A stretch of 64,000 bases of DNA from a virus: IMG/VR virus record IMGVR_UViG_3300013104_000004, positions 19,484 to 83,483 of that record; one strand, written 5' to 3'. The first letter of the stretch is position 1, and each line of letters starts with the position of its first letter. Shown here piece by piece: positions 1-64,000 of the stretch. Both the position numbers and the translations under genes were made by a program. Under the pieces are notes generated by a model. The model saw only the letters and a program-made list of their open reading frames with translations. It did not search any database and had not been told where the DNA came from.

Positions 1-143
1 TCGCGCGCCGGCGCCTTCACGCGCTTGTCGCGGGGCGCGCTCTCGGCGTCGACGACCGCGAAGATCTCCTGGAGCACCGCGCCCAGGGCGCCGGGGACCT
101 CGGCGAAGCGGCTCTGCCACTGGGACTGCGTCGGCGTGCTCAC
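1..143 (-). CDS. hypothetical protein, 5' part only (runs off window)
   Basis: GTG start overlaps the TGA of the 140..847 ORF (GTGA); reads MSTPTQSQWQSRFAEVPGALGAVLQEIF... and stays open to the edge. Confidence 0.6.
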   Translation of the reverse strand, partial: MSTPTQSQWQSRFAEVPGALGAVLQEIFAVVDAESAPRDKRVKAPAR

Positions 144-847
144 ACGGTCTCCCCGGACCAGTACTTCTGCGTGCCAGAGCGCCATGCGTCGTCGATGGCG
201 TCGAACTGGGGGATGGCCTCCGTGCGGATCCAGTCCACGATGTCAGCCTCTGTCTCGATGCCGACCTTTGTGCGCTCCACGGCGTTCGAGCGGTCGAACG
301 TGCCGACGATGCTCTTCAGGCGGTTGAAGAGCACCAGGGCCTCGATGACCTGCTTGTTGCGGTGGACCCCGAACTCCTTGGCCCGGATCAGCAGGTTCTT
401 GACGAAGTCCGCGGGGGAGTCCATCTGGGAGTCGCGCACCGCGCGCGTCATGCCCAGGTCGTTCTTGATCTGCGCGATGACCTTCGCCGCGTCGTTCTTG
501 TTGCGGCGGTACTGCTCCTCGATGGCCGGCGCGAGGTCGTAGTCGTCGTAGCTCTTGCCCTTGCCCAGCTGGACCGTCCAGCGGTAGTCGAGCAGCTCCT
601 GGAACAGGAGCCGGTCGAGGTCCGCCAGGTCCGTGGCCGCCGTGAACTTGTTCTCGGCGAGGTACTTCTTCTGCTGGTCCTGGTAGAACTTCCGCTCGTC
701 GGCGGTTGCTACCTCAAAGCTGCCGCCCGAGGGCTGCTGGACCTTGAACACCTGCGCCCTGCCGCGCGTCGGCGGCGCAATCGGCTTCTCGGCGGCCGGC
801 GCTACTGTCGCCACGGCCTTCCTGCGCCCACTTCCCGTACCACCCAT
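140..847 (-). CDS. putative terminase small subunit-like protein
   Basis: N-terminal MGGTGSGRRK and a helical core ending '...KNDLGMT' resemble P27-type small terminases; clean codon usage; function is inferred. Confidence 0.45.
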   Translation of the reverse strand: MGGTGSGRRKAVATVAPAAEKPIAPPTRGRAQVFKVQQPSGGSFEVATADERKFYQDQQKKYLAENKFTAATDLADLDRLLFQELLDYRWTVQLGKGKSYDDYDLAPAIEEQYRRNKNDAAKVIAQIKNDLGMTRAVRDSQMDSPADFVKNLLIRAKEFGVHRNKQVIEALVLFNRLKSIVGTFDRSNAVERTKVGIETEADIVDWIRTEAIPQFDAIDDAWRSGTQKYWSGETV

Positions 848-887
848 CTCGCGGACGGTAGCGGCTTCTCGGAAGTTGTCCAGCGGC

Positions 888-1682
888 TCACCCGAAGTAG
901 TCGGAGAACTCCTTGCGACCCCTGTTCAGCGCGCCCGTGGCGATGTTCACCCAGCTCGCGAGGTAGCGCGGGTCCTTGGCCTGGCTCAGCAGCCTGGTCA
1001 CATGCCGGGCCTCCATGTCGACTGTCGGGACCGGCCACGCCTTCGTTCCGGCCGGCACGAGGTCGCGCGCGAACGCGATGCCGTCCGCGAGGGAGCGCAG
1101 CGAGTCCGCCCACAGGCCGAGCATCTGCTGGCGCGCGGCCTCCTCCATCTCGACGCCGAGCCCCCGGCGCCCATCGAAGAGGTTCGCCATGGCGATCGTG
1201 AAGAACGACACCATCCCCGGGGATGCCGGCGTGCACAGCGGCACGACGACGCCGCTCAGGCCCTTGGCGCGCATCACGACGGCGAGGACATCCCCCGCGC
1301 GCCCGTCGAACCCAGCCAGCGTCCCCGGCGAGAGCCACGGAAGCCCCTCGTGGCCCGACGGGGTCTCGCCCGCAGTTGGGACGTACAGCGCGCCGTCAGG
1401 CAGCGGCATGTCGAACTCTCCGCCCCTGCTCGGCGTCACGACGAAGCGCAGATCGTGCCTGGCGAACTCCGACAGGTCCCGCGTCGCGAGTCGGCCGGCC
1501 TCGGCCGCGGTCTTCACCGAGAGCACCTGGCGCGCAGCGGCCACCGGTGCCGCCCGCCTCGGCACCACGGTCGGCGGCGTCCAGGCCTGCGGCCCATTGA
1601 TCGCCTGGTTCAGGAATGACCGGATGTTGTGCCGCGTCTCGGCCGCCGGCGGCACGACGCGGTTACGAGGGGGATGGACCAT
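888..1682 (-). CDS. hypothetical phage protein
   Basis: long ORF with GC3 bias; start chosen 10 nt downstream of a GGCGAT promoter-like motif (alternative start 1700). Confidence 0.7.
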   Translation of the reverse strand: MVHPPRNRVVPPAAETRHNIRSFLNQAINGPQAWTPPTVVPRRAAPVAAARQVLSVKTAAEAGRLATRDLSEFARHDLRFVVTPSRGGEFDMPLPDGALYVPTAGETPSGHEGLPWLSPGTLAGFDGRAGDVLAVVMRAKGLSGVVVPLCTPASPGMVSFFTIAMANLFDGRRGLGVEMEEAARQQMLGLWADSLRSLADGIAFARDLVPAGTKAWPVPTVDMEARHVTRLLSQAKDPRYLASWVNIATGALNRGRKEFSDYFG

Positions 1683-1751
1683 GTCGCACAGCATCGCCAC
1701 CCGCGGGCCTGGACTCCAAGCCCTGGCCGAGATGCCGCCGTCAGCACGTGC

Positions 1752-2420
1752 TTACGGCGCGCGAGCCGGCACCCGGGACTCGGCGAGCAGCTGGAGGAAC
1801 GGCGCAACCAGCGCGCGCCACGCCAGGGGTGCCGCGGCCTCATCCCGCTCCACAGGCTCCACGGCGCGGCCCAGAGCCTCGCGCAGCGCCTTCAGCACCA
1901 CCGGGGACGCCTGGACCAGGCCACGACGCTTCCTGGCCGAGTACAGGCGCATGCGCTGCACATGGTTCCGCAGCCGCCGCGCGCCCCACTCCTCCTTGCA
2001 GGCCGCGCCGGCCTCGGCGCCGCACCGCGGGCACCCCACCGACCAGAACACCCGCCGGCGCAGCTCCGTCACGCGCGAGAGCACACGCACCGGCAGCACG
2101 CGGGTCTTCGGCGACTTCGGCGGCACGTACTCCGCGATGCACTGCCAGTGGCCGTACGTGTTCAGGCCCACCGGGCGGATCTGCTCGCCGCGCTCGATCT
2201 TCTCGTCGCACAGCGCACACCAGCTCTGGCGGCGCGCCACGAACGCACGCCCCGGGCGACTGGGCGAGAAGCCCTCAAATCGCCCATCCGAGATGGTCTG
2301 CACCACTGTCCTAACCGGGGAGCCACCTCTACCATGGAGATGGCTTCGTCCCACACCTGATCCGAAGTCCACAGCCCCGGTCGTTGGCGCGACGCGGGGC
2401 TTCTTCTTGCCCTGCTGCAC
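1752..2420 (-). CDS. zinc-finger-containing hypothetical protein
   Basis: CALC...HWQC and CPRCGAEAGAAC...H motifs; start uncertain. Confidence 0.6.
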   Translation of the reverse strand: MQQGKKKPRVAPTTGAVDFGSGVGRSHLHGRGGSPVRTVVQTISDGRFEGFSPSRPGRAFVARRQSWCALCDEKIERGEQIRPVGLNTYGHWQCIAEYVPPKSPKTRVLPVRVLSRVTELRRRVFWSVGCPRCGAEAGAACKEEWGARRLRNHVQRMRLYSARKRRGLVQASPVVLKALREALGRAVEPVERDEAAAPLAWRALVAPFLQLLAESRVPARAP

Positions 2421-2748
2421 TCACCCCGCGCGCTCGCGCACGCGCTATGAGTAGTAGTTCATCTACGGGGGAGTCAGTCTTGACTCGCTTTCAGCCTGTT
2501 CTAGCAAGAACATTCGAGGACCCCGTGTGTCGGAGGATTGCACGCGTTCAGACGCTTCGCCAGCGCCGCACCGAAACTCGTCCGAGATTCGCCAGAACAG
2601 CGCCCTGAGCACCCGCCCACAGCGGCACAACCGCTCAGCACCTGCCACACGCGGCAAGGGCCCTCCTGGCTGGATTCGAGGCCACCGGGAGAGCCAGCAT
2701 CTTCACCGGAGGCGCCCCACCACGGCGCCATTGACCGTGAGGAGCAGC

Positions 2749-3045
2749 ATGAGCATCGAGCAGCACGTCCACATCAACCTGGACCTCGGCGACGCCGTCG
2801 TCGCAGGCGGCCAAGCCCTGTACGAGGCCCAGGTCCGCCCCTACGTCGAGGACAGCCCCACCTGGGACGAGATCCCGACCGACCACAAGCACACCTACTG
2901 CGAGCGGGCGCTCCCCATCATCGAGGCCGCAGGCAGCCAGCTCATCGGTGGCATCATCCGCGGGCTCGCCGGCTGGCTGACCGAGCTCGGCGACATGACC
3001 GCGGCGGAGGCGGCCCAGCTCCTGCGACTGGAGGAGGTGGCCTGA
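2749..3045 (+). CDS. hypothetical protein
   Basis: AGGAG RBS and ATG; first gene of a stop/start-coupled operon. Confidence 0.75.
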   Translation: MSIEQHVHINLDLGDAVVAGGQALYEAQVRPYVEDSPTWDEIPTDHKHTYCERALPIIEAAGSQLIGGIIRGLAGWLTELGDMTAAEAAQLLRLEEVA

Positions 3046-3278
3046 TGGCGATCCAGCTCATCACGAAGGTGAAGGTCCGCCGCTACACCTGCGACGCGTG
3101 CGGGAAGGTCGAGAACGTCCTCGTCGAGCCTGGCGTCACGGAGGAGGAGAACAGTGGCTTCAGCGGCCACACGAAGCAGACCGGCCTGGGGGTGGCCGGC
3201 GCCGTTGCCAGCGACTGGTGGGCGTGCTCCGCGAAGTGCATCGGCAAGGCCGTCGAGAACGCGCTGGTGGCTTCGTGA
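3045..3278 (+). CDS. small zinc-binding protein
   Basis: TGATG coupling; CDAC...CSAKC. Confidence 0.75.
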   Translation: MAIQLITKVKVRRYTCDACGKVENVLVEPGVTEEENSGFSGHTKQTGLGVAGAVASDWWACSAKCIGKAVENALVAS

Positions 3279-3733
3279 CCACTGGAACCGGCGTCGGGAC
3301 CGCGACGCGCCACGACGTGAAGGCCGCGAGTGTCGTCGGCGAGGTGCTCTTCACGCTCCGCAACGAGGCTGGCCGGCTGGCGGAGGCCCTGCGCCCTCAC
3401 GTCGAGGCGGCCCAGCAGTACCTCGACCATCTGGAAGAGCTCGCGGCAGTCGCGGAAGGCGCCGCCGAGCTCTTCGACGCATCCGCCTACAGCGACCGAG
3501 AGTTCGGGCAGGCGTTCGTCCCAGCGGAGTCAGGGCTGATCCGGCCGGACAGGCCGAACGGTGGCCGCAGACCCGAGGCGGAAGTCGTTGACGAGGTCGA
3601 GCGCGCGCGCGAGGCCGGCCGGCGTGCGATCAAGGTGCATGAGGCGATCCCGTACAACCACAAGCTGACGGACAACGAGATCCGCGAGCACGTCGGCCGC
3701 GCTGCACTGGGGATCGAGGCCACCGATGCCTGA
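3275..3733 (+). CDS. hypothetical protein
   Basis: GTGA coupling; codon bias. Confidence 0.7.
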   Translation: MTTGTGVGTATRHDVKAASVVGEVLFTLRNEAGRLAEALRPHVEAAQQYLDHLEELAAVAEGAAELFDASAYSDREFGQAFVPAESGLIRPDRPNGGRRPEAEVVDEVERAREAGRRAIKVHEAIPYNHKLTDNEIREHVGRAALGIEATDA

Positions 3734-3890
3734 CGTCGACGAGACCCACGCCACGGTCACGCGCTACATGCAACCCTGGCGCGAGTGGCGCTCGGAGTGC
3801 CCCTGCGGGTGGACCGGCTCGTACGTGGCCACCGAGTCCGCCGCGCGCGCAGAGGCGGTCGAGCACGTCCGCACAGAGGCCGGCGCCTGA
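3726..3890 (+). CDS. small hypothetical protein (CxCGW...H)
   Basis: MPDVDETH...ECPCGWTG...EH; fills the gap between coupled genes. Confidence 0.65.
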   Translation: MPDVDETHATVTRYMQPWREWRSECPCGWTGSYVATESAARAEAVEHVRTEAGA

Positions 3891-4084
3891 TGGGCAGCTC
3901 GCGGCACTACACGCTGAAGAAGATGCTCCTGACCGACGGCCAGGCCCGCGTCCTCGTTGAAGCCCTGAAGCAGTTCGAGGAGCGCGAGATGGACCACGGC
4001 AGCCCCGAAGAGGGCGACGTCGCGCTCACGCTGCGGCGCAAGATCAAGCAGCACCTCGCCACGTTCCAGTGGGTGGAGGCGTGA
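3890..4084 (+). CDS. hypothetical protein
   Basis: TGATG coupling. Confidence 0.7.
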   Translation: MGSSRHYTLKKMLLTDGQARVLVEALKQFEEREMDHGSPEEGDVALTLRRKIKQHLATFQWVEA

Positions 4085-4341
4085 GCGTCCGCGCCGGTCG
4101 CCAGCTGCGCGAGGCGATCCGAGTCGAGCGAGAGCTCGCGGCGGATGACGACGGGACGGGCCTCGGCCTCTGCCCCTACCTCCGCGGCGTCGGCGAGAAG
4201 ACCTGCCAGTCGGGCTGCTGGGAAGAGCCGCGGTGCCAGACCGACATGCCCGTCCTCGGGTGGCCCAAGCCGTGGGTCATCGGGGACAAGCGGCGCCGGA
4301 CACACCGGCGCCGGCACACGAACGGAGGGTGGAGATGGTGA
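4081..4341 (+). CDS. Cys-rich hypothetical protein
   Basis: GTGA coupling; CPY...CQSGCWEEPRC. Confidence 0.65.
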   Translation: MSVRAGRQLREAIRVERELAADDDGTGLGLCPYLRGVGEKTCQSGCWEEPRCQTDMPVLGWPKPWVIGDKRRRTHRRRHTNGGWRW

Positions 4342-4667
4342 CCGAGCTTTCGACGGAGGCGCCGAGCACGCTTGATGCGGCGCTCGCGTACGCCCGGCGC
4401 TACTGGCAGTTCGGGCAGGAGCCCGAGACCCAGGCGGCGCTGACGGTGCTGCTCCAGCACATCGAGCGCGAGCAGAGTGCCGCGGACGAGTGGGGCGTCA
4501 TGTGGCAGACGTGGGCCACCGCCGACGGCAGCCCCCATGACATTTGCCGCTCGCGCGAGATCGCCGAGCATGTAGCAGCGGCCGATCGGCACGCCACGGG
4601 CATCCCGGGCGTCGTCATGCACCGCACGGTCACCCGCTGGCGCCCCGCGGCGAAGGAGGGGCGATGA
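4335..4667 (+). CDS. hypothetical protein
   Basis: GGAGG RBS; coupled to neighbours. Confidence 0.65.
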   Translation: MVTELSTEAPSTLDAALAYARRYWQFGQEPETQAALTVLLQHIEREQSAADEWGVMWQTWATADGSPHDICRSREIAEHVAAADRHATGIPGVVMHRTVTRWRPAAKEGR

Positions 4668-4840
4668 GCAAGACCGCGAACATCAAGGTGCGCCTCACCG
4701 CCCACCAGTACGGCGTCCTGCTCGCCTCGCTCGGAGAGCAGGAGCACGCGGACTCGCCGCAGATCGCCGCGACCGCACGCGCGCTCGTCGACAAGATCGT
4801 GGCGGGCACGAAGTGGGCGCCAATGAGGAAGACCGACTGA
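4664..4840 (+). CDS. hypothetical protein
   Basis: AGGAGG RBS; ATGA coupling. Confidence 0.7.
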   Translation: MSKTANIKVRLTAHQYGVLLASLGEQEHADSPQIAATARALVDKIVAGTKWAPMRKTD

Positions 4841-5031
4841 TGGCCAAGAAGCCCGAGCTCCCACCCGCCGACGAGGCCGCATACCTGCGCTGGCTCGCCG
4901 ACGACCTCCAGGACAACGGCACCGGGAACCTCACCTGGCGGCTCGTCACCGCGTCGGTGCTCACCGCACGTGCCGACAAGCTCGCGCCGGCCAATCGTGC
5001 GCGCCCGAAGGGGAACGCACGTGAGGGGTAA
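4840..5031 (+). CDS. hypothetical protein
   Basis: TGATG coupling. Confidence 0.65.
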   Translation: MAKKPELPPADEAAYLRWLADDLQDNGTGNLTWRLVTASVLTARADKLAPANRARPKGNAREG

Positions 5032-5830
5032 GGCCGGCTCCGTCGCGCCGCACGGGACCAACGCGCGGGCGAAGCGAGGCTGCCTATGCGCCCCGTGCGT
5101 AGCCGCGCGCTTGCGGTACGAGAAGACAGTCCGGCTGGAGCGCGCTCAGGGGCGGTCCCGCAAGGTGCCCGCCGCCGATGCCCGGCGGGCAATGTGTGAG
5201 GCGATGGAGGCCAACCACCTGCGTCTGGTGGACATCGCGCGGGCGTCCGGTGTCAGCACCATGGCGCTGCGGGCGCTCGATAAGGGCGACGTGCAGTGGG
5301 TCCAGCGCGACACCTACGAGCGGCTCCGGAAGCTCCCGAAGCTCACCGTCGACGACAGCCGGCACGTGCCGATGGCCGCGACGGCCATCCGGGTGCACGC
5401 GCTCCAGGCCGAGGGCTGGGGGCTGCGCGACCTTGCGCGCGAAGGGATGTACGCGAACATCCTCCAGGGCAACCCGCCCGAGATCCGCCTGGGCCGCGCG
5501 CGCACCGTCATCGAGCTCGTGCAGCGCCTGGGCGCCGGCCCGAGCGTGAAGGGGGCTACGGCGGCGCGCACCAAGGGCTGGCCGCCACGGGAGGCCTACG
5601 ACCGTGATCTCCTGCTCGACCCGCTCTGGGATGGCGTCGGCGGGCTGCTGGACGAGCAGGACGAGGCCACCGGCGACGAGATCGAGCACGAGTTCCTCCA
5701 CCTCGTGCGAACGGGCACCGGCCCCTATGAGGCCGGCGCCCGTGTCGGACGATCGAAGGAGTGGGTGCGGAGCAAGGTCACGAAGCGCCACCCGTGGGTC
5801 AAGGAGCTCCTGCCCGGCCGCTGGGACTAG
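5021..5830 (+). CDS. helix-turn-helix DNA-binding protein (actinophage HGT-CxCxxC type)
   Basis: PHGT...GCLCAPC zinc motif and two to three HTH-like segments (LVDIARASGVSTMAL; PYEAGARVGRSKEWV). Confidence 0.7.
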   Translation: MRGKAGSVAPHGTNARAKRGCLCAPCVAARLRYEKTVRLERAQGRSRKVPAADARRAMCEAMEANHLRLVDIARASGVSTMALRALDKGDVQWVQRDTYERLRKLPKLTVDDSRHVPMAATAIRVHALQAEGWGLRDLAREGMYANILQGNPPEIRLGRARTVIELVQRLGAGPSVKGATAARTKGWPPREAYDRDLLLDPLWDGVGGLLDEQDEATGDEIEHEFLHLVRTGTGPYEAGARVGRSKEWVRSKVTKRHPWVKELLPGRWD

Positions 5831-5835
5831 GCCGC

Positions 5836-7239
5836 TCAGGGTGCGAGGCGAACCCAGATCGGCGAGTACGCGACCTCGAAGTACGGCACCTGGCGCACGG
5901 CGTTCGCCGCCGCGACGAAGCGCATCTGGCGGTGCTCCTCGGTGGTGTTGACGTCCGCAGGGAACGGGTACATCGAGACCGCCAGGCCGATCTCCGAGCC
6001 GAGGTCGCCCCGGGCTACGGCATGCGGGGGGTATGCGCCGGCCAGCGAGACCGGGAAGTGCCCATAGGTGTTCCCCACAGTCGCAGCGCGCATCGAACTC
6101 TCGGGCACAGCGACCACCCCGGCCGGCTTCGTGGCCCAGGTGACCGTCGCCGGGTCCCAGCCGGCGGGGTCCAGGCCGTAGATCCGCAGGCTCGTGCTGC
6201 CGTCGCTGTACTGGTCCTCGTTTCGGTACAAGCGCAGCGTCAGGGCGGACGGGTACAGCTGGCTCACCGCAGGGATCGCAGCGCGCAGCAGCAGGATGCT
6301 CATCGCGAGATAGCCGGCCTCCCCCTTCGCCGTCGGCGGCACCCGCACGAACCACGTCGGATCCGCCGAAGTGTTCGACGCGGGCGCGTCGGGATCAATG
6401 ACCGAGCCGGCCGCCAACACCTTCGACGCGACACCGCCCGCGGAGGCCGTCGTCGGATTTGGAATGGGCCCCGGCGCCCACGACGCCGCAGCTGGCGCGT
6501 CGACCGTCGCGGCGTACAGGACGCCCTGGTACGAGACGAGCGACCCCTTGGAATAGGGGGCGCCAGGCGCCCACGGCCCCTCGAAGTGCAGCCCGGACTC
6601 TCCAGGGGGCCCCTGGGGACCGGCCGCTCCGCGCGGCCCATCTGCGCCATCGGCCCCCCGCGGGCCCGCCGCCAGCGCCCCCATGCTCACCCAGCCGGAG
6701 GTCGACATCACCCACATCTCGGCGCCGACGACATACGCGTCGTTGGTCGGCGCTCCTGCCGGCAGGTCGGCCTGCGAGCTCAGCTGGCCGCGGAACGCGA
6801 ACGAGGTCCCGTTCACGCCATCCGCGCCGGCCGGGCCTCGGGGGCCATCCGCGCCGGCCGGGCCTTCTGGACCCTCAGGGCCCGGGTCGCCCTGCGGCCC
6901 CTGAGGGCCGTCCGCGCCCTGCAGCGGCGGGAGCGCGAGCCAGCCGCTGTCCAGGGTCCACACCATCGCGCCCGTGTCGCGCAGGTACGCGTCCCCAGGC
7001 GTGGCGTCCGTAGGTAGCGCCGCCGGCGAGTCAATGCGCCCGCGCAGCGTCACGCCACCGACGCCAGCCGGCCCCGGCTCGCCCCGTGCGCCCTCCGGCC
7101 CGCGAGGCCCTTCGGGGCCGACGCCGTACCGCGCCTCGTACTCACCCTCGCTGCCGGGGGTCCACAAGGCGTTCTGGTAGATGACGGGACCCGACGCTTC
7201 GGCGGGCAGCTCGGCAACTACAGGCAGGTGTCTCGGCAT
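5836..7239 (-). CDS. collagen-like tail fibre / minor tail protein with C-terminal DNRLRE(CBM96)-like domain
   Basis: Gly-X-Y runs; repeated 'LRGxxxSxAxLP...DAY' modules; C-terminal 'LTLRLY...WDPATVTWATKP'. Confidence 0.8.
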   Translation of the reverse strand: MPRHLPVVAELPAEASGPVIYQNALWTPGSEGEYEARYGVGPEGPRGPEGARGEPGPAGVGGVTLRGRIDSPAALPTDATPGDAYLRDTGAMVWTLDSGWLALPPLQGADGPQGPQGDPGPEGPEGPAGADGPRGPAGADGVNGTSFAFRGQLSSQADLPAGAPTNDAYVVGAEMWVMSTSGWVSMGALAAGPRGADGADGPRGAAGPQGPPGESGLHFEGPWAPGAPYSKGSLVSYQGVLYAATVDAPAAASWAPGPIPNPTTASAGGVASKVLAAGSVIDPDAPASNTSADPTWFVRVPPTAKGEAGYLAMSILLLRAAIPAVSQLYPSALTLRLYRNEDQYSDGSTSLRIYGLDPAGWDPATVTWATKPAGVVAVPESSMRAATVGNTYGHFPVSLAGAYPPHAVARGDLGSEIGLAVSMYPFPADVNTTEEHRQMRFVAAANAVRQVPYFEVAYSPIWVRLAP

Positions 7240-7262
7240 GCCCAGAGCATCGACTGGGCGTG

Positions 7263-7448
7263 CTACCGAGGCCAGAGCTGACCGGAGGTCGGTGCGTCGT
7301 CAACGACGATCCCGGCCTTCGTCAGCCACCACATGAGGGACCCGCCGGCGCCAGCTGCCACGGCAGAACCGACACGGGAGCCGATGTTCTCGGGGTCGTC
7401 ATCGGCGTTGCGGACATCCGCCCAGATGCGCCACTCGGTCACGGCCAT
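7263..7448 (-). CDS. small tail-associated hypothetical protein
   Basis: directly follows 7450..8427 with GGAG RBS. Confidence 0.55.
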   Translation of the reverse strand: MAVTEWRIWADVRNADDDPENIGSRVGSAVAAGAGGSLMWWLTKAGIVVDDAPTSGQLWPR

Positions 7449-7449
7449 G

Positions 7450-8427
7450 TCACTCCCACCTGATCGCAAGGCCCGTGTTCGAGTTCGTGCTCATGGACGT
7501 GCTCGTCGCGTTGGACGCGAGACCGTAGCCTGCATGGCCCTCCGCGATCGGAATCGCACGGTACTTGCGCGAGGAGCCCAGGGCGTAGGCCGTGAACACA
7601 CCAGACGGGGCGTCTCCACCGGAGAAGGTGAGCCCGGTCAGGCACTGAAACGGGGTGATGCCGGGGACGAAGATGATCCACGGCCACACGGGGCCGATGG
7701 TCCCCGCCGCGACGGACGTCGATGTGGACAGGGCGACCCCATTGACGAGTGCGGGGACAAGGACGGGGATTGCGCCCGCTGCGGACTTCGACGGGTCGGC
7801 GTAGTTCACAGCCTCGTAGGCAGCACTGTTGGGCTGTGACCCCGGCAGGGAGTTGTAGATGCCTGTGGTGACAAGCACGAGGGCGTCGACGGTCGCGATG
7901 CCGGTATCGTCCCGCGACCGTTCGAGGATGAAGCCAGGCTGCTGGCGTCCCGTGAAGCCTTCCGCGAAGGGCATCAGGGCGAGGCAACACCCATCACCGC
8001 TAGATGCGTAGCCGGTGCCAGTGCCCGACGGGTTCATGGTCGCGGAGTTGCCAGACAAGCCAGTCCTCCGGGAGAACAGAACGTTCGTGATGTTCCCCGC
8101 CCCGTCGGAACCCTTGCCGACGGTGATCCAAAGCCCCGGCACGGTATTGCCACCGGAGGTGGTGCCAGATCCATACTCCAGCTTGAAGAACACGGGCGCG
8201 ACGCCCTGTAGAGCATCGTCAAACCGCCAGATCTCGTATCCGGCAGTCACCCCGGCTCCAGATGGGGCGAGCATGGTAGAGATCGTGACCTGCCCCGTGT
8301 CCGAGGTCTGCACCATCCCCACCGCAGTCAGCGCGTCATGGACCTTCTGAACCCACGCCCGGATCGGCCCGCCCGTGCCGGCAGCACCGTTGTCCGCAAC
8401 GAGCAAGGACATAGTGGCGGTGGTCAT
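7450..8427 (-). CDS. minor tail / receptor-binding-type protein
   Basis: Gly/Ser/Thr-rich, beta-type composition; lies between collagen fibre genes. Confidence 0.6.
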   Translation of the reverse strand: MTTATMSLLVADNGAAGTGGPIRAWVQKVHDALTAVGMVQTSDTGQVTISTMLAPSGAGVTAGYEIWRFDDALQGVAPVFFKLEYGSGTTSGGNTVPGLWITVGKGSDGAGNITNVLFSRRTGLSGNSATMNPSGTGTGYASSGDGCCLALMPFAEGFTGRQQPGFILERSRDDTGIATVDALVLVTTGIYNSLPGSQPNSAAYEAVNYADPSKSAAGAIPVLVPALVNGVALSTSTSVAAGTIGPVWPWIIFVPGITPFQCLTGLTFSGGDAPSGVFTAYALGSSRKYRAIPIAEGHAGYGLASNATSTSMSTNSNTGLAIRWE

Positions 8428-9548
8428 GTGTTCTCCCAGGTGATCGTCACGTCAGCCGCACCATCGGTGTACGTGTAGAAGGCCGCCCCGTCGCGGGCGA
8501 TGCCCGGCACCGGGTTGAGCCACAGCGTCCCGGCGGTCGTGAACAGGACATCGACCAGGACTGCGTCCCCGACTGGCTTCGTGAGGGCGTTGCGGGCGAC
8601 ATCTGCGGCACGCTGCGCGGTTGACCGGTAGAGCCGGAACCGCACCGCGGCAGACGCCGTGATCGCCACGACGCGAGCAGCTGGGCCGAGGGCCGCCGAC
8701 CCGTTCCCGGTTGCGCCCGCCAGGGTGGTGTCGGTGCGCGTGACCGTCGCGCCATCCGTCCATTCGATGTCGTAGTCGTCCGCCGAACGCTTCCGCGGCA
8801 TCTGGTGCGTGGCGCCACCAGGCGGCAGGCCGGGGCCAGCGGGGCCAGTCTCACCCCGCGCGCCAGGCGAGCCCGTGTCGCCCTTGACCCCCGGAGGGCC
8901 CTGCGGTCCCTCGGCACCCCTCTCGCCGGCATCGCCCTTCGCGCCAGGCAGGCCCTGCGGGCCGGCGGGACCCTCCTGGGCGAGCACCGCCCAGTACTCG
9001 CTCGATGCACCCTCGGCGGGCTCCTGGCCCACGGAAGGGGCGATGGCGAAGAACGAGGACACGATCCCGTTGACGCCGCCATAGGACACCGCGTCGTCGA
9101 CCTCATAGGCGGCGTCTGCCGCCCACGTGCCGCGCCACGTCAGGCCGGCGGGGCCCACGGGGCCCGGGTCGCCCTTCGCGCCATCCTGGCCCGCGACACC
9201 GGGATCTCCCTTCGCGCCATCGGCTCCACGGGGTCCCCGCTCGCCCGCCACGCCTGGCGCGCCAGTGGCGCCACGCTCACCCTGGATGCCCTGGGGGCCA
9301 CGCTCGCCCTGCGGCCCCTCGGGCCCCTCGGGGCCGATGTCACCCTGGATGCCCTGGGGGCCATCGGGTCCTTCGGGACCCTCCGGCCCACGCTCCCCGG
9401 TGGGCCCCTCGGGACCCGGGCGGCCGGCCGGGCCCTCCACGGTGACCACGACGGTCTCATCGATGTCGGCCTCGACCACGAAGACATCGTCGGCACCTGC
9501 CGACAGCGCCCCGTCATCGACGACCGTGAAGTCCAGCGTCTCGCTCAT
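8424..9548 (-). CDS. collagen-like tail fibre protein
   Basis: long Gly-X-Y repeats; 'LTWRGTWAADAAYEVDDAVSYGG' carbohydrate-binding-like insert. Confidence 0.8.
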   Translation of the reverse strand: MSETLDFTVVDDGALSAGADDVFVVEADIDETVVVTVEGPAGRPGPEGPTGERGPEGPEGPDGPQGIQGDIGPEGPEGPQGERGPQGIQGERGATGAPGVAGERGPRGADGAKGDPGVAGQDGAKGDPGPVGPAGLTWRGTWAADAAYEVDDAVSYGGVNGIVSSFFAIAPSVGQEPAEGASSEYWAVLAQEGPAGPQGLPGAKGDAGERGAEGPQGPPGVKGDTGSPGARGETGPAGPGLPPGGATHQMPRKRSADDYDIEWTDGATVTRTDTTLAGATGNGSAALGPAARVVAITASAAVRFRLYRSTAQRAADVARNALTKPVGDAVLVDVLFTTAGTLWLNPVPGIARDGAAFYTYTDGAADVTITWENT

Positions 9549-9952
9549 GCCGCGTCCCGCGTGATGTTCGGGGAGAGGGTGATGTCGCCCTCGATGACGC
9601 GGGTCACGTCACCCGACGGCCATACCAGCTCCAAGTCGTACTTCGCGGAGCGGCGCGGCTTCAGGGGATCGTCCGTCACGCCGAGCGCATCGGTCTGCTC
9701 CGCCGAGGCGATGATCTGGATCCGGCCATCGGCGCCACCGACGACGAGCCCGCCGTTCTCCGTGGTGAGCTCCAAGAGCACGTCCGTGCCGTACTTCGCG
9801 CGGAGCTGCATCCTGGCCGTGCAGCCGGTGATGTCGCGGGGGAGGGGCGGCAGGGGAGCCGCCTCCGTGGATTCCGGGTTCGAGCGCGCCCAGACGAACG
9901 CGCACCGGTACGTCTGGCCCTGGAGCCACAGCATGCTGACCGTCTTCGCCAT
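9545..9952 (-). CDS. fibre-attachment / BppU- or LtfC-like virion protein
   Basis: QGQTY...DITGCTARMQLR...YDLEL...TRVIEGDITLSP pattern. Confidence 0.65.
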   Translation of the reverse strand: MAKTVSMLWLQGQTYRCAFVWARSNPESTEAAPLPPLPRDITGCTARMQLRAKYGTDVLLELTTENGGLVVGGADGRIQIIASAEQTDALGVTDDPLKPRRSAKYDLELVWPSGDVTRVIEGDITLSPNITRDAA

Positions 9953-10037
9953 GCCCAGACAGATCGACCCCGGCCCTCAGGAGAGAGAGCCGGGGTCGCT
10001 GTTGCGGACTCCGCAACAGCGGAGTCCCATGATCGCG

Positions 10038-10415
10038 CTAGTCGAAGCTCTTCTCGCCCTCGCGGACCACGGTCGCACCCGAGGCTCGCAGCTCCGCGAC
10101 GAGCGCCGTGAGCTCCTGGATCTGCGCAGCAGCCTCAGTCGGCGACGTGACCTTGTCGCGGCCCTCCAGGAGGTTCTGCAGCTTGCTGACGACGCCGACG
10201 AGCGCGGCCCCCGTGGCCCCGATCGCCGCGACGAGGCCCGGCGTGACCGTCACGGCCGGGTTCACCTGGTGGAGCACGGCGTTCACGGCGTCCGCCACCG
10301 GCGGGATGGCCACCGCGACCGCGCCGGCGCCCGCCGCGTAGAGCCCCTGCAGCACCGTGCGCAGCGCGCGGCGCGTCGACTCCTTCGCGGCGTTCAGGTT
10401 GAGGTGCTTGGCCAT
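10038..10415 (-). CDS. putative holin
   Basis: RRALRTVLQG motif and two hydrophobic segments; immediately downstream of the endolysin. Confidence 0.75.
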   Translation of the reverse strand: MAKHLNLNAAKESTRRALRTVLQGLYAAGAGAVAVAIPPVADAVNAVLHQVNPAVTVTPGLVAAIGATGAALVGVVSKLQNLLEGRDKVTSPTEAAAQIQELTALVAELRASGATVVREGEKSFD

Positions 10416-10418
10416 GTG

Positions 10419-11264
10419 TCAGCCCTCCTTGTGCGCCGCGCGAGCGGCCTTGTATGCGGCGTCCGTCTCGGCGCCCCAGATGCCGTCGACCTCGACACCC
10501 AGAGCCTTCTGGATCGCCTCGACCGTCTTGTCGTGCGCGGCCGACGACTTCCGACCCCACACGCCGTCCGCCTTCGTGCCGACGACCTTCTGCGCGTAGG
10601 TGACACCGTGAGGGAACTCGCCGCCGTGGAAGTCAGCCGCGGCCTTGACGGTCTCCAGCCGCTTGTCCGTGTCGCGACCCCAGATGCCGTCGACCGTCGC
10701 CCCCACGGCCTTCTGGAGCGCGCGTACGGGGGTGGCACCGCCCGACGGCTTCGAGGAGGGCGTGGGCTTCGGCTTCGGCTTGGCGGCGGCCTTGCCGTAC
10801 AGGCCGCTCATGTCCACGTAGCCCTGAATGATCGAGCCGCGGCGGACCTTACGAGCGCAGACGTTGCCGTTGTACTGGCTGCCTCCCACGATGGCCGAGG
10901 TGTTGCCCTCGATCGTCGTGATGGACCCGTCCTTGTTCACGGCCTCGACGATGCCCACGTGGCAGACCGGGGGAGTGCCGCGGCCGCCGGAGCTGACGGT
11001 CGCCCACATGAAGAGCACCAGGTCGCCACGCTTCGGGTTCGACGTCTTCCATCGGTCGTTCTTCTTGGCCCACGTGACGATGTTCGGCGTCCAGCCAGTC
11101 GCGAGCACGTGGATCCCGGCCTCGGCCAGCACCCAGCAGACGAAGTAGGCGCACCAGGCCGCGTTGGCCGGCGCCTTGAAGAGGGCCTTGAACTTCGAGC
11201 CCCCGACGTTGCCGAGCTCAGCGCGCGCGAGCTTCAGCGCGGCAGCCGCGGTCGCCGCGGCCAT
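10419..11264 (-). CDS. endolysin: CHAP domain plus peptidoglycan-binding repeats
   Basis: WCAYFVCW, HVGIVE and TIEGNT CHAP motifs; three 'LQKAVGxxxDGIWGxxT' repeats. Confidence 0.9.
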   Translation of the reverse strand: MAAATAAAALKLARAELGNVGGSKFKALFKAPANAAWCAYFVCWVLAEAGIHVLATGWTPNIVTWAKKNDRWKTSNPKRGDLVLFMWATVSSGGRGTPPVCHVGIVEAVNKDGSITTIEGNTSAIVGGSQYNGNVCARKVRRGSIIQGYVDMSGLYGKAAAKPKPKPTPSSKPSGGATPVRALQKAVGATVDGIWGRDTDKRLETVKAAADFHGGEFPHGVTYAQKVVGTKADGVWGRKSSAAHDKTVEAIQKALGVEVDGIWGAETDAAYKAARAAHKEG

Positions 11265-11386
11265 CAGAGCTCACCACCCGAGAAGTCCTCGGGGACGAAG
11301 TTCGGGTCCTGGGACACCGTCTCGTCGATCGCATCCGGGTCGGCCGCCGAGGTGTCCTCGGGCATCGGCTCGTCGAGCACTGTCAT
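11264..11386 (-). CDS. 40-aa acidic peptide coupled to the endolysin
   Basis: AGGAGG RBS; MTVLDEPMPEDTSAADPDAIDETVSQDPNFVPEDFSGGEL; TGATG overlap with the lysin start. Confidence 0.6.
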   Translation of the reverse strand: MTVLDEPMPEDTSAADPDAIDETVSQDPNFVPEDFSGGEL

Positions 11387-11439
11387 CGTTCCTCCTGGGG
11401 TGAGTACCTGTTCCTCACCCCGAGGAATCGACCGAGCGG

Positions 11440-11769
11440 CTAGTGCCGGCCCCAGATCGCGTACGCCACGCCTGCCGCTGCAACGAACGGGGAGGCCACC
11501 TGGACCGACTTGGTGAACATGCTCGCGGCGCGCTCTTCGAGGCGCGTCACCCGGAGCGCCAGGACGCTGTGCTGAGTCTGGGCCTCCGAGATCTTCGCGG
11601 CTTGCGTGGCCTGGACGTCCTCGGTGTTCTTGATGCGGCGGGCGTGGTCACCGAGGGCCTGGCCGAGCATCCCCTTGATCTCGCCGACCTCGATCCGCGT
11701 CGCCGTGACGTCCGACCGCAGGCCGGCCACGTCGCTCCCAGAGTTGTTCGTCACGGCCACGTCAGTCAT
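11440..11769 (-). CDS. coiled-coil membrane protein (lysis-cassette associated)
   Basis: heptad-like core and a C-terminal transmembrane segment. Confidence 0.65.
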   Translation of the reverse strand: MTDVAVTNNSGSDVAGLRSDVTATRIEVGEIKGMLGQALGDHARRIKNTEDVQATQAAKISEAQTQHSVLALRVTRLEERAASMFTKSVQVASPFVAAAGVAYAIWGRH

Positions 11770-11873
11770 CGAGTCCCCCAGGGTCGGTCGGTCACCTCCT
11801 GGCATCGACCCCAGAGACGACGCAGGCCCCGGCCGAAGCCGGGGCCCAAGTCGAGATGCGATCACCTCCCAGG

Positions 11874-12254
11874 TCAGGCCTGCGGAGCCTCCGTGTCCTC
11901 CGCGGCGGCGGCGGTGGCGGCGGCCTCGTCGCGCTCGGCCTGGAGCGCCGCCTCGGCCTGCTCTGCCGCGAGCCGCTCGGCCTCCTCTGCCGCAGCGCCC
12001 TCCGCTGCGATGCGCTCTGCCTCCGCGAGGCGCTCAGCCTCGGCAGCGCGCTCGGCCTCCGCGGCCGCCTCGGCCTCCTTCGCGGCCTTGCGCTCGGCGG
12101 CTCGCGCCGCCTTCTCGGCCTTCGCCACCTCGGCCGGCGTGAGCACCGGCTGGTGGTGGAACGGGTCGAGCACGGCGACCGGGGCTTCCGTCGTGCGCAC
12201 GCTGCTCGGCGTGATCGCCGGGTCGTCCGCATGGACGCGGGGGTAGTTCGTCAT
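11874..12254 (-). CDS. Ala/Glu-rich hypothetical protein
   Basis: EAERxA repeats; coupled to the upstream gene. Confidence 0.7.
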   Translation of the reverse strand: MTNYPRVHADDPAITPSSVRTTEAPVAVLDPFHHQPVLTPAEVAKAEKAARAAERKAAKEAEAAAEAERAAEAERLAEAERIAAEGAAAEEAERLAAEQAEAALQAERDEAAATAAAAEDTEAPQA

Positions 12255-12451
12255 CGAGTGCCCACCTCCCGGGCGATCTCCGGCGCCGCGCCGAAGTACG
12301 CGAGGGAACCGTCGGCGCGGACCTCGAACTTCGGGACGGCGGCGTCAGCCGCGACCGTCGTGGCGACCTCGCGCACCGGCTCCGGCGCCTGCGCGGTCTC
12401 GGTGGTCAGTTCCTCCAGCTCGATCGAGCTGGTCTGCACGGGCTTGCCCAT
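12251..12451 (-). CDS. hypothetical protein
   Basis: GGAGGAGG RBS. Confidence 0.7.
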   Translation of the reverse strand: MGKPVQTSSIELEELTTETAQAPEPVREVATTVAADAAVPKFEVRADGSLAYFGAAPEIAREVGTR

Positions 12452-12500
12452 GAGCTCCTCCTCCAGGTGGGATGTGACGTACGCCTGGGGAAATCGACCT

Positions 12501-13247
12501 TCAGCCCGCCTGGAACGCCACGCGCAGCATGTTCAGCGCCTCGGCGCGCGTCTTGCGGATGCGCGACGGCGCCACGCCGAACTCGCGTGCTACCTCGCCC
12601 AGGCCGCGGTTGTGGAAGTACAGCTGGGCCATCACGGCCTGGTGCTCGTCAGGCAGGTCCACGATGCGCGAGGCGACCCGCTCGGCTACCGCGTAGGCGT
12701 CGGCCGCCTCGTCCGTGCGGTCCCCACCGTCGAGGGCCTCCAGGCCGTGGTCCTGCTCGTCACCCGCCTGCCCGGTCGAGCCGATGGGGATCTGCTGGCG
12801 CAGGTGCACGAGCTCGTCGACGTCGACACCGAGCTTCGCGGCCACCTCGGAGCGCGTGGGGGCCCGGCCAAGGTCCTGGGCGAGCTCATCCTCGACAGCG
12901 TGCTGCTCCTTCAGCCGGCGCCACGTCAGGCGGCTGGCCCAGGAGGTGGCCGGGGACTTCAGGCCGTCGAGGATGGCGCCACGGATGCGCATGCTGGCGT
13001 ACGACATGAAGTGCTTGTGCAGGGCGCCGTCGGACTGCTCGATATCGAACCGGCCGACAGCCTCCAGCAGGCCCTGCGCGGCCCACGAAATGAGGTCGTC
13101 GCGCTCAACATGGTCAGGCACCCGCTTGTCGTACGCGATCTTCTTCGCAAGCCAGAAGTAGCCCGCTACGAGTTCGTCGCGCGCGCGCAGATCACCGTCG
13201 TTGCTGCGGCGCCACAGGGCGTCGAGGTTCTCCAGGTCCAGGGTCAC
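12501..13247 (-). CDS. RNA polymerase sigma factor, FliA/WhiG (sigma-28-like) family
   Basis: ARDELV...VERDDLIS...GLLEAVGRFD...FMSYASMRIRGAILDGL; region 3 LGRAPTRSEVAAKLGV; region 4 LGEVAREFGVAPSRI. Confidence 0.9.
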   Translation of the reverse strand: MTLDLENLDALWRRSNDGDLRARDELVAGYFWLAKKIAYDKRVPDHVERDDLISWAAQGLLEAVGRFDIEQSDGALHKHFMSYASMRIRGAILDGLKSPATSWASRLTWRRLKEQHAVEDELAQDLGRAPTRSEVAAKLGVDVDELVHLRQQIPIGSTGQAGDEQDHGLEALDGGDRTDEAADAYAVAERVASRIVDLPDEHQAVMAQLYFHNRGLGEVAREFGVAPSRIRKTRAEALNMLRVAFQAG

Positions 13248-13507
13248 AGCTGGTCGTCCTCCCAGACGTCGTTGGTGCCGAACCAGGCCTCGTGCTCGGG
13301 GCGCCACAGCTCCGCGACCTTGCGGCCGGGCAGCCGGCACACCCGGAAGGTGAACTCGGTGACCTCCAGGTCGAGCACGAAGATCAGCCACGGCGTCAGC
13401 CGGGTCACCGCGGGGGAGAGCTCGCGGGTATACAGCGAGAGCTCTAGGCGCGTGTGCGCGCCGAGCTGCTTGGGCAGGTGCGGAGCAAATCGGTCAATCC
13501 AAGCCAC
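13244..13507 (-). CDS. hypothetical protein coupled to the sigma gene
   Basis: GGAAGGAGG RBS and GTG; GTGA overlap with the sigma start. Confidence 0.65.
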   Translation of the reverse strand: MAWIDRFAPHLPKQLGAHTRLELSLYTRELSPAVTRLTPWLIFVLDLEVTEFTFRVCRLPGRKVAELWRPEHEAWFGTNDVWEDDQL

Positions 13508-13729
13508 GGGGCCTCCTTCCGGCGCCCTAAGGGAACCTCGATGAGCGCCGGGAAGCCAGCGGCACGGCCCCAATACCACCGTGGGCACGTGCCGAGCGCG
13601 GCGGAACACGGACGAGCGAAGGTGAGCATGCTCACGCCGCAGATGGTCGCGATCATCGGAACCCCTCGGGTATCACGCGCGCGGGCGCCACCCAGGCGGC
13701 GCACAGCCGCTCCACTGAATCGCGTCAAG

Positions 13730-13871
13730 AGTTGGGCAGGGCTTGTCAGCCGAACGGCCTAATCGGGGGCCGCCGTCCGAGGCAACTGACTTGTGTGTAA
13801 CCTCGCCCTCGAACCGCTTCGAGACAGTCTTCGAGGCGTCGAGCTCGCGACGGAAGGGCACCCTGCCCGAC
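13730..13871. ncRNA. candidate structured RNA element upstream of the sigma operon
   Basis: 11-bp closing helix GTTGGGCAGGG/CCCTGCCCGAC enclosing several hairpins; no credible ORF. Confidence 0.4.
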
Positions 13872-14107
13872 CGCATGCGCTACCCGAATGGAGTCCAGCA
13901 ATGCAGCTTGGCCACGATCGTCAGACCCCCGTTCGGGATCAGCGCTCCCGTCGCCGCCAGACCGCTACCGCGGCCTGAGCCTCGGCCTAGCCGGCCCACC
14001 CCCAAAGCCACCGCCCCGGCGCTTCGACGCGCCGTAAGCGGCATCGAGCGCGCGCCCTCATCGGCTGCGCGCTCACCCCCGCGCGCCCTCTGCTGGGCCG
14101 GGAGCAC

Positions 14108-14125
14108 CTTGAGAACTCAACAGTG
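14108..14125 (+). promoter_or_regulatory. rrn-type boxA antitermination-like sequence
   Basis: CTTGAGAACTCAACAGTG, matching the actinobacterial rRNA leader boxA (TTGAGAACTCAA) as I recall it. Confidence 0.6.
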
Positions 14126-14148
14126 ACGACGGAATCGACTGATCCCCC

Positions 14149-14296
14149 GGCCGTGCGACGACTCTTCGGACGAGCGAGGCTGATGCCCCGGTGGGGCCGC
14201 TTGGAGACAGCGATGACGGGCGCGGCTTCCTCGGAATCCGACTGGACATCTGAACACCGTGGAAGCCGCGCCGCCCCTAACCACTCGTTGCACGGC
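14149..14296 (+). ncRNA. candidate structured ncRNA downstream of boxA
   Basis: closing helix GCCGTGCGACGA/TCGTTGCACGGC; internal 12-bp GGCGCGGCTTCC/GGAAGCCGCGCC; cUUCGg loop. Confidence 0.55.
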
Positions 14297-14436
14297 ATTT
14301 GCACGCCGTGACGCGAGCGAACACCCCAACGTACCGCCCCCGAGGCATAACACCTATGTCTAGTCAGGAAACTCTCAGCACGTGCTCACAGCGGCACACT
14401 GAGCAACACCGGCGCCAAGGTGTCAGGGTGGAATGC

Positions 14437-14676
14437 ATGACTAGCGTGAGACAGGCAGCCGAGTTCATCGTCCCGGCAGCGCCCCGCCGCTACCGGCGGG
14501 CACCGCGCGCGCAGCGCACCACCGCGACTGGCATCCGGCGACGACAGATCCCGGCGGCCGCAGTCTCGACCGCCCTCCAGCTCGCTGGCGGCGACGCGTC
14601 CCGGTTGCTATTCGATGGCGACGGCTCGGTCTACGTCCTCAACTCCCCGCGCCGTCAGGCCGATGGGACGGCATGA
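14437..14676 (+). CDS. hypothetical actinophage protein
   Basis: ALQLAGGDASRL...DGSVYVLN; ATGA-coupled to the lipoprotein. Confidence 0.65.
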   Translation: MTSVRQAAEFIVPAAPRRYRRAPRAQRTTATGIRRRQIPAAAVSTALQLAGGDASRLLFDGDGSVYVLNSPRRQADGTA

Positions 14677-15002
14677 GGACTCGACTAGCGATCACCCTTC
14701 CCCTGCTCACCCTGGCCCTCGCGGCCTGTTCGGGCGGCACGCCCGCCGCCGCGCCGACGGCCGCCGCCGACGCGAATGAGGCCGCGTACCTCGCCGCCGC
14801 CAGCGCGTACCCAGACCTGGCCGACCTCAGCGACGACGAGATCCTGAAGCCCGCCTACCTGATCTGCCGGGAGCTCGCCGCCGGCCGTATCGCGAGCGAG
14901 GGCACGCTCACCTGGGCGGCCGGCAATCTCGACGTCACGCCGGTGAACACCGTCGCCGGGCTGAAGGCCACGACGCTCTGCCCCGACTGGTACAAGGGCT
15001 GA
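14673..15002 (+). CDS. lipoprotein (DUF732-like)
   Basis: signal peptide with LAAC lipobox; EAAYL...AYLIC...TLCP. Confidence 0.8.
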   Translation: MRTRLAITLPLLTLALAACSGGTPAAAPTAAADANEAAYLAAASAYPDLADLSDDEILKPAYLICRELAAGRIASEGTLTWAAGNLDVTPVNTVAGLKATTLCPDWYKG

Positions 15003-15008
15003 GACGAA

Positions 15009-15044
15009 CGAAGGCCCCGCCCGGATGATCGGGCGGGGCCTTCG
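15009..15044. terminator. bidirectional hairpin terminator between convergent genes
   Basis: CGAAGGCCCCGCCCG / CGGGCGGGGCCTTCG. Confidence 0.7.
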
Positions 15045-15052
15045 GCTGGACC

Positions 15053-15175
15053 CTAGCGCGGGCCGTCGGCGCCGCAGGTGGCGCAGGCGTACGCGCTGCC
15101 ACCAGGGCCCCACGCAGGGATGACCCCGCGCCGCGGCGCCCAGCGGTGTCCGAAGATCCGGCAGAGCCAGCTCAT
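15053..15175 (-). CDS. small DUF1660-like protein
   Basis: WLCRIFGHRW...CATCG. Confidence 0.65.
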   Translation of the reverse strand: MSWLCRIFGHRWAPRRGVIPAWGPGGSAYACATCGADGPR

Positions 15176-15882
15176 GCGCGCGGCGGCCAGGCCCACGAGC
15201 GCGGGTCGCCCTTGCACGAGAACGGCACCGCGTACTCGCGGTAGTCGCCGCCGAGCCCGTGCACGAGCAGGTCGACCGTGGTGTCGTCCGGCAACTCCGC
15301 GACGAGGCTGGCCGGGCGCGAGGAGCCCGAGACCGAGCCGGCGTGGTGCTTCGGGTTCGCGCACCGGCACTGCGCCTTCACCGTCGGCAGCGCCTTCGCC
15401 CCGATGGGCGCCAGCAGGTCCAGCATCGCCTGGCCCTGGCCGGCGACGTCGACGTACAGCCCCAGCCCGCGCAGCGCCGGGTCACCGCCGCCGACAATGA
15501 GCTGGACGATCGAGTCTGCCGCGTCGACGAGCTTCAGCTCGTATGACGCCACCGCCCGGCGCTGGCGCTGCTCGCCCTTGCGGACGTGGACGAGGTGCAC
15601 GACGCCGATCCAGGTCTCGACGACGAGGTACTGGCTCGGGAGCTCGGAGCCCCAGCGCTCGATCACCCCGGGGACCGTCGACTGGCGAGTGCGCAGCACC
15701 ACCGCCGGCGAGATCACGCCATCGCCCATCTTCGAGACGTAGTGCACGATCCGGCCCACCGTCGGCGGCAGCGGCGCGCAGTTCTCGAACGGGCACGACG
15801 GGCAGTAGCGGTGCGTGTCGTGGTACTCGGGCGTCGGGCATGCCTGCACGGCCGCCCTTTCCTTCTGCTCACAGCAGCTCAT
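15172..15882 (-). CDS. hypothetical phage protein
   Basis: PTVGRIVHYV...PAVV...VDLLVHG...SWAWPPR phage motif with internal insertions. Confidence 0.65.
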   Translation of the reverse strand: MSCCEQKERAAVQACPTPEYHDTHRYCPSCPFENCAPLPPTVGRIVHYVSKMGDGVISPAVVLRTRQSTVPGVIERWGSELPSQYLVVETWIGVVHLVHVRKGEQRQRRAVASYELKLVDAADSIVQLIVGGGDPALRGLGLYVDVAGQGQAMLDLLAPIGAKALPTVKAQCRCANPKHHAGSVSGSSRPASLVAELPDDTTVDLLVHGLGGDYREYAVPFSCKGDPRSWAWPPRA

Positions 15883-16041
15883 GGCCTGCTCCAGTTCCTG
15901 GTCCTTCGCGAGAACCACTCTCACGATGCCCCCGGGCATCGACACATCCCGTCGTCACTGCTGAGCACCTGCGCACAGCGGATTATCGAAAAACGCCGAG
16001 AGTTCCATCGCGGAAGCGGACCTGCCGTGGTGCCTGGCGCG

Positions 16042-16074
16042 AAAATCCCCCCCGGTCGGTTAACCGGGGGGGAT
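16042..16074 (-). terminator. intrinsic terminator of the 16094..17230 gene
   Basis: ATCCCCCCCGGT/ACCGGGGGGGAT stem followed by TTTT on the - strand. Confidence 0.7.
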
Positions 16075-16093
16075 CGTTCGCTGTGCGGGATCG

Positions 16094-17230
16094 TCAGCGC
16101 GCCATGCGTGCCCGGAGTGCGGCCAGCGTGTCGCGCGCGGCGTCCGCCTTGACGCGCTCCGGCGCCTTGCGGGTGGCGGCGCGACGGGCGCCGGTGCCGT
16201 TGCTCGCAGCCAGCACGTAGGACCCGCCGACAGCGGGACCCGCCAGGCGCTCCGGGCTGACAGTGTGCCCGTGCGAGAGAGACACGCGCCGGAGTGCGTC
16301 CCGCTGTCCGTCGGCGCCGATGCCCTGCCCGGAGCCGAGGCCGCGCGTCATGGCGGTAGCGACAGCGGACCGGTACAGCCCTGAGGTGAGGTGCGGGACC
16401 GGGCGCGCGGCAGGCGGGCAGGGGACCGGACCCGCCAGCACGTGCACGGGCTGATATCCGAGCGCGTACGGGTACCCGTTGCTGTCAGTGAGCTCGGGGG
16501 ACCGGCGCCCGATGGCACGCACCCCCGGGCGCTGTCCGTCCCGCACGGACTGGCGCCACGTGCGGACCATGGCGCGCGCCGGGCGCTCCGCCAGTCCGTC
16601 GCGGTCCCGCTGTCCGCCAGCGCTGACGACGACAGCGCCGCGCCGGATGACGCGGCCTGCGTAGGTGTGCGCCACGGTCCGCACGTCGGCGGGCGCGTCG
16701 TCAGCGGCCAGCACGTCCGCCACGGGCGCGCCGACAGCGGCCAGCGCGACGGCCAGCGCGTCCCGCACGTCCGCCACGGTCCGCGTGTCGTCGGCGCCAG
16801 TGAGCGCCCGTGCGAGGCGCGTCGCGACGACGCGGCCGGACGCGCTCACCACGTCAACGATCGGCGCATGCGTGCCACGGGCAGGTACGTCGTCGCACGT
16901 GCGGCCGTCGCTGTCGCGCGACCCCAGAACGGCCGACAGCACGAGTGCCGTGGTGATATCCGGGCACGCGGCACGGGCGGCGCGGATACCGTCGGCGACA
17001 GCGTCCGCCAGCGTGTGCGGCGCCGCCACGGGCGCGGCGCCCGCCATGGCGTGCAACGTCTCCAACGGGACCGCGATCTCACGCGTACCCGTCGCGTCCC
17101 GCATGGCGCCGGTCACGGCTCCGTGTGCGTCGGGCTCCGCCCGGATGCCAGTCACGGCCGTCAGCGCGGATTCAAGCGCGGCGCCCGTCAGCGTCGCGAT
17201 GTGGTCCCAATCAATCGTCAGCGTGTGCAT
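16094..17230 (-). CDS. hypothetical protein with atypical composition (no Phe; TCGA-free DNA)
   Basis: GGGAG RBS; 378 aa; has its own terminator. Confidence 0.65.
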   Translation of the reverse strand: MHTLTIDWDHIATLTGAALESALTAVTGIRAEPDAHGAVTGAMRDATGTREIAVPLETLHAMAGAAPVAAPHTLADAVADGIRAARAACPDITTALVLSAVLGSRDSDGRTCDDVPARGTHAPIVDVVSASGRVVATRLARALTGADDTRTVADVRDALAVALAAVGAPVADVLAADDAPADVRTVAHTYAGRVIRRGAVVVSAGGQRDRDGLAERPARAMVRTWRQSVRDGQRPGVRAIGRRSPELTDSNGYPYALGYQPVHVLAGPVPCPPAARPVPHLTSGLYRSAVATAMTRGLGSGQGIGADGQRDALRRVSLSHGHTVSPERLAGPAVGGSYVLAASNGTGARRAATRKAPERVKADAARDTLAALRARMAR

Positions 17231-17490
17231 TGTGTCTCCCTAGTCTGGGCGCCCGTGTGGCGCCGCACTCATTCTGTCGGAATGTGCGCGGCGTTGCTTA
17301 ACAGTGAGCGGCGCGATTGTTTGCGCCGCTCGAAAGGCACGCAACGAACCGTGCCACCGACTTGCCTACGAGCTCGAAGCACAAACGAGCGCCCGCCGGC
17401 CTGCCTGCACGCCGGCGCACGCACACACGCTTCAGGGGCTCCAGTGGTGAGTTTTTCGGCCCTGCCAGTAGTGCGCCCGACTTCGGGCGC

Positions 17491-17581
17491 CGAAACGGTG
17501 CGCCGATTGCTTAGAGATGAGGCACGGTGCACGGCGACGACGACAACGTCGAAACGGTGCGCGAGTTGCTTAGAGATGAGG
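17491..17581 (+). repeat. tandem 32-bp direct repeat (candidate duplicated promoter)
   Basis: CGAAACGGTGCGCnnnTTGCTTAGAGATGAGG at 17491-17522 and 17550-17581. Confidence 0.75.
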
Positions 17582-17618
17582 GCGCCGCACGGTGCGGCGC
17601 ACGACGAGCGGAGACGAC

Positions 17619-17771
17619 ATGGACTTCGAGACCTACGAGCGGCGCCTGCGTGCGCTGCACGTCCAGGTGGGACGCGGCTTTCTGACGCCGGATGAGGCGT
17701 TCATGGAGGCACACGAGATCGCCGCCGAGTTCTGGATCCAGGCGATGACGCCGGTGGAGGTGCCCGCATGA
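17619..17771 (+). CDS. small hypothetical protein, first gene of the early + operon
   Basis: GGAG RBS; MDFETYERRLRAL... Confidence 0.65.
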   Translation: MDFETYERRLRALHVQVGRGFLTPDEAFMEAHEIAAEFWIQAMTPVEVPA

Positions 17772-17899
17772 CGTGGCACCCGCTTGACCTGCCAGCTCAC
17801 CTCCAGCTCCCCGCCGAGGCGCCTCCCGCGCCGCCGGTGACGTTCCACGACGACCCGTGGCAGCACGACCCCGACCGCGCAACGCGGCGCGGGTTCTGA
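17768..17899 (+). CDS. small hypothetical protein
   Basis: GGAGG RBS; ATGA coupling. Confidence 0.5.
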   Translation: MTWHPLDLPAHLQLPAEAPPAPPVTFHDDPWQHDPDRATRRGF

Positions 17900-17920
17900 G
17901 GCCGCTGCTGACTAGACGCT

Positions 17921-17970
17921 CTGCATGCACACCGACCAGCTCGGGGCGCGTGTTGTCCGCCTAGTCGGAC
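17921..17970 (+). promoter_or_regulatory. two-hairpin RNA element, copy 1
   Basis: CTGCAT-hairpin-TGT, one unpaired T, then a GTCCG/CGGAC hairpin; co-varies with copy 2. Confidence 0.55.
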
Positions 17971-17990
17971 TGAATGACGCCTGCTAGAGC

Positions 17991-18456
17991 TCCCGCTCAC
18001 AGCTTCCGGCGCCTTTCTCACCGGAAGTTGCTTGTAGGTGAGAGGTGGCGCCGCGAAACGTGGGGAAGCGATCCGCGGCGCCATCTTCCAGTCTTCCCGA
18101 AAGAGTCATTCTTCCGGGCGCAATCCGTGAAAATCGACCCCACCGAAAGGAGGTAGGAAATGCCCTTCTTCCAGCACGCCGCCATATTACCGTGGCCGCT
18201 GCACACCTGATCGACAGATCCCGCAGCCCCGCGGGGGTGAGTGACAGGAATGTGCCCAGCCGGCCAAAACCAGGCACGACCGAGAAAGCGGCATCCGACT
18301 CAGCCGCACGGACTCGCCGGAGTTCCGGCCCATTGGGGAAGGGCGAATCGAACCGGCAACAGTTGACCAGCGCTGTAGACCACCCGTGCATCCCGGCACG
18401 GGCCCAAGGCTGGCACCGGGTAAGCCCCCTGCCGGTCAAGCACCTACAGAGCGGGA
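17991..18456 (+). ncRNA. candidate large structured ncRNA (~470 nt)
   Basis: long-range helices 17991-17998/18449-18456 and 18033-18040/18441-18448; more than 10 nested stems; GNRA loops; no long codon-biased ORF. Confidence 0.7.
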
Positions 18457-18557
18457 CGACGTGAGGCCTGCGAGCACCAGTAGCGCTGCTGGTGCTGAGC
18501 CTGGCTGACCTCCTCGTCCGACGCAGAGACCTAGCGAACCAGCACGGCGCTGACGTT

Positions 18558-18618
18558 CTGCATCCACCCCGACCTTCCGAGCTCGGGGTGGGTGTTGTTC
18601 GGCAGCCCCTGTCCGAAC
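18558..18618 (+). promoter_or_regulatory. two-hairpin RNA element, copy 2
   Basis: GCATCCACCCCGA/TCGGGGTGGGTGT, one unpaired T, then GTTCGG/CCGAAC. Confidence 0.55.
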
Positions 18619-18650
18619 CACCCGAACGACACCTAGAGAGTGAGCACCCC

Positions 18651-18758
18651 ATGCGTGACGACAAGCGCAAGGCCAAGCAGGAGCAGACCCGCCGGAACTT
18701 CGAGCGGACGATGAAGACGAAGCCCTACGTGGGCGCCGCCTCCACCGTCGAGATCTGA
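18651..18758 (+). CDS. small basic peptide
   Basis: MRDDKRKAKQEQTRRNFERTMK...; next gene starts 2 nt later. Confidence 0.55.
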   Translation: MRDDKRKAKQEQTRRNFERTMKTKPYVGAASTVEI

Positions 18759-18760
18759 CC

Positions 18761-19009
18761 ATGGTCACCCTCGACAAGTCGCCCGCCATCCTCCAGGTCC
18801 GGGTCGACGTGCCCTTCACCTACACGCTCACCGCCGGTCACTCGATCGTCGAGGCGTTCCTGGACCTGGACGAGTCCGACCAGCGTGCGGTCCTGCGCGG
18901 CGCGGCCATCGCCGTGCTCACCGGGCCGGAGGTTGACCTTCCGGGCCTGCTGGCGAAGATCAACGAGCAGGCCACGTGGGCCCGACTCGGGATCGGCGTG
19001 CCGCGGTGA
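18761..19009 (+). CDS. hypothetical protein
   Basis: codon bias; part of the operon. Confidence 0.7.
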   Translation: MVTLDKSPAILQVRVDVPFTYTLTAGHSIVEAFLDLDESDQRAVLRGAAIAVLTGPEVDLPGLLAKINEQATWARLGIGVPR

Positions 19010-19311
19010 GCGTCAGCCTGGCCAAGCGCCCGGTCATCCAGGGCCTGCTCTGGGTGTGCGACGACTGCCTCTTCGCCCGTGAGGGTGACGGGACCGAGGA
19101 CCCGCACTGCGAGCCCTGGAACCGTGAGCCCGACACGGACGTGACGCTCGGCGTCGCCTACGGCCATGACGGCTGTGAGCACTCGCCCTACGCGGACGAC
19201 TACGACGAGCACTCCGAGTCCTGCGAGATGCACACCTTCTCGTCCCGGTCCTGCGACGGCTGCGGCTGCCACCTGGCCGGCACGCGTCACGCCTACACCT
19301 GGTGGGCGTGA
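19006..19311 (+). CDS. Cys-rich hypothetical protein
   Basis: CDDC...FSSRSCDGCGCHLAGTRH. Confidence 0.75.
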   Translation: MSVSLAKRPVIQGLLWVCDDCLFAREGDGTEDPHCEPWNREPDTDVTLGVAYGHDGCEHSPYADDYDEHSESCEMHTFSSRSCDGCGCHLAGTRHAYTWWA

Positions 19312-19442
19312 TGACCGGGAAGCACGTAGACACGGACCGGCCGCTGATCGTCGTGGACGTCGCCTACCGGGGGTACGTCCTGGAGTGGGCCTGGGGGACG
19401 CGCAAGCGCCCCCCCCACTGGGCGCGGTGTGCCTGTGGCTGA
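19311..19442 (+). CDS. small hypothetical protein
   Basis: TGATG coupling; MTGKHVDTDRPLIVVDV... Confidence 0.5.
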   Translation: MTGKHVDTDRPLIVVDVAYRGYVLEWAWGTRKRPPHWARCACG

Positions 19443-19581
19443 CTTCGAGCGCCTGGCTGCCGGTCTGTCGGACTACGACCGCACCACCTTGGAGTACCTG
19501 TTCTTCTCCGGCATCCGCGGTCCTGTTCTGGAACGCGTCGCCGCATCCCTTCGACCTTCGAGAAACGGAACCCCAGCATGA
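19435..19581 (+). CDS. small hypothetical protein
   Basis: VADFERLAAGLSDYDRTTLEYLFFSG...; ATGA-coupled to the next gene. Confidence 0.5.
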   Translation: MADFERLAAGLSDYDRTTLEYLFFSGIRGPVLERVAASLRPSRNGTPA

Positions 19582-19904
19582 GTCACGCCTACCCGGACGG
19601 CTTCATCTACACCGGCACGGTGAGCCACGGAACCCTGCGCTCCGAGGACCTGATCGCCACCTTCCTGCCGATCCTGTGCAACCTCGACCGGAACACGGCC
19701 AATCAGGTCGGTGACGGCGAGCACGACGAGGCGATCATCGAGACCGTGCCGTACCCGCTGCCGGACGAGCTGCTGGAGCCTGCCTCCGAACTGGCCCTGT
19801 GGCTCATCGAGAAGCTGGACGCTGCGGCGCCTGAGGGCTTCTACTTCGGCGCCCACGAGGGCGACGGCTCCGACTTCGGCTTCTGGCCCATCGAGGACGA
19901 CTGA
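19578..19904 (+). CDS. acidic hypothetical protein
   Basis: GTVSHGTLRSEDLI...APEGFYFGAHEGDGSDFGFW, a recurrent early-region phage protein. Confidence 0.8.
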   Translation: MSHAYPDGFIYTGTVSHGTLRSEDLIATFLPILCNLDRNTANQVGDGEHDEAIIETVPYPLPDELLEPASELALWLIEKLDAAAPEGFYFGAHEGDGSDFGFWPIEDD

Positions 19905-20263
19905 TGGGCGCCCGCGTCGTCACGAACCACCACATCCGGCGCCTGCGCTCCTGGCAGGACCTTCCGGCCGACGCCCGCCCGGACTTCGACTACGTCGAGG
20001 AGGACGAGCGCTGGTCCGACCGCTTCGTCGAGTACCGCGGCGCCTGGCACGACGTCATGGACGCCCAGGTGCTCGGTGACGGCCGACCTTTCGGATGGCC
20101 GATCGCTCCCGACTCGCCCCTCCAGGGATGGAACGCCGCTGCCAGCGACTCCGCCTGGACCGCGACCATCTTCCGCTGGCCCACCGAGGTGGAGATCTTC
20201 CGCCACGACCTGTACTCCGACCGCGACGGCTACATCATCGTCGGTCGCTACATCTCCGACTGA
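19904..20263 (+). CDS. hypothetical protein
   Basis: TGATG coupling. Confidence 0.75.
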   Translation: MGARVVTNHHIRRLRSWQDLPADARPDFDYVEEDERWSDRFVEYRGAWHDVMDAQVLGDGRPFGWPIAPDSPLQGWNAAASDSAWTATIFRWPTEVEIFRHDLYSDRDGYIIVGRYISD

Positions 20264-20274
20264 GAGAGGCACGC

Positions 20275-20730
20275 ATGATGCTCACCTTGCGCATCCCGCC
20301 CGGCGCGACGCACGCCTGCTACGGCAAGCTCGTCGACGCCGCCGGCCGCCCGCACGATCTGGACAAGGTCATGGAGTGGGGCACCGCGATCCGCGTGCGG
20401 ATCGAGGGGGACCAGACCTTCGTGGACACCGGCGTCCGGGACCGGACCGTGCCCGACCTGCTGGCCTTCTCGTACCCCGACGGCTCGCATCTTCCAGGGA
20501 CCGACACCGACCTCCAGGACCAGGCCCAGGCCTACGGGTGGGACGGTCTACTGACCGGCTTCACCGGGCAGTACGGCTACGGGGGGCCGTGCATGCACGC
20601 TTCGGAGTTCGTCGGCGGTGGGCTGGCCGACCACATCCTGACCACACCCGGCCTGTATGCCGTGACCGAGATCAGCGAGGACGACGGCGAGCCGGAGTCC
20701 TGGGCGATCGCCTACAAGGCCGCCGAGTGA
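20275..20730 (+). CDS. hypothetical protein
   Basis: GFTGQYGYGGPCMHASEFVGGGLADHILTTPG motif. Confidence 0.75.
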   Translation: MMLTLRIPPGATHACYGKLVDAAGRPHDLDKVMEWGTAIRVRIEGDQTFVDTGVRDRTVPDLLAFSYPDGSHLPGTDTDLQDQAQAYGWDGLLTGFTGQYGYGGPCMHASEFVGGGLADHILTTPGLYAVTEISEDDGEPESWAIAYKAAE

Positions 20731-20849
20731 CCCGCCGCTACCTCGCCATCCGCGCCTGCGTGCGCTTCCTGGTGGGCTTGACCTTCGCGGTCGCCTTCCT
20801 GTTCGTGACCGGCCTGCCGGTCTTCCTGCTCGGAGCCAACCCCTCCTGA
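20727..20849 (+). CDS. small membrane protein
   Basis: single hydrophobic segment; GTGA coupling. Confidence 0.55.
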   Translation: MTRRYLAIRACVRFLVGLTFAVAFLFVTGLPVFLLGANPS

Positions 20850-20886
20850 GCGATTCCGCCACCGTGAGCACCTGCCCACAGATCCA

Positions 20887-20955
20887 CTGCACCCCGGTCC
20901 GCCCTTCGGCGCCGGGGTTGCTTGTTGATGAGGGCCGCGTTCGCGGCACACGACG
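20887..20955 (+). promoter_or_regulatory. two-hairpin RNA element, divergent copy 3
   Basis: CTGCA-CCCCGG/CCGGGG-TGC, T, TGTTG...CGACG with UUCG loops; upstream of ardA. Confidence 0.4.
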
Positions 20956-20974
20956 TCCCTTGAAAGGGGAGCAC

Positions 20975-21571
20975 GTGAGCACCACGACGACTGACACGAC
21001 GCCTCGCGTCTGGATCGGATCCCTGGCCGCCTACAACGCTGGCGACCTGCTGGGCGACTGGTTCGAGGCGATCGACTGCCCGACCGACGCTACCGAGTGG
21101 GTCACGCAGATGATCGCCCGCGGGCAGATCCCCGCCGGCGACGACTGGTACCTGACCGCCCTCATTCAGCGCCACGAGGAGATCTGGGTCTTCGACCACG
21201 ACAACTTCCTCGGCCTGCTGAAGGGCGAGTGCTCGCCTTCCGAGGCCCAGCGCCTGGCCCAGCTGCTCGACGACGTGCAGGACGACCAGCGCGCCGCCTT
21301 CGGCGCCTGGGTCGGTGAGGGCAACGAGCCCGACACCTTCGAGGACCACTTCCATGGCGTCCACGAGTCCTTCCGGGACTACCTCAACGACTTCGTGCCC
21401 GACGTGCCGGACGAGCGTCCGCCGTCGTGGGACCACGAGGCCTGCGCCCGCCACGACGCCGCCGAGTTCTTCCGGCGGTACTTCGACTGGGCGGCCTACG
21501 TGCGCGAGATGGAGCACGAGTACACCGTCATCCGCCTGGGAACCGACCAGTACGCGGTGTTCTCCGCATGA
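20975..21571 (+). CDS. ardA: ArdA-family antirestriction protein
   Basis: PRVWIGSLAAYNAGDLLGDW...EEIWVFDHDN...RYFDWAAYVRE; acidic. Confidence 0.85.
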   Translation: MSTTTTDTTPRVWIGSLAAYNAGDLLGDWFEAIDCPTDATEWVTQMIARGQIPAGDDWYLTALIQRHEEIWVFDHDNFLGLLKGECSPSEAQRLAQLLDDVQDDQRAAFGAWVGEGNEPDTFEDHFHGVHESFRDYLNDFVPDVPDERPPSWDHEACARHDAAEFFRRYFDWAAYVREMEHEYTVIRLGTDQYAVFSA

Positions 21572-22128
21572 GCGCCGACGCCTGGGTGACCCCGATCAAG
21601 GATCTCGGCATCGCGCCGGGCGACTCCTGGTTCGACCGGGGCGACGGGGAGGTCTTCAGCGACGTCGAGGTGGTCCACTCTGACGACGGGACCTTCCGGA
21701 TGGAGGGCCGCCTGACCTGCGTGAACTTCCTGCAGGGCTTCGCCGAGATGCACGACGCCTCCCGGCGCTGCCGCCTCTATCTCATGCCCGGCATGCGCTG
21801 CTGCGCCGACTCCGGGCACGACGGGTCATGCCGGAACTTCGAGGACTTCGCGAGCGACTGGCTCAACGAGCGCCTCGACAAGATCGAGGCCTTCTTCGGG
21901 ACCCGCTACGCCGGCCTGGAGTGGGACGGCGGGTGCGATCAGTGGTCGGACCAGCACTTCATCTTCAGCGTGCCCGTCTCGCCGGACCAGACGCCCGAGG
22001 ACGCCTTCGACGCCCTCTGGAACGCCACCGGCGCGGTCCCGCTCTACAACGAGCTCGACGCCGGCACGTACGGCTGCGAGTACGTCTGGCGCGTCCTGCG
22101 CGACCACCTTCAGCGAACGGAGTCCTGA
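21568..22128 (+). CDS. acidic hypothetical protein
   Basis: ATGA coupling. Confidence 0.7.
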   Translation: MSADAWVTPIKDLGIAPGDSWFDRGDGEVFSDVEVVHSDDGTFRMEGRLTCVNFLQGFAEMHDASRRCRLYLMPGMRCCADSGHDGSCRNFEDFASDWLNERLDKIEAFFGTRYAGLEWDGGCDQWSDQHFIFSVPVSPDQTPEDAFDALWNATGAVPLYNELDAGTYGCEYVWRVLRDHLQRTES

Positions 22129-22130
22129 CC

Positions 22131-23036
22131 ATGCGCGCTCACGCCTTCCGGGAGACGCACTTCACCGGCAACATCATCTGCGACCGCTGCGGCCTGCTGC
22201 CCCTCGACAGCGAGGACAGCGACAGCGCCTGCCCTCGCACCCTCGCTGAGTTGAGGGACGAGATCCTGGCCAACCTCGACGAGACGTACGACCTGGTCTT
22301 CGTCGCGTACGACGACAAGTTGACCGACGAGCAGACCGCCGCCCTGGTGCGCGGCGACTTCGAGGCGATCTGGGACTCCACCGACGAGTGGACCTGCGAC
22401 TCCAGCCACGAGGGCGCCAAGTACCACATCGCGGAGCACCTTGCCGACGCGATCCGCACCTTCGAGGCGGCGGACGATGACGACTACACCGACCTCTCGG
22501 ACTCCTTCGAGTTCTCCGCGGAGTACGACGAGGTGCGCGAGCTGATCATGGACCGCGACGCCGGCCAGTGGTTCGACGAGTTGATCGGCAACACGCCCGA
22601 TCCGCTCCTTCGGGTGCCGCTCGTCGACGAGGACCACGCGCTCGAACCGAGCATCGCCACGCCGGCCGACGTGCTCACCGCCTGCGGCTTGCCGCACACG
22701 CCGGGCAACGTCCAACTCGCGAACGACCTGCTGGCCAACGTGCCCTCCAGCGTCGGGATGATCTACGCCCTCGCGACGGTGGACCTGGCCGTCGTGAACA
22801 TGATCCCGTCCGACGCCTTCGCGACGATCACCGGTCCGCACCTGCTGATGGGCAACCCGTTCGCGGGGGCCTACCACGCGGAGGGTCCCTTCGAGGGCTC
22901 GGTGAGCGTGGAGCGGGATGACCTTCGCACGGACCGCGACGCCTTCGGGTGCTCCTGGGACGAGTGCGCCGGGCTCGCCTCGGTCAGCTACTACGCGGCC
23001 GAGATTGCGGCGGCGCAGATCGAGGTGGCCGCGTGA
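22131..23036 (+). CDS. highly acidic hypothetical protein
   Basis: GGAG RBS; Asp/Glu-rich. Confidence 0.75.
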   Translation: MRAHAFRETHFTGNIICDRCGLLPLDSEDSDSACPRTLAELRDEILANLDETYDLVFVAYDDKLTDEQTAALVRGDFEAIWDSTDEWTCDSSHEGAKYHIAEHLADAIRTFEAADDDDYTDLSDSFEFSAEYDEVRELIMDRDAGQWFDELIGNTPDPLLRVPLVDEDHALEPSIATPADVLTACGLPHTPGNVQLANDLLANVPSSVGMIYALATVDLAVVNMIPSDAFATITGPHLLMGNPFAGAYHAEGPFEGSVSVERDDLRTDRDAFGCSWDECAGLASVSYYAAEIAAAQIEVAA

Positions 23037-23425
23037 GGACCTTCGAGCCGAAGAAGACCTTCATCACGGGGGAGTGGCTCCACGACCTCGACCCCCGACC
23101 CGCCTTCGAGGGCTACCTCTACGGCTACTGGAACGGGTGGGCCAGATGGACCACCACGCGCGCCGTCATCGAGCGCTTCCTCGTGGTCCACCACGAGACC
23201 ACCGACGCGGAACTCCCGATCTGGACCTTCGACGGCGACGTGCTCGTCGTGCACCCGCTCGACGAGGACGACGACGAGATCCGCATCGAGCCCGAGGGCG
23301 ACCTCTACGACGTCAGCCTCGGCTACGTCTGGGAAGAGGTCCGCTACTTCCCGGGCACCAACATCCAGCCCTACGACCTCACGGGGACGGCGCTCGCCGT
23401 CGTCACCGTGCCGGAGACACCGTGA
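23033..23425 (+). CDS. acidic hypothetical protein
   Basis: FEGY...WNGWA motif. Confidence 0.7.
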   Translation: MRTFEPKKTFITGEWLHDLDPRPAFEGYLYGYWNGWARWTTTRAVIERFLVVHHETTDAELPIWTFDGDVLVVHPLDEDDDEIRIEPEGDLYDVSLGYVWEEVRYFPGTNIQPYDLTGTALAVVTVPETP

Positions 23426-24426
23426 ACGCACCCCTGTCCTACGCCTCGACGTTCACCGGTATCGGTGGCTTCGAGGTCGGCTTCGACTCGATGGGCTGGG
23501 AGAACCGGCTCATGGTCGAGGTCAACGACCACTGCCGGACGATCCTCGCCCGGCACTTCCCGAACACACCCCTGATGGGAGACATCCGTGACGTTCCCGG
23601 ATCCGCGCTCGACCGCCCCGACGTCCTCGTCGGCGGCTTCCCTTGCCAGGACACCAGCGTCGCCGCACCCCACCGTGCTGGGCTCGCTGGCGCTCGCTCC
23701 GGTCTCTTCTGGGAGTTCCACCGACTCCTCGACGAGCACCTCCGACTCGTCGACGAAGCGCGACCCCGGTGGGTCGTCATCGAGAACCCCGAAGGGCTTC
23801 TCCGAAGTAACGAGGGACGGGACGCAGCCGCCGTCTTCGGTGGTCTGGAAGACCTCGGGTATGGGTGGTCCTACCGGGTGGTGGACGGGGGACACCTCGG
23901 CACAGCCCAGCGACGCCGTCGAGTTCTCGTGGTCGGCCATCGTGGAGGAGACCCCCGACCCGCATGGGCCGTTCTGGGTGACCCCGACGGTGGCGGCGAA
24001 GCTCCTGGCGCGCGTCGCCTCGGCCGGGCCCAAGGCGGACCCCGCTCTGCTCCAGGCCCTGTCGGACCTGCTGGAGCCGTGATCTGGCGCAAGTCCGCCC
24101 GAGCCCGCAAGTCGATCGCCGCTGGCGGTTACGAGACGTGGGTGCCTGCGGACTTCGCCAACACCCTCACCGGCTTCGACGGCGGTGGCCCGGACCGCCA
24201 GACGCACCTGGTCGCGCAGCACGGCGGCCTTCGCGCCTTCACCCCGACGGAGTGGGAGCGCCTGCAGGGCTTCGCCGACGGCTGGACCGACGGCATGCCC
24301 GCATCCGCGCGGTGGACCGCCCTCGGCAACGCCGTGCACACCGGCACGTCGGCCTGGCTGGCGCGCCGCCTCGACGCGGTGCACCACCGCATCCCGCAGA
24401 TCAACCCGGCGCTCGCCAGCGCCTGA
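23422..24426 (+). CDS. DNA (cytosine-5)-methyltransferase
   Basis: FTGIGG (motif I), GGFPCQD (IV), ENPEG (VI), QRRRR (VIII), ERLQGF, LGNAV (X). Confidence 0.92.
   Translation: MNAPLSYASTFTGIGGFEVGFDSMGWENRLMVEVNDHCRTILARHFPNTPLMGDIRDVPGSALDRPDVLVGGFPCQDTSVAAPHRAGLAGARSGLFWEFHRLLDEHLRLVDEARPRWVVIENPEGLLRSNEGRDAAAVFGGLEDLGYGWSYRVVDGGHLGTAQRRRRVLVVGHRGGDPRPAWAVLGDPDGGGEAPGARRLGRAQGGPRSAPGPVGPAGAVIWRKSARARKSIAAGGYETWVPADFANTLTGFDGGGPDRQTHLVAQHGGLRAFTPTEWERLQGFADGWTDGMPASARWTALGNAVHTGTSAWLARRLDAVHHRIPQINPALASA
23588..24082 (+). CDS. nested alternative-frame ORF resembling beta polypeptides of two-chain C5-methyltransferases
   Basis: SGMGGPTGWWT...SDAVEFSWSAIVEE...FWVTPTVAAKLLAR...PALLQAL. Confidence 0.55.
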   Translation: MTFPDPRSTAPTSSSAASLARTPASPHPTVLGSLALAPVSSGSSTDSSTSTSDSSTKRDPGGSSSRTPKGFSEVTRDGTQPPSSVVWKTSGMGGPTGWWTGDTSAQPSDAVEFSWSAIVEETPDPHGPFWVTPTVAAKLLARVASAGPKADPALLQALSDLLEP

Positions 24427-24436
24427 GAGGACCAAC

Positions 24437-24847
24437 ATGATCGCCCCACACGAGGCGGCAGCGACCTTCAATGCCGCGACCGCCGCCGTCCGTGCGACGG
24501 CGTGGAGTCTCGAACAGGAGGCCGCGCTCGCCGCCGTGCGACTCCTCGCCGCACACGCCCTCGACGCGGTGCCCGACGCAACGCACCTGCTCATCGAGTC
24601 CTCCGACCAGGGCAACTACATGATGTGCACGGCCGGCTCGGTCGAGCGCGACGGCGTGACCGTCGCCAGTGGGACCGACTGGGACGACAGGTGCGAGCTA
24701 CACGACCTCGACGCCGCCGCTTCCTGGCTCACATGGGGTGCCGCGGCCTGGGAGCAGTACGCCGACCCTTTCCACCCGTACACGAACATGCGCGGCGGCT
24801 ACGTCGCGCTCGACCTGCGGCGCATTGCCGCTGACCAGGAGGCCTGA
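24437..24847 (+). CDS. hypothetical protein
   Basis: GAGAGG RBS. Confidence 0.7.
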   Translation: MIAPHEAAATFNAATAAVRATAWSLEQEAALAAVRLLAAHALDAVPDATHLLIESSDQGNYMMCTAGSVERDGVTVASGTDWDDRCELHDLDAAASWLTWGAAAWEQYADPFHPYTNMRGGYVALDLRRIAADQEA

Positions 24848-25008
24848 TGCACACCGACGAGGACAGCATTCTGGCGATCGTCGACCAGCAGGGCTGGAAC
24901 GACGCGACCCTCCTGGCCCTCATGGGCGAGTTCATCTACCGCCACCCGCGGCGCACGCGCCGCTTCCTGGAGTACGTCCGCCGAGTCCAGCGCGAGGAGA
25001 ACGCCTGA
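24847..25008 (+). CDS. small hypothetical protein
   Basis: TGATG coupling at both ends; QQGWNDATLL. Confidence 0.65.
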   Translation: MHTDEDSILAIVDQQGWNDATLLALMGEFIYRHPRRTRRFLEYVRRVQREENA

Positions 25009-25319
25009 TGCCCACCCTGAACGACCTGACCGTCACCTTCGACGAACGTGACGACCTGACCGTCGGCACCTTCGTCGGCTACAACGGCCGCTGCGAGGTC
25101 CGCGTCGTCACGTCCAGCGCGACCGTCTACTTCACCGAGGACCACTTCCTGGCCCTCTTCAACGAGCTCGGCAAGCACCTGTTCCGCTCCTTCGAGATCG
25201 AGGCCTTCGACGACGCCCACGGGCACAACGTCAGCCTGAGGACGACGCCGCTTCTCGACGAGGACGTGCACGTCACGCTCAACGGCGAGGTGCTCTTCAA
25301 GGGCGAGGTGACCCGGTGA
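25008..25319 (+). CDS. hypothetical protein
   Basis: coupled to neighbours. Confidence 0.7.
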   Translation: MPTLNDLTVTFDERDDLTVGTFVGYNGRCEVRVVTSSATVYFTEDHFLALFNELGKHLFRSFEIEAFDDAHGHNVSLRTTPLLDEDVHVTLNGEVLFKGEVTR

Positions 25320-25558
25320 CGATCCAGTCCGACCGCGTCATCAGCGCCGCCGTCGACCTGCTGGGCCTGCCCGGTGACCGACCGTTCCAGAGCCCGGAGT
25401 ACCAGCGGGCCATCGTCGAGATGACCACGAGCCTGGTCTCGGACGCACCCTTCCACGACGTCGTCGAAGACGGCGACGAGCGCAAGGCGATCGTCGCCAC
25501 GCTCCTCGGCGTGCCGCCCGAGCCCGACCTTCGCAGCCCGCTCGACGGGTTGCTGTAG
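25316..25558 (+). CDS. hypothetical protein
   Basis: coupled; PEYQRAIVE motif. Confidence 0.7.
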   Translation: MTIQSDRVISAAVDLLGLPGDRPFQSPEYQRAIVEMTTSLVSDAPFHDVVEDGDERKAIVATLLGVPPEPDLRSPLDGLL

Positions 25559-25601
25559 CGCCCCCCGACCAGACAACCTCCCCCTTCCCCAGGAGCCAGG
25601 A

Positions 25602-25838
25602 ATGCCCAGCACGAACGAGAACCGCGACAAGGCGCCGAGCGACGACGCCGTCCGCCTTGTCGGTGCGGTCGCCGCGAGCGACGCCATCGCACACATGACC
25701 GCCATCTCGACCTTCAACCTGGCCACCGCGGTCAGAGCGTTGCAGTCGGGCATGGGCGGCACGCTCACGTTCCACCTGCCCAGCCAGCGCGGCAAGGCCG
25801 CGCAGGTCGTCTACGAGGGCTTGGCGCCGACGCGCTGA
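25602..25838 (+). CDS. hypothetical protein
   Basis: AGGAG RBS. Confidence 0.65.
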   Translation: MPSTNENRDKAPSDDAVRLVGAVAASDAIAHMTAISTFNLATAVRALQSGMGGTLTFHLPSQRGKAAQVVYEGLAPTR

Positions 25839-25863
25839 GCACCTGCCCAGAAAGGAGTGCGAG

Positions 25864-26052
25864 ATGGTCTGCCCCGTCTGCGGTGGCGCGCCCGTCGAGT
25901 CGGTGGTCTACGACTACCTGACGTGCACGAAGTGTCGGGAGCTCCTGAGTCCCGGCGAGCTGGTCCGGCGCAAGACGCGCCGGACCCGCGTCCGCTACGC
26001 CCGGGCCAACGGGCACACCAAGCACTACGGCACGAAGAAGGAGACGTCGTGA
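25864..26052 (+). CDS. zinc-ribbon protein
   Basis: CPVC...CTKC; AAAGGAG RBS. Confidence 0.7.
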   Translation: MVCPVCGGAPVESVVYDYLTCTKCRELLSPGELVRRKTRRTRVRYARANGHTKHYGTKKETS

Positions 26053-26549
26053 TCGAGATCCTCATCGAGCGTGACCCCGACAGCTTGACCGACGTCACGC
26101 TCTTCATCGACGGCGAGGAGGTCCCCGCCCGGGAGATCGACTACCGGCACATCGACCCCGGCGTCGGCTACCTGTTGTCGGAGTGGCGGGAGGACCGCGC
26201 CGACATCAAGGCGGCTGGCCACAGTCGCGCGTTCACCGCGGCGGCACTCGCAGCGCACGACGCGGCCGAGCGGTCCCCGTACATCGAGGATGACCTGGCC
26301 GAGCCGCTGTACGAGAAGTGCGCCGAGTGCCACCTCTTCGTCGAGCCGAACAGCTCGCACGACAGCGCGGACCCCGAGTACGCAGCCACGCTCGCCGAGT
26401 ACGTGCACCTGCATCGCGGCGACAAGGCGGACGACGAGCTCGACGCGAGCCACGAGGCCCGCCCTTCCGGCGAGATCGCCAACCTCACCCAGTGGCGCAT
26501 GTACGGCCCCGAGGCCATGCGCGCCCGCTTCAACCCACGAGAGGAGTGA
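26049..26549 (+). CDS. hypothetical protein
   Basis: GTGA coupling. Confidence 0.7.
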   Translation: MIEILIERDPDSLTDVTLFIDGEEVPAREIDYRHIDPGVGYLLSEWREDRADIKAAGHSRAFTAAALAAHDAAERSPYIEDDLAEPLYEKCAECHLFVEPNSSHDSADPEYAATLAEYVHLHRGDKADDELDASHEARPSGEIANLTQWRMYGPEAMRARFNPREE

Positions 26550-26553
26550 CCGC

Positions 26554-27378
26554 ATGGCCAACGTCGCATCTGGCGTCGCGCTGAGCTTCGGGCTCATCAC
26601 CGCGTCCGTGTCCATCCAGGCAGCCCTGGAGGCCAAGGCCAAGACGGGCAACGTCATGGTCTGCGACACCGGACACCCGCCGCACCAGATCCGCGCACCC
26701 CGCGTGTGTGACGAGTGCAACGGCGAGGTGCCCTACCAGCAGCTGAAGAAGGCACGGCCCGTCGACGGCGGGCTCGTGGTCCTGGAACGGGAGGAGATCG
26801 AGCAGGCGTCCGTCGACGCCACGAAGTTCAAGAAGAAGGCCGGTGTCACCGCGCACCCGGTCGAGCAGGTCCAGGTCCACACCGCGACCGGCGAGAAGAT
26901 GTACTACCTCACGCCCGACAAGGGCCACGAGGACGGGTACACGACGCTCCTGGCCCTGGTGCTGAACCACCCGGAGCTCGCGTTCGTCACGCAGTGGACG
27001 CCGCGCACCGCGCTGGGCCAGTTCCAGCTGATCGTCCACGACGGCGTGCTCGCCTTCCAGGAGCGCACCGAGTCAGCCGGTTCCGTCCGGCCGGCGCCCG
27101 TGCTCGACCTCACGGTGAACGACGCCCTGGTCGGGCTCGCTGAGCAGGTGCTGGCGATGCCCGCGTCTGTCAGCGACTACGACCCGGCGACGTACCGGGA
27201 CGGCTACGAGGACCGCCTGGCCGCGATCATCGCGGGCAAGGAGGTCGTGGCTGCCACGACGACGAGCGCCACACCCATCGCGCCCGCGTCCGACCTGATG
27301 GAGAAGCTCCGCGCCCAGGTCGCCGCGGCGGCCCCGGCGCCGAAGCGGCGGGCCACGAGGAAGAAGGTGGCCGCATGA
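26554..27378 (+). CDS. ku: Ku-like DNA end-binding protein
   Basis: LSFGLITASV...VPYQQLKKA...VVLEREEI...YYLTPD...YDPATYRDGY...DLMEKLRA; basic tail. Confidence 0.85.
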   Translation: MANVASGVALSFGLITASVSIQAALEAKAKTGNVMVCDTGHPPHQIRAPRVCDECNGEVPYQQLKKARPVDGGLVVLEREEIEQASVDATKFKKKAGVTAHPVEQVQVHTATGEKMYYLTPDKGHEDGYTTLLALVLNHPELAFVTQWTPRTALGQFQLIVHDGVLAFQERTESAGSVRPAPVLDLTVNDALVGLAEQVLAMPASVSDYDPATYRDGYEDRLAAIIAGKEVVAATTTSATPIAPASDLMEKLRAQVAAAAPAPKRRATRKKVAA

Positions 27379-27638
27379 GCATGACGACCGACGCGTACGC
27401 CTGCCGGTACGTGGTCGACGGCACCGACACCGACGGCACGGTGTGGAACCGATGCCTCGTCCATGACGAGCTGGCGCCCTCGAACGAGGCGCCATGCTCC
27501 GACGCCGGCGCCGACGATGCGGTGCGCAGGTGCCCTGAGTGCGACGCCGACATGCACCTCGTGCCCTACAACTTCAACGGCTTCGAGCACACCGACTGGG
27601 GCCTCGCCTGCACCGACTGCGACTACCACGACCTCTAG
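27375..27638 (+). CDS. small zinc-binding protein
   Basis: CPEC...CTDC. Confidence 0.7.
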   Translation: MSMTTDAYACRYVVDGTDTDGTVWNRCLVHDELAPSNEAPCSDAGADDAVRRCPECDADMHLVPYNFNGFEHTDWGLACTDCDYHDL

Positions 27639-27708
27639 GAGGACCCGATCTACCGTCTGATCCCGCGCGAGATCCGTGCGGACCTGCACGCCTACGAACA
27701 GGAGAGAC

Positions 27709-28608
27709 GTGATCCCCATCCAACCGATGCTCGCCTCGCCCAGCAGCGGAGCGAGCAACCGAAGACCGCTCGACCTCGGCCACCTCGCCACCGCCGGTGG
27801 CTGGGTCGCAGAGGAGAAGCTGGACGGCATCCGAGCCATCGTCGAGTCCGACGGTGGCTCGACTCGTATCTGGAACCGGAGCGGCGTCGACATCAGCGAC
27901 CGCTTCCCTGAGATCGCCCGGCAGCGGCTGCTCCCCGTCGTGCTCGACGGGGAGATCGTCGCGACGGACGGCCTCTTCCAGACCGTCGCCACGCGCGACA
28001 AGCAGACGAGCGGGTACGGGGCGGCCGCGCGCCGCAACCCGTGCCGCTTCGTCGCGTTCGACCTGCTCGCCTCGCACGACGAGCCCCTGACGCACCTGCC
28101 CTACAAGATGCGCCGCCAGCTGCTGCGCGGCGTGTGCGGCAACCGGCGCACGGTGCGCCCGGTGCGGCAGTCGGGGAACATCCTCGCCCTCTGGGACGAG
28201 GTGCTGACTGCCGGCGGCGAGGGCGTCATCTGCAAGCAGCTGAACTCGGTCTACCTGCCCGGCGCCCGCGCCAGCTCGTGGGTCAAGTTCAAGGCCGTGC
28301 AGCGCCTGACGGCAGTCGCCGTCGGGTACGAGCACGGGCTCAACCGCGACTTCGGAGCGATCCGGCTCGCGCTCATCGGCAACGACGGTCCGATCCCCAT
28401 CGGGAAGGTCGGCACCGGCTGGAAGGAGAAGCACGGCAAGCAGATGCAGGCGCGCCTCGACGCCCAGGAGATCTTCCTGGTGGAGATCGAGGCCCTGAAC
28501 CGCACTGCCGACAACGCGCTGCGCTTCCCGGTCTTCCGGGGCGAGCGCACAGACCTGGACCTGACCGCGGCCAGCGCCGACCAGCTCGCGCTGCTGCCCA
28601 TCTACTGA
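27709..28608 (+). CDS. ATP-dependent DNA ligase (minimal NTase plus OB fold)
   Basis: EEKLDGIR (motif I), LDGEIV, FVAFDLL, EGVICK, WVKFK, LRFPVF. Confidence 0.92.
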   Translation: MIPIQPMLASPSSGASNRRPLDLGHLATAGGWVAEEKLDGIRAIVESDGGSTRIWNRSGVDISDRFPEIARQRLLPVVLDGEIVATDGLFQTVATRDKQTSGYGAAARRNPCRFVAFDLLASHDEPLTHLPYKMRRQLLRGVCGNRRTVRPVRQSGNILALWDEVLTAGGEGVICKQLNSVYLPGARASSWVKFKAVQRLTAVAVGYEHGLNRDFGAIRLALIGNDGPIPIGKVGTGWKEKHGKQMQARLDAQEIFLVEIEALNRTADNALRFPVFRGERTDLDLTAASADQLALLPIY

Positions 28609-28618
28609 GGAGGAAGCG

Positions 28619-28855
28619 ATGGCGACGTACGGCGTCGAGATCGGCCACGACGTCCGGCGCTGGACCACCTACAGCGTTACCGACCCGACCGACGAGGAGC
28701 TGGCCACGCTGCGCGAGGGCGCCGACGAGGCGGTGGACCTCCTGCAGAGGATGGAGGCCGCCGGTCGGGCTGAGGGCGCCGGCTGGACGGACGAGGAGAA
28801 CCCTGACCCGTTCGACTGGGACCTGGACCCCGCCGTCGTGAGCGTCGAGGGCTGA
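28619..28855 (+). CDS. hypothetical protein
   Basis: GGAGG RBS. Confidence 0.7.
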   Translation: MATYGVEIGHDVRRWTTYSVTDPTDEELATLREGADEAVDLLQRMEAAGRAEGAGWTDEENPDPFDWDLDPAVVSVEG

Positions 28856-29094
28856 TGCCGCGCCCCCCGAAGCAGTACGGCGTGCTGCTGTCCTGCGCGC
28901 CGATGGACCGCGACGACATCGACCGGCAGGTCGACGGACCGTTCGCCACCCGCGCCGAGGCGACCAGCTACGGCATCTCGGCCACGCGCTCCGGCATCGA
29001 GTACGAGGTCATGTCCCGCGTCCGCAACAACGACCCCTGGCGCTCCCTGCGCCACGAAAGCATCGCCGACGTCATCCGCCGGCGCTGGCAGTAA
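28855..29094 (+). CDS. hypothetical protein
   Basis: TGATG coupling. Confidence 0.65.
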   Translation: MPRPPKQYGVLLSCAPMDRDDIDRQVDGPFATRAEATSYGISATRSGIEYEVMSRVRNNDPWRSLRHESIADVIRRRWQ

Positions 29095-29116
29095 CCCTTC
29101 ACAGAGAGGCATCCCC

Positions 29117-29377
29117 ATGGCGACTGACGCCAACGAGGTCGAGATCGAGACGACCAAGCTCTACGGCACCGGCATGAACCCCGAGGTGGAGAAGTTCCCC
29201 GTCGTCATCGACGCGATCGACGGGTCCAGTTCACGGACCTTCCACCTCACCGTCTCCGCAGCCGAAGAGCTGCGCAACGCCATCGACGACGCGCTCCACC
29301 AGGTGGAGTACCGCACCTTCGACGAGCCCGACCCCGACGTCGCGCACGACCGAGCACGAGAGGACGCCTGCTGGTGA
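29117..29377 (+). CDS. hypothetical protein
   Basis: GAGG RBS. Confidence 0.7.
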   Translation: MATDANEVEIETTKLYGTGMNPEVEKFPVVIDAIDGSSSRTFHLTVSAAEELRNAIDDALHQVEYRTFDEPDPDVAHDRAREDACW

Positions 29378-29468
29378 ACGCGAGCAAGCCGGCCTTCGAG
29401 AGCGCCAACGAGCGCTTCGTCGCCAAGAACATCAACCCCCAGCCCAAGCGGAAGGACCCCAAGAACCC

Positions 29469-30623
29469 ATGAGCACCCTGCACACCGACTTCGCCGCCGT
29501 CCAGGCGGAGCTGAACGCCGAGTTCCCCGAGCGTCGCGACGCGGTCGAGGTCCTGACCCTCGCGCTCCTGACGGGGCAGCACTCGTTCCTGCTGGGCCCT
29601 CCCGGCACCGGCAAGTCCAAGCTCGCCCGCCGCTTCGTCGAGCACTTCCCGGGCGCGCGCTACTTCGAGACGCTGCTCTCGAAGAACCGCCCCGACGCCG
29701 CGGTGCTCGGCCCGTACGACATGGCCAAGCTGCGCGAGGAGAGCGCGTTCGTCCGCAAGGACGAGGGCTACCTCACGTCGGTGGACGTCTCGTTCATCGA
29801 CGAGATCGGCAAGATGTCCCCGACGTCGGGCCACGACATCCTGGCCGCGCTGAACGAGCGCATCAAGCACGAGGTCAGCAACGGTCGCTCCGCGCACCGG
29901 ATCCCGCTGCACTCGGTCATCACGGCGAGCAACGAGCTGCCGGCGGCCGAGTCCGAGGACGCCGCCGCGATGTGGGACCGGCTGCTGTTCCGCACCACGG
30001 TCGACTACATCGTCGGCAACACCGACTTCCAGACGATGCTGTCGGCCGTCGACGGCCCCATCGGCACGACGATCCCCTGGCCGCAGGTGCTGTACGTGGC
30101 CGAGGAGGTCCGGGACGTGAAGCTCACGACCGAGACGCTCGACGCCGTGGTCGCGCTGCGCGACACCTTCCGGCAGGAGGGCCTGTCCGTCAGCGACCGC
30201 CGCTGGCGGGACTCGATGGCCGCGGTCCGCGCCACCGCGTGGCTGCGCGGGTCGGACTCCACCGAGCCCGACGACCTCTACGCCCTGCGCTTCACGCACT
30301 GGGACAACGTCGAGACCATCGGCAAGGTCGCCCGCATCATCCTCGGGCTGATCTCCCCGGAGAACGAGGAGATCGCGACGCTGGCTGACGACGCCGCGGC
30401 GCTGGAGGCCGAGCTGGAGTCTCGCAAGGGCGAGGCGCGCGAGAAGATCAGGGCGTTCCTGGTCGAGGCCGGCGGGAAGAAGACGCAGGCGCAGGAGCAC
30501 ATCGTGGCGCTGCGCACGAAGGTCACCGCGCCCCGCCAGCTGGCCGAGCTCGACCGGCTCAACGAGCGCCTCGACGCCTTCCTGGCGCGCGGCAAGAGGC
30601 TCGCGGGCCTGGACAAGCTCTGA
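29469..30623 (+). CDS. MoxR/RavA-like AAA+ ATPase
   Basis: GPPGTGKS, FIDEIGK, ASNELP, DRLLFR, SDRRW. Confidence 0.88.
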   Translation: MSTLHTDFAAVQAELNAEFPERRDAVEVLTLALLTGQHSFLLGPPGTGKSKLARRFVEHFPGARYFETLLSKNRPDAAVLGPYDMAKLREESAFVRKDEGYLTSVDVSFIDEIGKMSPTSGHDILAALNERIKHEVSNGRSAHRIPLHSVITASNELPAAESEDAAAMWDRLLFRTTVDYIVGNTDFQTMLSAVDGPIGTTIPWPQVLYVAEEVRDVKLTTETLDAVVALRDTFRQEGLSVSDRRWRDSMAAVRATAWLRGSDSTEPDDLYALRFTHWDNVETIGKVARIILGLISPENEEIATLADDAAALEAELESRKGEAREKIRAFLVEAGGKKTQAQEHIVALRTKVTAPRQLAELDRLNERLDAFLARGKRLAGLDKL

Positions 30624-30862
30624 TGGCCGGGCGTTCGTTCATCCCCTTCGAGGCCATGACCGACGCACAGCAGGTCGAGCACCTTGTCGTGGCGCACGCC
30701 CTCGACGCGGAGTATTTCGACGACGGCCGCGACCCGCGCGCGTACTTCGCCGGGCTCACGGCCAGGGAGCGCGTCGCGTACTGGCACGACGCCGACCACG
30801 TCGAGGACCCCGAGGTGCTCGGCGACAGGCTCCGTCACGACCACGACAAGGAGGTGCGTTGA
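30623..30862 (+). CDS. hypothetical protein
   Basis: coupled between the AAA and VWA genes; EHLVVAH...WHDADH. Confidence 0.7.
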   Translation: MAGRSFIPFEAMTDAQQVEHLVVAHALDAEYFDDGRDPRAYFAGLTARERVAYWHDADHVEDPEVLGDRLRHDHDKEVR

Positions 30863-32325
30863 TGTTCGGCTGGAGCGATGAGGAGGAGCACGACGACGCC
30901 GTCCCGCACGACCGCTTCGACCAGATGTCGTGGAACGGCATGCGCATGGAGTCCATCTCGATCGACGAGATGGTCAACGAGCTGTCCGTGAAGTACGACC
31001 ACGTCGAGGACTTCGCGCAGGACGTCTACTCGCTCCTGGCCAAGGGCGACCCGCGCGTGCGGGAGCCCGAGGAGATGAGCCTGTCGCACGTCCCGCTGCG
31101 CCAGGTCACCGACGAACTGCAGGACCTCACTGAGCTGAAGCGGCTCCGCACCTGGACCGTCGGCGACCCGTTCAACGCGGCCCTCGCCCTCGGATCCATG
31201 AAGGAGGCGCTGCAGGGCTCGCTCGAACGGGCAGCCCAGCTGAAGGGGCAGGCCGAGGCAGCGCAGGCCGCCAGAGACGCCGCACGACAGGCCGCGCAGG
31301 AGGCGGCTGACAACCCCGGAGATCCCGGGGCCGGCGAGGCCGCAGAGCAGGCGTCGGCAGCCGCCCAGGCCGCCGCTGACCACCTGCAGGCAGGTGCCGA
31401 GCAGCAGGCAGCCGAGGGCGCCCAGGCCATGCGCAAGGCCGTGAAGGACGCGCGCGAGGAGGTCGAGGAGGTCAACGAGTCGGCCGCCTCGTACGGCCTG
31501 GAGCCGGGGGAGTTCCAGCGCATGCCGGCCAAGGAGCGGTTCGCTCTGGCGCGCCGGCTGCAGTCCGAGAAGCTGCGGAAGTTCGCAGCGCTCATCGGGC
31601 AGTTCCGCCAGCTGGCGGCCGCCGAGTGGCGCCGCCGGTACAACGACGGCTCCGACGAACAGGTCGGTATCAAGCTCGGTGACGACCTCACCAGGCTCAC
31701 CGGCCAGGAGCTCATCAACATGGCCACACCCGAGCTGGAGGACGACTTCTGGCGCCGGTTCGTGGACAAGGAGCTGTGGGTCAAGGAGCTGCGGGGACGC
31801 GAGCGGGTCGGCAAGGGCCCGATCATCGTGGTCGCTGACGAGTCCGGCTCGATGGCCGACGAGGGCGAGCTCTGGGCCAAGGGCCTGGCGCTCGCGCTGC
31901 TCGACCAGGCGGGCCGCGGCAAGCGGGACTTCCACTACATCGGGTTCGCATCGGGCCCGCTGCGGGAGTTCTCGTTCCCCGGCGGGAAGGCCGACGTCGA
32001 CAAGGTCATCGAGATGGCCGAGGGCTTCCTCAACGGCGGCACGGACTTCGCGCGGCCGTTGCGGCGGGCGCTCGACCTGGCCATCGCCGCCGGCAAGGAA
32101 CGCCCCGACATCGTCTTCATCACCGACGGCGTCGCGGGCTCGCTCCCGTTCCTCGAAGAGTGGCGCCAGGTGCGCCACGAGCTCTCCATCCGCTGCTACG
32201 GGATCTTCGTCGCGACCGGCGGGTACGGCCTCCCTAGCGAGGTGCTCGAAGAGATCGCCGACGACGTCCGCACCATCGCGGACGTCACCAACACGTCGCA
32301 GGTCGCGGACATCCTCCGCGGCTGA
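30862..32325 (+). CDS. VWA-domain protein (ViaA/CoxE-like)
   Basis: MIDAS DESGSM, GGTDF, IVFITDG. Confidence 0.88.
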   Translation: MFGWSDEEEHDDAVPHDRFDQMSWNGMRMESISIDEMVNELSVKYDHVEDFAQDVYSLLAKGDPRVREPEEMSLSHVPLRQVTDELQDLTELKRLRTWTVGDPFNAALALGSMKEALQGSLERAAQLKGQAEAAQAARDAARQAAQEAADNPGDPGAGEAAEQASAAAQAAADHLQAGAEQQAAEGAQAMRKAVKDAREEVEEVNESAASYGLEPGEFQRMPAKERFALARRLQSEKLRKFAALIGQFRQLAAAEWRRRYNDGSDEQVGIKLGDDLTRLTGQELINMATPELEDDFWRRFVDKELWVKELRGRERVGKGPIIVVADESGSMADEGELWAKGLALALLDQAGRGKRDFHYIGFASGPLREFSFPGGKADVDKVIEMAEGFLNGGTDFARPLRRALDLAIAAGKERPDIVFITDGVAGSLPFLEEWRQVRHELSIRCYGIFVATGGYGLPSEVLEEIADDVRTIADVTNTSQVADILRG

Positions 32326-32335
32326 CACCACGCCC

Positions 32336-32372
32336 ACGAAGGGGGCTGCCCATACCGGGTGGCCCCCTTCGT
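32336..32372 (+). terminator. hairpin terminator
   Basis: ACGAAGGGGGCTGCCC/GGGTGGCCCCCTTCGT. Confidence 0.55.
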
Positions 32373-32393
32373 CATACCCCCGAAAGGAACCTC

Positions 32394-33371
32394 GTGACCA
32401 CGCTCTCCGACTACGTCGACGGCGCAGGCGACCTGCCCCTGCTCGGCACGATCTGCATCAACACGACCTACGACGGCAGCTACGAGGTCGAGCTCGTCCA
32501 GGAGGTCTTCCAGGCCGAGGGGCTCGACACGAGCTTCATCCCGTCGCCGTCCGGCGCGAAGGACGCGTTCTCGAAGGCGATCACCAACCACAAGGAGACC
32601 AGCTACGTCCTGAGCAACGGGCACAAGGTCTCGATCATGCTCCGCGAGATGGACTCGTCGAACCCCACCGAGTACGCGGTGCGCGCGCTGGTGCGCGAGG
32701 AGCGCTCGACCAACGGCGAGTCGCTCTTCTACGACAACATCGGGGAGATCAAGCACTACCACGGCGTGCGCCGCGGAGCCGGCCGCCAGGTCGACGACAC
32801 CGCCGCCCGCCTCTACTGGGGGCTGGCCGCGAACAGCGACACCCTGGCCCTGTCCGACGAGGAGCGCGCGAAGATCCGCAACGTCGCCATCCGCGTCCAC
32901 AACGACTACCAGCGCTACCGCAGTTCGCTCGACGGCAAGAAGGTCCGGGCCATGGTCACGAGCTACCTGCGCCACCTCGACGCCATCAAGCTGAAGGACT
33001 CGGTCTACTTCGTCCCCGTCGCACACAGCGAGTCCGTCCGCGCGCTGCGCGTCGCCGTCTCCCACTTCGGCGAGTGCACGCTCGACGGCATCCCGCTCGT
33101 CGACTTCCAGGACCAGCGAGACCTCATCATCCGCACGTTCCAGGCCGATACCGACGACGCCATGAGCACGCTCGCTGGCCAGCTGCAGCAGGCGCGCGCC
33201 AACCCGTCCGCCGCCACATACGAGAGACTGCGCAAGCAGTACGACGAGCTCACCACCCGCACCCGCACCTACACCAGCACGCTCGGCGATTCCGTCGCCA
33301 AGACGACTGGCTCTCACGAGATCGTGAAGGCCGCGCTCGTCGCCCTCCAGACGGAACTGCTGGGCGGATGA
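32394..33371 (+). CDS. hypothetical protein associated with the AAA/VWA module
   Basis: DAFSKA...SVYFVP; C-terminal coiled coil. Confidence 0.75.
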   Translation: MTTLSDYVDGAGDLPLLGTICINTTYDGSYEVELVQEVFQAEGLDTSFIPSPSGAKDAFSKAITNHKETSYVLSNGHKVSIMLREMDSSNPTEYAVRALVREERSTNGESLFYDNIGEIKHYHGVRRGAGRQVDDTAARLYWGLAANSDTLALSDEERAKIRNVAIRVHNDYQRYRSSLDGKKVRAMVTSYLRHLDAIKLKDSVYFVPVAHSESVRALRVAVSHFGECTLDGIPLVDFQDQRDLIIRTFQADTDDAMSTLAGQLQQARANPSAATYERLRKQYDELTTRTRTYTSTLGDSVAKTTGSHEIVKAALVALQTELLGG

Positions 33372-33385
33372 GAAGGGGATCCGAC

Positions 33386-33883
33386 ATGACCAACCACCGC
33401 GCCTCCGCCGCCGTCCAGGACGTCCTGGATGCGGCCGCCATGCTCGGCCTCGCGTTCTCCAACGTGAAGCCCGGCACCCGCCTCGCCGCCCTGCGAGACA
33501 GCCTCAGCGGGCTGCAGCAGAAGCTCTCCCGCGTCGAGGCGATCCTCGCGATGGACGAGGACATCCGGCTGACCTTCGACGAGGGCACCGAGTTCACCAG
33601 CGACGAGCTGCGCGAGCTGTCCGAGCTGGAGAAGGCGGTCGCGTTCTCGCTGCCCGACAAGCTCCCCGGGCAGATCGACGCGCGCGTGCTCGACGGCCGC
33701 GTCATCGCCGGCCAGCTGCAGCAGGCGCTCGACGGGCGTCGCATCGACATCGTCTGGGACTCCACGGCGCGTGTCGGGCACGTCAACATCGGCCCGCTGC
33801 TGGCCGACCTCGTCGAGCAGATCGACCCCCACGGTGAGGACGTCCCCGGCTTCTGGGCCGACGACGAGGAGGACGAGGCGTGA
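33386..33883 (+). CDS. hypothetical protein
   Basis: AAGGGG RBS; codon bias. Confidence 0.7.
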   Translation: MTNHRASAAVQDVLDAAAMLGLAFSNVKPGTRLAALRDSLSGLQQKLSRVEAILAMDEDIRLTFDEGTEFTSDELRELSELEKAVAFSLPDKLPGQIDARVLDGRVIAGQLQQALDGRRIDIVWDSTARVGHVNIGPLLADLVEQIDPHGEDVPGFWADDEEDEA

Positions 33884-34067
33884 CGCTCGAAGATGCCGTC
33901 GAGGCCCTCCGGGAGCGAGGCTTCGGCTACGACCGGCTTGACCAGCTCGCCTGGGACTTCCTCGCGGAGGAGTGCGACGGCCCGACCCGTACCGCCTTCA
34001 TCGACTTCCTGCTGCGCGCCGACGCCTGACGTCGCGCGCCCCCCCTACTGAACGGAGACCACACCGC

Positions 34068-35096
34068 ATGAACACCCGAGCCGTGATCGAGAAGCGACTG
34101 CAGTCCATGCCTGGCCCGAAGAGCGGCGAGAAGCTCTTCGAGGGCACCACCTACCCCCGCGAGTGGGACGAGTACGTCGGTCAGGACGAGGCCAAGCGCT
34201 ACCTGCGCGCGTCGTGCGTCTCCGCCAAGATGCGCCAGGAGCGCCTGGAGCACGTGCTCATCGCGACCGGCCACGCCGGCATCGGCAAGACCGCGATCGC
34301 GAAGCTCACGGCCGCCGAGATGGGCGTCGGGATGGTCGAGGTCCAGGGCTCGATCTCCGAGGCCGAGGCGCTGCGGATCTTCGCCAGCATGAGCGACGGC
34401 GACATCCTCTTCTGGGACGAGATCCACCAGGCCGTCGCCGGCGGCAAGGCCAAGGCCGAGTGGCTACTGCCCGTGCTGCAGGACGGCGTGATGATCTCCA
34501 GCCGCGGCGTCACCCCGATCCCCGACATCACCATCGTCGGGGCCACCACCGACATCCAGAAGCTGCCCGAGACGATCATCGATCGGTTCGTCGTCAAGCC
34601 CGCCATGGAGGAGTACACGGACGAGCAGGCGCTGACCATCGCGCAGGTCACCTCGAAGAAGATCTTCCGCGGCCTGCAGCTCCCGTTGCCCGACGAGCAC
34701 ACGTGCGCCGTCGTGGCCCGCGCGGCCAACAACAACCCCCGCTCGATCACCGCGCTGATGCGCACGCTGCGCGACTCCGCCCTGTCGGAGAACGCCATCG
34801 TCACCCCCGCGGGCCTCTACTCCACGGACGCGATGTTCCGCTGGACCGGCATCACGCCGGACGGCCTGGACAAGCTCGCGCAGGACTACCTGGAGGTGCT
34901 GCACGTCCAGTTCTCTGGCAAGGGCGGCGAGAAGTCCATCGCGGCCGCGCTGGGCGAGCCGACGCCCCCGCGCCACACCGAGAAGCTCCTCATCCGCAAG
35001 GGCTTCATGCGCATCATGCCTGGCGGCCGCGAGCTGACCGCCGAGGGCATGGACCGCGCCCACCAGGTCCTCGTCGACCGCGGCTACGACATCTGA
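34068..35096 (+). CDS. ruvB: RuvB-like Holliday junction branch-migration ATPase
   Basis: PREWDEYVGQ, GHAGIGKT, ILFWDEIH, VGATT, DRF; C-terminal winged-helix 'EKLLI...GGRELT'. Confidence 0.85.
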   Translation: MNTRAVIEKRLQSMPGPKSGEKLFEGTTYPREWDEYVGQDEAKRYLRASCVSAKMRQERLEHVLIATGHAGIGKTAIAKLTAAEMGVGMVEVQGSISEAEALRIFASMSDGDILFWDEIHQAVAGGKAKAEWLLPVLQDGVMISSRGVTPIPDITIVGATTDIQKLPETIIDRFVVKPAMEEYTDEQALTIAQVTSKKIFRGLQLPLPDEHTCAVVARAANNNPRSITALMRTLRDSALSENAIVTPAGLYSTDAMFRWTGITPDGLDKLAQDYLEVLHVQFSGKGGEKSIAAALGEPTPPRHTEKLLIRKGFMRIMPGGRELTAEGMDRAHQVLVDRGYDI

Positions 35097-35110
35097 GAGG
35101 AGGCCACACC

Positions 35111-35347
35111 GTGGCCCAGAACGTCCAGTCGTTCGCGTTCATCCGTCGCACCCAGAACCCCGACATCAAGGAGGAGCCGATCCCGCTCATGCCGCGCAGC
35201 ACGAAGAACTACGTGCGCCGGCCGAAGGCCAAACCCACCGCGCGCGAGCAGCTCATCGCCCGCCTGCGCGTCCAGTACCCAGGCGTCGACGCCGAGGGCA
35301 TCGCGGACCTCGCGATCGCCACGCTGGGCACTAGCCCACGCACCTGA
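35111..35347 (+). CDS. hypothetical protein
   Basis: GGAGG RBS and GTG. Confidence 0.6.
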   Translation: MAQNVQSFAFIRRTQNPDIKEEPIPLMPRSTKNYVRRPKAKPTAREQLIARLRVQYPGVDAEGIADLAIATLGTSPRT

Positions 35348-35427
35348 TCTGTCTGCCTTTCTGTCTGTCTGAAATCCAGGCGGTCACCACCCGGTGGCCG
35401 CCTTCTTCGTGCCCCAAGGAGGACCCC

Positions 35428-35853
35428 ATGACGTACCCCCAGACCCCCGCCCCCGTCCCGCCGGTCGCCAAGAAGCGCCGCTGGCCCTGGGTCGTCGGCG
35501 GCCTCGCCGTGCTCTTCGTCGGCGTCGCGATCGGCAGCTCGGGCAGCGACGACAAGGCCGCGCCCGAGCCGGCGGCGACCACCACGCCCGTCACCGCGCC
35601 GGCGCCCGAGCCGGTCGTCGAGCCCGCCGAGGACCCGACGACGGAGTCCGCGGTGCCCGGCCTCGACCAGGTCGAGCTCCAGACCCTCGCCCTGAAGATG
35701 ACGCTGCGGCAGTCGGACAACCTGGAGCAGCTCTGCACCGCCTACGACACGCTTGGGCTGGACGCGACCGCGGCCCTCGTGAACGGCGAACTCGACCCCG
35801 CCGACCAGTTCTCCACGGCCGCGATCGAGGCGTCGTTCGAGGCGATGTGCTGA
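35428..35853 (+). CDS. membrane-anchored protein
   Basis: KKRRWPW plus a transmembrane segment, Pro/Thr linker, two Cys. Confidence 0.8.
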   Translation: MTYPQTPAPVPPVAKKRRWPWVVGGLAVLFVGVAIGSSGSDDKAAPEPAATTTPVTAPAPEPVVEPAEDPTTESAVPGLDQVELQTLALKMTLRQSDNLEQLCTAYDTLGLDATAALVNGELDPADQFSTAAIEASFEAMC

Positions 35854-35870
35854 TGGGGGAGGATGCGGGC

Positions 35871-36305
35871 ATGGCTCGCCACCCGGACCCCACCACCCAG
35901 GACGTCGACGAGGTCCTCGACATCCTCGCTGGGCCGCGCGAGACGCAGCCCGGTGAGCGGGCCTGGACGCACCCGCGCAAGGGCACTCTGCACGGTGTCA
36001 TCGTGCGCGAGGATGGCGGCTGGACGACCATCCGACTGACCCGCCACCACCGCGAGGCTGACGCCGGCGAAGAGCTCACCGTGCGAACCGCCTGGCTCAC
36101 CCCGAAGGAGGCCTCGATGCCCCAGTCTTGGACGGCCGACGACATCGTCGACACCCTGCCCGCCGGCTACCGCTGGGCGACCGCGAACGAGGCCGAGCGA
36201 TGGAACGAGCACGCTGGCCGCATGGTCCAGGTGCGGCGGGGTGACGGCGACGAGACCGATCTCGCGATCAGGTCGACCCACACGAAGAAGGAGGAGGACG
36301 CGTGA
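35871..36305 (+). CDS. hypothetical protein
   Basis: GGAGG RBS; codon bias. Confidence 0.6.
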   Translation: MARHPDPTTQDVDEVLDILAGPRETQPGERAWTHPRKGTLHGVIVREDGGWTTIRLTRHHREADAGEELTVRTAWLTPKEASMPQSWTADDIVDTLPAGYRWATANEAERWNEHAGRMVQVRRGDGDETDLAIRSTHTKKEEDA

Positions 36306-36760
36306 ACGACGTCACCAAGCTGCCCCGCTGGGCGCAGCAGCGCATCGAGGTCCTGGAGCGGAACCTCGCAGCCGCGCAGGCCAAGCTTGACGCCGGCCCA
36401 GGCGCATCGAACACCTACCTGCACGCCTGGACGGACACGGGGGAGAGCGTCGGCACGCCGCTCGGGACGGACGTCTCGATTCGCTTCGAGCTGGGAAACC
36501 ACACGCACATGTTGGCCGGGCTCACGCCCGACGGGACGCTCCAGATCCAGCTGTCCGGGCGCGACGCCTCCAGCGCGTTGCAGGTGATTCCGCGCTCGTC
36601 CAATCGGGTCGAGATCCAGCCCGAGATCAACCACCATCGCGGACTGTTCGCAGCCCGCAAGGTGGCCGGGTACGAGATCGGCGACGAGTCCTGGGGCGAC
36701 ACTCTCGTCGAGGCCTACATGGACCCCGACAGGGCCATCGCCAAGCTGCCGGACGCTTGA
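36302..36760 (+). CDS. hypothetical protein
   Basis: KLPRWAQQRIEVLER...LQVIPRSSNRVEI phage motif. Confidence 0.75.
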   Translation: MNDVTKLPRWAQQRIEVLERNLAAAQAKLDAGPGASNTYLHAWTDTGESVGTPLGTDVSIRFELGNHTHMLAGLTPDGTLQIQLSGRDASSALQVIPRSSNRVEIQPEINHHRGLFAARKVAGYEIGDESWGDTLVEAYMDPDRAIAKLPDA

Positions 36761-36975
36761 TGGCGGCCGACCTGCGCAGCCCGATGGTCGTGGTCGCGAC
36801 CGACCGCCTCGACGAGCACCGTCGGCGCGTGCCCACCGCGCCGACCATCCGCCTCCGGCTGTTCACGGAGGCGGGCGCGGAGCGCGGCTGCAACCTCTCC
36901 GAGGACGAGGCGCTGGCCCTCGCGGAGCAGTTGCTCGTGTCCGTCAGACGGGCCAAGGGCAAGGACCTGCGGTGA
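36760..36975 (+). CDS. hypothetical protein
   Basis: TGATG coupling. Confidence 0.6.
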   Translation: MAADLRSPMVVVATDRLDEHRRRVPTAPTIRLRLFTEAGAERGCNLSEDEALALAEQLLVSVRRAKGKDLR

Positions 36976-37081
36976 TCGCCCAGTGGTGGCGCCGTCGCCG
37001 TCTCCTGCGACGGCTACGAGCGCTCGGGATCGAGCCCCAGGACTGGCAGCTCGAATACCTCGACCACGCGCTCCGCAAGCG

Positions 37082-37411
37082 CTAGAGGGAGCCCTTCATC
37101 AGGCCCCGAATATCGACGCCCTGGCGCCGCAGCCACGCGAGTGCTGTGGTGCCAGGGCGCTCCACAATCGCCTGCAGCGCGGGCGTGAAAGTGGCCGCGT
37201 GCGCGTGCACCATCTGGTGACAGATGTGCCCGTAGCCGCCGCCCAGTGTGACCAGGTTCGCCGGCCCATGGTTGTTCCGGTCCTGGCTCCTGAACACGAT
37301 GTGGTGCAGTGCCGCCGGGTCCGCCCAGCGGCCGCACACGCGGCACAGGCCGCGGTCTCGCTCATGCACGGCGCGGCGAGACTTCTCCGGGATGTCCGTC
37401 GACTTGGGCAT
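37082..37411 (-). CDS. HNH endonuclease
   Basis: RDRGLCRVCG...HHIVFRS...NLVTL...CHQMVH. Confidence 0.85.
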   Translation of the reverse strand: MPKSTDIPEKSRRAVHERDRGLCRVCGRWADPAALHHIVFRSQDRNNHGPANLVTLGGGYGHICHQMVHAHAATFTPALQAIVERPGTTALAWLRRQGVDIRGLMKGSL

Positions 37412-37511
37412 CAGGGCACGAGCTCGCCGGGCATGTCCGCATCGTCGATCACGACGCCCGTCTCGGGGTGCACCCAGCGGGCCCGCGGCGCGTCGTACCA
37501 GAAGTCAGCCA

Positions 37512-37778
37512 TCAGACGGCCTCGTACGTCTCCGCGAAGATGTCCGGCTTGCAGGGGTAGAACTCACCCTGGACGCCCCGGATGATCCAGTCGCCGGGCG
37601 ACGCCGTCATTACGCCCTCCAGCGTCGCGATCTGGAGGTTACGGATGTCCTGGGTCGAGACGGTCGGCGCGCGGTAGTCCTCGCCATCGACCCAGTGCAT
37701 GATCGCACCCGCCGACGTCGATGAGCCCGTGAACTGGTGTGCCTCGATCTCGACGGGCACCTTGCGGAACATCGGCAT
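37512..37778 (-). CDS. PGDYG-like phage protein
   Basis: FRKVPVEIEA...TLEGVMTASPGDWIIRGVQGEFYPCKPDIFAETYE. Confidence 0.85.
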   Translation of the reverse strand: MPMFRKVPVEIEAHQFTGSSTSAGAIMHWVDGEDYRAPTVSTQDIRNLQIATLEGVMTASPGDWIIRGVQGEFYPCKPDIFAETYEAV

Positions 37779-37943
37779 GTCTCAGTCCTCTCGTCCGCGG
37801 CGCACAGCCGCCTTCGCCTGGTGCCGCGCGCGCCGCCGCGCCGGCCTCTTCCACCCGTTGCACTCCCAGTGCTGGCAGCCGTCATCGCACGGACTCGCCG
37901 TACGACCGCCCGAGGATCCACCGGCGCCGCTCAGTGCGCGCCA

Positions 37944-38048
37944 TCAGTCGTCCTCCTCGACCAGCCAGAAGGCCGCGCGCGTGATGCCCACGGCCAGCAG
38001 CGAGTAGGTCACCAGGCCGACTGCGGCCACCGTTAGCGCGCGCTTCAT
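37944..38048 (-). CDS. small membrane protein
   Basis: MKRALTVAAVGLVTYSLLAVG...; ATG 10 nt after GTCGAT. Confidence 0.55.
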   Translation of the reverse strand: MKRALTVAAVGLVTYSLLAVGITRAAFWLVEEDD

Positions 38049-38144
38049 GCCCCCGACCATCGACCCCTGTCGCGAGGGGTCGCACGATGACACTGCAGGC
38101 ACGTGCCGACAGGCGACGAGGCGGGGCCCGTCCGCCGCGATCCC

Positions 38145-38366
38145 GTGCACCCATGGGTGCACCGAACGCTCTCAGGTGTACTCAGATGCACAGACCTGCA
38201 TCGAAAGATCCGCATGATTACGCGGATCTCGGTAAAGGCGCAGGTCAGCGATCACTCTTACGGGGGATTCAAGTCCCCCTCCGGACACTTTAGATTGGGC
38301 CCCTGACCTCGTGATATGCGAGGCAGGGGCCCTTCGTTTTACCCTGTGGGTGCACCGTGGGTGCAC
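38145..38366. mobile_element. attP: tRNA-Leu-like 3' core with arm-type sites
   Basis: TTCAAGTCCCCCTCCGGACAC (38268-38288) is a tRNA T-loop/acceptor 3' end; (G/A)TGGGTGCAC repeats at 38145-38162, 38346-38355 and 38357-38366; adjacent to the integrase. Confidence 0.8.
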
Positions 38367-38411
38367 GGTCAGGGGCGCGGAGGGCTCTCCGGACGTACGA
38401 GGGGAGCCGAA

Positions 38412-39698
38412 GTGGCACGCATCGAGGAACGCAAGCGGGCTGACGGCGGCATCAGCTACCGCGTGTGGTGGCGGCTCGGAGGGACCCGAGATGGCGCACC
38501 CCAGACCGAGACCTTCACCACCCCCGAGCGCGCCGCGTCGTTCAAGCTCGACGTCGAAGACGCCGGCCAGCGATGGCCGCAGGGCTGGGTCAAGGGCTAC
38601 GGCTACCGCCAAGTCGACCCCAGCACACCGACCCTGAGCGACGTCGCCAACTCCTACTTCGACCGCCAGGAGCAGCGCGTCAAACTCAACAAGCTCACCG
38701 CCTACACGCTCCAGCGCTACCGCCGGAACTGGGAGCTCCACCTGGAGCCCGTGCTCGGCGACATCCTCTTCGCCGAACTCACCGACGACGACGTCGCCAA
38801 CCTCGTCGACGAGCTCGCGAGCGACTACTCCGCGAAGAGCATCCGCAACTGGCACGGGACGCTCTTCTCCATCGCCCAGCACGGCGCCGTCAAGAAGAAG
38901 CTCCGGCCCGACAACCCGTGCGTCGGCACCGACCTTCCGGACCCCGTCGACCTGAAGCAGGTGCGCTTCTTCCAGCACGGCGAGTGGGCCCTCTTCCGGG
39001 CCAACCTGAAGGCCGACGTGCACCTGCTCGTCGACCTCATGCTGTCGACCGGGATGCGCTGGGGTGAGGCGTCCGCGCTGCGCTGGAGCGACCTCGCCGA
39101 GGGCCAGGACGGCACCGTTGTCGTGCACATCGAGCGCGCCTGGCAGGCCCGCGGCGAGAAGGACGACGCGCCCATCAAGGACGGCGTCGGCGAGACCAAG
39201 AAGTGGAAGCTCGGACCGCCCAAGGGCCGCAAGGAGCGGTGGGTCGTCGCACCTGCCGACGTGGCCGCGCGCCTCGCCGCGAGCGCCGAGGGGAAGCGTC
39301 CCAGCGACTACGTCTTCACCACGCGCTATGGCAACCCCTGGCGGCACACGGACTTCCACTCCGACCGCTGGCTGCCGGCGGCCAAGGCGGTCCAGAAGAC
39401 CGGCCTCGCGAAGCGCTTCACGCCGCACATGCTGCGCCACACCGCCGTCGTGTGGGCACTGGCCGAGGGCGTCAAGATCGAGGTCGTCTCCGAGATGCTC
39501 GGGCACGCCAGCATCCAGATCACCTACGACGTCTACGGCGGGCTCGTCGACAAGAAGACCCCCGAGATGGCCCAGGCCGTGGCGCGCGGCATGCTCCTCG
39601 CGCAGCAGTCCATCGTGCCGCTACCCAGCCCCGAAGAGGTCGAAGCGCGCGTCATCCGTCCCGGCCTCCGCGGCGAGTCCCGGCGCCGCGCCAGCTGA
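38412..39698 (+). CDS. int: tyrosine integrase
   Basis: TGMRWGEASALRWSD, PKG, HMLRH, LGHASIQITYDVY. Confidence 0.95.
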   Translation: MARIEERKRADGGISYRVWWRLGGTRDGAPQTETFTTPERAASFKLDVEDAGQRWPQGWVKGYGYRQVDPSTPTLSDVANSYFDRQEQRVKLNKLTAYTLQRYRRNWELHLEPVLGDILFAELTDDDVANLVDELASDYSAKSIRNWHGTLFSIAQHGAVKKKLRPDNPCVGTDLPDPVDLKQVRFFQHGEWALFRANLKADVHLLVDLMLSTGMRWGEASALRWSDLAEGQDGTVVVHIERAWQARGEKDDAPIKDGVGETKKWKLGPPKGRKERWVVAPADVAARLAASAEGKRPSDYVFTTRYGNPWRHTDFHSDRWLPAAKAVQKTGLAKRFTPHMLRHTAVVWALAEGVKIEVVSEMLGHASIQITYDVYGGLVDKKTPEMAQAVARGMLLAQQSIVPLPSPEEVEARVIRPGLRGESRRRAS

Positions 39699-39712
39699 CC
39701 CCAGGCACACAG

Positions 39713-39748
39713 GAAGGGCCCCCTCGGATCTCTCCGTGGGGGCCCTTC
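39713..39748. terminator. terminator between convergent int and xis
   Basis: GAAGGGCCCCC/GGGGGCCCTTC. Confidence 0.65.
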
Positions 39749-39806
39749 GTCCGCTGTCTCAACGGCCTGTCTCGACGCGCCCAGCGCGCCGAAGTCGAGA
39801 AGCAGT

Positions 39807-40067
39807 CTACAGCCGGGAGCGTGCCGTGCTGCGCTCGCGCTCCGCCACCTTCGGCTGCTGCTCGCCGGCCGCGATGATCGCGTCGATGTGCGCCTGCGTG
39901 AAGCGCACCTGCTTGCCGATCTTCGTGAACGGCACCGCGCGCGCCGCCACCTTCTTCCGCAGCCACGACTCCGAGATCGTCAGCACCGCGGCCGCCTCCT
40001 CCATCGTCAGCAGGCGCGGACGGGGGAGCGCGTCGTTACCCTTCGCGTTGGCCGGATTCAGGTTCAT
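39807..40067 (-). CDS. xis: excisionase-like HTH_17 protein
   Basis: LLTMEEAAAVLTISESWLR...VPFTKIGKQVRF; next to the integrase. Confidence 0.75.
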   Translation of the reverse strand: MNLNPANAKGNDALPRPRLLTMEEAAAVLTISESWLRKKVAARAVPFTKIGKQVRFTQAHIDAIIAAGEQQPKVAERERSTARSRL

Positions 40068-40273
40068 ACGTCCGCCCCTCGGTGCTTCAGTAGCGCGGTC
40101 AGCGCCGCCACCCGGCGAGCCGCGGTGGACTGCTGCTCCCCGGCCTTCTTTAAGCGCAGCTGCAGCTCGTCCGTGCGCAGATCCGCGTAGCCGCGGATCT
40201 CCCCGCGCAGGCGCCGCTCACGGGCGTAGGTCGCCTCAGTGCTGTCGGCGTACCGCTCGGTGTACGTGGGCAT
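40064..40273 (-). CDS. hypothetical protein
   Basis: coupled operon. Confidence 0.65.
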   Translation of the reverse strand: MPTYTERYADSTEATYARERRLRGEIRGYADLRTDELQLRLKKAGEQQSTAARRVAALTALLKHRGADV

Positions 40274-40470
40274 CAGCCGACCTCCTTCCAGTCCGTTGTC
40301 GTGCGCAGAATCCGCACCGTGGCGCCGGGGTGCTGGGCCAGCACCGCACGCTTGCGCTCCATCGCGTGGTCGAGCGACGTGAACTTCCCGCCGCCCTTCT
40401 CGCGGTAGCGGAGGCCGTCCCCGGGGGCCGTGTGGACCTCGACGTAGAGCAGCTCCTTCGGGGCGGTCAC
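40273..40470 (-). CDS. hypothetical protein
   Basis: coupled operon. Confidence 0.65.
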   Translation of the reverse strand: MTAPKELLYVEVHTAPGDGLRYREKGGGKFTSLDHAMERKRAVLAQHPGATVRILRTTTDWKEVG

Positions 40471-40724
40471 GGCTCCACCGCGCGCACGTCTGTCACCTGG
40501 ATATCGACGCACTCGCTGACGAGCGCCTGGTCCAGCGTGAGGTCCCAGAGGTGGTCCTCGATGCTCTTCCTGTCGGCGAGCAGGTAGGCGCGCATCATGG
40601 CGTCAGAGTCCTTCTCCCGGCCGAGCCAGGTGAAGTACTCCGCGAGGTCCAGCTCGACCTCCACGTTCCACTGCTCGGCCGTCTCGAACGTGACCTTGAC
40701 GGTTCGCTTTCCGGGGGCGGTCAT
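40467..40724 (-). CDS. hypothetical protein
   Basis: coupled operon. Confidence 0.65.
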   Translation of the reverse strand: MTAPGKRTVKVTFETAEQWNVEVELDLAEYFTWLGREKDSDAMMRAYLLADRKSIEDHLWDLTLDQALVSECVDIQVTDVRAVEP

Positions 40725-40924
40725 CGGTCGACCGACAGGGACAGGGTCAGGGTCGACGTCCCGGGGTCGAGCTGGTGGCCGCCGTGGTCGACACGCAGCG
40801 CCACCCGGGCATCCACCGAGACTCCGGCCTTCTCGCCAGCGTCAACGAGCGCCACCAGATCGCCGAACGCGAAGGCGCTCGTCGTCCCGGTGACCGTCAC
40901 CGTCTGCGTGATCTTGGCGGCCAT
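40721..40924 (-). CDS. hypothetical protein
   Basis: coupled operon. Confidence 0.65.
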   Translation of the reverse strand: MAAKITQTVTVTGTTSAFAFGDLVALVDAGEKAGVSVDARVALRVDHGGHQLDPGTSTLTLSLSVDR

Positions 40925-41262
40925 CAGCGGTTGTCCCCGCTGCCCTGCAGGACGTTCCGGTTCTTGCGGTCGTACAGCTTCGCGAGGTTCGCCTCGGCGA
41001 TGTTCTCCAGCGGGTACTGGAGCTCCTCCGCCGTGCGCGCGACGTACCAGAGCAGGTCGCCCAGCTCGGCCGCGATCGCCTCGCGCTTCTCGGCGGAGAC
41101 GAAGCCCGCGTCGTCGCGGAGGATCTTCTTGATCTTGCCCTGGACCTCGCCGGCCTCACCCAGCCCGAGGCCAACGTAGGCCAGTGCCATGGCGGAGCCG
41201 GTGCCCGCCTCGGGGTAGATGGCGGTCGCGTGGATCGCCGTCTGGTAGTCGTTGAAACGCAT
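40924..41262 (-). CDS. MazG-like nucleotide pyrophosphohydrolase
   Basis: FNDYQ...GLGEAGEV..KIKK...ELGDLLWYVA...NLAKL..R...GSGDNR. Confidence 0.9.
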   Translation of the reverse strand: MRFNDYQTAIHATAIYPEAGTGSAMALAYVGLGLGEAGEVQGKIKKILRDDAGFVSAEKREAIAAELGDLLWYVARTAEELQYPLENIAEANLAKLYDRKNRNVLQGSGDNR

Positions 41263-41275
41263 CGTGCTCGTCCTC

Positions 41276-41926
41276 TCAGAACGGGTTCTCGCTGACGGCC
41301 TCGATGGCCGCCACGCGCTCGTCGGTGTCTTCCTTGCGGACCCACGGGAGCCGCACCGCGGTGAACTTCCTCGCGAGCGACGCGCTCACGTAGCCGTCCT
41401 CCAGCAGCCCCGCGTTGCCCATCGCCTGGAGCACCGCGGCGTACTGCTCCCAGGTCATCTCGTGGTCCACGTAGAGGTGGAAGTGGCCCGGTGTCGACGA
41501 CGGCACGAGGCGCGCCGGCAGGTCCAGGTCGATCACGACCTTGTGCGCCTCCCACGACGCGCTGAGACCCCGCGCGGTCATGCTCTGGCCCTTGTCGACG
41601 CGGGACGTGGTGACGTGCGCCTTGGCGGCCTCGGTCGTGTCGAACCGGCCCGCCGCGGCGTCGTAGCTGTCGAACACGTCGACCGTCTGCAGCACCTGCC
41701 CACGCAACGGCAGGAGCCCACGCTTCTCGTACGGCTTCGGGCTGCGCAGGGCGCGCTTCGCGTACTCCCGCAGCGCCGCGTCGAGCAGATCATGCGCCAG
41801 GTCGAGCGACGCGGAAGAGTCGGCCGTCAGGCGGCCGTCGTTGTTCTCGATCCGTCCACCCATCTCGATGATCCGGGAGTACAGCTCGTCGTCCGTCAGT
41901 AGCGCGGCACCGTGCTCGTAGCCCAT
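41276..41926 (-). CDS. hypothetical protein
   Basis: HKVVIDLD...LVPSSTPGHFHLYVD (possibly primase/polymerase-like residues). Confidence 0.7.
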   Translation of the reverse strand: MGYEHGAALLTDDELYSRIIEMGGRIENNDGRLTADSSASLDLAHDLLDAALREYAKRALRSPKPYEKRGLLPLRGQVLQTVDVFDSYDAAAGRFDTTEAAKAHVTTSRVDKGQSMTARGLSASWEAHKVVIDLDLPARLVPSSTPGHFHLYVDHEMTWEQYAAVLQAMGNAGLLEDGYVSASLARKFTAVRLPWVRKEDTDERVAAIEAVSENPF

Positions 41927-42360
41927 CAGACCCGCCTCCCTGCCAGGCCGTCCAGCCACTCGGCGATGTCGGCCGCGACGTGCGGGTACTCCCCGCCGAC
42001 GAGGTCCTGGTACGTCTCCAGCGCCCCGCGGGCGTGGATGTCGTGCTCGGGGTCGAGCACAAAGAAGCGGCAGTCGGCGTGCCGGCCGGACGGGTCGTTG
42101 CGGCGCTTCACGTCATACTTCGCGTAGATGCCGCGGTCGCTGTCCGGGCGCGGGTCCTTGGCCTCGATGTCGACCAGGTCGACGAGGTTGCCCGTGCCGA
42201 TCGTCTCGGCGAGGAAGGTCGCCGCCTTGTAGACGGTCCGCCCGTACCGACGCACTCCGTTCGCCGGCAGAGCCCAACGCTCCCGGTCCTTCTCGTACTG
42301 CTCCAGATCGTCGTACTCGATCTCGATGATGCGCATCACGCGCACGCGGTCGGTCGCCAT
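41926..42360 (-). CDS. hypothetical phage protein
   Basis: GIYAKYDVKR...FFVLD..HDIHA..ALETY motif. Confidence 0.75.
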   Translation of the reverse strand: MATDRVRVMRIIEIEYDDLEQYEKDRERWALPANGVRRYGRTVYKAATFLAETIGTGNLVDLVDIEAKDPRPDSDRGIYAKYDVKRRNDPSGRHADCRFFVLDPEHDIHARGALETYQDLVGGEYPHVAADIAEWLDGLAGRRV

Positions 42361-42466
42361 CAGCGGTGCCCCTTCATCTGGTTGAGCACCTCGGCGCCGA
42401 TGAAGAAGGTCCAGAACGCCACCACGTAGATCAGGCACGCGAACGCGCGCCGCAGCTCCTTGCCCA

Positions 42467-42712
42467 TCAATCCTCCTCCTGCCCCTCGCGGGGCTGCCGC
42501 TTGTAGTTCCGCTCGATCTCCCAGGCGAAGTCCTGGAGCCTGTCCACGAGCTCGCGGGCGTCCGGCCCGAACTCCTCGTGCTCGAACGAGATGAGGAAGG
42601 ACCGGGCCATGGACAGGTCCTTCCGGTCGTCGCTGGCGAACGTCGCCATCAACTCGATGCCGCCCTCGGCGATCTGCAGGCTCAGCACCTGCGCAGGCTG
42701 GTTCTCGTCCAT
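42467..42712 (-). CDS. hypothetical protein
   Basis: coupled operon. Confidence 0.65.
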   Translation of the reverse strand: MDENQPAQVLSLQIAEGGIELMATFASDDRKDLSMARSFLISFEHEEFGPDARELVDRLQDFAWEIERNYKRQPREGQEED

Positions 42713-43017
42713 CACGCACTCACTTTCTGGCCGGTCCTGAACTGGAGCCGGAGCCCGTTGATGTAGCCCTGCCGCTGCTTCGCCGGGAGCCGCGCGCGGT
42801 CTCCCTCCGTCATGCCGCCCCAGACCCCCTGGGCCTCCTCGTGGTTCACGAGGGACTCCAGGAGGCAGGACTGGACGAAGGGGCAGCGCGCGCGGCACAC
42901 GGCCGCCGCCTGTGCCTGTCGCGCGGCGTTCGGGTCGTGCCACAGCTCCGGGTCGTTCTGGCAGACCTGCGAGCCGTCGGTCTGCGCGATCCACTCCCAG
43001 TCGTGGTCGCGCCTCAC
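42712..43017 (-). CDS. whiB: WhiB-family transcription factor
   Basis: C..DPELW...VCRARCPFVQSCL...GVWGGMT. Confidence 0.88.
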   Translation of the reverse strand: MRRDHDWEWIAQTDGSQVCQNDPELWHDPNAARQAQAAAVCRARCPFVQSCLLESLVNHEEAQGVWGGMTEGDRARLPAKQRQGYINGLRLQFRTGQKVSA

Positions 43018-43595
43018 GCCGTAGGCCACGTGACGCCCCCCATCGCCTGGAGGTTCACCTGGGGGAGCGAAGCCTCCAGCGGGACGTCGTACTGCCGAGC
43101 GCCCATGGCCGCGATGACGAGCGCGTCCGCGACGTCGTTGCCCGTCACGTCGGCGTCGATGTAGCGGCGGATCACCGCGGCCAGGACCTCGTCCTTCTGC
43201 GAGTTGCCCTTGCCGGTCGCGTACTTCATGCGGCCACCAGGGGTGACGACGTAGAACGGCACGCCCCACTGCCACAGCTGGTGCGTGATGATGCCCCAGA
43301 GGCCGAAGATCTGGACGACCGACGAGCCCTTCGCGCCCATGGCCGTGCCCTCGATGCCGACGATCAGGTCGGCCGGCGCGCCCTCGTCCGCGCATGCCGA
43401 GGACGTCGGCTCGTAGCCCATCTCGTGGCCGCGGCGACCGCCCCAGATCGCCCGCTCGATCTCGTCGAGGATGTTCTGGACGCGCTGCGCGCCCACCTGC
43501 TTCGAGCGCACCCGCTTCGTCTCCACGACCCGCCCCCCCTCCACCAGCACGAGGCCGGTGGAGGTGAGGCTCGGGTCGATCCCGAGGACGCGCAT
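43014..43595 (-). CDS. ruvC: RuvC-like resolvase
   Basis: MRVLGIDPSLTSTG...IEG...ATGKGNSQKDEV...NDVADALVIA. Confidence 0.88.
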   Translation of the reverse strand: MRVLGIDPSLTSTGLVLVEGGRVVETKRVRSKQVGAQRVQNILDEIERAIWGGRRGHEMGYEPTSSACADEGAPADLIVGIEGTAMGAKGSSVVQIFGLWGIITHQLWQWGVPFYVVTPGGRMKYATGKGNSQKDEVLAAVIRRYIDADVTGNDVADALVIAAMGARQYDVPLEASLPQVNLQAMGGVTWPTA

Positions 43596-43816
43596 CAGAA
43601 CTGCACCTCCGCGACTGCGGTCGGGACGAACGCCGTGTCGGCGAGCTGGATCTGCACGCGCACGGCGTGCTGGTTCGGCCCGATCGTCTCGGGCCGGGTC
43701 TTGCGCATCGCAACGATGTGCATCTCGGTCATGCGGCGCGAATCGCGCCAGTGACGGCGCCGGCCCTCGACGACCGCCCACATCTCCGCCTGGAGCATCC
43801 CGTCGTCGTCAGGCAC
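43595..43816 (-). CDS. hypothetical protein
   Basis: coupled operon. Confidence 0.65.
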   Translation of the reverse strand: MPDDDGMLQAEMWAVVEGRRRHWRDSRRMTEMHIVAMRKTRPETIGPNQHAVRVQIQLADTAFVPTAVAEVQF

Positions 43817-44159
43817 GGATGATCCCGATGTCGTTGGGGTCCGTCGGGTCGAACGGCACGAAGCCGGCCGAGATCGCCTTGACCGTCTGCTCGCGCTGCA
43901 GCTGGCCGTTCTTGTCGACGTAGTGCTTCACCGAGGTGACGCGCGCCTCGACCACGATCCGCACCCGGTCGTCGGTGCCGAGCACCAGGCCGTTGACGTC
44001 GTCGATCGACGCCAGACCGGTGAACTTCACCTCGGTGCCGGCGACCTCCTTGCCCTCGAACTTCGGGATCTCGGGCGCCGGGTCGGGCTCGCCGTAGGGC
44101 TCGTCGACCTCGTCCTCCAGCTCGAAGGGAGGGACCTCGTCGGTGGGGTTGATGCTCAT
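43809..44159 (-). CDS. hypothetical protein
   Basis: GAAGGA RBS; acidic. Confidence 0.75.
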   Translation of the reverse strand: MSINPTDEVPPFELEDEVDEPYGEPDPAPEIPKFEGKEVAGTEVKFTGLASIDDVNGLVLGTDDRVRIVVEARVTSVKHYVDKNGQLQREQTVKAISAGFVPFDPTDPNDIGIIRA

Positions 44160-44494
44160 GGTGTTCCTTCCTGGGGGTCAAACGGATGGGTTCGGTGGCA
44201 GCGGGGGCAGACCCACCAGGGGTCCGTCCCGCCGAGTCGGTAGAACGCCAGCTGGTCCGGTCGGGCCGGCGCCGCGAAGTCGCGACAGCAGCTGCTCGGC
44301 AGCCGCGTAGTTCGCCACAGGGCCCACTCGGTCCCGTGGCGGCACGAGCCGCAGGTGCCGTTCTCCAGCGGGCTGCTGCAGCCGTCCTCGTAGCGGTGGC
44401 CGCACTTCAGGCACCGGTGCGCGTGCCAGCCCTTCAGCGTCGGCAGGGCGGCGTGCGTAGAGCTCGCAGCCTTCGGCTTCCACTTGTGGCTCAC
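44156..44494 (-). CDS. Cys-rich zinc-finger protein
   Basis: CLKC, CGSC, CC, CPRC; start uncertain. Confidence 0.6.
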   Translation of the reverse strand: MSHKWKPKAASSTHAALPTLKGWHAHRCLKCGHRYEDGCSSPLENGTCGSCRHGTEWALWRTTRLPSSCCRDFAAPARPDQLAFYRLGGTDPWWVCPRCHRTHPFDPQEGTP

Positions 44495-44557
44495 GGATCT
44501 CCTCGCCGTACATTCGGCACCAGCTGGCCTCGGTCAGGAACGCGCAGTCGGTGCACG

Positions 44558-45001
44558 TCAGGGGCTTGGCGCCCGGGAACTGGAGGAGGACTCCCACTCG
44601 CGGTACACCTCCGCTCGCGCGCCACCGGCGGCACGGATGAGACGGTCGAGCCAGACACTGTCGGGCTTCTCGGCCTCGATGGCGACGGCCTGCGCAATGA
44701 GCGCCTCGACGTCGCGGACGGCCTCGGTGGCGCGCTCAGCACGTGCCCACTTCGTCGCGTCCCCGATGTGCTTGTAGAGCCATGAGGAGTGCCGCACGTC
44801 GATGCCCTTGGCCCGGCAGTACTCGATGGCGTCCATCAGCTCCTGCGTGGTGACCTTCCGGCTCTCGCGCAACCGCTTCAGTGCCCCGACCTCGCCGACG
44901 CGCCACATGGTCCAGGTCTTCGTGCTGGTCTCGGGGTCGTAGTCGCCGACGCCGAACACCTCGTGCAGCCGGTTCCAGACCTGCCCGTCAGTCGCGGCCA
45001 T
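44558..45001 (-). CDS. hypothetical protein
   Basis: codon bias; part of the operon. Confidence 0.7.
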   Translation of the reverse strand: MAATDGQVWNRLHEVFGVGDYDPETSTKTWTMWRVGEVGALKRLRESRKVTTQELMDAIEYCRAKGIDVRHSSWLYKHIGDATKWARAERATEAVRDVEALIAQAVAIEAEKPDSVWLDRLIRAAGGARAEVYREWESSSSSRAPSP

Positions 45002-45419
45002 ATGCGTGCTCCTCGAACCAGCGCGACGAGGTGTGCGAGTCCCACTGGCCGCACGAGCAGGTCGTGTGCTTGACGTCGTGAAAGTCGCACTCCTGGCGGT
45101 GGCGGGAGGACGTGTCGCGCAGGCTCCCGTCGACGTAGTGGCGCACGATCGCGTCGATCGCGTTCTCGGCGCGCACCAGACGCTTCACGGCGCCCTGCCC
45201 GCGCGGGGTGTCCGGGTGGCACTGGCTGCGGGCCATGGCGCGGATGAACGCGGGACGCATGAGCGCCGACATGAGCGCGTCCACGTCCTGGCTGTCCGGC
45301 GCCGGCGCAGCCTCGGGACCGGGCGCTGCTGCAAGCTCCGGCCAGTCGGCGTCGAAGGTGTCCTGAGGGATGTCCGCGTGGCGCGCGGCCACGGCGCGGT
45401 AGGCCGCGTCCTGGGCCAT
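44988..45419 (-). CDS. hypothetical protein
   Basis: C-terminal CSCG...WFEEH. Confidence 0.65.
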   Translation of the reverse strand: MAQDAAYRAVAARHADIPQDTFDADWPELAAAPGPEAAPAPDSQDVDALMSALMRPAFIRAMARSQCHPDTPRGQGAVKRLVRAENAIDAIVRHYVDGSLRDTSSRHRQECDFHDVKHTTCSCGQWDSHTSSRWFEEHAYGRD

Positions 45420-45727
45420 CACGCTGACCTCCGGGCGGCCTGGACGCTCGCAGGCATCGCGCCGTCGTCGTCGGGCTGGCCAGGCATGCCGTGCACCTCG
45501 CACGGGCGGCTGCCTGCGAAGCCGTGGTTGCGGCAGAAGACGTCCATCGTGCTCAGCTCGTCGTCGCACGAGCAGCAGAAGCAGTCCGTGCGGTGCTCGA
45601 TCCAGACGCCCGCGGTGACGATGCGGGAGCGGGTCAAACCGGGCGTGACGATGTCCTCGATCCACGTCTCCGTGCCGTTGGCGTGGCGCTCGTGCTCGCG
45701 CGTGGCGCCCCCCGGGTAGAGGCCCAT
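45419..45727 (-). CDS. Cys-rich hypothetical protein
   Basis: DCFCCSC...CRNHG...PCEVH. Confidence 0.7.
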   Translation of the reverse strand: MGLYPGGATREHERHANGTETWIEDIVTPGLTRSRIVTAGVWIEHRTDCFCCSCDDELSTMDVFCRNHGFAGSRPCEVHGMPGQPDDDGAMPASVQAARRSA

Positions 45728-46335
45728 CAGACGCCGCCCTCTGTCCGGTACTTCGCGATGCCCCAGCGGATCGCCAGGCAGACCCAGACGAAGCGGTAGG
45801 TGTAGTCGCGGATGCACCACTCCCAGGCGTCGTCGAATCGGAACGAGCCCGCACCGCGGAAGTTCATGGCGGCATCCATCGCCTCGCGCTCGCCGTACGA
45901 GGCGAGGTCGAGGACCGACTCTGTGATCTGCTCCCACAGCTCGTGCAGGTGGCTGGCACCGGGGTCGTCCTGGATGTGCTCCTCGTAGTCCTGCTGCACG
46001 TGCTCGCGGAAGAGCCGCTCGCTGTACGTCTCGACGCCGCTGCTGCCCTGGACCTTCTCGGCCCAGTAGCGCAGGTCGATCCCGGCTGAGCCCTCGAAGA
46101 AGCGGAGCATGTCCTGCTCGCGGCGGAAGGTGAACGTGCCCATGTCGCCCGAGACGGTCAGACCGCCGGGCCAGGTGATGAACTCGAACCAGAAGGCCGA
46201 GTCACCGGGGGCCTTGAACAGCAGGTGCTTGTGCAGCGCGTAGTCGGCGCACACCGTCAGCACGTGCTCGGAGACGTCAACGACGAAGCGCTTCTCGACG
46301 TCGGCGTGCTGCGGGTAGTACGTCAGCTCTCCCAC
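45727..46335 (-). CDS. conserved hypothetical phage protein
   Basis: FEFITWPGGLTVSGDMGTFTFRR..DML.FF...YWAEK...CLAIRWGIAKY. Confidence 0.75.
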   Translation of the reverse strand: MGELTYYPQHADVEKRFVVDVSEHVLTVCADYALHKHLLFKAPGDSAFWFEFITWPGGLTVSGDMGTFTFRREQDMLRFFEGSAGIDLRYWAEKVQGSSGVETYSERLFREHVQQDYEEHIQDDPGASHLHELWEQITESVLDLASYGEREAMDAAMNFRGAGSFRFDDAWEWCIRDYTYRFVWVCLAIRWGIAKYRTEGGV

Positions 46336-46904
46336 GGCGGCACCTCCTCGTCGCTGGACTCGATGGCGGCGACCGAGCCGGTCGTCAGCTCGTTCAGCGC
46401 GCCCGTCCGGTACAGGTCGATCAGCTGGGCCTTGCCCTCGGTGGTGATGCGCGTCTGGAAGCCCGTCGGGTGGCCGGCCGGCGTGTACTGCACGCCCTCG
46501 ACGACCAGCCCGCTCTGGGTGTCGACGATCACGCCCGCCTCGGCGTCGAACTCGCAGCGCTTCAGCAGCGCGGCGCGCGCCGACGGGATGACCGAGTAGA
46601 TGGTCTGCTCGGCCGTGGCCGGGATGACGGTCTCCTTGACCATGCGGGGCGCGTACTCGCGCGCCCAGTCCAGGAACACCGCGTCGTCGGCGACGTCGTA
46701 GGACGCCGTGCCGCCGGTCAGCGTGATCGTGCCGACCTTCGTGCGGTCCGGCAGGAGCACGTCGTAGTTGCGCTGGCCCTCCTCGGCGTAGCGCTCGAAC
46801 AGGACGCTCTCGTGCTTCTCGCGCTCGCCCTTCAGCTCCTCGGCGATCGCGCCGGCGAGCGTGCTCAGCAGGCTGAAGCGCAGGTTGTCGTCGCGCAGCG
46901 TCAT
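46323..46904 (-). CDS. hypothetical protein
   Basis: ATGA-coupled to the primase-helicase. Confidence 0.7.
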   Translation of the reverse strand: MTLRDDNLRFSLLSTLAGAIAEELKGEREKHESVLFERYAEEGQRNYDVLLPDRTKVGTITLTGGTASYDVADDAVFLDWAREYAPRMVKETVIPATAEQTIYSVIPSARAALLKRCEFDAEAGVIVDTQSGLVVEGVQYTPAGHPTGFQTRITTEGKAQLIDLYRTGALNELTTGSVAAIESSDEEVPPWES

Positions 46905-48865
46905 GCCGCACCTCCCTTCTCCCAGGGCGCGAGCTCGCCCTGCAGCTTGGCGAGCGCCCTCTGGCGGTCGCGGTTGTAGATGTCCTCGTAGCTCTCGCCG
47001 CGGTTGTAGGCGCCGTTCTCGATCTCCACCCGGTGCCGGTTCTTCGCGTGCACCTGGTCGACGATCGCGAGCGAGGCGTGCGACATCGCGAGCTGGACCG
47101 TGCGGCCCTTGTTGCCGTGGCGGGACTTCAAGATCCGCAGGGAGAGGTCGGTGTGGACCTGTCCGCGGGTGCCCTGGTCGGCGGTCGCGGCCTCCCATGG
47201 CCGCCAGATGCCGAACAGGAAGTCGGCCGTCTCCTCGATGGCACCGGCGTCGCGCGCGTCGTCCTCGGAGATCGGCTCACCGGGCTTCGCGCCGCGGTTG
47301 ACCTGGCCAGGAGCGATGACCGCGAGCTGGTGGTCCTTCGCCCGCTCCTTCAGGCTCATCACCGCGTTCGTGACCTTCTCGTACTGGTCCTTGCCGCGCT
47401 GGGCCCGGGCGTAGTAGCCGAGGTAGTCGACGTGGCAGATCCGCGGAGACTCGCCCTGGTCCTCGATGAACTCCTCGACGAGGGTGTCAAAGTCCTCGTT
47501 GCGGACGGCGTTCTGGTCGACGAGCCGGACGTTGCTGAACAGGCCCTGCAGCTCGCGGTCGTCCATCTCCGGGTGGTGGAAGCGGGCGATGCGGCGCAGG
47601 CGGTTCCAGGTCTCCGGCGCCGTCAGCTCCAGGGTGATGAGCATCTGGGGGATGTGGCGCGTGTACCAGAGGATGTTGGCCAGGAACACCGACTTGCCGA
47701 CGCCGGTGCGGGCCAACGGGATGGTCAGCGAGCCGGGGCGTAGGCCGGGCGTGATGAGCGCGTCCAGGCTCGGGAAGCCGAGCTTCAGGGCAGGTGCTGA
47801 GTGCTCCAGCTCGTACAGCTGGGCAGCCGCCTCCTGCATCGTGTAGACGCGCTTGTCCCGCATGTCCGCGTCGTGGATCAGCCGCATGACGTCGGCCCAG
47901 CCGTGACCGCCGTGGGGCCGGTTGGGGCTCACCGGCGCCAGCCAGTCCGTCCAATCCAGCTCCGCCTCGGGCAGCTCGATGAGCCGCGCCTTGGCGCCGA
48001 GCAGGTCGCGCACCTTCAGCGCGCCGCGGCGGCCGGCGTCGTCCGTGTCGAAGCCGATGTAGACCCGCCGGGCGTCCTCGAACATCCGGGCGAAGCCGTC
48101 GGTGCCGCCGGGCAGCGACTGCGTCCCGGGCACAGCCACCACGGCGATGTTCCGGGCGCGCGTCTCGGGCGCGGCGGACAGCACCTGGCGCAGGATCAGC
48201 GCGTCGAACTCGCCCTCGGTGATGAAGACGGTCTCGGCGCCGCGCAGCACGTCGGCGTTGTAGAGCCGGACCTGCTCGCCGGGAGGTGTGATGTACTTCC
48301 CGGCCAGGTCCTTGCCGCGCACCTGGACCGTGCGGCCGCCCTCGATGTACGGGATGGTGACCCGGTTCTCCAGGAACTCCTGCCCGCGCTCGTTGAGCAG
48401 GCCCGTCTCCCGCACCTCAGCGCGGGTGTAGCCGCCCTGCACGCCGACGGACTCCATCGAGTCGACCAGCGAGACGTTCTTCGCGTGGTAGCCAATGCCG
48501 GCCGCCGCCACCGTGTCGTCCGTCAGGCCCCGCTCGCGCAGGTACTCCGCAACCTTCGGGTTGGCGCTGAGGGCACGTGCCGACAGTGCCGCGTACTCGT
48601 CGAGGATCGCCGTCTTGCGGCTCGGCTTGAAGACCGGGCTGGCGTCGTCCGGCTCGTCGCCGAAGTGCTCCAGCAGCATCCGCCACCCACCGGTGACGCC
48701 GCAGATCTTGCAGTCGAACGCGCCGTGCTCGGCGCTGACGTACATCTTCCCCTTGCGGTGATCCTCCCCACAGAACAGGCACTTCAGCGTGAGCTGGCGA
48801 CCTCCGGCGGCACGGAACACCTCCAGCCCCTTGCCCCGGAGGTAGGCCTCGACGTTCTCCTGCAT
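46901..48865 (-). CDS. DNA primase-helicase (Zn finger, TOPRIM, DnaB-like)
   Basis: CLFC/CKIC; ITEGEFDAL; FDTDDAG; ARTGVGKS; VDYLG; QVNR; KSRHG. Confidence 0.92.
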   Translation of the reverse strand: MQENVEAYLRGKGLEVFRAAGGRQLTLKCLFCGEDHRKGKMYVSAEHGAFDCKICGVTGGWRMLLEHFGDEPDDASPVFKPSRKTAILDEYAALSARALSANPKVAEYLRERGLTDDTVAAAGIGYHAKNVSLVDSMESVGVQGGYTRAEVRETGLLNERGQEFLENRVTIPYIEGGRTVQVRGKDLAGKYITPPGEQVRLYNADVLRGAETVFITEGEFDALILRQVLSAAPETRARNIAVVAVPGTQSLPGGTDGFARMFEDARRVYIGFDTDDAGRRGALKVRDLLGAKARLIELPEAELDWTDWLAPVSPNRPHGGHGWADVMRLIHDADMRDKRVYTMQEAAAQLYELEHSAPALKLGFPSLDALITPGLRPGSLTIPLARTGVGKSVFLANILWYTRHIPQMLITLELTAPETWNRLRRIARFHHPEMDDRELQGLFSNVRLVDQNAVRNEDFDTLVEEFIEDQGESPRICHVDYLGYYARAQRGKDQYEKVTNAVMSLKERAKDHQLAVIAPGQVNRGAKPGEPISEDDARDAGAIEETADFLFGIWRPWEAATADQGTRGQVHTDLSLRILKSRHGNKGRTVQLAMSHASLAIVDQVHAKNRHRVEIENGAYNRGESYEDIYNRDRQRALAKLQGELAPWEKGGAA

Positions 48866-48868
48866 CGG

Positions 48869-49408
48869 TCAGCGACCCCCGAACGGGGTGTGCTTGGGCT
48901 TGCCGTGGAACCGGATCCAGACGGCGCCGTCGGGCTGGTCGGCCTTGGGGAGGTTGTCGAAGTTGACGCCGTCCCAGTGCACCCACAGGGCCTCGTGGCC
49001 GTTGGCGGGGGCGACCTTCACGCCGGGCTTGAAGACGCGGGGCGCGCCGAAGGCGTTCGACGCGATGACGAGGTCCGGCATGCCGTGGCCGACGAGGATC
49101 GCGAGCGGCGACGGGACGTAGCCCAGGCCGTCGAGGATGGCCTTCTCGTAGGACAGCGTCGGGGCCCAGACGTCCGCCACGCCCTCGACCTGCTCCCAGT
49201 CCTCCGGGATCGCGTCATCGGGCCCGAAGCGGAAGCCGAAGATCTGCGCGAGCGGTGCGGCCTCGCGAACCATGGCCGGTGCGTCCGGGACGCCGAGGGC
49301 GATGCGCGCCATGGCAACCCGCTCCTCGAACTCAGCGAAGGCGGCCATGTTCGCGTGCAGGTCGACGAGGACCTGTGGGGCGACGGTGTAGTAGTACGTG
49401 GCGGTCAT
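48869..49408 (-). CDS. hypothetical protein
   Basis: coupled operon. Confidence 0.7.
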   Translation of the reverse strand: MTATYYYTVAPQVLVDLHANMAAFAEFEERVAMARIALGVPDAPAMVREAAPLAQIFGFRFGPDDAIPEDWEQVEGVADVWAPTLSYEKAILDGLGYVPSPLAILVGHGMPDLVIASNAFGAPRVFKPGVKVAPANGHEALWVHWDGVNFDNLPKADQPDGAVWIRFHGKPKHTPFGGR

Positions 49409-49698
49409 GCCTTGGCCTCGAATCGGACGTAGCGACGGACGTTCTTGATCTGGCCCTCCAGGACCCGGGTGGCGTCGTCGCTGGCCCCGGGCAGCAGGGC
49501 CTCGATGTCGTTGAGCAGGCGGTCAGCCAGCGCGACCTCCTGGGCCTCCAGCGCCGCGCGGACAGCCAGCGCGAGCTGGGCCGCGTCAGCCGCGGTGGCC
49601 GTCGGCAGCACGCGGTCACCGGCGAGCTTGATCGCCTTCGTGGCGGAGATGAGGCGGGCGCTGGACGAGTCCGTGCCGGCGGTCAGACGGCCGGCCAT
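49405..49698 (-). CDS. hypothetical protein
   Basis: coupled operon. Confidence 0.7.
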   Translation of the reverse strand: MAGRLTAGTDSSSARLISATKAIKLAGDRVLPTATAADAAQLALAVRAALEAQEVALADRLLNDIEALLPGASDDATRVLEGQIKNVRRYVRFEAKA

Positions 49699-49886
49699 CA
49701 GGCGTTCGCCACGATCGCTGCCTTGACGTCGGCCCACGTGGAGCGGGCGCGCTCCGCGGTCGTCGCGCTCACGAGCACGAGGTCGTCGTTCACCGAAACC
49801 GAGAGCTCGTGCTCATCGGTCGTCGTGCGGGTCATCTCGGGGCTGTCGTCTTCGAGCAGTCCGTAGGCCGTGTAGAGCGTGGGCAT
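49698..49886 (-). CDS. hypothetical protein
   Basis: GAGG RBS. Confidence 0.65.
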   Translation of the reverse strand: MPTLYTAYGLLEDDSPEMTRTTTDEHELSVSVNDDLVLVSATTAERARSTWADVKAAIVANA

Positions 49887-50021
49887 GGGGTCCTCTTTCG
49901 GGGGAAGCGGTGGGGTGGCTCCCACCCGGGGCAGCGACGGAGGGGTCTGCTGCCCCGGGTGAGTCCCGGCGTGGCGGCGCCGGGGAGGGGTGCCCGCGTC
50001 AGCGGGCGCTCATGGCACCGA

Positions 50022-50504
50022 TCAGAACGGCGGCTCGTCGTCGTACGACGAGCTCCGCTGGTCGGCACCCGCGGGCGCGACGTCGGTGACCTCGCAGTAG
50101 TAGCCCTTCGTCCCGTCCTTCTTGTCGACGGGCTTCTGCTGCGTGATGTAGACCTGGCAGTCCAGGCCCTCGACGAGGTCCGTGTCGACGCCCTCGCCGA
50201 CCTCCAGCTCGTGACCGATGAGCACCTCGTACCAGAGGCGCGCCTTGTTGTCGGCCCGGGTGGAGACCTTCGCGTCCGTCTCGCCGCGGACGTCGTCGCC
50301 CGTGTAGGAGCCGCCCGTCAGCTTGAAGTTCCACCGCCAGGAGGTGATGGATCCCTTCTTGCCGACGAGGCCGTTCTTGCGGGCGTACTCGGTGTCGCGG
50401 TAGATGAACTCGTTCGTGCGCTCGGTGACCGACTCCAGGCGGGCCGGCTGCCAGCCCTCCTCGAAGCGGTACTCGGACTCTTCGACAACTGCGCCCTTGG
50501 GCAT
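50022..50504 (-). CDS. putative ssDNA-binding protein (DUF669-like)
   Basis: OB-like beta pattern; acidic C-terminus YDDEPPF; follows AAA_24. Confidence 0.65.
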   Translation of the reverse strand: MPKGAVVEESEYRFEEGWQPARLESVTERTNEFIYRDTEYARKNGLVGKKGSITSWRWNFKLTGGSYTGDDVRGETDAKVSTRADNKARLWYEVLIGHELEVGEGVDTDLVEGLDCQVYITQQKPVDKKDGTKGYYCEVTDVAPAGADQRSSSYDDEPPF

Positions 50505-50543
50505 GTGTGTTCTTCCTCTTCTTCCGGGGTGGGGGTGGGTGGA

Positions 50544-51686
50544 TCAGGCGGAGAGCGCGCCCTGGCGCTGCTTCACCAGGGCGGAGTGCTCGGGCGTCCA
50601 CGCGGCCTTGTGCTGCTGCCACAGGACCTTGAAGTCCGCCGGGTCCGTGACGGCCTCGATGGCCTGGACGATCGGGTCGCCGTCGGCGATGACCTCGCCG
50701 CCGAGCGTCTCGGTGACCGTGGCGACGGCCGCCTCGGTCGGGTCGGCTGCGGGGGCCGGCTCGGCAGCCTCCGCGGGCTTGGCCTTGGCCGCGGGCTTGG
50801 CCTTGGCGGCCGCGCCCTTCTGGGCACGTGCCTTCGGCAGCGCGGAGGCGTCCGGCTCGACCGGCCCGCCCTTCATGTCGGCGGGGGCGGCCTTCTGCTC
50901 CACCTCGGTCTTGACCTGGGTCACGACCGCGGCCTTGGCGCCGATGGCCTGCGCCCCGGCGCGGAAGGCCCGCTCCAGCACGGCGAAGTCCTCGGTCGTG
51001 AACGCCACCGGGGTCTGGGCCGGCAGCAGCGCGGACGTCGACCGCAGGAACGGCACGTGCGGCGTCGCGCGCCACTCGATGCCGCGCTTCACGACCTTCG
51101 TGTCCGTGCCGTCGACGTTCTCGACGCCCCACTCGGTGCGCAGCCAGCCGATGTTCGAGAACTCCTTCAGGAGGTCCGTCTTCATGCCGCCGACGAGGTC
51201 GGGCTCCAGCCCGTCGGAGTCGAACTTGTCCTTCGTGTGCACCAGGACGACGACGTTCATGTCGAGGTTGTGCAGGCGGTGCAGGAGCTTGGCCATGATC
51301 GAGCCGAGCTCGCCCCACTGGCGGAAGTCGTCGAGGCTGTTCAGGCCCTCGCGCTTCAAGATCTCCTGCACGACGTGCTTCTGGAGCACGGAGAACGTGT
51401 CGAGCACGACGGTCTCGCGGTCGAAGCTCGGGCGCTTCGACTCCTTCTCCAGGTAGTCGACAGCCTCCAGCGCGCTCTTCTCGCCGCGGATCTCGATGTA
51501 CGGCGTCTGGGTGATGACCAGCGAGTCCGGGCCTGAGCGGTCCGCCATCAGGAAGATCGGGCTGGGGAACTGCGCGGCCCACGGCGTCTTGCCGGCGCCC
51601 GGGGTGCCGAAGAGCAGGAAGCGGTGCTTCGCCTTGCCCTCGTCGGCGAGCAGGGCGTCGAGCCCCGCGGTCTTGATCTCGATCAT
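50544..51686 (-). CDS. AAA_24 / Sak4-like recombination ATPase
   Basis: FGTPGAGKT, VVLDTFS, VVVLVH. Confidence 0.8.
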   Translation of the reverse strand: MIEIKTAGLDALLADEGKAKHRFLLFGTPGAGKTPWAAQFPSPIFLMADRSGPDSLVITQTPYIEIRGEKSALEAVDYLEKESKRPSFDRETVVLDTFSVLQKHVVQEILKREGLNSLDDFRQWGELGSIMAKLLHRLHNLDMNVVVLVHTKDKFDSDGLEPDLVGGMKTDLLKEFSNIGWLRTEWGVENVDGTDTKVVKRGIEWRATPHVPFLRSTSALLPAQTPVAFTTEDFAVLERAFRAGAQAIGAKAAVVTQVKTEVEQKAAPADMKGGPVEPDASALPKARAQKGAAAKAKPAAKAKPAEAAEPAPAADPTEAAVATVTETLGGEVIADGDPIVQAIEAVTDPADFKVLWQQHKAAWTPEHSALVKQRQGALSA

Positions 51687-52771
51687 CAGCAGTCCTTCGT
51701 CGGGTTGGGGATCAGGCCCTTGCGGTAGAGCAGCTCGGTGAGGTCCCGGCCGTGGCGGTTGAACTCGTCGTTGATCTCGGCGAGCCCGGCACCGGCGGCG
51801 GCGCGCTTGGGCCGGTTGTCGAGCCCGGGGTGCTCGATCGCGAAGGTCAGGAGCGTCAGCGCGTGCCAGGCGACGGCGGCCATGTGGGGCGAGCCGGTCT
51901 CGGCATCGATGTCCTCGCCGCCCCAGAAGGCGTTCGCGTGCCGCTGCATGGCGGCGTACGAGAGCGACCAGTCGTAGCCCTTGCGCCACTGGTTGTCGGC
52001 GTACTTCGCCGCGCCACGGCCGTAGTGCTCCGCGACCTGGGTCAGCGCCTCGACGGGCAGCAGGTCGAACCGCTGGAGCTTGGAGCCCTTCTGCCCGCCG
52101 GTCAGCGGGTTCGTGATCCGAACCTCACTGGGCGCGACGGCCTTCTGCAGGGCGAGCGCGTCGAACTCGCCCTCGGCCAGCGCAGGCTGGCGCTTCGCAA
52201 CCCACGCGGCGTCGAGGCGGGCGTCGGCGCGCGTCTTGCCGTCACCCGTGACCTCGCCATGCGGCGCGCCGTGGTGGTCGTCGGGGTCCTGGCAGATCGC
52301 GCAGGGGTGGAAGGCCCCGGTGATGGCACTCTCGATCCGGACGGAGTCTGCGCGCAGCTGACGGCTCGCTGCGGCGCCATCGAGCATGTCCTGTGCCGTC
52401 GGCCACTCGGTGGAGCCCCAGGTCGTGAGCATGTTGACCGTGCCGGCCTTCAGGCCGAGAGCGGCCGCCAGGGCCATCTCGGCACGGGCGCCCTTCGACT
52501 CGTGCCAGCCCGGGAGGAACGCGATCGCGTCGGCCGAGCCACAGATGAACCCGGTGTCGGCGGCGAGAGCGTTCCGCAGGTCGAAGCCGAGAGCGGAGAG
52601 GTCCTCGTTGCCGGTCATGCCCGACGGGTCGAAGCCGTTGTTGACGTCGTGCGCAGCCGGGTTGAAGACGAGATGGCCCGCGGCCTTCAGCTCGTCGGCA
52701 GCCTGGTGGAACGCGGGGAAGTTGAACTCGGGGATCCCTCGCATGGGACCCGCCACATAGATGCGGCTCAT
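51686..52771 (-). CDS. DUF4406-like domain fused to a dATP/dGTP diphosphohydrolase-like domain
   Basis: IYVAGPMRGIPEFNFPAF...LPGWHESKGARAE; GSKLQRFDLLP...GAAKYADNQWRKG...AMQRH...GEDIDAETGSPHMAAVAW. Confidence 0.82.
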   Translation of the reverse strand: MSRIYVAGPMRGIPEFNFPAFHQAADELKAAGHLVFNPAAHDVNNGFDPSGMTGNEDLSALGFDLRNALAADTGFICGSADAIAFLPGWHESKGARAEMALAAALGLKAGTVNMLTTWGSTEWPTAQDMLDGAAASRQLRADSVRIESAITGAFHPCAICQDPDDHHGAPHGEVTGDGKTRADARLDAAWVAKRQPALAEGEFDALALQKAVAPSEVRITNPLTGGQKGSKLQRFDLLPVEALTQVAEHYGRGAAKYADNQWRKGYDWSLSYAAMQRHANAFWGGEDIDAETGSPHMAAVAWHALTLLTFAIEHPGLDNRPKRAAAGAGLAEINDEFNRHGRDLTELLYRKGLIPNPTKDC

Positions 52772-53802
52772 CGATCGATGCCTTCCTGGAACTCGGGGAG
52801 GGGGGCGTTGCCGCACACGCCGTGGGACCACGGGCAGTAGTGGCAGGTCTTGCCGGAGACGGTCAGCGGGAACACCTCGGCGCGCTGCGCCTTCATGAAC
52901 TCGCGGATCGCGACGTGCATCCGGGCGTAGTGCTCAGGGGTGCGCCAGCCGACGTCGCTGACCTTGAAGTCGTCCTGGCCAGGGCGCTCGGTGCTCGTGC
53001 CGCGGATGTTCAGCCACCGACCACGGCGCGCGGCCAGCGGCAGCGTCGGGCGGCCCGCGAGGCCGGCGTCGGCGAGCACGGTGGCCGCGAGGGAGTCGAG
53101 GCCGAGGCCCCGGTCCTCGGCCGGCGGCTCCGCCCAGAGCGCCAGGCCGCGCGAGCGCACCCGGGACTCCAGCTCCAGGAACGCCGGCATCTCCACGAAG
53201 TCGAGCCAGAACTCGGGCCGCGTGCTCGCGTAGCTGTAGAACGTCCACTGCAGCGCGTGCTGGAGCCAGACCGGCTTCACGGCCGTCTTCAGGTCGTCGA
53301 CGCCCAGGACCGGCGCCTTGTCGATCACCCGCAGATTCAGGCGGTCGGCGGTGCCCGTCAGCGTGACCGGCTCGCCGTCGATGACGGTCGCCACCGTGAA
53401 CGTGTGCTCCAGGGCGAGGAGGGTGGACTTGTCCTTCTGTAGCCACTCGTACAGGCCGCGCAGGGTACGGCGGCCGCGCTGCAGCATCCCGGACCAGGTC
53501 TGGCCGGGCAGCCAGTCGGTCACGCGGCCGTCGGCGACCTCGTCGACGTGGTCGGGGTGCCAGTAGTGCTCGAACGTGGCCAGCGCGCGGTCCAGCGCAT
53601 CCGCGGCGCCCTGGTGGTGCAGGAGCTGGAGGTGCTGGCCGGCGTAGTGCATGACCGTGCCGAAGATCGTCTGCGACAGGCGCCGCTCGACGTAGCCGCC
53701 GTCCTTTGCGACGTCGTCGAGGTGCTGCTGCATCCCGCAGTACATGAAGCTGGCCAGGTCCGACTGGCGGATCACCATCTGGCCGTAGCCGAGCTGCCTC
53801 AT
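52768..53802 (-). CDS. PD-(D/E)XK Cas4/RecB-like exonuclease
   Basis: FMYC...GTVMH...LTGTADRL...DDLKT...LQWTFY...CHYCPW..VC. Confidence 0.8.
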   Translation of the reverse strand: MRQLGYGQMVIRQSDLASFMYCGMQQHLDDVAKDGGYVERRLSQTIFGTVMHYAGQHLQLLHHQGAADALDRALATFEHYWHPDHVDEVADGRVTDWLPGQTWSGMLQRGRRTLRGLYEWLQKDKSTLLALEHTFTVATVIDGEPVTLTGTADRLNLRVIDKAPVLGVDDLKTAVKPVWLQHALQWTFYSYASTRPEFWLDFVEMPAFLELESRVRSRGLALWAEPPAEDRGLGLDSLAATVLADAGLAGRPTLPLAARRGRWLNIRGTSTERPGQDDFKVSDVGWRTPEHYARMHVAIREFMKAQRAEVFPLTVSGKTCHYCPWSHGVCGNAPLPEFQEGIDR

Positions 53803-54155
53803 CGGGGCGTCACCGTCACGTAGCCGCGGGCCGAGAGGATCGCCGCGGGGTCCGCGGTGCCGCGCACGGTCCACAGGTACGAGCCGTCCATCGTGCGGAC
53901 CGTGCCGTGTGCACCGCCGTGCACGTCCGCGACGACCTCGACCTGGACGTGCTCGTAGCCCGCGTAGTCCGGGCAGAGGGCGTACAGGTAGACGGTCCGC
54001 TCGATACCGCGGGAGGCGTCCAGCCGGTCGCGCCCCGGGCTGCCGAGCACGGGGTGGTTGATGCGCGTCGCGGTGCGCCGCTCGTGACCGTCGTGCCACA
54101 GCAAGGCGAACATCAGCGCGCAGAAGAGCGCGACGCAGATGATGAAGGCAGTCAC
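53799..54155 (-). CDS. membrane-anchored hypothetical protein
   Basis: N-terminal transmembrane segment; GTGA coupling. Confidence 0.65.
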   Translation of the reverse strand: MTAFIICVALFCALMFALLWHDGHERRTATRINHPVLGSPGRDRLDASRGIERTVYLYALCPDYAGYEHVQVEVVADVHGGAHGTVRTMDGSYLWTVRGTADPAAILSARGYVTVTPR

Positions 54156-54379
54156 GCGGCGACCACCTGACGGCGCCTGGCGACGACGACGAACTCGTCG
54201 GCCTGGAGCGCAACGTCGAGGCCGAGGCGCTCGATACGGCGGTACTGCAGGTCGACGTACGCGGCCACGTCTTCGGGACGGGCGCCGCCGGCGAGCTGCT
54301 GCTGCACCTTGTGGCTGGTCTGGTCGATGATGCGGCGGGCGATGATGCGGCGGGCGATGAAGAGGCGTGCGGGGTTCAT
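54152..54379 (-). CDS. hypothetical protein, first gene of the - early operon
   Basis: AAGGAGGAG RBS. Confidence 0.7.
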   Translation of the reverse strand: MNPARLFIARRIIARRIIDQTSHKVQQQLAGGARPEDVAAYVDLQYRRIERLGLDVALQADEFVVVARRRQVVAA

Positions 54380-54400
54380 CTGCTCCTCCTTCGGGGCACG

Positions 54401-54455
54401 AAAAAGGGCGGCACCCACCGCTCAGGCCGAAGCCGAGCTGAAGTGGATGCCGCCC
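54401..54455 (-). terminator. intrinsic terminator within the operon leader (attenuator)
   Basis: GGGCGGCATCCAC...GTGGGTGCCGCCC plus TTTTT, just before the RBS. Confidence 0.75.
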
Positions 54456-54543
54456 ATGAGTAGTTAGCTGCGGGGGCTCACGAGGACCGTTCGGTCCGCC
54501 GTGCTGGCCTGCTGGTTCAGGCCGCGATGTCGTTGTGGTGAGG

Positions 54544-54574
54544 ACTCTAGGCCCCGCCCCCGACATGAATGCAA
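54544..54574 (-). promoter_or_regulatory. SigA-type promoter for the leftward replication operon
   Basis: TTGCAT-N19-TAGAGT on the - strand; operator-like palindromes at 54586-54599 and 54614-54627. Confidence 0.55.
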
Positions 54575-54626
54575 GAGCGCCGCCGTGGGCACATGCCCAC
54601 GCGACATCCCCCCTGGGCATGTGCCG

Positions 54627-54854
54627 TTACGGCCGCGCGCCCCCGAAGCGCACCCAGCCCACCGGCGCCGTGGTAGGCGCCCCGTCCCACAGCCGCGCCG
54701 CCAGGTCCGCAGCCTCCACGGTGTCGAAACACCAGTAGCGCCAGGTCACCCGCGGATCGGCGATCGGCACCTCAGCCAGGCGGGCGACGCGAACCATCGG
54801 GCGCACGACCAGGTGCACCTCGCCGCGGGTCGCCACGACCCGGCCGAGCATCAC
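54627..54854 (-). CDS. hypothetical protein
   Basis: RYWCFDT...WDG....PVGWVR motif. Confidence 0.65.
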   Translation of the reverse strand: MMLGRVVATRGEVHLVVRPMVRVARLAEVPIADPRVTWRYWCFDTVEAADLAARLWDGAPTTAPVGWVRFGGARP

Positions 54855-56095
54855 GAGAAGTAGCCCTTCTTGCTCTGCCCGCCCGCCGTGATCGTGTTGG
54901 CCTGGACGTAGCGCAGCGCGTAGAGGTGGCTGGAGTAGGTGCCGCCATCGCCTGCGTCGCGCCCGTACAGCACGATGTGGCCCGTGGCGAGGGCCGCCCA
55001 CTGGACCGCGACGAGGTAGCCAACCGTCGTGAAGGTCAGGTACACGTCCTCGCCGTAGAGACCCACCTGGATCGCCCCCTGGAGGGCGTCCCCGCCAGGC
55101 GCGCGGGTCTGGATAGCCAGGCCGGCGGGCAGCGCCGACGGGCTGTGGCCTGACACGTCAACCTCGCCGAGGTGGCGGTCCGCGTACCCTCCCGGGCCAA
55201 ACGGGATCAGCGGGTGCACCTTGCCCGAGTCCGCCGCCGTCACCTTCGAGCCGACGACGCGGACGTGGCGAGTCAGCTGATCGGTCGGGCTGGTGTAGTC
55301 GCGGTAGTCGTGGTAGTCGACCTCGACGGATCCCGCCCGGACCACTACCGGCCCGACAGGGCCCGCGAGGCCCACGGGGCGCGAATCGAGCTGCTGCCAC
55401 ACCGCACCCGATCCATCCGGCCGGAAGGAGAGTCGTCCGAAGCGGTCGAACCCGTCACTCCCGCCCAAGTACCGGAACACGTGCAGCTTGCCGCCGACGT
55501 AAGCGACGGACCCCCACGCCGGGGAGGACTCGAACGGGTGGCCGGCGGCCCCGCCCTGCCGATACCGGGTGACCCACCCCCACGTCCCGATCGTGGAGAT
55601 GGCGCCGGCAGTGCTGACGCGCAGCCGACGGACCGCCACATCGAAGTTCCGGCTGACCAGGTACACGTCGCGACCCGGACCGCGCACGAGGTGGTAGATG
55701 AACATGCCCTCCCAGTCCGCCGGCTGCGCCGTGGGCTGCAACTCCATCCACGCGCCCACCTCCTTCAGCTCGACGCCGTCCCACTGCAGGACGGCGGCGG
55801 CCGGGCCGAGGTAGCCGGAGACCCGGTCATCGGTCGGCAGGCTGATAACCACCATGCCGTCACCCATGCTCAGCGTGTCGACGTTGCCACCCGCCGTCGC
55901 GGCATGGGTGAGCTCCAGGTCGAAGAGGACCTCGGCGGGGCGCTCGACGTGCACGACGCGGACGCGGGGGTGCGCGTCACCAGCGGGCGTCGCCAACACG
56001 AGGCCGACGTAGCCCTCACCGAAGTCCGCGACAGCCTCGACATCCCCCGCGGCGTCGACCGGGAAGGTGGCCTGGCCGGCCAGCTTCAGGGGCAT
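54851..56095 (-). CDS. minor tail protein (possible beta-propeller receptor-binding protein)
   Basis: end of the tail operon; beta-rich; relaxed codon usage. Confidence 0.6.
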   Translation of the reverse strand: MPLKLAGQATFPVDAAGDVEAVADFGEGYVGLVLATPAGDAHPRVRVVHVERPAEVLFDLELTHAATAGGNVDTLSMGDGMVVISLPTDDRVSGYLGPAAAVLQWDGVELKEVGAWMELQPTAQPADWEGMFIYHLVRGPGRDVYLVSRNFDVAVRRLRVSTAGAISTIGTWGWVTRYRQGGAAGHPFESSPAWGSVAYVGGKLHVFRYLGGSDGFDRFGRLSFRPDGSGAVWQQLDSRPVGLAGPVGPVVVRAGSVEVDYHDYRDYTSPTDQLTRHVRVVGSKVTAADSGKVHPLIPFGPGGYADRHLGEVDVSGHSPSALPAGLAIQTRAPGGDALQGAIQVGLYGEDVYLTFTTVGYLVAVQWAALATGHIVLYGRDAGDGGTYSSHLYALRYVQANTITAGGQSKKGYFS

Positions 56096-56910
56096 CAGCC
56101 GACCTCGACAGGCGTGGATGCGCCGAAGTCGTTCAGGGCCGACAGTGCGATCGGCCCACCGCTGGTGCTGACGGTGGCAGTGAGCACGTCGGGCCCAAGC
56201 TGCAGCGCGACGAGCGCGCCGTCCGCACCGGCGAAGGTGAGCTGGTAGCCGGTGATCGGCGCGCCCCCATCGAACGCCGGCGCGGCCCACGTCAGCGTGG
56301 ACTCGTTGCCGCTGTAGAGCGCGAGCAGCTCCGTCGTCAGGGCCGCCACCTGGCTGGCCGTCAGCGCCGCGGGGATCGAGAAGACGCGGTAGACGTCACC
56401 CTGCGGGACGCTGCTCGGGGTGGGGGCGTGCGGATCGCTGGTCGTGCCGGTCCATGCGACCTCGCTGTTGACGTACCCGACCACGGTGTCGCCGTTGCGG
56501 ACGCCGGCGATGACGAGCATGCCCGCCGGATCGAACTCCAGACTCGCCGCGCCCGGCCCGTTGCAGGAGAGCGTCCGCAGCGCCGCCGTGCTGCCCTCGT
56601 GGACCACCCAGCTCGTGGCGGCGAGGTTCGTGCCGAGGTTGGCGTCGACCGCGACCCCAACCACCACGGCCACGATCGTCTCCGGGATCACGCCCCCCGG
56701 CGTGTCGACGGTGGAGTAGGCGTTCGCTGTCAGGGAGAGACGGCGGCGACCGTTCGCCTCCACGTACACAGTCCCCTCGCCGTAGAGCTCAACGTCACCC
56801 ACCGAGAACGGCGAAGCCAGGCTCGTGCCGTCCGCGTCGGCCATCAGGGCAGGGTTGACGTCCCACGCGATCGTGGGGGCGTTCACCAACGGCTTGTCGG
56901 TCCAGGTCAT
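56095..56910 (-). CDS. minor tail protein, LamG-like plus partial FN3
   Basis: IAGVRNGDTVVGYVN...ALTASQVAAL; TLTWAAPAFDGGAPITGY. Confidence 0.7.
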   Translation of the reverse strand: MTWTDKPLVNAPTIAWDVNPALMADADGTSLASPFSVGDVELYGEGTVYVEANGRRRLSLTANAYSTVDTPGGVIPETIVAVVVGVAVDANLGTNLAATSWVVHEGSTAALRTLSCNGPGAASLEFDPAGMLVIAGVRNGDTVVGYVNSEVAWTGTTSDPHAPTPSSVPQGDVYRVFSIPAALTASQVAALTTELLALYSGNESTLTWAAPAFDGGAPITGYQLTFAGADGALVALQLGPDVLTATVSTSGGPIALSALNDFGASTPVEVG

Positions 56911-56911
56911 C

Positions 56912-58093
56912 TCAGCTCACCGTCACAGTCGTTGGAGGGGTCGGAGGTCCAGGCAGGACGGTCGGCGCAGTGACCAGCGCGCCCGCATCGTCGACGGACA
57001 GCACGAAGCGGCCACCGGCCGGCGCCGTGAGCACCACCAGGCCGCCACCGCCGCCACCGGCCACGACCTTCCAGGCGCCCTCGATCAGGGCGTACAGCCG
57101 GCCCGCGACCAGCAGCGGGTAGCCCTCGGGGTAGCCGGCAGGCGCCGGGAGGTCCTCGGCCGAGTCGAAGACGAAGGGCGCGATCCGCATGTTCGTGTCG
57201 GTGTCGAGCGGCGCGCCGAGCGTCGTGGCGTCACCGTCGTCGCGCCAGGTCCGCACCAGGGCGCTGGCCTCGTCCCACTCGTCCGCCGTCTCCACGACCT
57301 CGTGCACGAGCGAGCTGGAGGCGTAGACGCCAGACGTCGAGGACCGGTACAGGCGCCACGACGTGACTCCCGCCAGGCTCAGGCCGTCCGGGAGGGCCAC
57401 GTCCACGCCGAACGAGGAGATCCCCGAGTTCAACAGCGTCGGCGGGGTGTTGCCCGGATCGCCGGCGCACGGGTCCGCGGGCGTGGCGCCCGTGTCCAGC
57501 AGGCTGCCCGTCGGTGCGTCAACGATCGCGATGCGCGTGTAGGCGGTGTCGGTGCCGGCCATGCGCCACACCTGGAACCCCTCCGCGCCGTCGAAGTCGG
57601 GCAGGGTGAGCGTCACGGCGCCCTCCGTGCCCGACAGGCGGATCGCGGCGACCTCACCGAGCACCGACTCCTCGACGCCGCGCAGGCCGGTCAGCGCGTA
57701 GTAGTACATGCCCGGTGCGAGATCGCCGGCCGAGTTGGTCTCGTCGACGTACGCCGCCGGCGCGCCGGGCGCGTCCAGCGGTGTCGGAGTCTCCACGGAG
57801 ACCTCGTCCGAAGCGAGGGACTCCACGCCGCCCGCGTCCACCGTGGCGAAGCGGTAGTAGTACGTCTCGCCCGCCGCCAGGCCGCCGCCGTCAGGCACGA
57901 GAGCGGCGTCAGGCGCCGCCGGGCCGGCGCTGGCCACCGAGTGCACGTGGTGGTCGTGCAGCTCCACCTGGGCCAGCAGCGTGTCCAGCAGGTCACGGTC
58001 GGCCGAGGTGTACTTCTGGGCGTTGTCACCGATGGTGCCCTGGACGCCACCGCCGAACTTGTTGAACTTGAACCTGCGCGTCAACCCAGCCAT
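56912..58093 (-). CDS. minor tail protein with FN3/Ig-like repeats
   Basis: YYYRFATVDAGGVESLAS; YYYALTGLRGVEES; FQVWR; WRLYRS. Confidence 0.75.
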   Translation of the reverse strand: MAGLTRRFKFNKFGGGVQGTIGDNAQKYTSADRDLLDTLLAQVELHDHHVHSVASAGPAAPDAALVPDGGGLAAGETYYYRFATVDAGGVESLASDEVSVETPTPLDAPGAPAAYVDETNSAGDLAPGMYYYALTGLRGVEESVLGEVAAIRLSGTEGAVTLTLPDFDGAEGFQVWRMAGTDTAYTRIAIVDAPTGSLLDTGATPADPCAGDPGNTPPTLLNSGISSFGVDVALPDGLSLAGVTSWRLYRSSTSGVYASSSLVHEVVETADEWDEASALVRTWRDDGDATTLGAPLDTDTNMRIAPFVFDSAEDLPAPAGYPEGYPLLVAGRLYALIEGAWKVVAGGGGGGLVVLTAPAGGRFVLSVDDAGALVTAPTVLPGPPTPPTTVTVS

Positions 58094-58094
58094 C

Positions 58095-58562
58095 TCAGCT
58101 CCCGAATCCAGTCGTGCGCGGCGCCAGCAGCTGCGCCTGAGTCGCGACCTCGTCGCCGAGATCCTTGTAGGCCTGCCCGAGGAACATCAGGTGGTGCTGC
58201 ACCTTCACCGCCGGGGGAGAGGCGAGCGTCCCGTTCCGTGACTCGATCTGCACCCAGAGCGAGACCCACGCGCCGGTGTAGTGGCCCTTCACGTTGCGCT
58301 TCCACTGCCAGACGCTCGCGCCGGCCGCCGGCGGCAGCCAGGGCTCATCCGGCATGTTCAAGATCGCCGACCCGGACAGCAGGGCAGGTGCCTCCGTGAA
58401 CACGACATCGAACGAGAACGCCTTCGTCTGCTTGAAGTAGCCGACGCCCGTCGAGGTCTGCCTGTGCACCGAGAACGCCAAGCGCGCCGCGTTGTCCCGC
58501 TGCGTCTCACGCCGCGCGGTGCGCGCCTCCTGCGCCTGAAGCAGGTCAAAGAACCCGAACAT
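58095..58562 (-). CDS. tail-associated hypothetical protein
   Basis: coupled within the tail operon. Confidence 0.7.
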   Translation of the reverse strand: MFGFFDLLQAQEARTARRETQRDNAARLAFSVHRQTSTGVGYFKQTKAFSFDVVFTEAPALLSGSAILNMPDEPWLPPAAGASVWQWKRNVKGHYTGAWVSLWVQIESRNGTLASPPAVKVQHHLMFLGQAYKDLGDEVATQAQLLAPRTTGFGS

Positions 58563-60868
58563 CAGATCTCCTTCCCTGCCCGCGAGAACTCGACGCCTCC
58601 CTGGAGGGCATCGACCGCCTGGAGTGTGTTCGAGGTCAGCGAGGACTTATCGAACGCCCACGCCCCGTCGGGGTCGTCGCCAAGCCAGTGGGTCTGCAGC
58701 GTGTACGTCCACTGGCCGCTGTCCGCCGAGTTCGACGAGCTGATGCCGCTCACGTAGTGGTAGTAGCCCTCCGACGTCACCTGCTCGAAGACGCGCACCT
58801 GGTCGTCGATCTGGATGGCGGGGTGCGCGGGGATGCTGAGCCGGTCCTGGCGGTAGCGGAACATCTGGCGCACGGCGATGAGGTCGGCCGTGACCGTCGC
58901 CTCCTCCACCGAGGCGAAGTGCTGGTCCGTCCAGCCACCCACCCGGCGCAACCCGGTGTCGTTCGGGTTGTAGCCCGGCACCATGGCGGCGAACTTGCCC
59001 ACCGGGTTGGCCACGAAGATGCCCTCGCGGACGTTCGTCGACTGCAGGCTCGTGCTCAGGTCGAGCAGCGTGCGGGACTCGTCGATCGTGATCGCCGCGG
59101 TGGTGCGACCTGGCTTCGACGACAGCCCGCCGATCCAGTTGCCGCGGTCCCAGATGTTCGGCAGCCGCCACTGGGCCGCCCCCGTCTCGTCGAACCAGAA
59201 GTTGAAGCCGATGGCCTCGGCGACGTAGCGCACCCCGTCCATCAGGCTCTTCTGGTCGAACGCCGACGCCGCGATCTCCTCGACGGGCGCCGTGCCCGTG
59301 GCCTGGAAGTCCCCCCACACGCGCCCCGGCACACCCTTGCCGAGCACGTGGTCCACCGTCGCCGGGGAGCACGCGCGCTTCGTCCCGTCGCTGTGCCACA
59401 GGTAGCCGCCGCGCGGCCAGTACAGCCCGGCCCACGCGCAGAACAGCTTGATGATGTCGGTGTAGTCCTCGCACCGGCCAGGGTTCGACCCGGCCGGCCC
59501 TGCCTTCAGGCCGACCTGGCTGGACTCCGTGACCGTCTTCTTCACGGTCTTCGTCGTCGGGCCCCACAGCTCGACCTCGCGGATGCCAGCGCGGTACTTC
59601 TGGCCAGGCAGGCCGAAGCTCGGCAGGTTGCCAAGCCACAGCCGGACCATCGTGACGTTCTTGCGGGTGCCGAGCTTGATGACGTGCTCGCCCTCCCCGC
59701 TCAGCCCGCCCTTGTAGGCGACGTACGGCACGCCCTCCTCGTACTTGCCGCGCCCGTCGCGGTGGTAGGGCATCGAGCGGCCATCCACCCACTCGCCGCC
59801 GACCTTCAGCGACACGAAGGCGTTGTACCCGTCCTTGACCGTGCGGAACCGAACCTCCGAGATCGTGCCCTTCACGCCGATGTCCACGTACTCGAACGCG
59901 CTGCGGTACGACGCCCTCGCGTTGCCGACGGACAGGAAGTACGTCGAGCGCTTCCCGTCGAACGCATCCTTCGAGGAGTGCCCGTAGACCTTCGCGCCCA
60001 CGTACGCGCTCTCGGGCCACAGGTCGTTGCCCGAGCCCTCGTGCCAGATCTTCAGGCGGTCCACCGCCTTGACGGTGGCCTTCTCCTTGTGGCGCTCGGC
60101 CACCGTCACCTTGTCCGACCAGTCCCTGAACGTCACCGGGTGGAAGTCGTCCGGGACCACGGGCAGCATGCTCTGGTGGTCGAGCAGCAGCCTGCCCGGG
60201 TCACGACCCGAGATGGTGATGCGCCCCAGGGCCGACAGATCGATCTTGTCGATGAGCCACAGGCCCGTCTGCAGGACCTTCGAGTCGCGCTCCGGCGGGA
60301 CGTAACCGGGCGCGCCGATGGCCACGTCATCCGGGTTGTCCGACCCCCAGCCCTCGTACGTGCGCATGAGGTTGTCAGGCATCAGCAGGCCCGTGTACGG
60401 GTTCTGGTGGTGGTCCCAGCGGGTCGAGAAGGGCGACGTGCCGCGGCCCGGGCTCAGGAAGCCCGGGTTGTCGATGCCGCGCTTGCCGCGCGCCGCGGTG
60501 ATCGACGAGGCCACGTTGTTCCAGAGCTCCACCGTCACCGAGGCCGTGTCGACGTCCGTGCTGCGCGACCACGAGACCGAGATGACGTTCGGCAGCTCCA
60601 GAGGTGCCGCCGGCGAGGTGAACAGGAAGTCGGCGTAGGTGTTCGTCACCCGCTCGCCGTGGTTCGGATCGATGCCCGTCGGGTACGGGTTGAAGGACGT
60701 CACGTCCTCCCCGTAGACCGCCGGCACCCGCTTGAACGTCGTCATCAGCTCGAAGGCGTCCAGCCGCATCTTCGGGCGCTGGAGCGTGACCCGGCGCGTC
60801 GCCTTGCGGGGGCCCGTGAAGTCCCCGTTCTGCCAGACCGTGTCGAAGTACTTCGGCACCTCGCGCAT
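58562..60868 (-). CDS. large minor tail / baseplate hub (Tal-like) protein with F5/8-type insert
   Basis: second gene after the tape measure; DAFDGKRSTYF; C-terminal IPAHPAIQIDDQV. Confidence 0.7.
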   Translation of the reverse strand: MREVPKYFDTVWQNGDFTGPRKATRRVTLQRPKMRLDAFELMTTFKRVPAVYGEDVTSFNPYPTGIDPNHGERVTNTYADFLFTSPAAPLELPNVISVSWSRSTDVDTASVTVELWNNVASSITAARGKRGIDNPGFLSPGRGTSPFSTRWDHHQNPYTGLLMPDNLMRTYEGWGSDNPDDVAIGAPGYVPPERDSKVLQTGLWLIDKIDLSALGRITISGRDPGRLLLDHQSMLPVVPDDFHPVTFRDWSDKVTVAERHKEKATVKAVDRLKIWHEGSGNDLWPESAYVGAKVYGHSSKDAFDGKRSTYFLSVGNARASYRSAFEYVDIGVKGTISEVRFRTVKDGYNAFVSLKVGGEWVDGRSMPYHRDGRGKYEEGVPYVAYKGGLSGEGEHVIKLGTRKNVTMVRLWLGNLPSFGLPGQKYRAGIREVELWGPTTKTVKKTVTESSQVGLKAGPAGSNPGRCEDYTDIIKLFCAWAGLYWPRGGYLWHSDGTKRACSPATVDHVLGKGVPGRVWGDFQATGTAPVEEIAASAFDQKSLMDGVRYVAEAIGFNFWFDETGAAQWRLPNIWDRGNWIGGLSSKPGRTTAAITIDESRTLLDLSTSLQSTNVREGIFVANPVGKFAAMVPGYNPNDTGLRRVGGWTDQHFASVEEATVTADLIAVRQMFRYRQDRLSIPAHPAIQIDDQVRVFEQVTSEGYYHYVSGISSSNSADSGQWTYTLQTHWLGDDPDGAWAFDKSSLTSNTLQAVDALQGGVEFSRAGKEI

Positions 60869-61305
60869 CAGGCCGGACCTCCGTCGCCAACAGTCGGGGC
60901 AGACACCGCGAGGACCAGCGCGGTGATCGTGTACTCGTGCGACCAGTAGCGGCCGACCTTCGCCTTGCCGTTCGGCGGCTCCGCCTTGAACGCCTTCAGC
61001 ACCACCGTCAGCCGGCGCCCGAAGTGATCCCAGACGTAGATGCGACCCGACGGGCGGTCCAGCACCCACGAGCGCAGCGCCTCGTAGTGGGCGGCGTTCT
61101 TCGTCGTGCCGGTGAACGTCCACTGCTGGGGCATCTGCGCGCCCTCCCACAGCACCACCAGACCGCCGACCGCCACCGTGCCCTGCGTCGTGATCGCCTT
61201 CTCCGGGAACGGCGAGCTCATCGCGCGCGGGTTCCACGGGAACGTGTAGGCACCTGCCGACGATGGATCCGCCGGGTCATCGAAGCGCCAGCGCAGCACG
61301 GCCAT
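60868..61305 (-). CDS. distal tail-like protein
   Basis: directly downstream of the tape measure; YTFPWNP. Confidence 0.6.
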   Translation of the reverse strand: MAVLRWRFDDPADPSSAGAYTFPWNPRAMSSPFPEKAITTQGTVAVGGLVVLWEGAQMPQQWTFTGTTKNAAHYEALRSWVLDRPSGRIYVWDHFGRRLTVVLKAFKAEPPNGKAKVGRYWSHEYTITALVLAVSAPTVGDGGPA

Positions 61306-64000
61306 CAGGACCTCCGGGTGGTGTTGGCCGTGACCACCTGCGCGCCCGTGCCGAGCGCCGTCTGGAGCCACTCGACGACGGCCTGGAAGTCGGCGCCGTT
61401 GACGGTCACGGTGTTGTTCGAGTGCGAGTAGTCGCCCGTCTGAGTCGGGGCGCCCGAGCCGACCGCGCGCCGGACCTCGTAGATGGTCGGCAGGTCGATG
61501 TCGCCGATGTTCCACTGGCCCTGCATCTGGTCGGCCGCCGCCTTCATCAGCTGATCGACCTGGTCGAGCTCCTCCTGCTGCTGACGCGTGCGGTTCGCCA
61601 CCGCCGTCAGGCGGTCGTGCTCCGACTGCAGGTAGCTCATGTACTGGGTGTGCGAGATCCGCCCCAGGTCCTCAGCCACCTGCAGGTCGGAGATGCGCTG
61701 GCTGAACGCCGCCGCCTCCTGGCGGTTACGCGCGCCCTTCACGTCGACCTTGTCCTGCGAGATGGTGTCGCGACCGTCGCCGGCCGCCTTGTCCGCAGCC
61801 AGCTTCTCCAGGGCGGCCTGCGTGTCCAGGCGCGCCTGCTCCACCGGGTCCGTCAGGTCGCTGTGCAGACGGCGCACACGGTCCGCCTGCGAGCGCTCCT
61901 GCTCGGCGAGGCTCGCCTGCGCCTGCCGCAGCGCGCCCAGGGCCGAGTAGTAGCCCTCGGTGCCCTTCAGCTGCAGGTCCAGATCCCGCTGCGCGTTCCG
62001 CACACCAACCCGCGCCTGCTCCAGGCCCGACGAGTGGCCGGCGATGCGCGCCGACGCCTTCGCGTTCGAGCGCGAGACCAGCGCCTCCTCGTACTGCTGG
62101 TTCAGCTGGTTCAGCTGCTCCAGCTGGGAGCCCTGCTGTCCGGGGGAAAGCAGGCTCATCTCTCGGCGGACGTTCGCCATCTGAGTGCGCAGGCTGCCGA
62201 GGTTGTCTCGCGGGTCCACCTTCGAGAGGGCGTTCGCGTTGGCGTTCTGGACCTGCGCCTGGGAGTACGCGTACTGCGCCTGGTTCAGGGAGGCCTTCGC
62301 GGCCCAGTACGCGCTCGACGAGTCCTTGTCGTCCCCGAGGTCCTTGGCCAGTGCGTTCAGCGCCAACCCCGCGTTGCTGACCTGCACGCCTGCCTGACCG
62401 AGCGCGTTGCCGCCGTACACGCCGGCCGTGGCCCGGTTCTGCTTGACCGCGAGGGCCTCGGCCGCCTTCTGCTGGGCGATGGAGTTCTGCTGGACGGTGT
62501 GCTGCCCGATGAACGACGTGTCCACGTTCGGGTTCAGGAGCCCGGACCACCCGAGCGCACCGCTCGTCGCGCTCGGAGTCGCAGCAGCCATGTCGGCGGC
62601 GTACTGGGACATCTGCGCTGCGAACTGCTGGTCCAGCGCCTGCTGGTCGATCGCGAGCTGACCCTTGACGTCCGCGTTGGACAGGTAGGACTTCTGCACG
62701 TCGGCCCACGACTGGATGTCCGCCAGGCGATCCTGCAGCACGGCACGCTTCGCCACGAGGATGTTCGTGTCGAGCAGCTTCAGGTCGCGAAGCTCTTCAT
62801 CAGACGCGCCCTGGCCGGACGCCGCCATCAGATTCAGGCTCTCCCGCTTGGAGTTCTCCAGGTCGGCCAGGTACGCGCGGTTGCCGATCGAATCGCTACC
62901 ACTCAGCTGGGTGACCTGGTCCCGCCTCGCACCGGCGACCGTCGGCGCGAGCTGCAGGTATGCGCCGAGGTTCTCCCGCGTCGCCTTGCCGCCGAAGCTG
63001 TCCAGCACGCCCTGGACCATGGAGTTCATGGTCAGGTTGAAGACGTCCTCGAAGCCGCCGTCGGTGATCTCCTTCCAGGCCTCCGGACCGAGCTTGTCCT
63101 TCAGGGTCGACAGCGCGCGCCTCTTGATCGCCGCGGCGTCAGACTTGTCGATGATGCCGTCGCTACCGACCTCCGTCAGAGCATCCTGCGTGGCAGACGA
63201 CAGCGCCTCGCGGACCGCGGACTCCTCGTCCGCCGACATCGTGAAAGCCTCGACGCCCTTCTTCGCCCGCTTGCCGGCCTTCGAGGTGCCGGGGCCCGGG
63301 AAGAGCGGGTTCCACTTGTAGTACTCGCTGTCCTCCTGCGCCTGGAACAGATCGCGCTGGGAGGCGATCGCCTCGACGCCCTTCTGGCCAACGGCCTGGC
63401 CAACGCCCCAGAACTCGCTCTTCTGGATGACGGCGACCGCGCCGGCGGCACCCTTCGCGGTGTCGGAGAAATCGAACATGGCCTTGTTGAGCAGCGTGAG
63501 ACGCTCGGTCGCCGAGTATCCCGACTTCTCCAGGTCCGACAGGGTCCCCGTCAGGCCGTCCGAGGTGAAGTCCTGGAACGTGTTGCTCTTGTCCGCGACC
63601 TCCAGCGACGCCTGCGCGTCGGCCATCGCCGCAGCGCGGGCTGTCGCCTGCTTGTCGATGTCGTCCAAGCGCTTCTTGTCGTCGCCCGTCAGGAGCGAGG
63701 ACATGATCGCCGGGATGAGGTTGCCGACGTCGCCGGTCTTCAGACCGCCAAGACCCTGCTCCTCCAGCCCCTTCGCCGCGTCACGCGCCTGAGCGGCGAC
63801 CTCCTTCAGGGCCTCCGCCGTGTCCGCGCTTGCCAGCGCCAGGCGCGCCGTCTCGACAGCCGCCTTCGCGTCGCCACCGAGCTCGAAGCCCTTCTTCACG
63901 AGCAGCCCTGCACCGGCCACGCCGCCGGCGACACCGAGCAGGCCCAGGTTCGTCAGGCCCGTGAAGCCACGCACACGGCCCAGCGCACCCGTCTGCGCCA
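61305..64000 (-). CDS. tape measure protein, 3' part (start lies beyond the window)
   Basis: >890 aa, Ala/Gln-rich and helical; followed by tail genes. Confidence 0.8.
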   Translation of the reverse strand, partial: AQTGALGRVRGFTGLTNLGLLGVAGGVAGAGLLVKKGFELGGDAKAAVETARLALASADTAEALKEVAAQARDAAKGLEEQGLGGLKTGDVGNLIPAIMSSLLTGDDKKRLDDIDKQATARAAAMADAQASLEVADKSNTFQDFTSDGLTGTLSDLEKSGYSATERLTLLNKAMFDFSDTAKGAAGAVAVIQKSEFWGVGQAVGQKGVEAIASQRDLFQAQEDSEYYKWNPLFPGPGTSKAGKRAKKGVEAFTMSADEESAVREALSSATQDALTEVGSDGIIDKSDAAAIKRRALSTLKDKLGPEAWKEITDGGFEDVFNLTMNSMVQGVLDSFGGKATRENLGAYLQLAPTVAGARRDQVTQLSGSDSIGNRAYLADLENSKRESLNLMAASGQGASDEELRDLKLLDTNILVAKRAVLQDRLADIQSWADVQKSYLSNADVKGQLAIDQQALDQQFAAQMSQYAADMAAATPSATSGALGWSGLLNPNVDTSFIGQHTVQQNSIAQQKAAEALAVKQNRATAGVYGGNALGQAGVQVSNAGLALNALAKDLGDDKDSSSAYWAAKASLNQAQYAYSQAQVQNANANALSKVDPRDNLGSLRTQMANVRREMSLLSPGQQGSQLEQLNQLNQQYEEALVSRSNAKASARIAGHSSGLEQARVGVRNAQRDLDLQLKGTEGYYSALGALRQAQASLAEQERSQADRVRRLHSDLTDPVEQARLDTQAALEKLAADKAAGDGRDTISQDKVDVKGARNRQEAAAFSQRISDLQVAEDLGRISHTQYMSYLQSEHDRLTAVANRTRQQQEELDQVDQLMKAAADQMQGQWNIGDIDLPTIYEVRRAVGSGAPTQTGDYSHSNNTVTVNGADFQAVVEWLQTALGTGAQVVTANTTRRS

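Follow-up and report, generated by a model that had tools for sequence, protein, structure and literature searches.

The window analyzed here, a stretch of 64,000 nucleotides (nt) corresponding to positions 19,484 to 83,483 of IMG/VR record IMGVR_UViG_3300013104_000004, is part of the 83.5-kb (83,483-bp) genome, of about 70% GC, of a tailed soil phage, close relatives of which were found in none of the collections searched. The phage encodes an integrase, and its rightward early operon of about 19 kb carries a cargo that includes ardA (20975 to 21571, plus strand; PF07275, E value of 8e-18), Ku, a ligase, and a methylase. Hairpins stand at gene ends at 15012, 32336, and 35378. The latter two are strong and internal to the operon, with the next gene only about 20 nt away, so that read-through is required for the genes downstream.

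Two small early genes on the plus strand, of 50 amino acids (aa) (17619 to 17771) and 43 aa (17768 to 17899), end just 5' of the first of two related elements, which we call A1 (17915 to 17970) and A2 (18552 to 18618). A1 begins 16 to 22 nt past the stop codon at 17897 to 17899, and A2 ends 33 nt upstream of the ATG at 18651. This ATG opens a 35-aa open reading frame (ORF) rich in lysine and arginine, directly 3' of A2 (18651 to 18758, plus strand; GC3 of 0.94). Between the two elements lies an untranslated plus-strand segment of about 580 nt (17971 to 18551), earlier referred to as a large RNA, which matches no Rfam family. A hidden gene in this gap was rejected, as the coding GC3 signature appears in no frame, and an 88-aa extension over A2 has a GC3 of only about 0.67. 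The region from 17900 to 18660 folds with a z score of -3.4 (20 shuffles). Within 33 nt downstream of A1 there is another hairpin, its tail rich in T; thus, the A1 junction is dense in stop-like signals.

Two copies of element A

The preliminary description of this DNA had proposed a family of three co-varying two-hairpin elements, and its first two members, now A1 and A2, were placed correctly: CTGCAT starts at 17921 in the first and at 18558 in the second, and their second hairpins extend to 17970 and 18618, respectively. Both open with a conserved flank, short and single-stranded, after which come a long GC hairpin, a single U, and a second hairpin, which is short. A1 consists of a 5' flank (17915 to 17922), hairpin 1 (17923 to 17953; 11 pairs and two mismatches), the junction U (17954), and hairpin 2 (17955 to 17970; 5 pairs). 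The corresponding parts of A2 are the flank at 18552 to 18559, hairpin 1 at 18560 to 18595 (13 perfect pairs, with 2 further inner pairs), U 18596, and hairpin 2 at 18597 to 18618 (6 pairs). Both copies are on the plus strand, and their hairpins span 48 nt in A1 and 59 nt in A2.

The repeat is real and far beyond chance. In the best local alignment (17915 to 17959 versus 18552 to 18601), 39 of 45 positions are identical, with a 5-nt indel, and the score of 47 compares with 16.0 ± 2.5 for shuffled sequences (maximum of 31; n = 300). The core AGCTCGGGG.G.GTGTTGTYCG is found at two sites in the window, versus an expected 0.01, and nowhere else across the 83,483-bp genome. Hairpin 1 and its flank are 87% identical between the copies, and the hairpin loops are unlike. 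Weaker similarity continues to about 17995 and about 18650, fading at the start codon of the 35-aa ORF; no start codon is present at the corresponding place in A1. Inside, the two A-flanked units are unrelated (score of 22 versus 21.7 ± 2.7), so the repetition is confined to the border module, and the idea of a tandem cassette is ruled out. We read A1 and A2 as one RNA module present in two copies that have diverged.

The architecture proposed earlier, in which a single unpaired U joins hairpin 1 to hairpin 2, has the lowest energy for each copy folded alone, and the RNAalifold consensus independently gives the same two-hairpin shape, with 16 pairs. Both of the compensatory changes that had been named are present (G-C to C-G and C-G to U-A), and they are the two-sided changes with pairing kept among 19 pairs. 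Over the two copies, 35 of 38 cells are paired; the three broken pairs, all in A1, are two stem 1 mismatches (A·C and A·G) and a missing sixth pair in stem 2. When 11 random substitutions were simulated over 56 columns, two or more compensatory pairs arose by chance with P = 0.027; a shuffle control for covariation (124/500) is uninformative with two sequences only. A2 is very stable (z score of -5.2), and its hairpin 1 has an energy of -24.9 kcal/mol, versus -12.8 kcal/mol in A1. A1 alone is no stabler than shuffled sequences (z score of -1.07, with 29 of 200 as good), nor is it with its flanks (z score of +0.35; 125 of 200), and the pair probabilities of its fold are 0.76 to 1.0. The folding energies of the two strands are similar (-19.9 and -19.9 kcal/mol for A1; -35.7 and -33.4 kcal/mol for A2) and therefore do not fix the strand. 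The evidence that pairing in the stems has been retained is modest. The simplest reading, as proposed before, is a cis-acting structured RNA element in the early operon, given a two-copy repeat whose stems have been kept through two double changes. We infer that element A acts as RNA.

Motif B

The third proposed member of the family (20887 to 20955, plus strand) proved to be a different motif, so that only the relationship between the first two copies stands. A covariance model of A1 and A2 (cmsearch, filters off) returned 122 matches at an E value of ≤10, and this site was absent from them. The two hairpins found there (20892 to 20917 and 20934 to 20947) are 16 nt apart rather than separated by a single base, and their loops, earlier described as UUCG, are predicted to be CUUC and GUUC. 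Between them lies the fifth copy of what we term motif B (20917 to 20932), 42 nt 5' of ardA.

Motif B, which is of the GTTGCTTNNNGRTGAG type, is present in five plus-strand copies, each between two GC hairpins; all are intergenic, in the same orientation relative to transcription, and within 3.7 kb. Copy 1 (17293 to 17308) is followed by a GC hairpin of 9 to 11 pairs, and copy 2 (17506 to 17521) lies within a 59-bp tandem duplication (17488 to 17522 and 17547 to 17581). Behind copy 3 (17565 to 17580) come a hairpin (17582 to 17600), a GGAGA ribosome-binding site, and the ATG at 17619. Copy 4 (18027 to 18042) has a 7-pair hairpin before it (18003 to 18027) and a 12- to 14-pair hairpin after it (18045 to 18084). 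The first of these ends on the first base of the motif, and TTGCTTGT therefore forms its T-rich tail.

Several identities were considered for motif B and set aside: a sigma-70 promoter (0 sites in a sigma-70-type scan), a boxA mimic (no copy in the nhmmer list at an E value of ≤100 for a profile built on boxA blocks from actinobacterial 16S leaders), and sigma-54-like or hammerhead-like elements, as the resemblance by eye is not shared by all five copies and has no support from Rfam. With regard to a promoter for a phage RNA polymerase, two orphan proteins of about 890 aa have no Pfam or PHROG match, and the nearest named Atlas clusters of one of them are tape-measure families (0.88 to 0.90), a weak lead. 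The stoperators of mycobacteriophage L5, a temperate actinophage, are short asymmetric motifs that occur in one orientation relative to transcription, between genes, in dozens of copies genome-wide. Motif B is likewise short, asymmetric, intergenic, and of a single orientation, in a phage with an integrase, but it has five copies in 3.7 kb rather than dozens throughout the genome, and hairpins flank each copy.

Searches for homologues and relatives

None of the 4227 Rfam families reached its gathering score in the window, and at an E value of ≤10, the region from 17500 to 21200 yielded just two matches, both attributable to chance and both to eukaryotic families. Neither tRNA nor tmRNA was found in the sequence searched. 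No homologue of element A or motif B was detected in Rfam, IMG/VR, metagenomes, species-representative genomes, or cultured phages. Pattern scans for element A gave two matches in IMG/VR, inside a peptidase-like ORF, two in species genomes, and two in metagenomes, all without the rest of the element. The scans of these collections for motif B gave 0, 1, and 2 matches, about the level of chance (the pattern of the first, zero-match scan was badly spaced), and none of the matches lies within a recognizable relative of the region. The untranslated segment has no significant match in 401 sampled Actinomycetes genomes; short matches of 21 to 56 nt occur in 40 of the 401, the best of which proved to be an 18-nt identical core with dissimilar flanks.

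The phage as a whole is similarly isolated. blastn returned five phage records, each covering ≤3% of the query, and no plasmid records. ArdA found nothing in IMG/VR or metagenomes, nor did the primase-helicase in IMG/VR; against cultured phages, the latter had 257 matches, all in the lowest identity band (25 are listed at 22 to 29%). Neighboring proteins of 82 and 402 aa matched only themselves among 5.8 billion proteins. For a divergent 378-aa protein, five relatives were found, all in assemblies, and their alignment recovered no IMG/VR locus, none of the 401 Actinomycetes genomes, and no cultured phage. A sequencing-run search listed no RNA runs containing the region and two DNA rhizosphere runs that contain the stretch, one of them possibly its source and the other with identical fragments.

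Possible roles of element A

We favor, at somewhat less than an even chance, the reading of A1 and A2 as RNA boundary hairpins, either leaky terminators or end-protecting processing signals, that bracket the untranslated segment. That the two copies might delimit the large RNA had been suggested before, and the layout agrees, with A1 just past a stop codon and A2 shortly before a start codon. In some rounds of transcription, RNA polymerase would stop at hairpin 1 and the G/U-rich tail behind it, which would constitute a leaky, tail-poor terminator of the actinobacterial type; alternatively, the transcript would be cleaved within the conserved single-stranded flank. RNA ends would then form at A1 and A2, by termination or by cleavage, and the hairpins would shield the new 3' and 5' ends. 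The untranslated RNA would thereby be separated from the small genes upstream and from the run of genes downstream.

As terminators, both copies offer a stable GC-rich hairpin, weak in the case of A1. With scores of -2.35 and -2.69, the tails that follow hairpin 1 resemble those of the gene-end hairpins at 15012, 32336, and 35378 (-1.8 to -2.5); there are two to three U's in the first 9 nt, and a score of -2.5 is reached by 5.7% of all positions. The early-region terminators of phiC31 have no U tails. Clustered-hairpin terminators are among those outlined for high-GC actinobacteria (PMC8355165). Element A resembles the intrinsic terminators of actinobacteria and actinophages in its GC hairpin, weak G/U-rich tail, adjoining second hairpin, and, for A1, location past a stop codon. 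It differs in that A2 lies inside a gene run needing read-through and in that sequence is kept beyond structural need. At least eight plus-strand genes (18651 to 20849) follow A2, and neither motif B nor any promoter-like site occurs until 20917; A2 is therefore not an efficient terminator. Also counting against boundary hairpins are the identity of hairpin 1 and its flank, which exceeds what a terminator needs, the weakness of hairpin 1 of A1, with A1 having shuffle-like stability, and the similar folding of both strands.

With respect to cleavage, RNase III prefers roughly two helical turns, and the early region of T7 has repeated, similar RNase III hairpin signals between cistrons, in an operon that also includes an anti-restriction gene. 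Element A likewise consists of repeated hairpins between cistrons of an early operon with such a gene, here ardA. Its helices, however, are shorter, at 13 pairs in A2 and 11 pairs plus two mismatches in A1, than the approximately 20 bp of mostly continuous double-stranded RNA of a T7-type site.

A duplication at a module junction is a real but minor possibility. Element A would then be an ordinary intergenic leader or terminator hairpin that was doubled by recombinational insertion or exchange of a segment carrying motif B copy 4 and the untranslated RNA, and the second copy would have no role. This would fit the repetition of the border module alone, with unrelated interiors, as well as the extent of the A2 similarity, which reaches the start codon of the 35-aa gene, with no start codon at the matching place in A1, as if A1 were a leader whose gene had been lost. 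The confinement of all three broken pairs to A1 is consistent with decay. Under free drift, however, two double changes with pairing preserved would be improbable (P = 0.027), and the A1 fold, with its high pair probabilities, is still the one of minimum energy.

We consider it unlikely that A1 and A2, alone or with the structured RNA that they bracket, would form an RNA-only device for processive antitermination, like put or canT, that makes the host polymerase ignore the hairpin terminators of the 19-kb operon. Narrowed to the put-like antiterminator proposed in the preliminary description, the idea becomes more doubtful still. Here, the nascent two-hairpin RNA would bind the elongating host RNA polymerase in cis and override later terminators (18003 to 18035, 20892 to 20925, 32336, and 35378). 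To our knowledge, put-class RNAs, which promote terminator read-through in cis in a manner dependent on the beta' zinc-binding domain, are known only from HK022-type phages. One account describes putL and putR as two stem-loops meeting with one base between them and put as about 70 nt, with long stems containing bulges, a triplex, and non-canonical pairs contacting the polymerase; putR lies about 270 nt from the start site (PMC9378689). Element A has the same outline. Its two copies are likewise related and belong to the early region of a phage; no more than a single base is left unpaired where the stem-loops meet, both in the single folds and in the RNAalifold consensus; and the differences between the sequence-related copies (39/45; P = 0.027) are partly compensating. 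The internal hairpins at 32336 and 35378 demand read-through, and each copy would be a few hundred nucleotides downstream of a promoter, if motif B marks promoters.

Set against this outline, the spans of 48 and 59 nt fall below 70 nt, stem 2 has only 5 or 6 pairs, and stem 1 of A2 is a perfect helix, whereas put stems are long and irregular. The two copies share one operon, 640 nt apart, rather than serving one operon each, and the host is actinobacterial. Terminator-like hairpins occur both before and after the A copies; three of the motif B hairpin sites are upstream of A1 and so outside its coverage. The pattern scans and Rfam produced no homologue, and with a Nus-type boxA elsewhere in the phage, an alternative antitermination route is at hand. 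A different comparison is with Tn916 canT and Bacillus subtilis EAR, RNA-only processive antiterminators in which an untranslated RNA of several hundred nucleotides precedes a long operon that has terminators within it. For canT, a length of at least 341 nt is required, and a flanking repeat is not part of its description (PMC11658703). The 17.9- to 18.65-kb segment as a whole is a possible analogue, also being an untranslated RNA ahead of such an operon, but it has no sequence or Rfam match. If element A were an RNA-only antiterminator, it would be the first such RNA beyond the HK022 group and the Firmicutes elements, would imply that in high-GC Gram-positive hosts nascent RNA can control the elongating polymerase without a protein, and would offer a compact part for expressing operons in Streptomyces.

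A nut-like site, at which a small phage protein such as the 35-aa peptide would bind the hairpins and regulate elongation or translation, is quite improbable. Hairpin 1 and its flank are indeed kept more tightly than structure alone requires, and the basic ORF, with its coding GC3, starts 33 nt past A2. Lambda N, however, has 107 aa, far more than this peptide, which has no match among solved structures at an E value of ≤10 and a single weak family match, to an unnamed PHROG (E value of 0.0015), and the hairpin loops differ between copies. Least probable is a DNA-level element, in which the copies would be palindromes bound by a protein or would form the hairpin ends of a small, non-autonomous IS200/IS605-type transposon carrying the untranslated segment: two direct, imperfectly palindromic copies do surround a noncoding insert of about 580 bp, and both strands fold equally well, but the phage has no third copy and no transposase gene nearby, the segment lacks a significant match in the Actinomycetes genomes, and the symmetric double changes favor a folded single strand over a duplex site read by sequence.

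Should A1 and A2 be boundary hairpins, as we favor, their recognition would amount to routine annotation of an orphan phage, while showing where a long untranslated early RNA, worth study in its own right, begins and ends. Separately, a perfect match to the boxA of actinobacterial rRNA leaders is present at 14104 to 14125, the sole significant match in the window to the 16S-leader profile. In this phage, element A can now be told apart from motif B, with its five copies, and both from a true boxA of the rRNA type; the early region that contains these three types of signal is a good target for transcript mapping.

A repeated two-hairpin element at gene borders

The copies of element A (a conserved 5' flank, hairpin 1, a single U, and hairpin 2) at 17915-17970 (A1, +) and 18552-18618 (A2, +) are a real two-copy repeat with a conserved fold. 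As the preliminary description had proposed, they belong together: the window contains their common core exactly two times, against 0.01 expected, and the whole genome has no further copy. The best local alignment (17915-17959 versus 18552-18601) has 39/45 identical positions plus a 5-nt indel, and its score of 47 compares with 16.0±2.5 in 300 shuffles (maximum, 31). Beyond the core, weaker similarity extends to ~17995 and ~18650, the latter at the start codon of a 35-amino-acid ORF. The sequence between the copies is unrelated to that before them (score of 22 versus 21.7±2.7); only the border module is repeated.

The architecture claimed earlier, two hairpins separated by one unpaired U, is the minimum-energy structure of each copy folded alone, and RNAalifold independently predicts the same shape for the pair, with 16 pairs. 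In a 19-pair structure, 35/38 cells are paired, and the three broken pairs are all in A1. The compensatory changes are also present, as two pairs are altered on both sides yet remain paired (G-C to C-G and C-G to U-A). The covariation shuffle control (124/500) is uninformative with two sequences. When 11 random substitutions were placed on 56 ungapped columns in 200,000 simulated trials, at least two compensatory pairs arose in 2.7% of trials, and these together with no more than three broken pairs arose in 1.3%. Given these frequencies and the pair counts, the evidence that the stems are under selection is modest. A2 is very stable (z, -5.2); A1 is not (z, -1.07 alone and +0.35 with flanks, where a different fold wins). 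Folding energy is about equal on both strands of element A.

Possible functions of element A

The most probable role of element A, in our view, is that of an ordinary RNA boundary signal; the chance that it is something much more interesting is small. That A1 and A2 mark transcript boundaries is a tentative but credible reading, suggested by their positions at gene borders, by the border-only repeat, and by tails resembling those of gene-end hairpins. A1 starts 16 nt past the stop codon of the second small early gene and is followed within 33 nt by a further hairpin with a T-rich tail, then by a copy of a separate motif (motif B), and then by a hairpin of 12 to 14 pairs. A2 lies at the end of the untranslated stretch, 33 nt from the next gene. 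The tails after hairpin 1 are as weak as the tails of other hairpins in this phage that stand clearly at gene ends. Transcription might terminate leakily at element A, or the transcript might be cleaved in the conserved flank, and the hairpins would then protect the resulting RNA ends. An efficient terminator is disfavored by the genes downstream of A2 (18651-20849), for which no promoter is evident, and RNase III is disfavored by the shortness of the helices.

It is rather unlikely, but deserves consideration, that the repeat is a junction duplication left by module exchange, a reading consistent with the decay of A1 and with the lost start codon at its corresponding position. The analogy drawn in the preliminary description to put, the two-hairpin antiterminator RNAs of HK022, appears improbable, and scarcely less so if the bracketed RNA is counted into the device. 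The outline agrees with put, and some read-through is needed: at the proposed internal terminators (32336 and 35378), strong hairpins between + strand genes (32333-32372 and 35380-35406; -33 and -17 kcal/mol) end only ~20 nt before the next start codons, so the genes that follow must depend on read-through. However, the published account describes put RNAs as ~70 nt long, with long irregular stems and one copy per early promoter (PMC9378689), and element A does not match the published stem length and regularity. By analogy only, the whole untranslated segment (17.9-18.65 kb) could act like canT of Tn916, which is described as a cis-acting RNA, at least 341 nt long, by which terminators within a long operon are overridden (PMC11658703). 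As further rivals, element A may be a protein-binding RNA site, or a DNA-level element or transposon end.

A misassigned third copy and motif B

The supposed third copy, at 20887-20955 (+), was misassigned; the site holds a different motif. A covariance model built from A1 and A2 and searched with filters off over the window and the remaining genome sequence (83,600 nt) recovers both training copies at 99 and 78 bits, followed by the reverse strand of A2 (26 bits) and a 20.5-bit match inside a minus-strand gene. The third site is missing from all 122 hits at an E value of ≤10, and its two hairpins, rather than being separated by one base, stand 16 nt apart because motif B sits between them.

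Motif B (GTTGCTTNNNGRTGAG) occurs at 17293, 17506, 17565, 18027, and 20917, always on the + strand (0.02 expected). A weight-matrix scan covering the entire genome gives the five copies 26 to 33 bits, against 14 for the best other site. The motif is asymmetric, and its copies all fall within the initial 3.7 kb of the early region. It clusters at the divergent control region; it also lies 40 to 60 nt upstream of ardA and the first small gene. A GC hairpin precedes every copy; at 18027 and 20917 it ends on the first base of the motif, so that TTGCTT opens a T-rich tail whose score (-3.35 to -3.56) is among the most T-rich in the genome (-3.0 is reached by 1.35% of positions and -3.5 by 0.15%). 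Behind 4/5 copies stands a second, clear GC hairpin that is often of the GGCGCCGC type; the hairpin after the copy at 17506 is weak. Motif B could be an asymmetric operator or a phage-specific promoter; it could instead be a terminator or a processing linker, with a protective hairpin on either side. A sigma-70-type promoter was ruled out by consensus, and a boxA mimic was ruled out by profile. Two of the copies lie in a 59-bp tandem duplication (17488-17522 and 17547-17581; 89% identity), which has eight consecutive bases, GGTGCGCG, in common with rRNA leaders but is not matched by the boxA profile. A candidate regulator for motif B is a divergent 378-amino-acid protein (16094-17230, -) encoded next to the control region; Pfam and PHROG gave no match for it, but it has five relatives in public assemblies (35 to 57% identity).

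Genomic context

The whole virus record is 83,483 bp, with 123-bp terminal repeats and a GC content of ~70%, and the window comprises its bases 19484-83483. Encoded genes include a tail fibre, endolysin, primase-helicase, and integrase, and a + strand gene run from ~17.6 to 37 kb carries ArdA (PF07275; E value, 8e-18), a DNA methylase, Ku, a ligase, and ATPases. On the minus strand, two adjoining proteins of ~890 amino acids (58562-61237 and 61305-63974) have no Pfam or PHROG match; for the 889-residue member, the closest Atlas clusters that carry a name are tape-measure families (0.88 to 0.90), a weak lead only.

A GC3-based gene caller found no coding signal between 17899 and 18651, and this gap folds more stably than shuffled sequence (-335.5 kcal/mol; z, -3.4, from only 20 shuffles). 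Within it, a 16-codon mini-ORF (18160-18210, +), possibly a leader peptide, has a strong AAAGGAGG ribosome-binding site ahead. Directly 3' of A2, the Lys/Arg-rich 35-amino-acid ORF (18651-18758, +; coding GC3, 0.94) has a product with no matches among solved structures and a single weak match, to a PHROG without a name; in composition it is reminiscent of arginine-rich RNA-binding peptides.

Searches for relatives of the phage region returned nothing usable in cultured phages, plasmids, IMG/VR, JGI metagenomes, one genome per prokaryote species, or 401 sampled Actinomycetes genomes (tallies that count two genomes flagged unpublished, G044 and G032, which contributed only "no significant match"). 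The pattern hits that were read were all chance matches in unrelated contexts. Two proteins encoded nearby are orphans in a set of 5.8 billion sequences, and no RNA sequencing runs containing the region were found.

A second noncoding gap of ~800 nt (about 13630-14437) contains a boxA. The boxA blocks of 15/16 actinobacterial 16S leaders were combined into an nhmmer profile (L022, in which the block is absent, was dropped). The genome has a single significant match to it, at 14104-14125 (+) (E value, 8e-6), in which 17 bases in a row are identical; the next best match has an E value of 0.52. Judged from this match, the phage has, in at least one further unit, a perfect copy of a host-type boxA, the Nus-factor antitermination signal; this looks like phage borrowing of host Nus-factor antitermination. 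Downstream lies a small lipoprotein-like gene (14673-15002) with a strong hairpin (15012-15045) at its end.

Follow-up and report, generated by a model that had tools for sequence, protein, structure and literature searches.

The gap of some 750 bp between two small genes of this phage is non-coding, and we tentatively suggest, with rather less than even confidence, that it represents a self-contained plus-strand non-coding RNA module that is neither a gene nor a leader tied to one gene. From sequence comparison, a homologous module is present in one other phage and the plus strand is preferred, and in the modeled folds a conserved 3′ stem-loop competes with the long-range helix P1. A new plus-strand RNA module with a putative extent and fold is plausible; its size, shape, and job are unproven, because only the last ~100 bases are common with the sole relative. 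All positions refer to the window, that is, the whole 64-kb stretch of DNA that was analyzed.

The gene-free gap and its surroundings

A sequence-only reading of the window had described a ~750-bp gap in an otherwise stop/start-coupled operon, and both parts of this description are correct: the genes next to the gap are coupled in this way, and 17900–18650 contains no called gene and lacks GC3 periodicity, whereas the flanking genes have 0.85–0.97 GC at third positions. Its further description as the head of an early operon, in which "early" is putative, is roughly right by position, as the plus-strand block starts at ~17600 with two small genes before the gap. ORFs of 139 aa (plus strand) and 230 aa (minus strand) span the gap. 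None of five gap ORFs that were looked up is present as a called protein in a collection of 15 billion proteins, whereas P0001, P0002, and P0003, small genes beside the gap, are. A homolog search with the 230-aa ORF gave no match, and the 139-aa ORF gave one marginal match (E 6.8e-4) among 1.84 billion representatives and none in a PHROG search. A hidden gene was rejected on these grounds, namely the absent periodicity, the absence of called ORFs and of a PHROG match, and the single marginal E-value. Of the two sequencing runs recorded for this DNA, neither of them RNA, one is its likely source and the other carries an identical 151-nt piece; no variants were seen.

The region had also been said to show no hallmark of tmRNA, RNase P, or group I/II introns, and in agreement with this, the whole 64-kb window gave no match at the gathering cut-off to the 4227 families of Rfam 15, a set that covers tmRNA, RNase P, group I/II introns, 6S, GOLLD, ROOL, HEARO, and riboswitches. 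For 17700–18800, four matches were obtained at E≤10, the best with 20.4 bits against a cut-off of 69, and ARAGORN detected no tRNA or tmRNA genes in the window. The features discussed below are compiled in Table 1.

Table 1. Positions of features in and around the gap (window coordinates)
Feature	Position	Strand	Description
Gene-free gap	17900–18650	+	Between a 43-aa gene (17768–17899) and the 35-aa gene P0001 (18651–18758)
Element B1	17923–17989	+	Hairpin GCATGCACACCGA/TCGGGGCGCGTGT (17923–53), one T, hairpin GTCCG/CGGAC (17955–70), then CTAGAG (17984–89)
Closed domain of the sequence-only reading (MFE and helix probabilities)	17991–18456	+	P1 17991–98/18449–56, P2 18001–09/18021–29, P3 18033–40/18441–48, P4 18042–55/18074–87, multibranch interior
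TTGCTT-N5-TGAG motif, fourth of five copies	18026–18042	+	Its N5-TG part forms the 5′ strand of P3
Shine–Dalgarno (SD) sequence and mini-ORF	18146–18210	+	SD AAAGGAGGT (18146–54), 6-nt spacer, 16-codon ORF MPFFQHAAILPWPLHT (18160–18210) with ATA-TTA at codons 9–10
Conserved 3′ element	18428–18530	+	Sole part alignable with G001 (L064 3964–4066); 62 of 105 columns invariant
Blocks in the 3′ element	18428–18530	+	CAAGCACCT, GCGGGACGACGTGAGRCC, GCCTGGC, TGACC, TCGTCCRACGC
Conserved invariant stem (RNAalifold prediction)	18451–59/18514–23	+	GCGGGACGA/TCGTCC..CGC
Hairpin GCACCAG/CTGGTGC	18474–18495	+	Within the conserved stem; G001 has GCGTGCG/CGCATGC at the same place
Element B2	18560–18638	+	13-bp hairpin 18560–72/18583–95, one T, hairpin GTTCGG/CCGAAC (18597–18618), then CTAGAG (18633–38)

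Repeated motifs crowd this region. Copies of the B element with the shared flanking pattern occur only twice in the whole genome (≤4 mismatches), B1 being a direct repeat with 18580–18601 at 86% (family D16), and B2 ends 12 nt before the ATG of P0001. From B1 to B2, both bases differ in two pairs (hairpin 1, G-C to C-G; hairpin 2, C-G to U-A), and these compensatory differences argue for selection on pairing. The 83-kb genome contains the motif TTGCTT-N5-TGAG five times, always on the plus strand (17294, 17507, 17566, 18028, and 20918), with no further copy on either strand, and the relative G001 has five copies of CTAGA-N2-3-GTGA[AG]G (five to seven copies of the motif), mostly followed by GCA; the distance of the two motifs to a start codon varies from 2 to ~80 nt. 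In 17000–19200, a consensus scan detected no sigma-70-like promoter, and terminator-like sites were not above chance (two found versus 0.9 expected), neither of them being B1 or B2. If CTAGAG or TTGCTT-N5-TGAG were a promoter, its position would place the 5′ strands of P1 and/or P3 upstream of the transcript start.

Predicted fold and conserved 3′ element

All complementary segments that the sequence-only reading had named are present in the DNA where it placed them: TCCCGCTC (17991–98) and TGTAGGTG (18033–40) are complementary to the contiguous CACCTACA-GAGCGGGA (18441–56), and the interior pairs include AGCTTCCGG/CCGGAAGTT, GAGGTGGCGCCGCG/CGCGGCGCCATCTT, GCGGC/GCCGC, GCCGG/CCGGC, and CCCGTGC/GCACGGG. 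As to the ten nested helices that had been drawn from them, seven are strongly predicted (P1, P2, P3, P4, GCGGC, GCCGG, and CCCGTGC, with ensemble probabilities of 0.60–1.00 over six choices of ends), whereas GTCATTC/GAGTGAC, GTGCC/GGCAC, and TTGACC/GGTCAA have a probability of 0.00 because competing pairings win. P2 (9 bp) and P4 (14 bp) are both very stable in the predicted ensemble. Of the proposed tetraloops, only GACA is closed by a stem in the MFE structure (GAUC/GAUC, 4 bp); GAAA occurs three times, each time without a closing stem of three or more pairs. The complementarity of CTTTCTC (18013–19) to GAGAAAG (18282–88), proposed as a possible pseudoknot, is present; a 7-nt match is expected by chance somewhere among ~12 loops, by a rough estimate rather than a computed test. 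GACA is a GNNA and not a GNRA sequence.

The MFE of −212.4 kcal/mol on the plus strand corresponds to a z of −4.79, with none of 100 shuffles as good, and the minus strand gave a z of −3.49. A background of 16 other 478-nt windows of the same genome, analyzed on both strands with 20 shuffles each, ranged from z +2.15 to −4.69, and 1 of the 32 window-strands was thus about as extreme. The window-strand that reached −4.69 lies inside a coding region. A Watson–Crick helix of 8+8 pairs with one contiguous strand, as formed by P1 and P3, occurred in 83 of 3000 dinucleotide shuffles (2.8%) of the 751-nt region, a figure that is post hoc. A chance origin of the fold is only partly excluded.

The sole relative across all searches was G001, an 80.9-kb IMG/VR phage whose genome is colinear with that of the window phage and whose primase-helicase is 53% identical. 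The proteins of the two phages are 50–70% identical, yet most of the gap cannot be aligned, neither a core of ~330 nt nor the 5′ ~430 nt. G001 keeps a gene-free stretch of ~0.9 kb that is placed differently among its genes: its module follows the P0004 homolog and precedes an unrelated 49-codon ORF, whereas the module of the window phage lies before P0001, P0002, and P0004. The G001 gap without GC3-high ORFs comprises L064 3521–4558, with the 49-codon ORF read from 4410; it opens with a CTAGA..GGTGAG motif and includes the aligned block. G001 lacks counterparts of P2 and P4 and has a positional counterpart of P3 in which three positions are changed yet paired, with a probability of 0.00 in the G001 ensemble once flanks are included. 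Conversely, the most striking G001 helix (17 bp, 3955–71/4073–89) has no counterpart in the window, and Rfam covariance models gave no match on the loci of the relative. G001 also contains a 34-nt tandem repeat in two copies with AT-rich palindromes, of which the window has no copies.

The domain 17991–18456 as originally drawn is therefore not the conserved unit, as only 18428–18530 aligns with the relative, and this element overruns the 3′ end of the domain. Homologs that conserve an ORF rather than helices had been named as evidence against an RNA; the sole homologous stretch conserves nucleotides and not an ORF, and a 1-nt indel puts CAAGCACCT into one reading frame in the window phage and into another in G001. 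Within the 3′ element, four of the seven pairs of the hairpin at 18474–18495 differ from G001 yet stay paired (three changed on both sides, one on one side), and the predicted probability of this hairpin is 1.00 in the ensemble of the window phage and 0.88–0.97 in that of G001. The alignment of the element, with two sequences, gave an SCI of 0.61 and an alifold z of −2.44, which 5 of 300 column shuffles equaled or bettered, and the 193-column alignment of the same two sequences gave a z of −2.63, again with 5 of 300 shuffles as good. Over the 193 alignable columns, 13 of 40 predicted pairs are changed on both sides, two sequences being too few for a proper covariation test. The plus strand is favored because several helices, namely P2, P4, the P3 counterpart of G001, and the hairpin of G001, contain G.U pairs that would be C.A in the opposite strand. 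P1 draws on bases of the conserved stem GCGGGACGA/UCGUCC..CGC, and the two are thus predicted to compete; the stem has a probability of 0.95 if the RNA starts at 18044. The block AGCGCT(G/A)TAG is predicted in different structures in the two phages, as could be expected of a DNA site no less than of an RNA.

Searches for further relatives covered several collections. In blastn and megablast searches of 50,697 phage records, neither the window region nor the G001 region had a relative, and blastn against 72,556 plasmids gave none. In IMG/VR, the exact pattern TTGCTTAGAGATGAG occurred at 54 loci, none above 60% G+C, GGGACGACGTGAGRCC occurred at 15 loci of which G001 alone was related, and AAGCACC..CGGGACGA occurred at at least 120 loci, with none similar by nhmmer among the matches listed, which did not include the match of G001 itself; a gapped pattern in GTDB genomes gave at least 120 loci, with none similar among the matches listed. 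Four IMG/VR loci sharing GGGACGACGTGAGGCC were rejected as an unrelated conserved junction. For 21 loci encoding relatives of P0004, nhmmer and blastn returned only one 33-nt match, to L064. Two of the P0004 relatives P0007–P0018 are nearer to P0004 than the G001 copy, namely P0009, on a 44.5-kb Logan contig, and P0007, on a 10.9-kb JGI contig. Covariance model R1, run on 27 sources, matched 23 times at E≤10, with significant scores for the training loci only. At the protein level, a homolog search with P0002 gave no match; the primase-helicase and a 119-aa protein had no close relative in IMG/VR and led to no phage record, the matches of the 119-aa protein all being below 42% identity and in Mycobacterium, Gordonia, and Rhodococcus phages; and a conserved 891-aa protein was matched in G001 only, with none in Actinomycetes genomes (5, then 401 searched). 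The longest complementarity of the RNA to other phage transcripts was 15 nt, about chance level, and a literature search gave no description of the gap RNA or its motifs.

Readings of the gap

Transcription of the module, its ends and timing, and any switch or target are what we infer from this layout. B1 and B2 would bracket the module, each with terminator-like hairpins and, after them, a start or regulatory site, and the RNA would extend over ~0.5–0.6 kb from ~17990 to the B2 hairpin near 18600, or start at ~18045 if the TTGCTT-N5-TGAG copy at 18026–42 is a start signal. Its functional core may be the 3′ element, with the invariant stem around the pairing-preserving hairpin, and the upstream ~430 nt would be lineage-specific and well folded on paper, with P2, P4, and several hairpins. 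As GAGCGGGA may pair instead with the far 5′ end, with P1 stacked on P3, two mutually exclusive folds can be envisaged: a closed fold that would hide the 18026–42 motif copy and half of the conserved 3′ element, and an open fold that would form the conserved 3′ stem. Our working guess is an early regulatory RNA that acts via its 3′ element, with the choice between closed and open fold as the switch.

The strongest competitor, in our view rather unlikely yet of real weight, is that there is no functional large RNA, and that the gap is a cluster of DNA control sites (promoters, operators, and terminator hairpins) with drifting spacer, in which the long helices arise by chance in 66% G+C and the 3′ block is a terminator or a site of protein binding. 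The crowded one-orientation motifs, which also precede genes, fit this reading (the five TTGCTT-N5-TGAG copies, the two B elements, and the five CTAGA-N2-3-GTGA[AG]G copies of G001), as do the failure of most of the gap to align between phages with such similar proteins, a fold z that is not unique in the genome, a closing helix that recurs in shuffles, three helices at zero probability, and the palindrome of AGCGCT(G/A)TAG, which in G001 lies within the 34-nt tandem repeat. However, phage genomes are compact, yet both phages keep ~0.75–0.9 kb gene-free; the structure signal of the 3′ block is above that of column shuffles, and its hairpin changes sequence and keeps its pairs; the G.U pairs are consistent with one strand; and P2 and P4 are long and very stable. 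It is very improbable that the gap is a protein gene, decayed or unrecognized, or a DNA element, for example an origin of replication. The two long ORFs cover the gap, G001 has its tandem repeat with AT-rich palindromes, and the start of P0001 (CCATGCGTGACGAC) resembles CCATGCGGGACGAC in the conserved block of G001 and AGAGCGGGACGAC in the window and therefore hints at a duplicated gene start; however, coding periodicity is absent, homologs are absent bar the one marginal match, at 70% G+C chance alone should give long ORFs, the two phages read the conserved block in different frames, the repeat has two copies in G001 and none in the window, and the replication genes are ~28 kb off.

A cis-acting leader is unlikely in our estimate, with a modest chance of being right: ribosomes would start at AAAGGAGGT, translate 18160–18210, and stall at AUA-UUA when rare tRNAs are scarce, and the refolded RNA would set the flow past B2 into P0001, P0002, and P0004, so that the phage would read the physiological state of its host. 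The SD matches 9 nt of the complement of the anti-SD sequence at 6 nt from the ATG, and in the 63 confident ORFs (17,053 codons) ATA is used 0 times and TTA twice, which makes them the rarest and the joint second-rarest sense codon of this phage; the remaining 14 codons of the mini-ORF are common ones with G or C at the third position. Among 21 SD-led short ORFs (6–40 codons) genome-wide, the mini-ORF is the sole one with codons used five times or less. It combines a short ORF, a ribosome-binding site, and tandem rare codons, as the leader of an attenuator does. In the MFE structure, the SD pairs with codons 3–4 and the rare codons lie within a hairpin, and therefore a ribosome would remodel the fold. 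Against the leader, the mini-ORF has no counterpart at the homologous place in G001, where a strong SD precedes a 4-codon ORF and the tandem repeat contains two ATG-AGC-GCT-ATA starts, each behind a weak SD; short ORFs with SD and start number ~20 per genome and lie mostly within genes (21 in the window phage, 22 in G001); the mini-ORF sits in local hairpins with no terminator near, and the 350 nt from its end to the next strong hairpin, that of B2 at 18560, are a long way for an attenuator of the classical type; the two phages have different genes downstream; and ATATTA may be just an AT-rich patch of non-coding DNA. The RNA module and the leader could also be joined in one picture, which we consider highly doubtful: a large early RNA class of soil actinophages with a closed (P1+P3)/open (3′ stem-loop) switch thrown by ribosomes that stall on the AUA-UUA mini-ORF, by which the phage reads the rare-tRNA supply (bldA-type) to set early expression. 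If, instead of the RNA module that we favor, the gap holds no RNA, the locus still maps dense repeated control motifs common to two otherwise orphan phages.

Comparison with known systems

Actinophages carry one-orientation intergenic motifs, such as the cluster A stoperators and the start-associated sequences of cluster K mycobacteriophages. The motifs described here are likewise short, asymmetric, one-orientation repeats, intergenic, on one genome arm, and often beside hairpins; however, their sequences differ, their start-codon distance varies as given above, and they are putative promoters, operators, or RNA sites. The put site of HK022 is a two-hairpin antitermination RNA, and phage early operons carry intergenic processing or terminator hairpins. 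B1 and B2 share with put the two stem-loops split by a single unpaired base, a T, on the transcribed strand; they differ in that they flank a large RNA rather than being it, and the likeness described here is one of layout. The same pattern would be seen in a DNA cruciform or in hairpins that terminate or process a transcript.

Classical attenuators exert leader-peptide control by rare or regulatory codons, and the UUA tRNA of Streptomyces, the product of bldA, depends on growth phase. As precedents for a rare-codon leader, a UUA-containing upstream ORF precedes Streptomyces adpA, and a UUA-based host-stage sensor is reported to have been proposed for a Streptomyces phage (PMC10732093). The idea of such sensing is not known to have been raised for any other phage. 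The gap resembles these systems in that a strong ribosome-binding site leads a very short ORF with tandem AUA-UUA, and in the structured RNA upstream of genes; it differs in that no terminator/antiterminator pair overlapping the mini-ORF can be defined, in the distance of the mini-ORF from the next strong hairpin, and in its absence from G001. Through the rare-codon reading, the sensing of host tRNA supply by phages of high-G+C hosts would become directly testable.

The GOLLD and ROOL families are associated with tRNAs, and we know of no large phage-borne non-coding RNA with a known function. GOLLD and ROOL are large ornate RNAs that are often phage- or prophage-borne, as set out in two accounts (10.1101/2024.12.08.627333, PMC5737381). 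The gap differs from both in that it has no covariance-model match to either or to any of the Rfam families, in that no tRNA genes lie near it, and in that its RNA has two known members with most of the body not conserved between them. It resembles them in comprising several hundred nucleotides without an ORF, in being phage-borne, in its predicted multi-helix fold, and in that its function, like theirs, is unknown. If real, the RNA would place an actinophage among the few phages known to carry a large non-coding RNA, with a testable layout that consists of a conserved 3′ stem-loop, a competing long-range pairing, and a rare-codon mini-ORF.

The phage, the gap and one true relative

The window represents bases 19484–83483 of a complete 83,483-bp IMG/VR record with direct terminal repeats. 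Its G+C content is ~70%, and a C5 DNA methylase, a primase-helicase, a tyrosine integrase and a MoxR ATPase are recognizable among its genes. Weak protein matches link it to phages of Mycobacterium, Gordonia and Rhodococcus, and the host is therefore probably an actinobacterium. The whole tested stretch (17600–19300) is present in one sequencing run only, a rhizosphere metagenome. Genes to the left of ~17230 point leftward, a rightward block begins at ~17600, and the gene-free gap that the sequence-only reading had claimed within this block is real: no frame preference is seen across 17900–18370, whereas the flanking genes have a third-position G+C of 0.85–0.97. The locus belongs to no described RNA family, as had been suspected, since Rfam 15 gave no match at gathering level in the whole window, the best of four matches at relaxed thresholds (17700–18800) reached 20.4 bits (cut-off 69), and ARAGORN reported neither a tRNA nor a tmRNA.

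Coordinates of the features in and around the gap (window coordinates unless L064, a locus of the relative G001, is named)
Feature	Position	Strand	Description
Two small coupled genes	ATG 17619 to 17771; 17768–17899	+	open the rightward block
Genes 3′ of the gap, in order	18651–18758 (P0001); P0002; P0004	+	
Family A	17294, 17507, 17566, 18028, 20918	+	TTGCTT-N5-TGAG; five copies, none elsewhere in the 83-kb genome
Family B (B1; B2)	17923–89; 18560–18638	+	long hairpin, one T, second hairpin, CTAGAG
CTAGA motif of G001	L064 175, 1401, 1526, 1887, 2510	+	CTAGA-N2-3-GTGA[AG]G, mostly then GCA; upstream of early genes
Helices P1; P2; P3; P4	17991–98/18449–56; 18001–09/18021–29; 18033–40/18441–48; 18042–55/18074–87	+	drawn in the sequence-only reading
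Conserved 3′ element	18428–18530; L064 3964–4066	+	blocks CAAGCACCT; GCGGGACGACGTGAG(G/A)CC; GCCTGGC; TGACC; TCGTCC(G/A)ACGC
Mini-ORF	18146–54 (Shine-Dalgarno); stop 18208–10	+	AAAGGAGGT, 6 nt, ATG, 16 codons (MPFFQHAAILPWPLHT), stop

The window's phage has almost no known kin: searches of 50,697 phage records and 72,556 plasmids gave no match to the gap or the sequence around it, and no homolog of P0002 was found. P0004 has 13 relatives, whose alignment retrieved 21 loci, and one of these, L064, sits in an 80,879-bp IMG/VR record (G001, 97% complete). G001 is a true relative, because the primase-helicases are 53% identical, the genomes are colinear by tblastx, and an 891-aa protein without a Pfam domain (window 58562–61237, minus strand; locus L215 12644–15142), the best-conserved between both phages, shares 67% identity. 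No relative of this protein beyond G001 was found in IMG/VR or 406 Actinomycetes genomes. Other relatives were found neither among the matches listed in IMG/VR and GTDB pattern scans nor by a covariance model. Four IMG/VR loci (L080, L082, L085, L088) share a ~60-nt segment containing GGGACGACGTGAGGCC, at which two different upstream sequences meet a common low-G+C downstream sequence; this arrangement resembles a junction of the attachment or recombination type. The four viral contigs are otherwise unrelated, and the loci were rejected as relatives of the putative gap RNA.

The conserved 3′ element and the proposed large domain

G001 has a long gene-free stretch of its own (L064 3521 to ~4410), preceded by the P0004 homolog plus two more genes and bordered on the 3′ side by an unrelated 49-codon ORF, whereas the gap of the window lies 5′ of P0001, P0002 and P0004; homologs of the window's two small pre-gap genes lie, in our reading, ~1.7 kb further upstream in G001. 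With such differing neighbours, the non-coding stretch acts like a module independent of any single adjoining gene. The alignable sequence is confined to its 3′ part, where 62 of 105 columns are invariant. A 1-nt indel lies between the CAAGCACCT and GCGGGACGACGTGAG blocks, and the frame of CAAGCACCT thus differs between the phages, which argues for conservation at the nucleotide level and not of an ORF. RNAalifold predicts an invariant stem, GCGGGACGA/UCGUCC..CGC, with an enclosed hairpin, GCACCAG/CUGGUGC in the window and GCGUGCG/CGCAUGC in G001, in which four of seven pairs differ and are still paired. The consensus energy has a z of −2.44 against column shuffles (5/300 as good, SCI 0.61), and of −2.63 in a 193-column version of the alignment. 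A predicted structure in this element thus receives modest support from two sequences, and the comparison backs a conserved 3′ stem-loop. The start of P0001 (18651), CCATGCGTGACGAC, resembles a conserved block (CCATGCGGGACGAC at L064 3983, AGAGCGGGACGAC at window 18449) and may reflect a duplicated gene start at the 3′ border of the module, or common GAC-rich sequence.

The sequence-only reading had drawn a ~470-nt multi-domain RNA (17991–18456) that is closed by P1 and P3. All complementary segments that it listed were found in place; P1, P2, P3, P4 (a 14-bp hairpin), GCGGC/GCCGC, GCCGG/CCGGC and CCCGTGC/GCACGGG reached ensemble probabilities of 0.60–1.00 over six choices of transcript ends, whereas GTCATTC/GAGTGAC, GTGCC/GGCAC and TTGACC/GGTCAA remained at 0.00. 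Among the tetraloops, the GACA loop is stem-closed in the MFE structure, but no other is, and the 7-nt loop pseudoknot can be formed by the sequence but by a rough estimate is not beyond chance. The 478-nt stretch folds with a z of −4.79 on the plus strand (0/100 dinucleotide shuffles as good) and of −3.49 on the minus strand. Sixteen other 478-nt windows of the same genome, each on both strands, ranged from +2.15 to −4.69, with 1 of 32 as extreme; this one (record positions 5900–6377, plus strand, before the window's start; z −4.69, 20 shuffles) lies inside a 494-aa minus-strand gene. The closure, in which 16 contiguous bases face two 8-mers flanking a hairpin, was picked post hoc, and when the 751-nt region was shuffled 3000 times it arose in 83 cases. 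In view of this background, the closure in shuffles and the pseudoknot within chance, the thermodynamic evidence is suggestive, not decisive.

The conserved element overruns the drawn 3′ end by 75 nt, and its stem and P1 are mutually exclusive, as both use GCGGGA, the 3′ strand of P1: P1 wins in the window when the 5′ end is included (0.60–0.99), and the conserved stem has a probability of 0.95 when the RNA starts at 18044. P3 (UGUAGGUG/CACCUACA) has a positional counterpart in G001, GGGAGGUG (3659–66)/CACCUUUC (3976–83), with three pairs changed yet kept, two as G.U, but AGGUG and CACCU belong to conserved motifs in which they do not vary, and in each of the three extra pairs a G faces a pyrimidine. 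As this counterpart has a probability of 0.00 in G001 with flanks included, P1 has a weak counterpart only, P2 and P4 lack one altogether, and the ~330-nt interior cannot be aligned with G001, the comparison gives the architecture as drawn no support, and the modeled large closed domain is unproven. Conversely, a 17-bp helix around the conserved block of G001 has no counterpart in the window.

Repeated motifs around the gap

Four of the five family A copies have a G+C-rich hairpin directly 3′ (P4, in our reading, is the one that follows the 18028 copy), and most have one on the 5′ side too. The 18028 copy is also the source of P3's 5′ strand, and the two best copies (17488–17522 and 17547–17581) constitute a 35-nt direct repeat, 59 nt apart. 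With these flanking hairpins and copies on the plus strand only, family A may serve as a promoter, as an operator or as a site on the RNA. B1 and B2, which flank the gap, differ by two double, pair-preserving changes. Family B could combine terminator-like hairpins with a start or control site behind them, and the gap would then be its own transcription unit; a consensus scan detected no sigma-70-type promoter, and neither B1 nor B2 was among its terminator calls. Variants of the G001 CTAGA motif mark the head of that phage's gene-free stretch, at 3651, and its tail, at 4355. Three copies of the motif have CGGTGCCCG exactly 31 nt upstream, resulting in a ~60-nt composite control element, and the CTAGAGAGTGAG form is identical to window 18633–44. 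Should these repeated motifs act as promoters, the transcript would lack the 5′ strand of P1, of P3 or of both.

Smaller elements were also seen. A hairpin with tail (CCCGACTTCGGGCGCCGAAACGGTG) is 88% identical between window 17476–17500 and L064 1552–1576 (E 0.003) and lies on opposite sides of the control motif in the two phages. At L064 3861–3928, a 34-nt hairpin unit (GCGGAGC..GCTCCGC) is tandemly duplicated; its AT-rich core contains two palindromes, AGCGCT and GCTATAGC. Both copies of the unit carry a weak Shine-Dalgarno sequence and an ATG that is followed by the very rare codon ATA, and the window keeps only AGCGCTGTAG (18369–78). On the minus strand, the Shine-Dalgarno region of the mini-ORF (18138–18158) resembles a terminator, with a 7-bp hairpin and then TCGATTTTCA; such sites are not above chance in the region (2 found, 0.9 expected).

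Interpretation of the gap

We tentatively favour, at somewhat less than even confidence, a self-contained non-coding RNA module encoded on the plus strand; its conserved part, the 3′ stem-loop element, would probably also be the functional one. The repeated motifs and the recurrence of the closure in shuffles would also suit DNA control sites that merely cluster here, with helices that arose by chance. We consider this somewhat less probable, the pair-preserving differences of the enclosed hairpin being more in keeping with an RNA. That the gap hides a gene or an origin is very unlikely. As to a gene, none of five gap ORFs looked up is a called protein, whereas the flanking mini-genes are called, a 230-aa minus-strand ORF has no homolog, and a 139-aa plus-strand ORF has no PHROG match and a single marginal match (E 6.8e-4) among 1.84 billion representatives.

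It is also improbable, though less so, that the gap is a leader with a translated rare-codon mini-ORF. In this mini-ORF, 14 codons are of common types with G or C in third position. The other two, codons 9 (ATA) and 10 (TTA), are very rare: across 63 confident ORFs of this phage (17,053 codons), ATA occurs 0 times and TTA twice. The mini-ORF is the sole carrier of such rare codons among the 21 Shine-Dalgarno-led short ORFs of the genome. Its Shine-Dalgarno sequence pairs with codons 3–4 in the MFE structure, and by sequence it looks like a stalling leader peptide. However, short ORFs with Shine-Dalgarno and start arise ~20 times per genome, the mini-ORF is not conserved in G001, and the next strong hairpin is 350 nt away. 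Published precedents are a UUA-bearing upstream ORF ahead of adpA and the UUA sensor proposed for a Streptomyces phage (PMC10732093).
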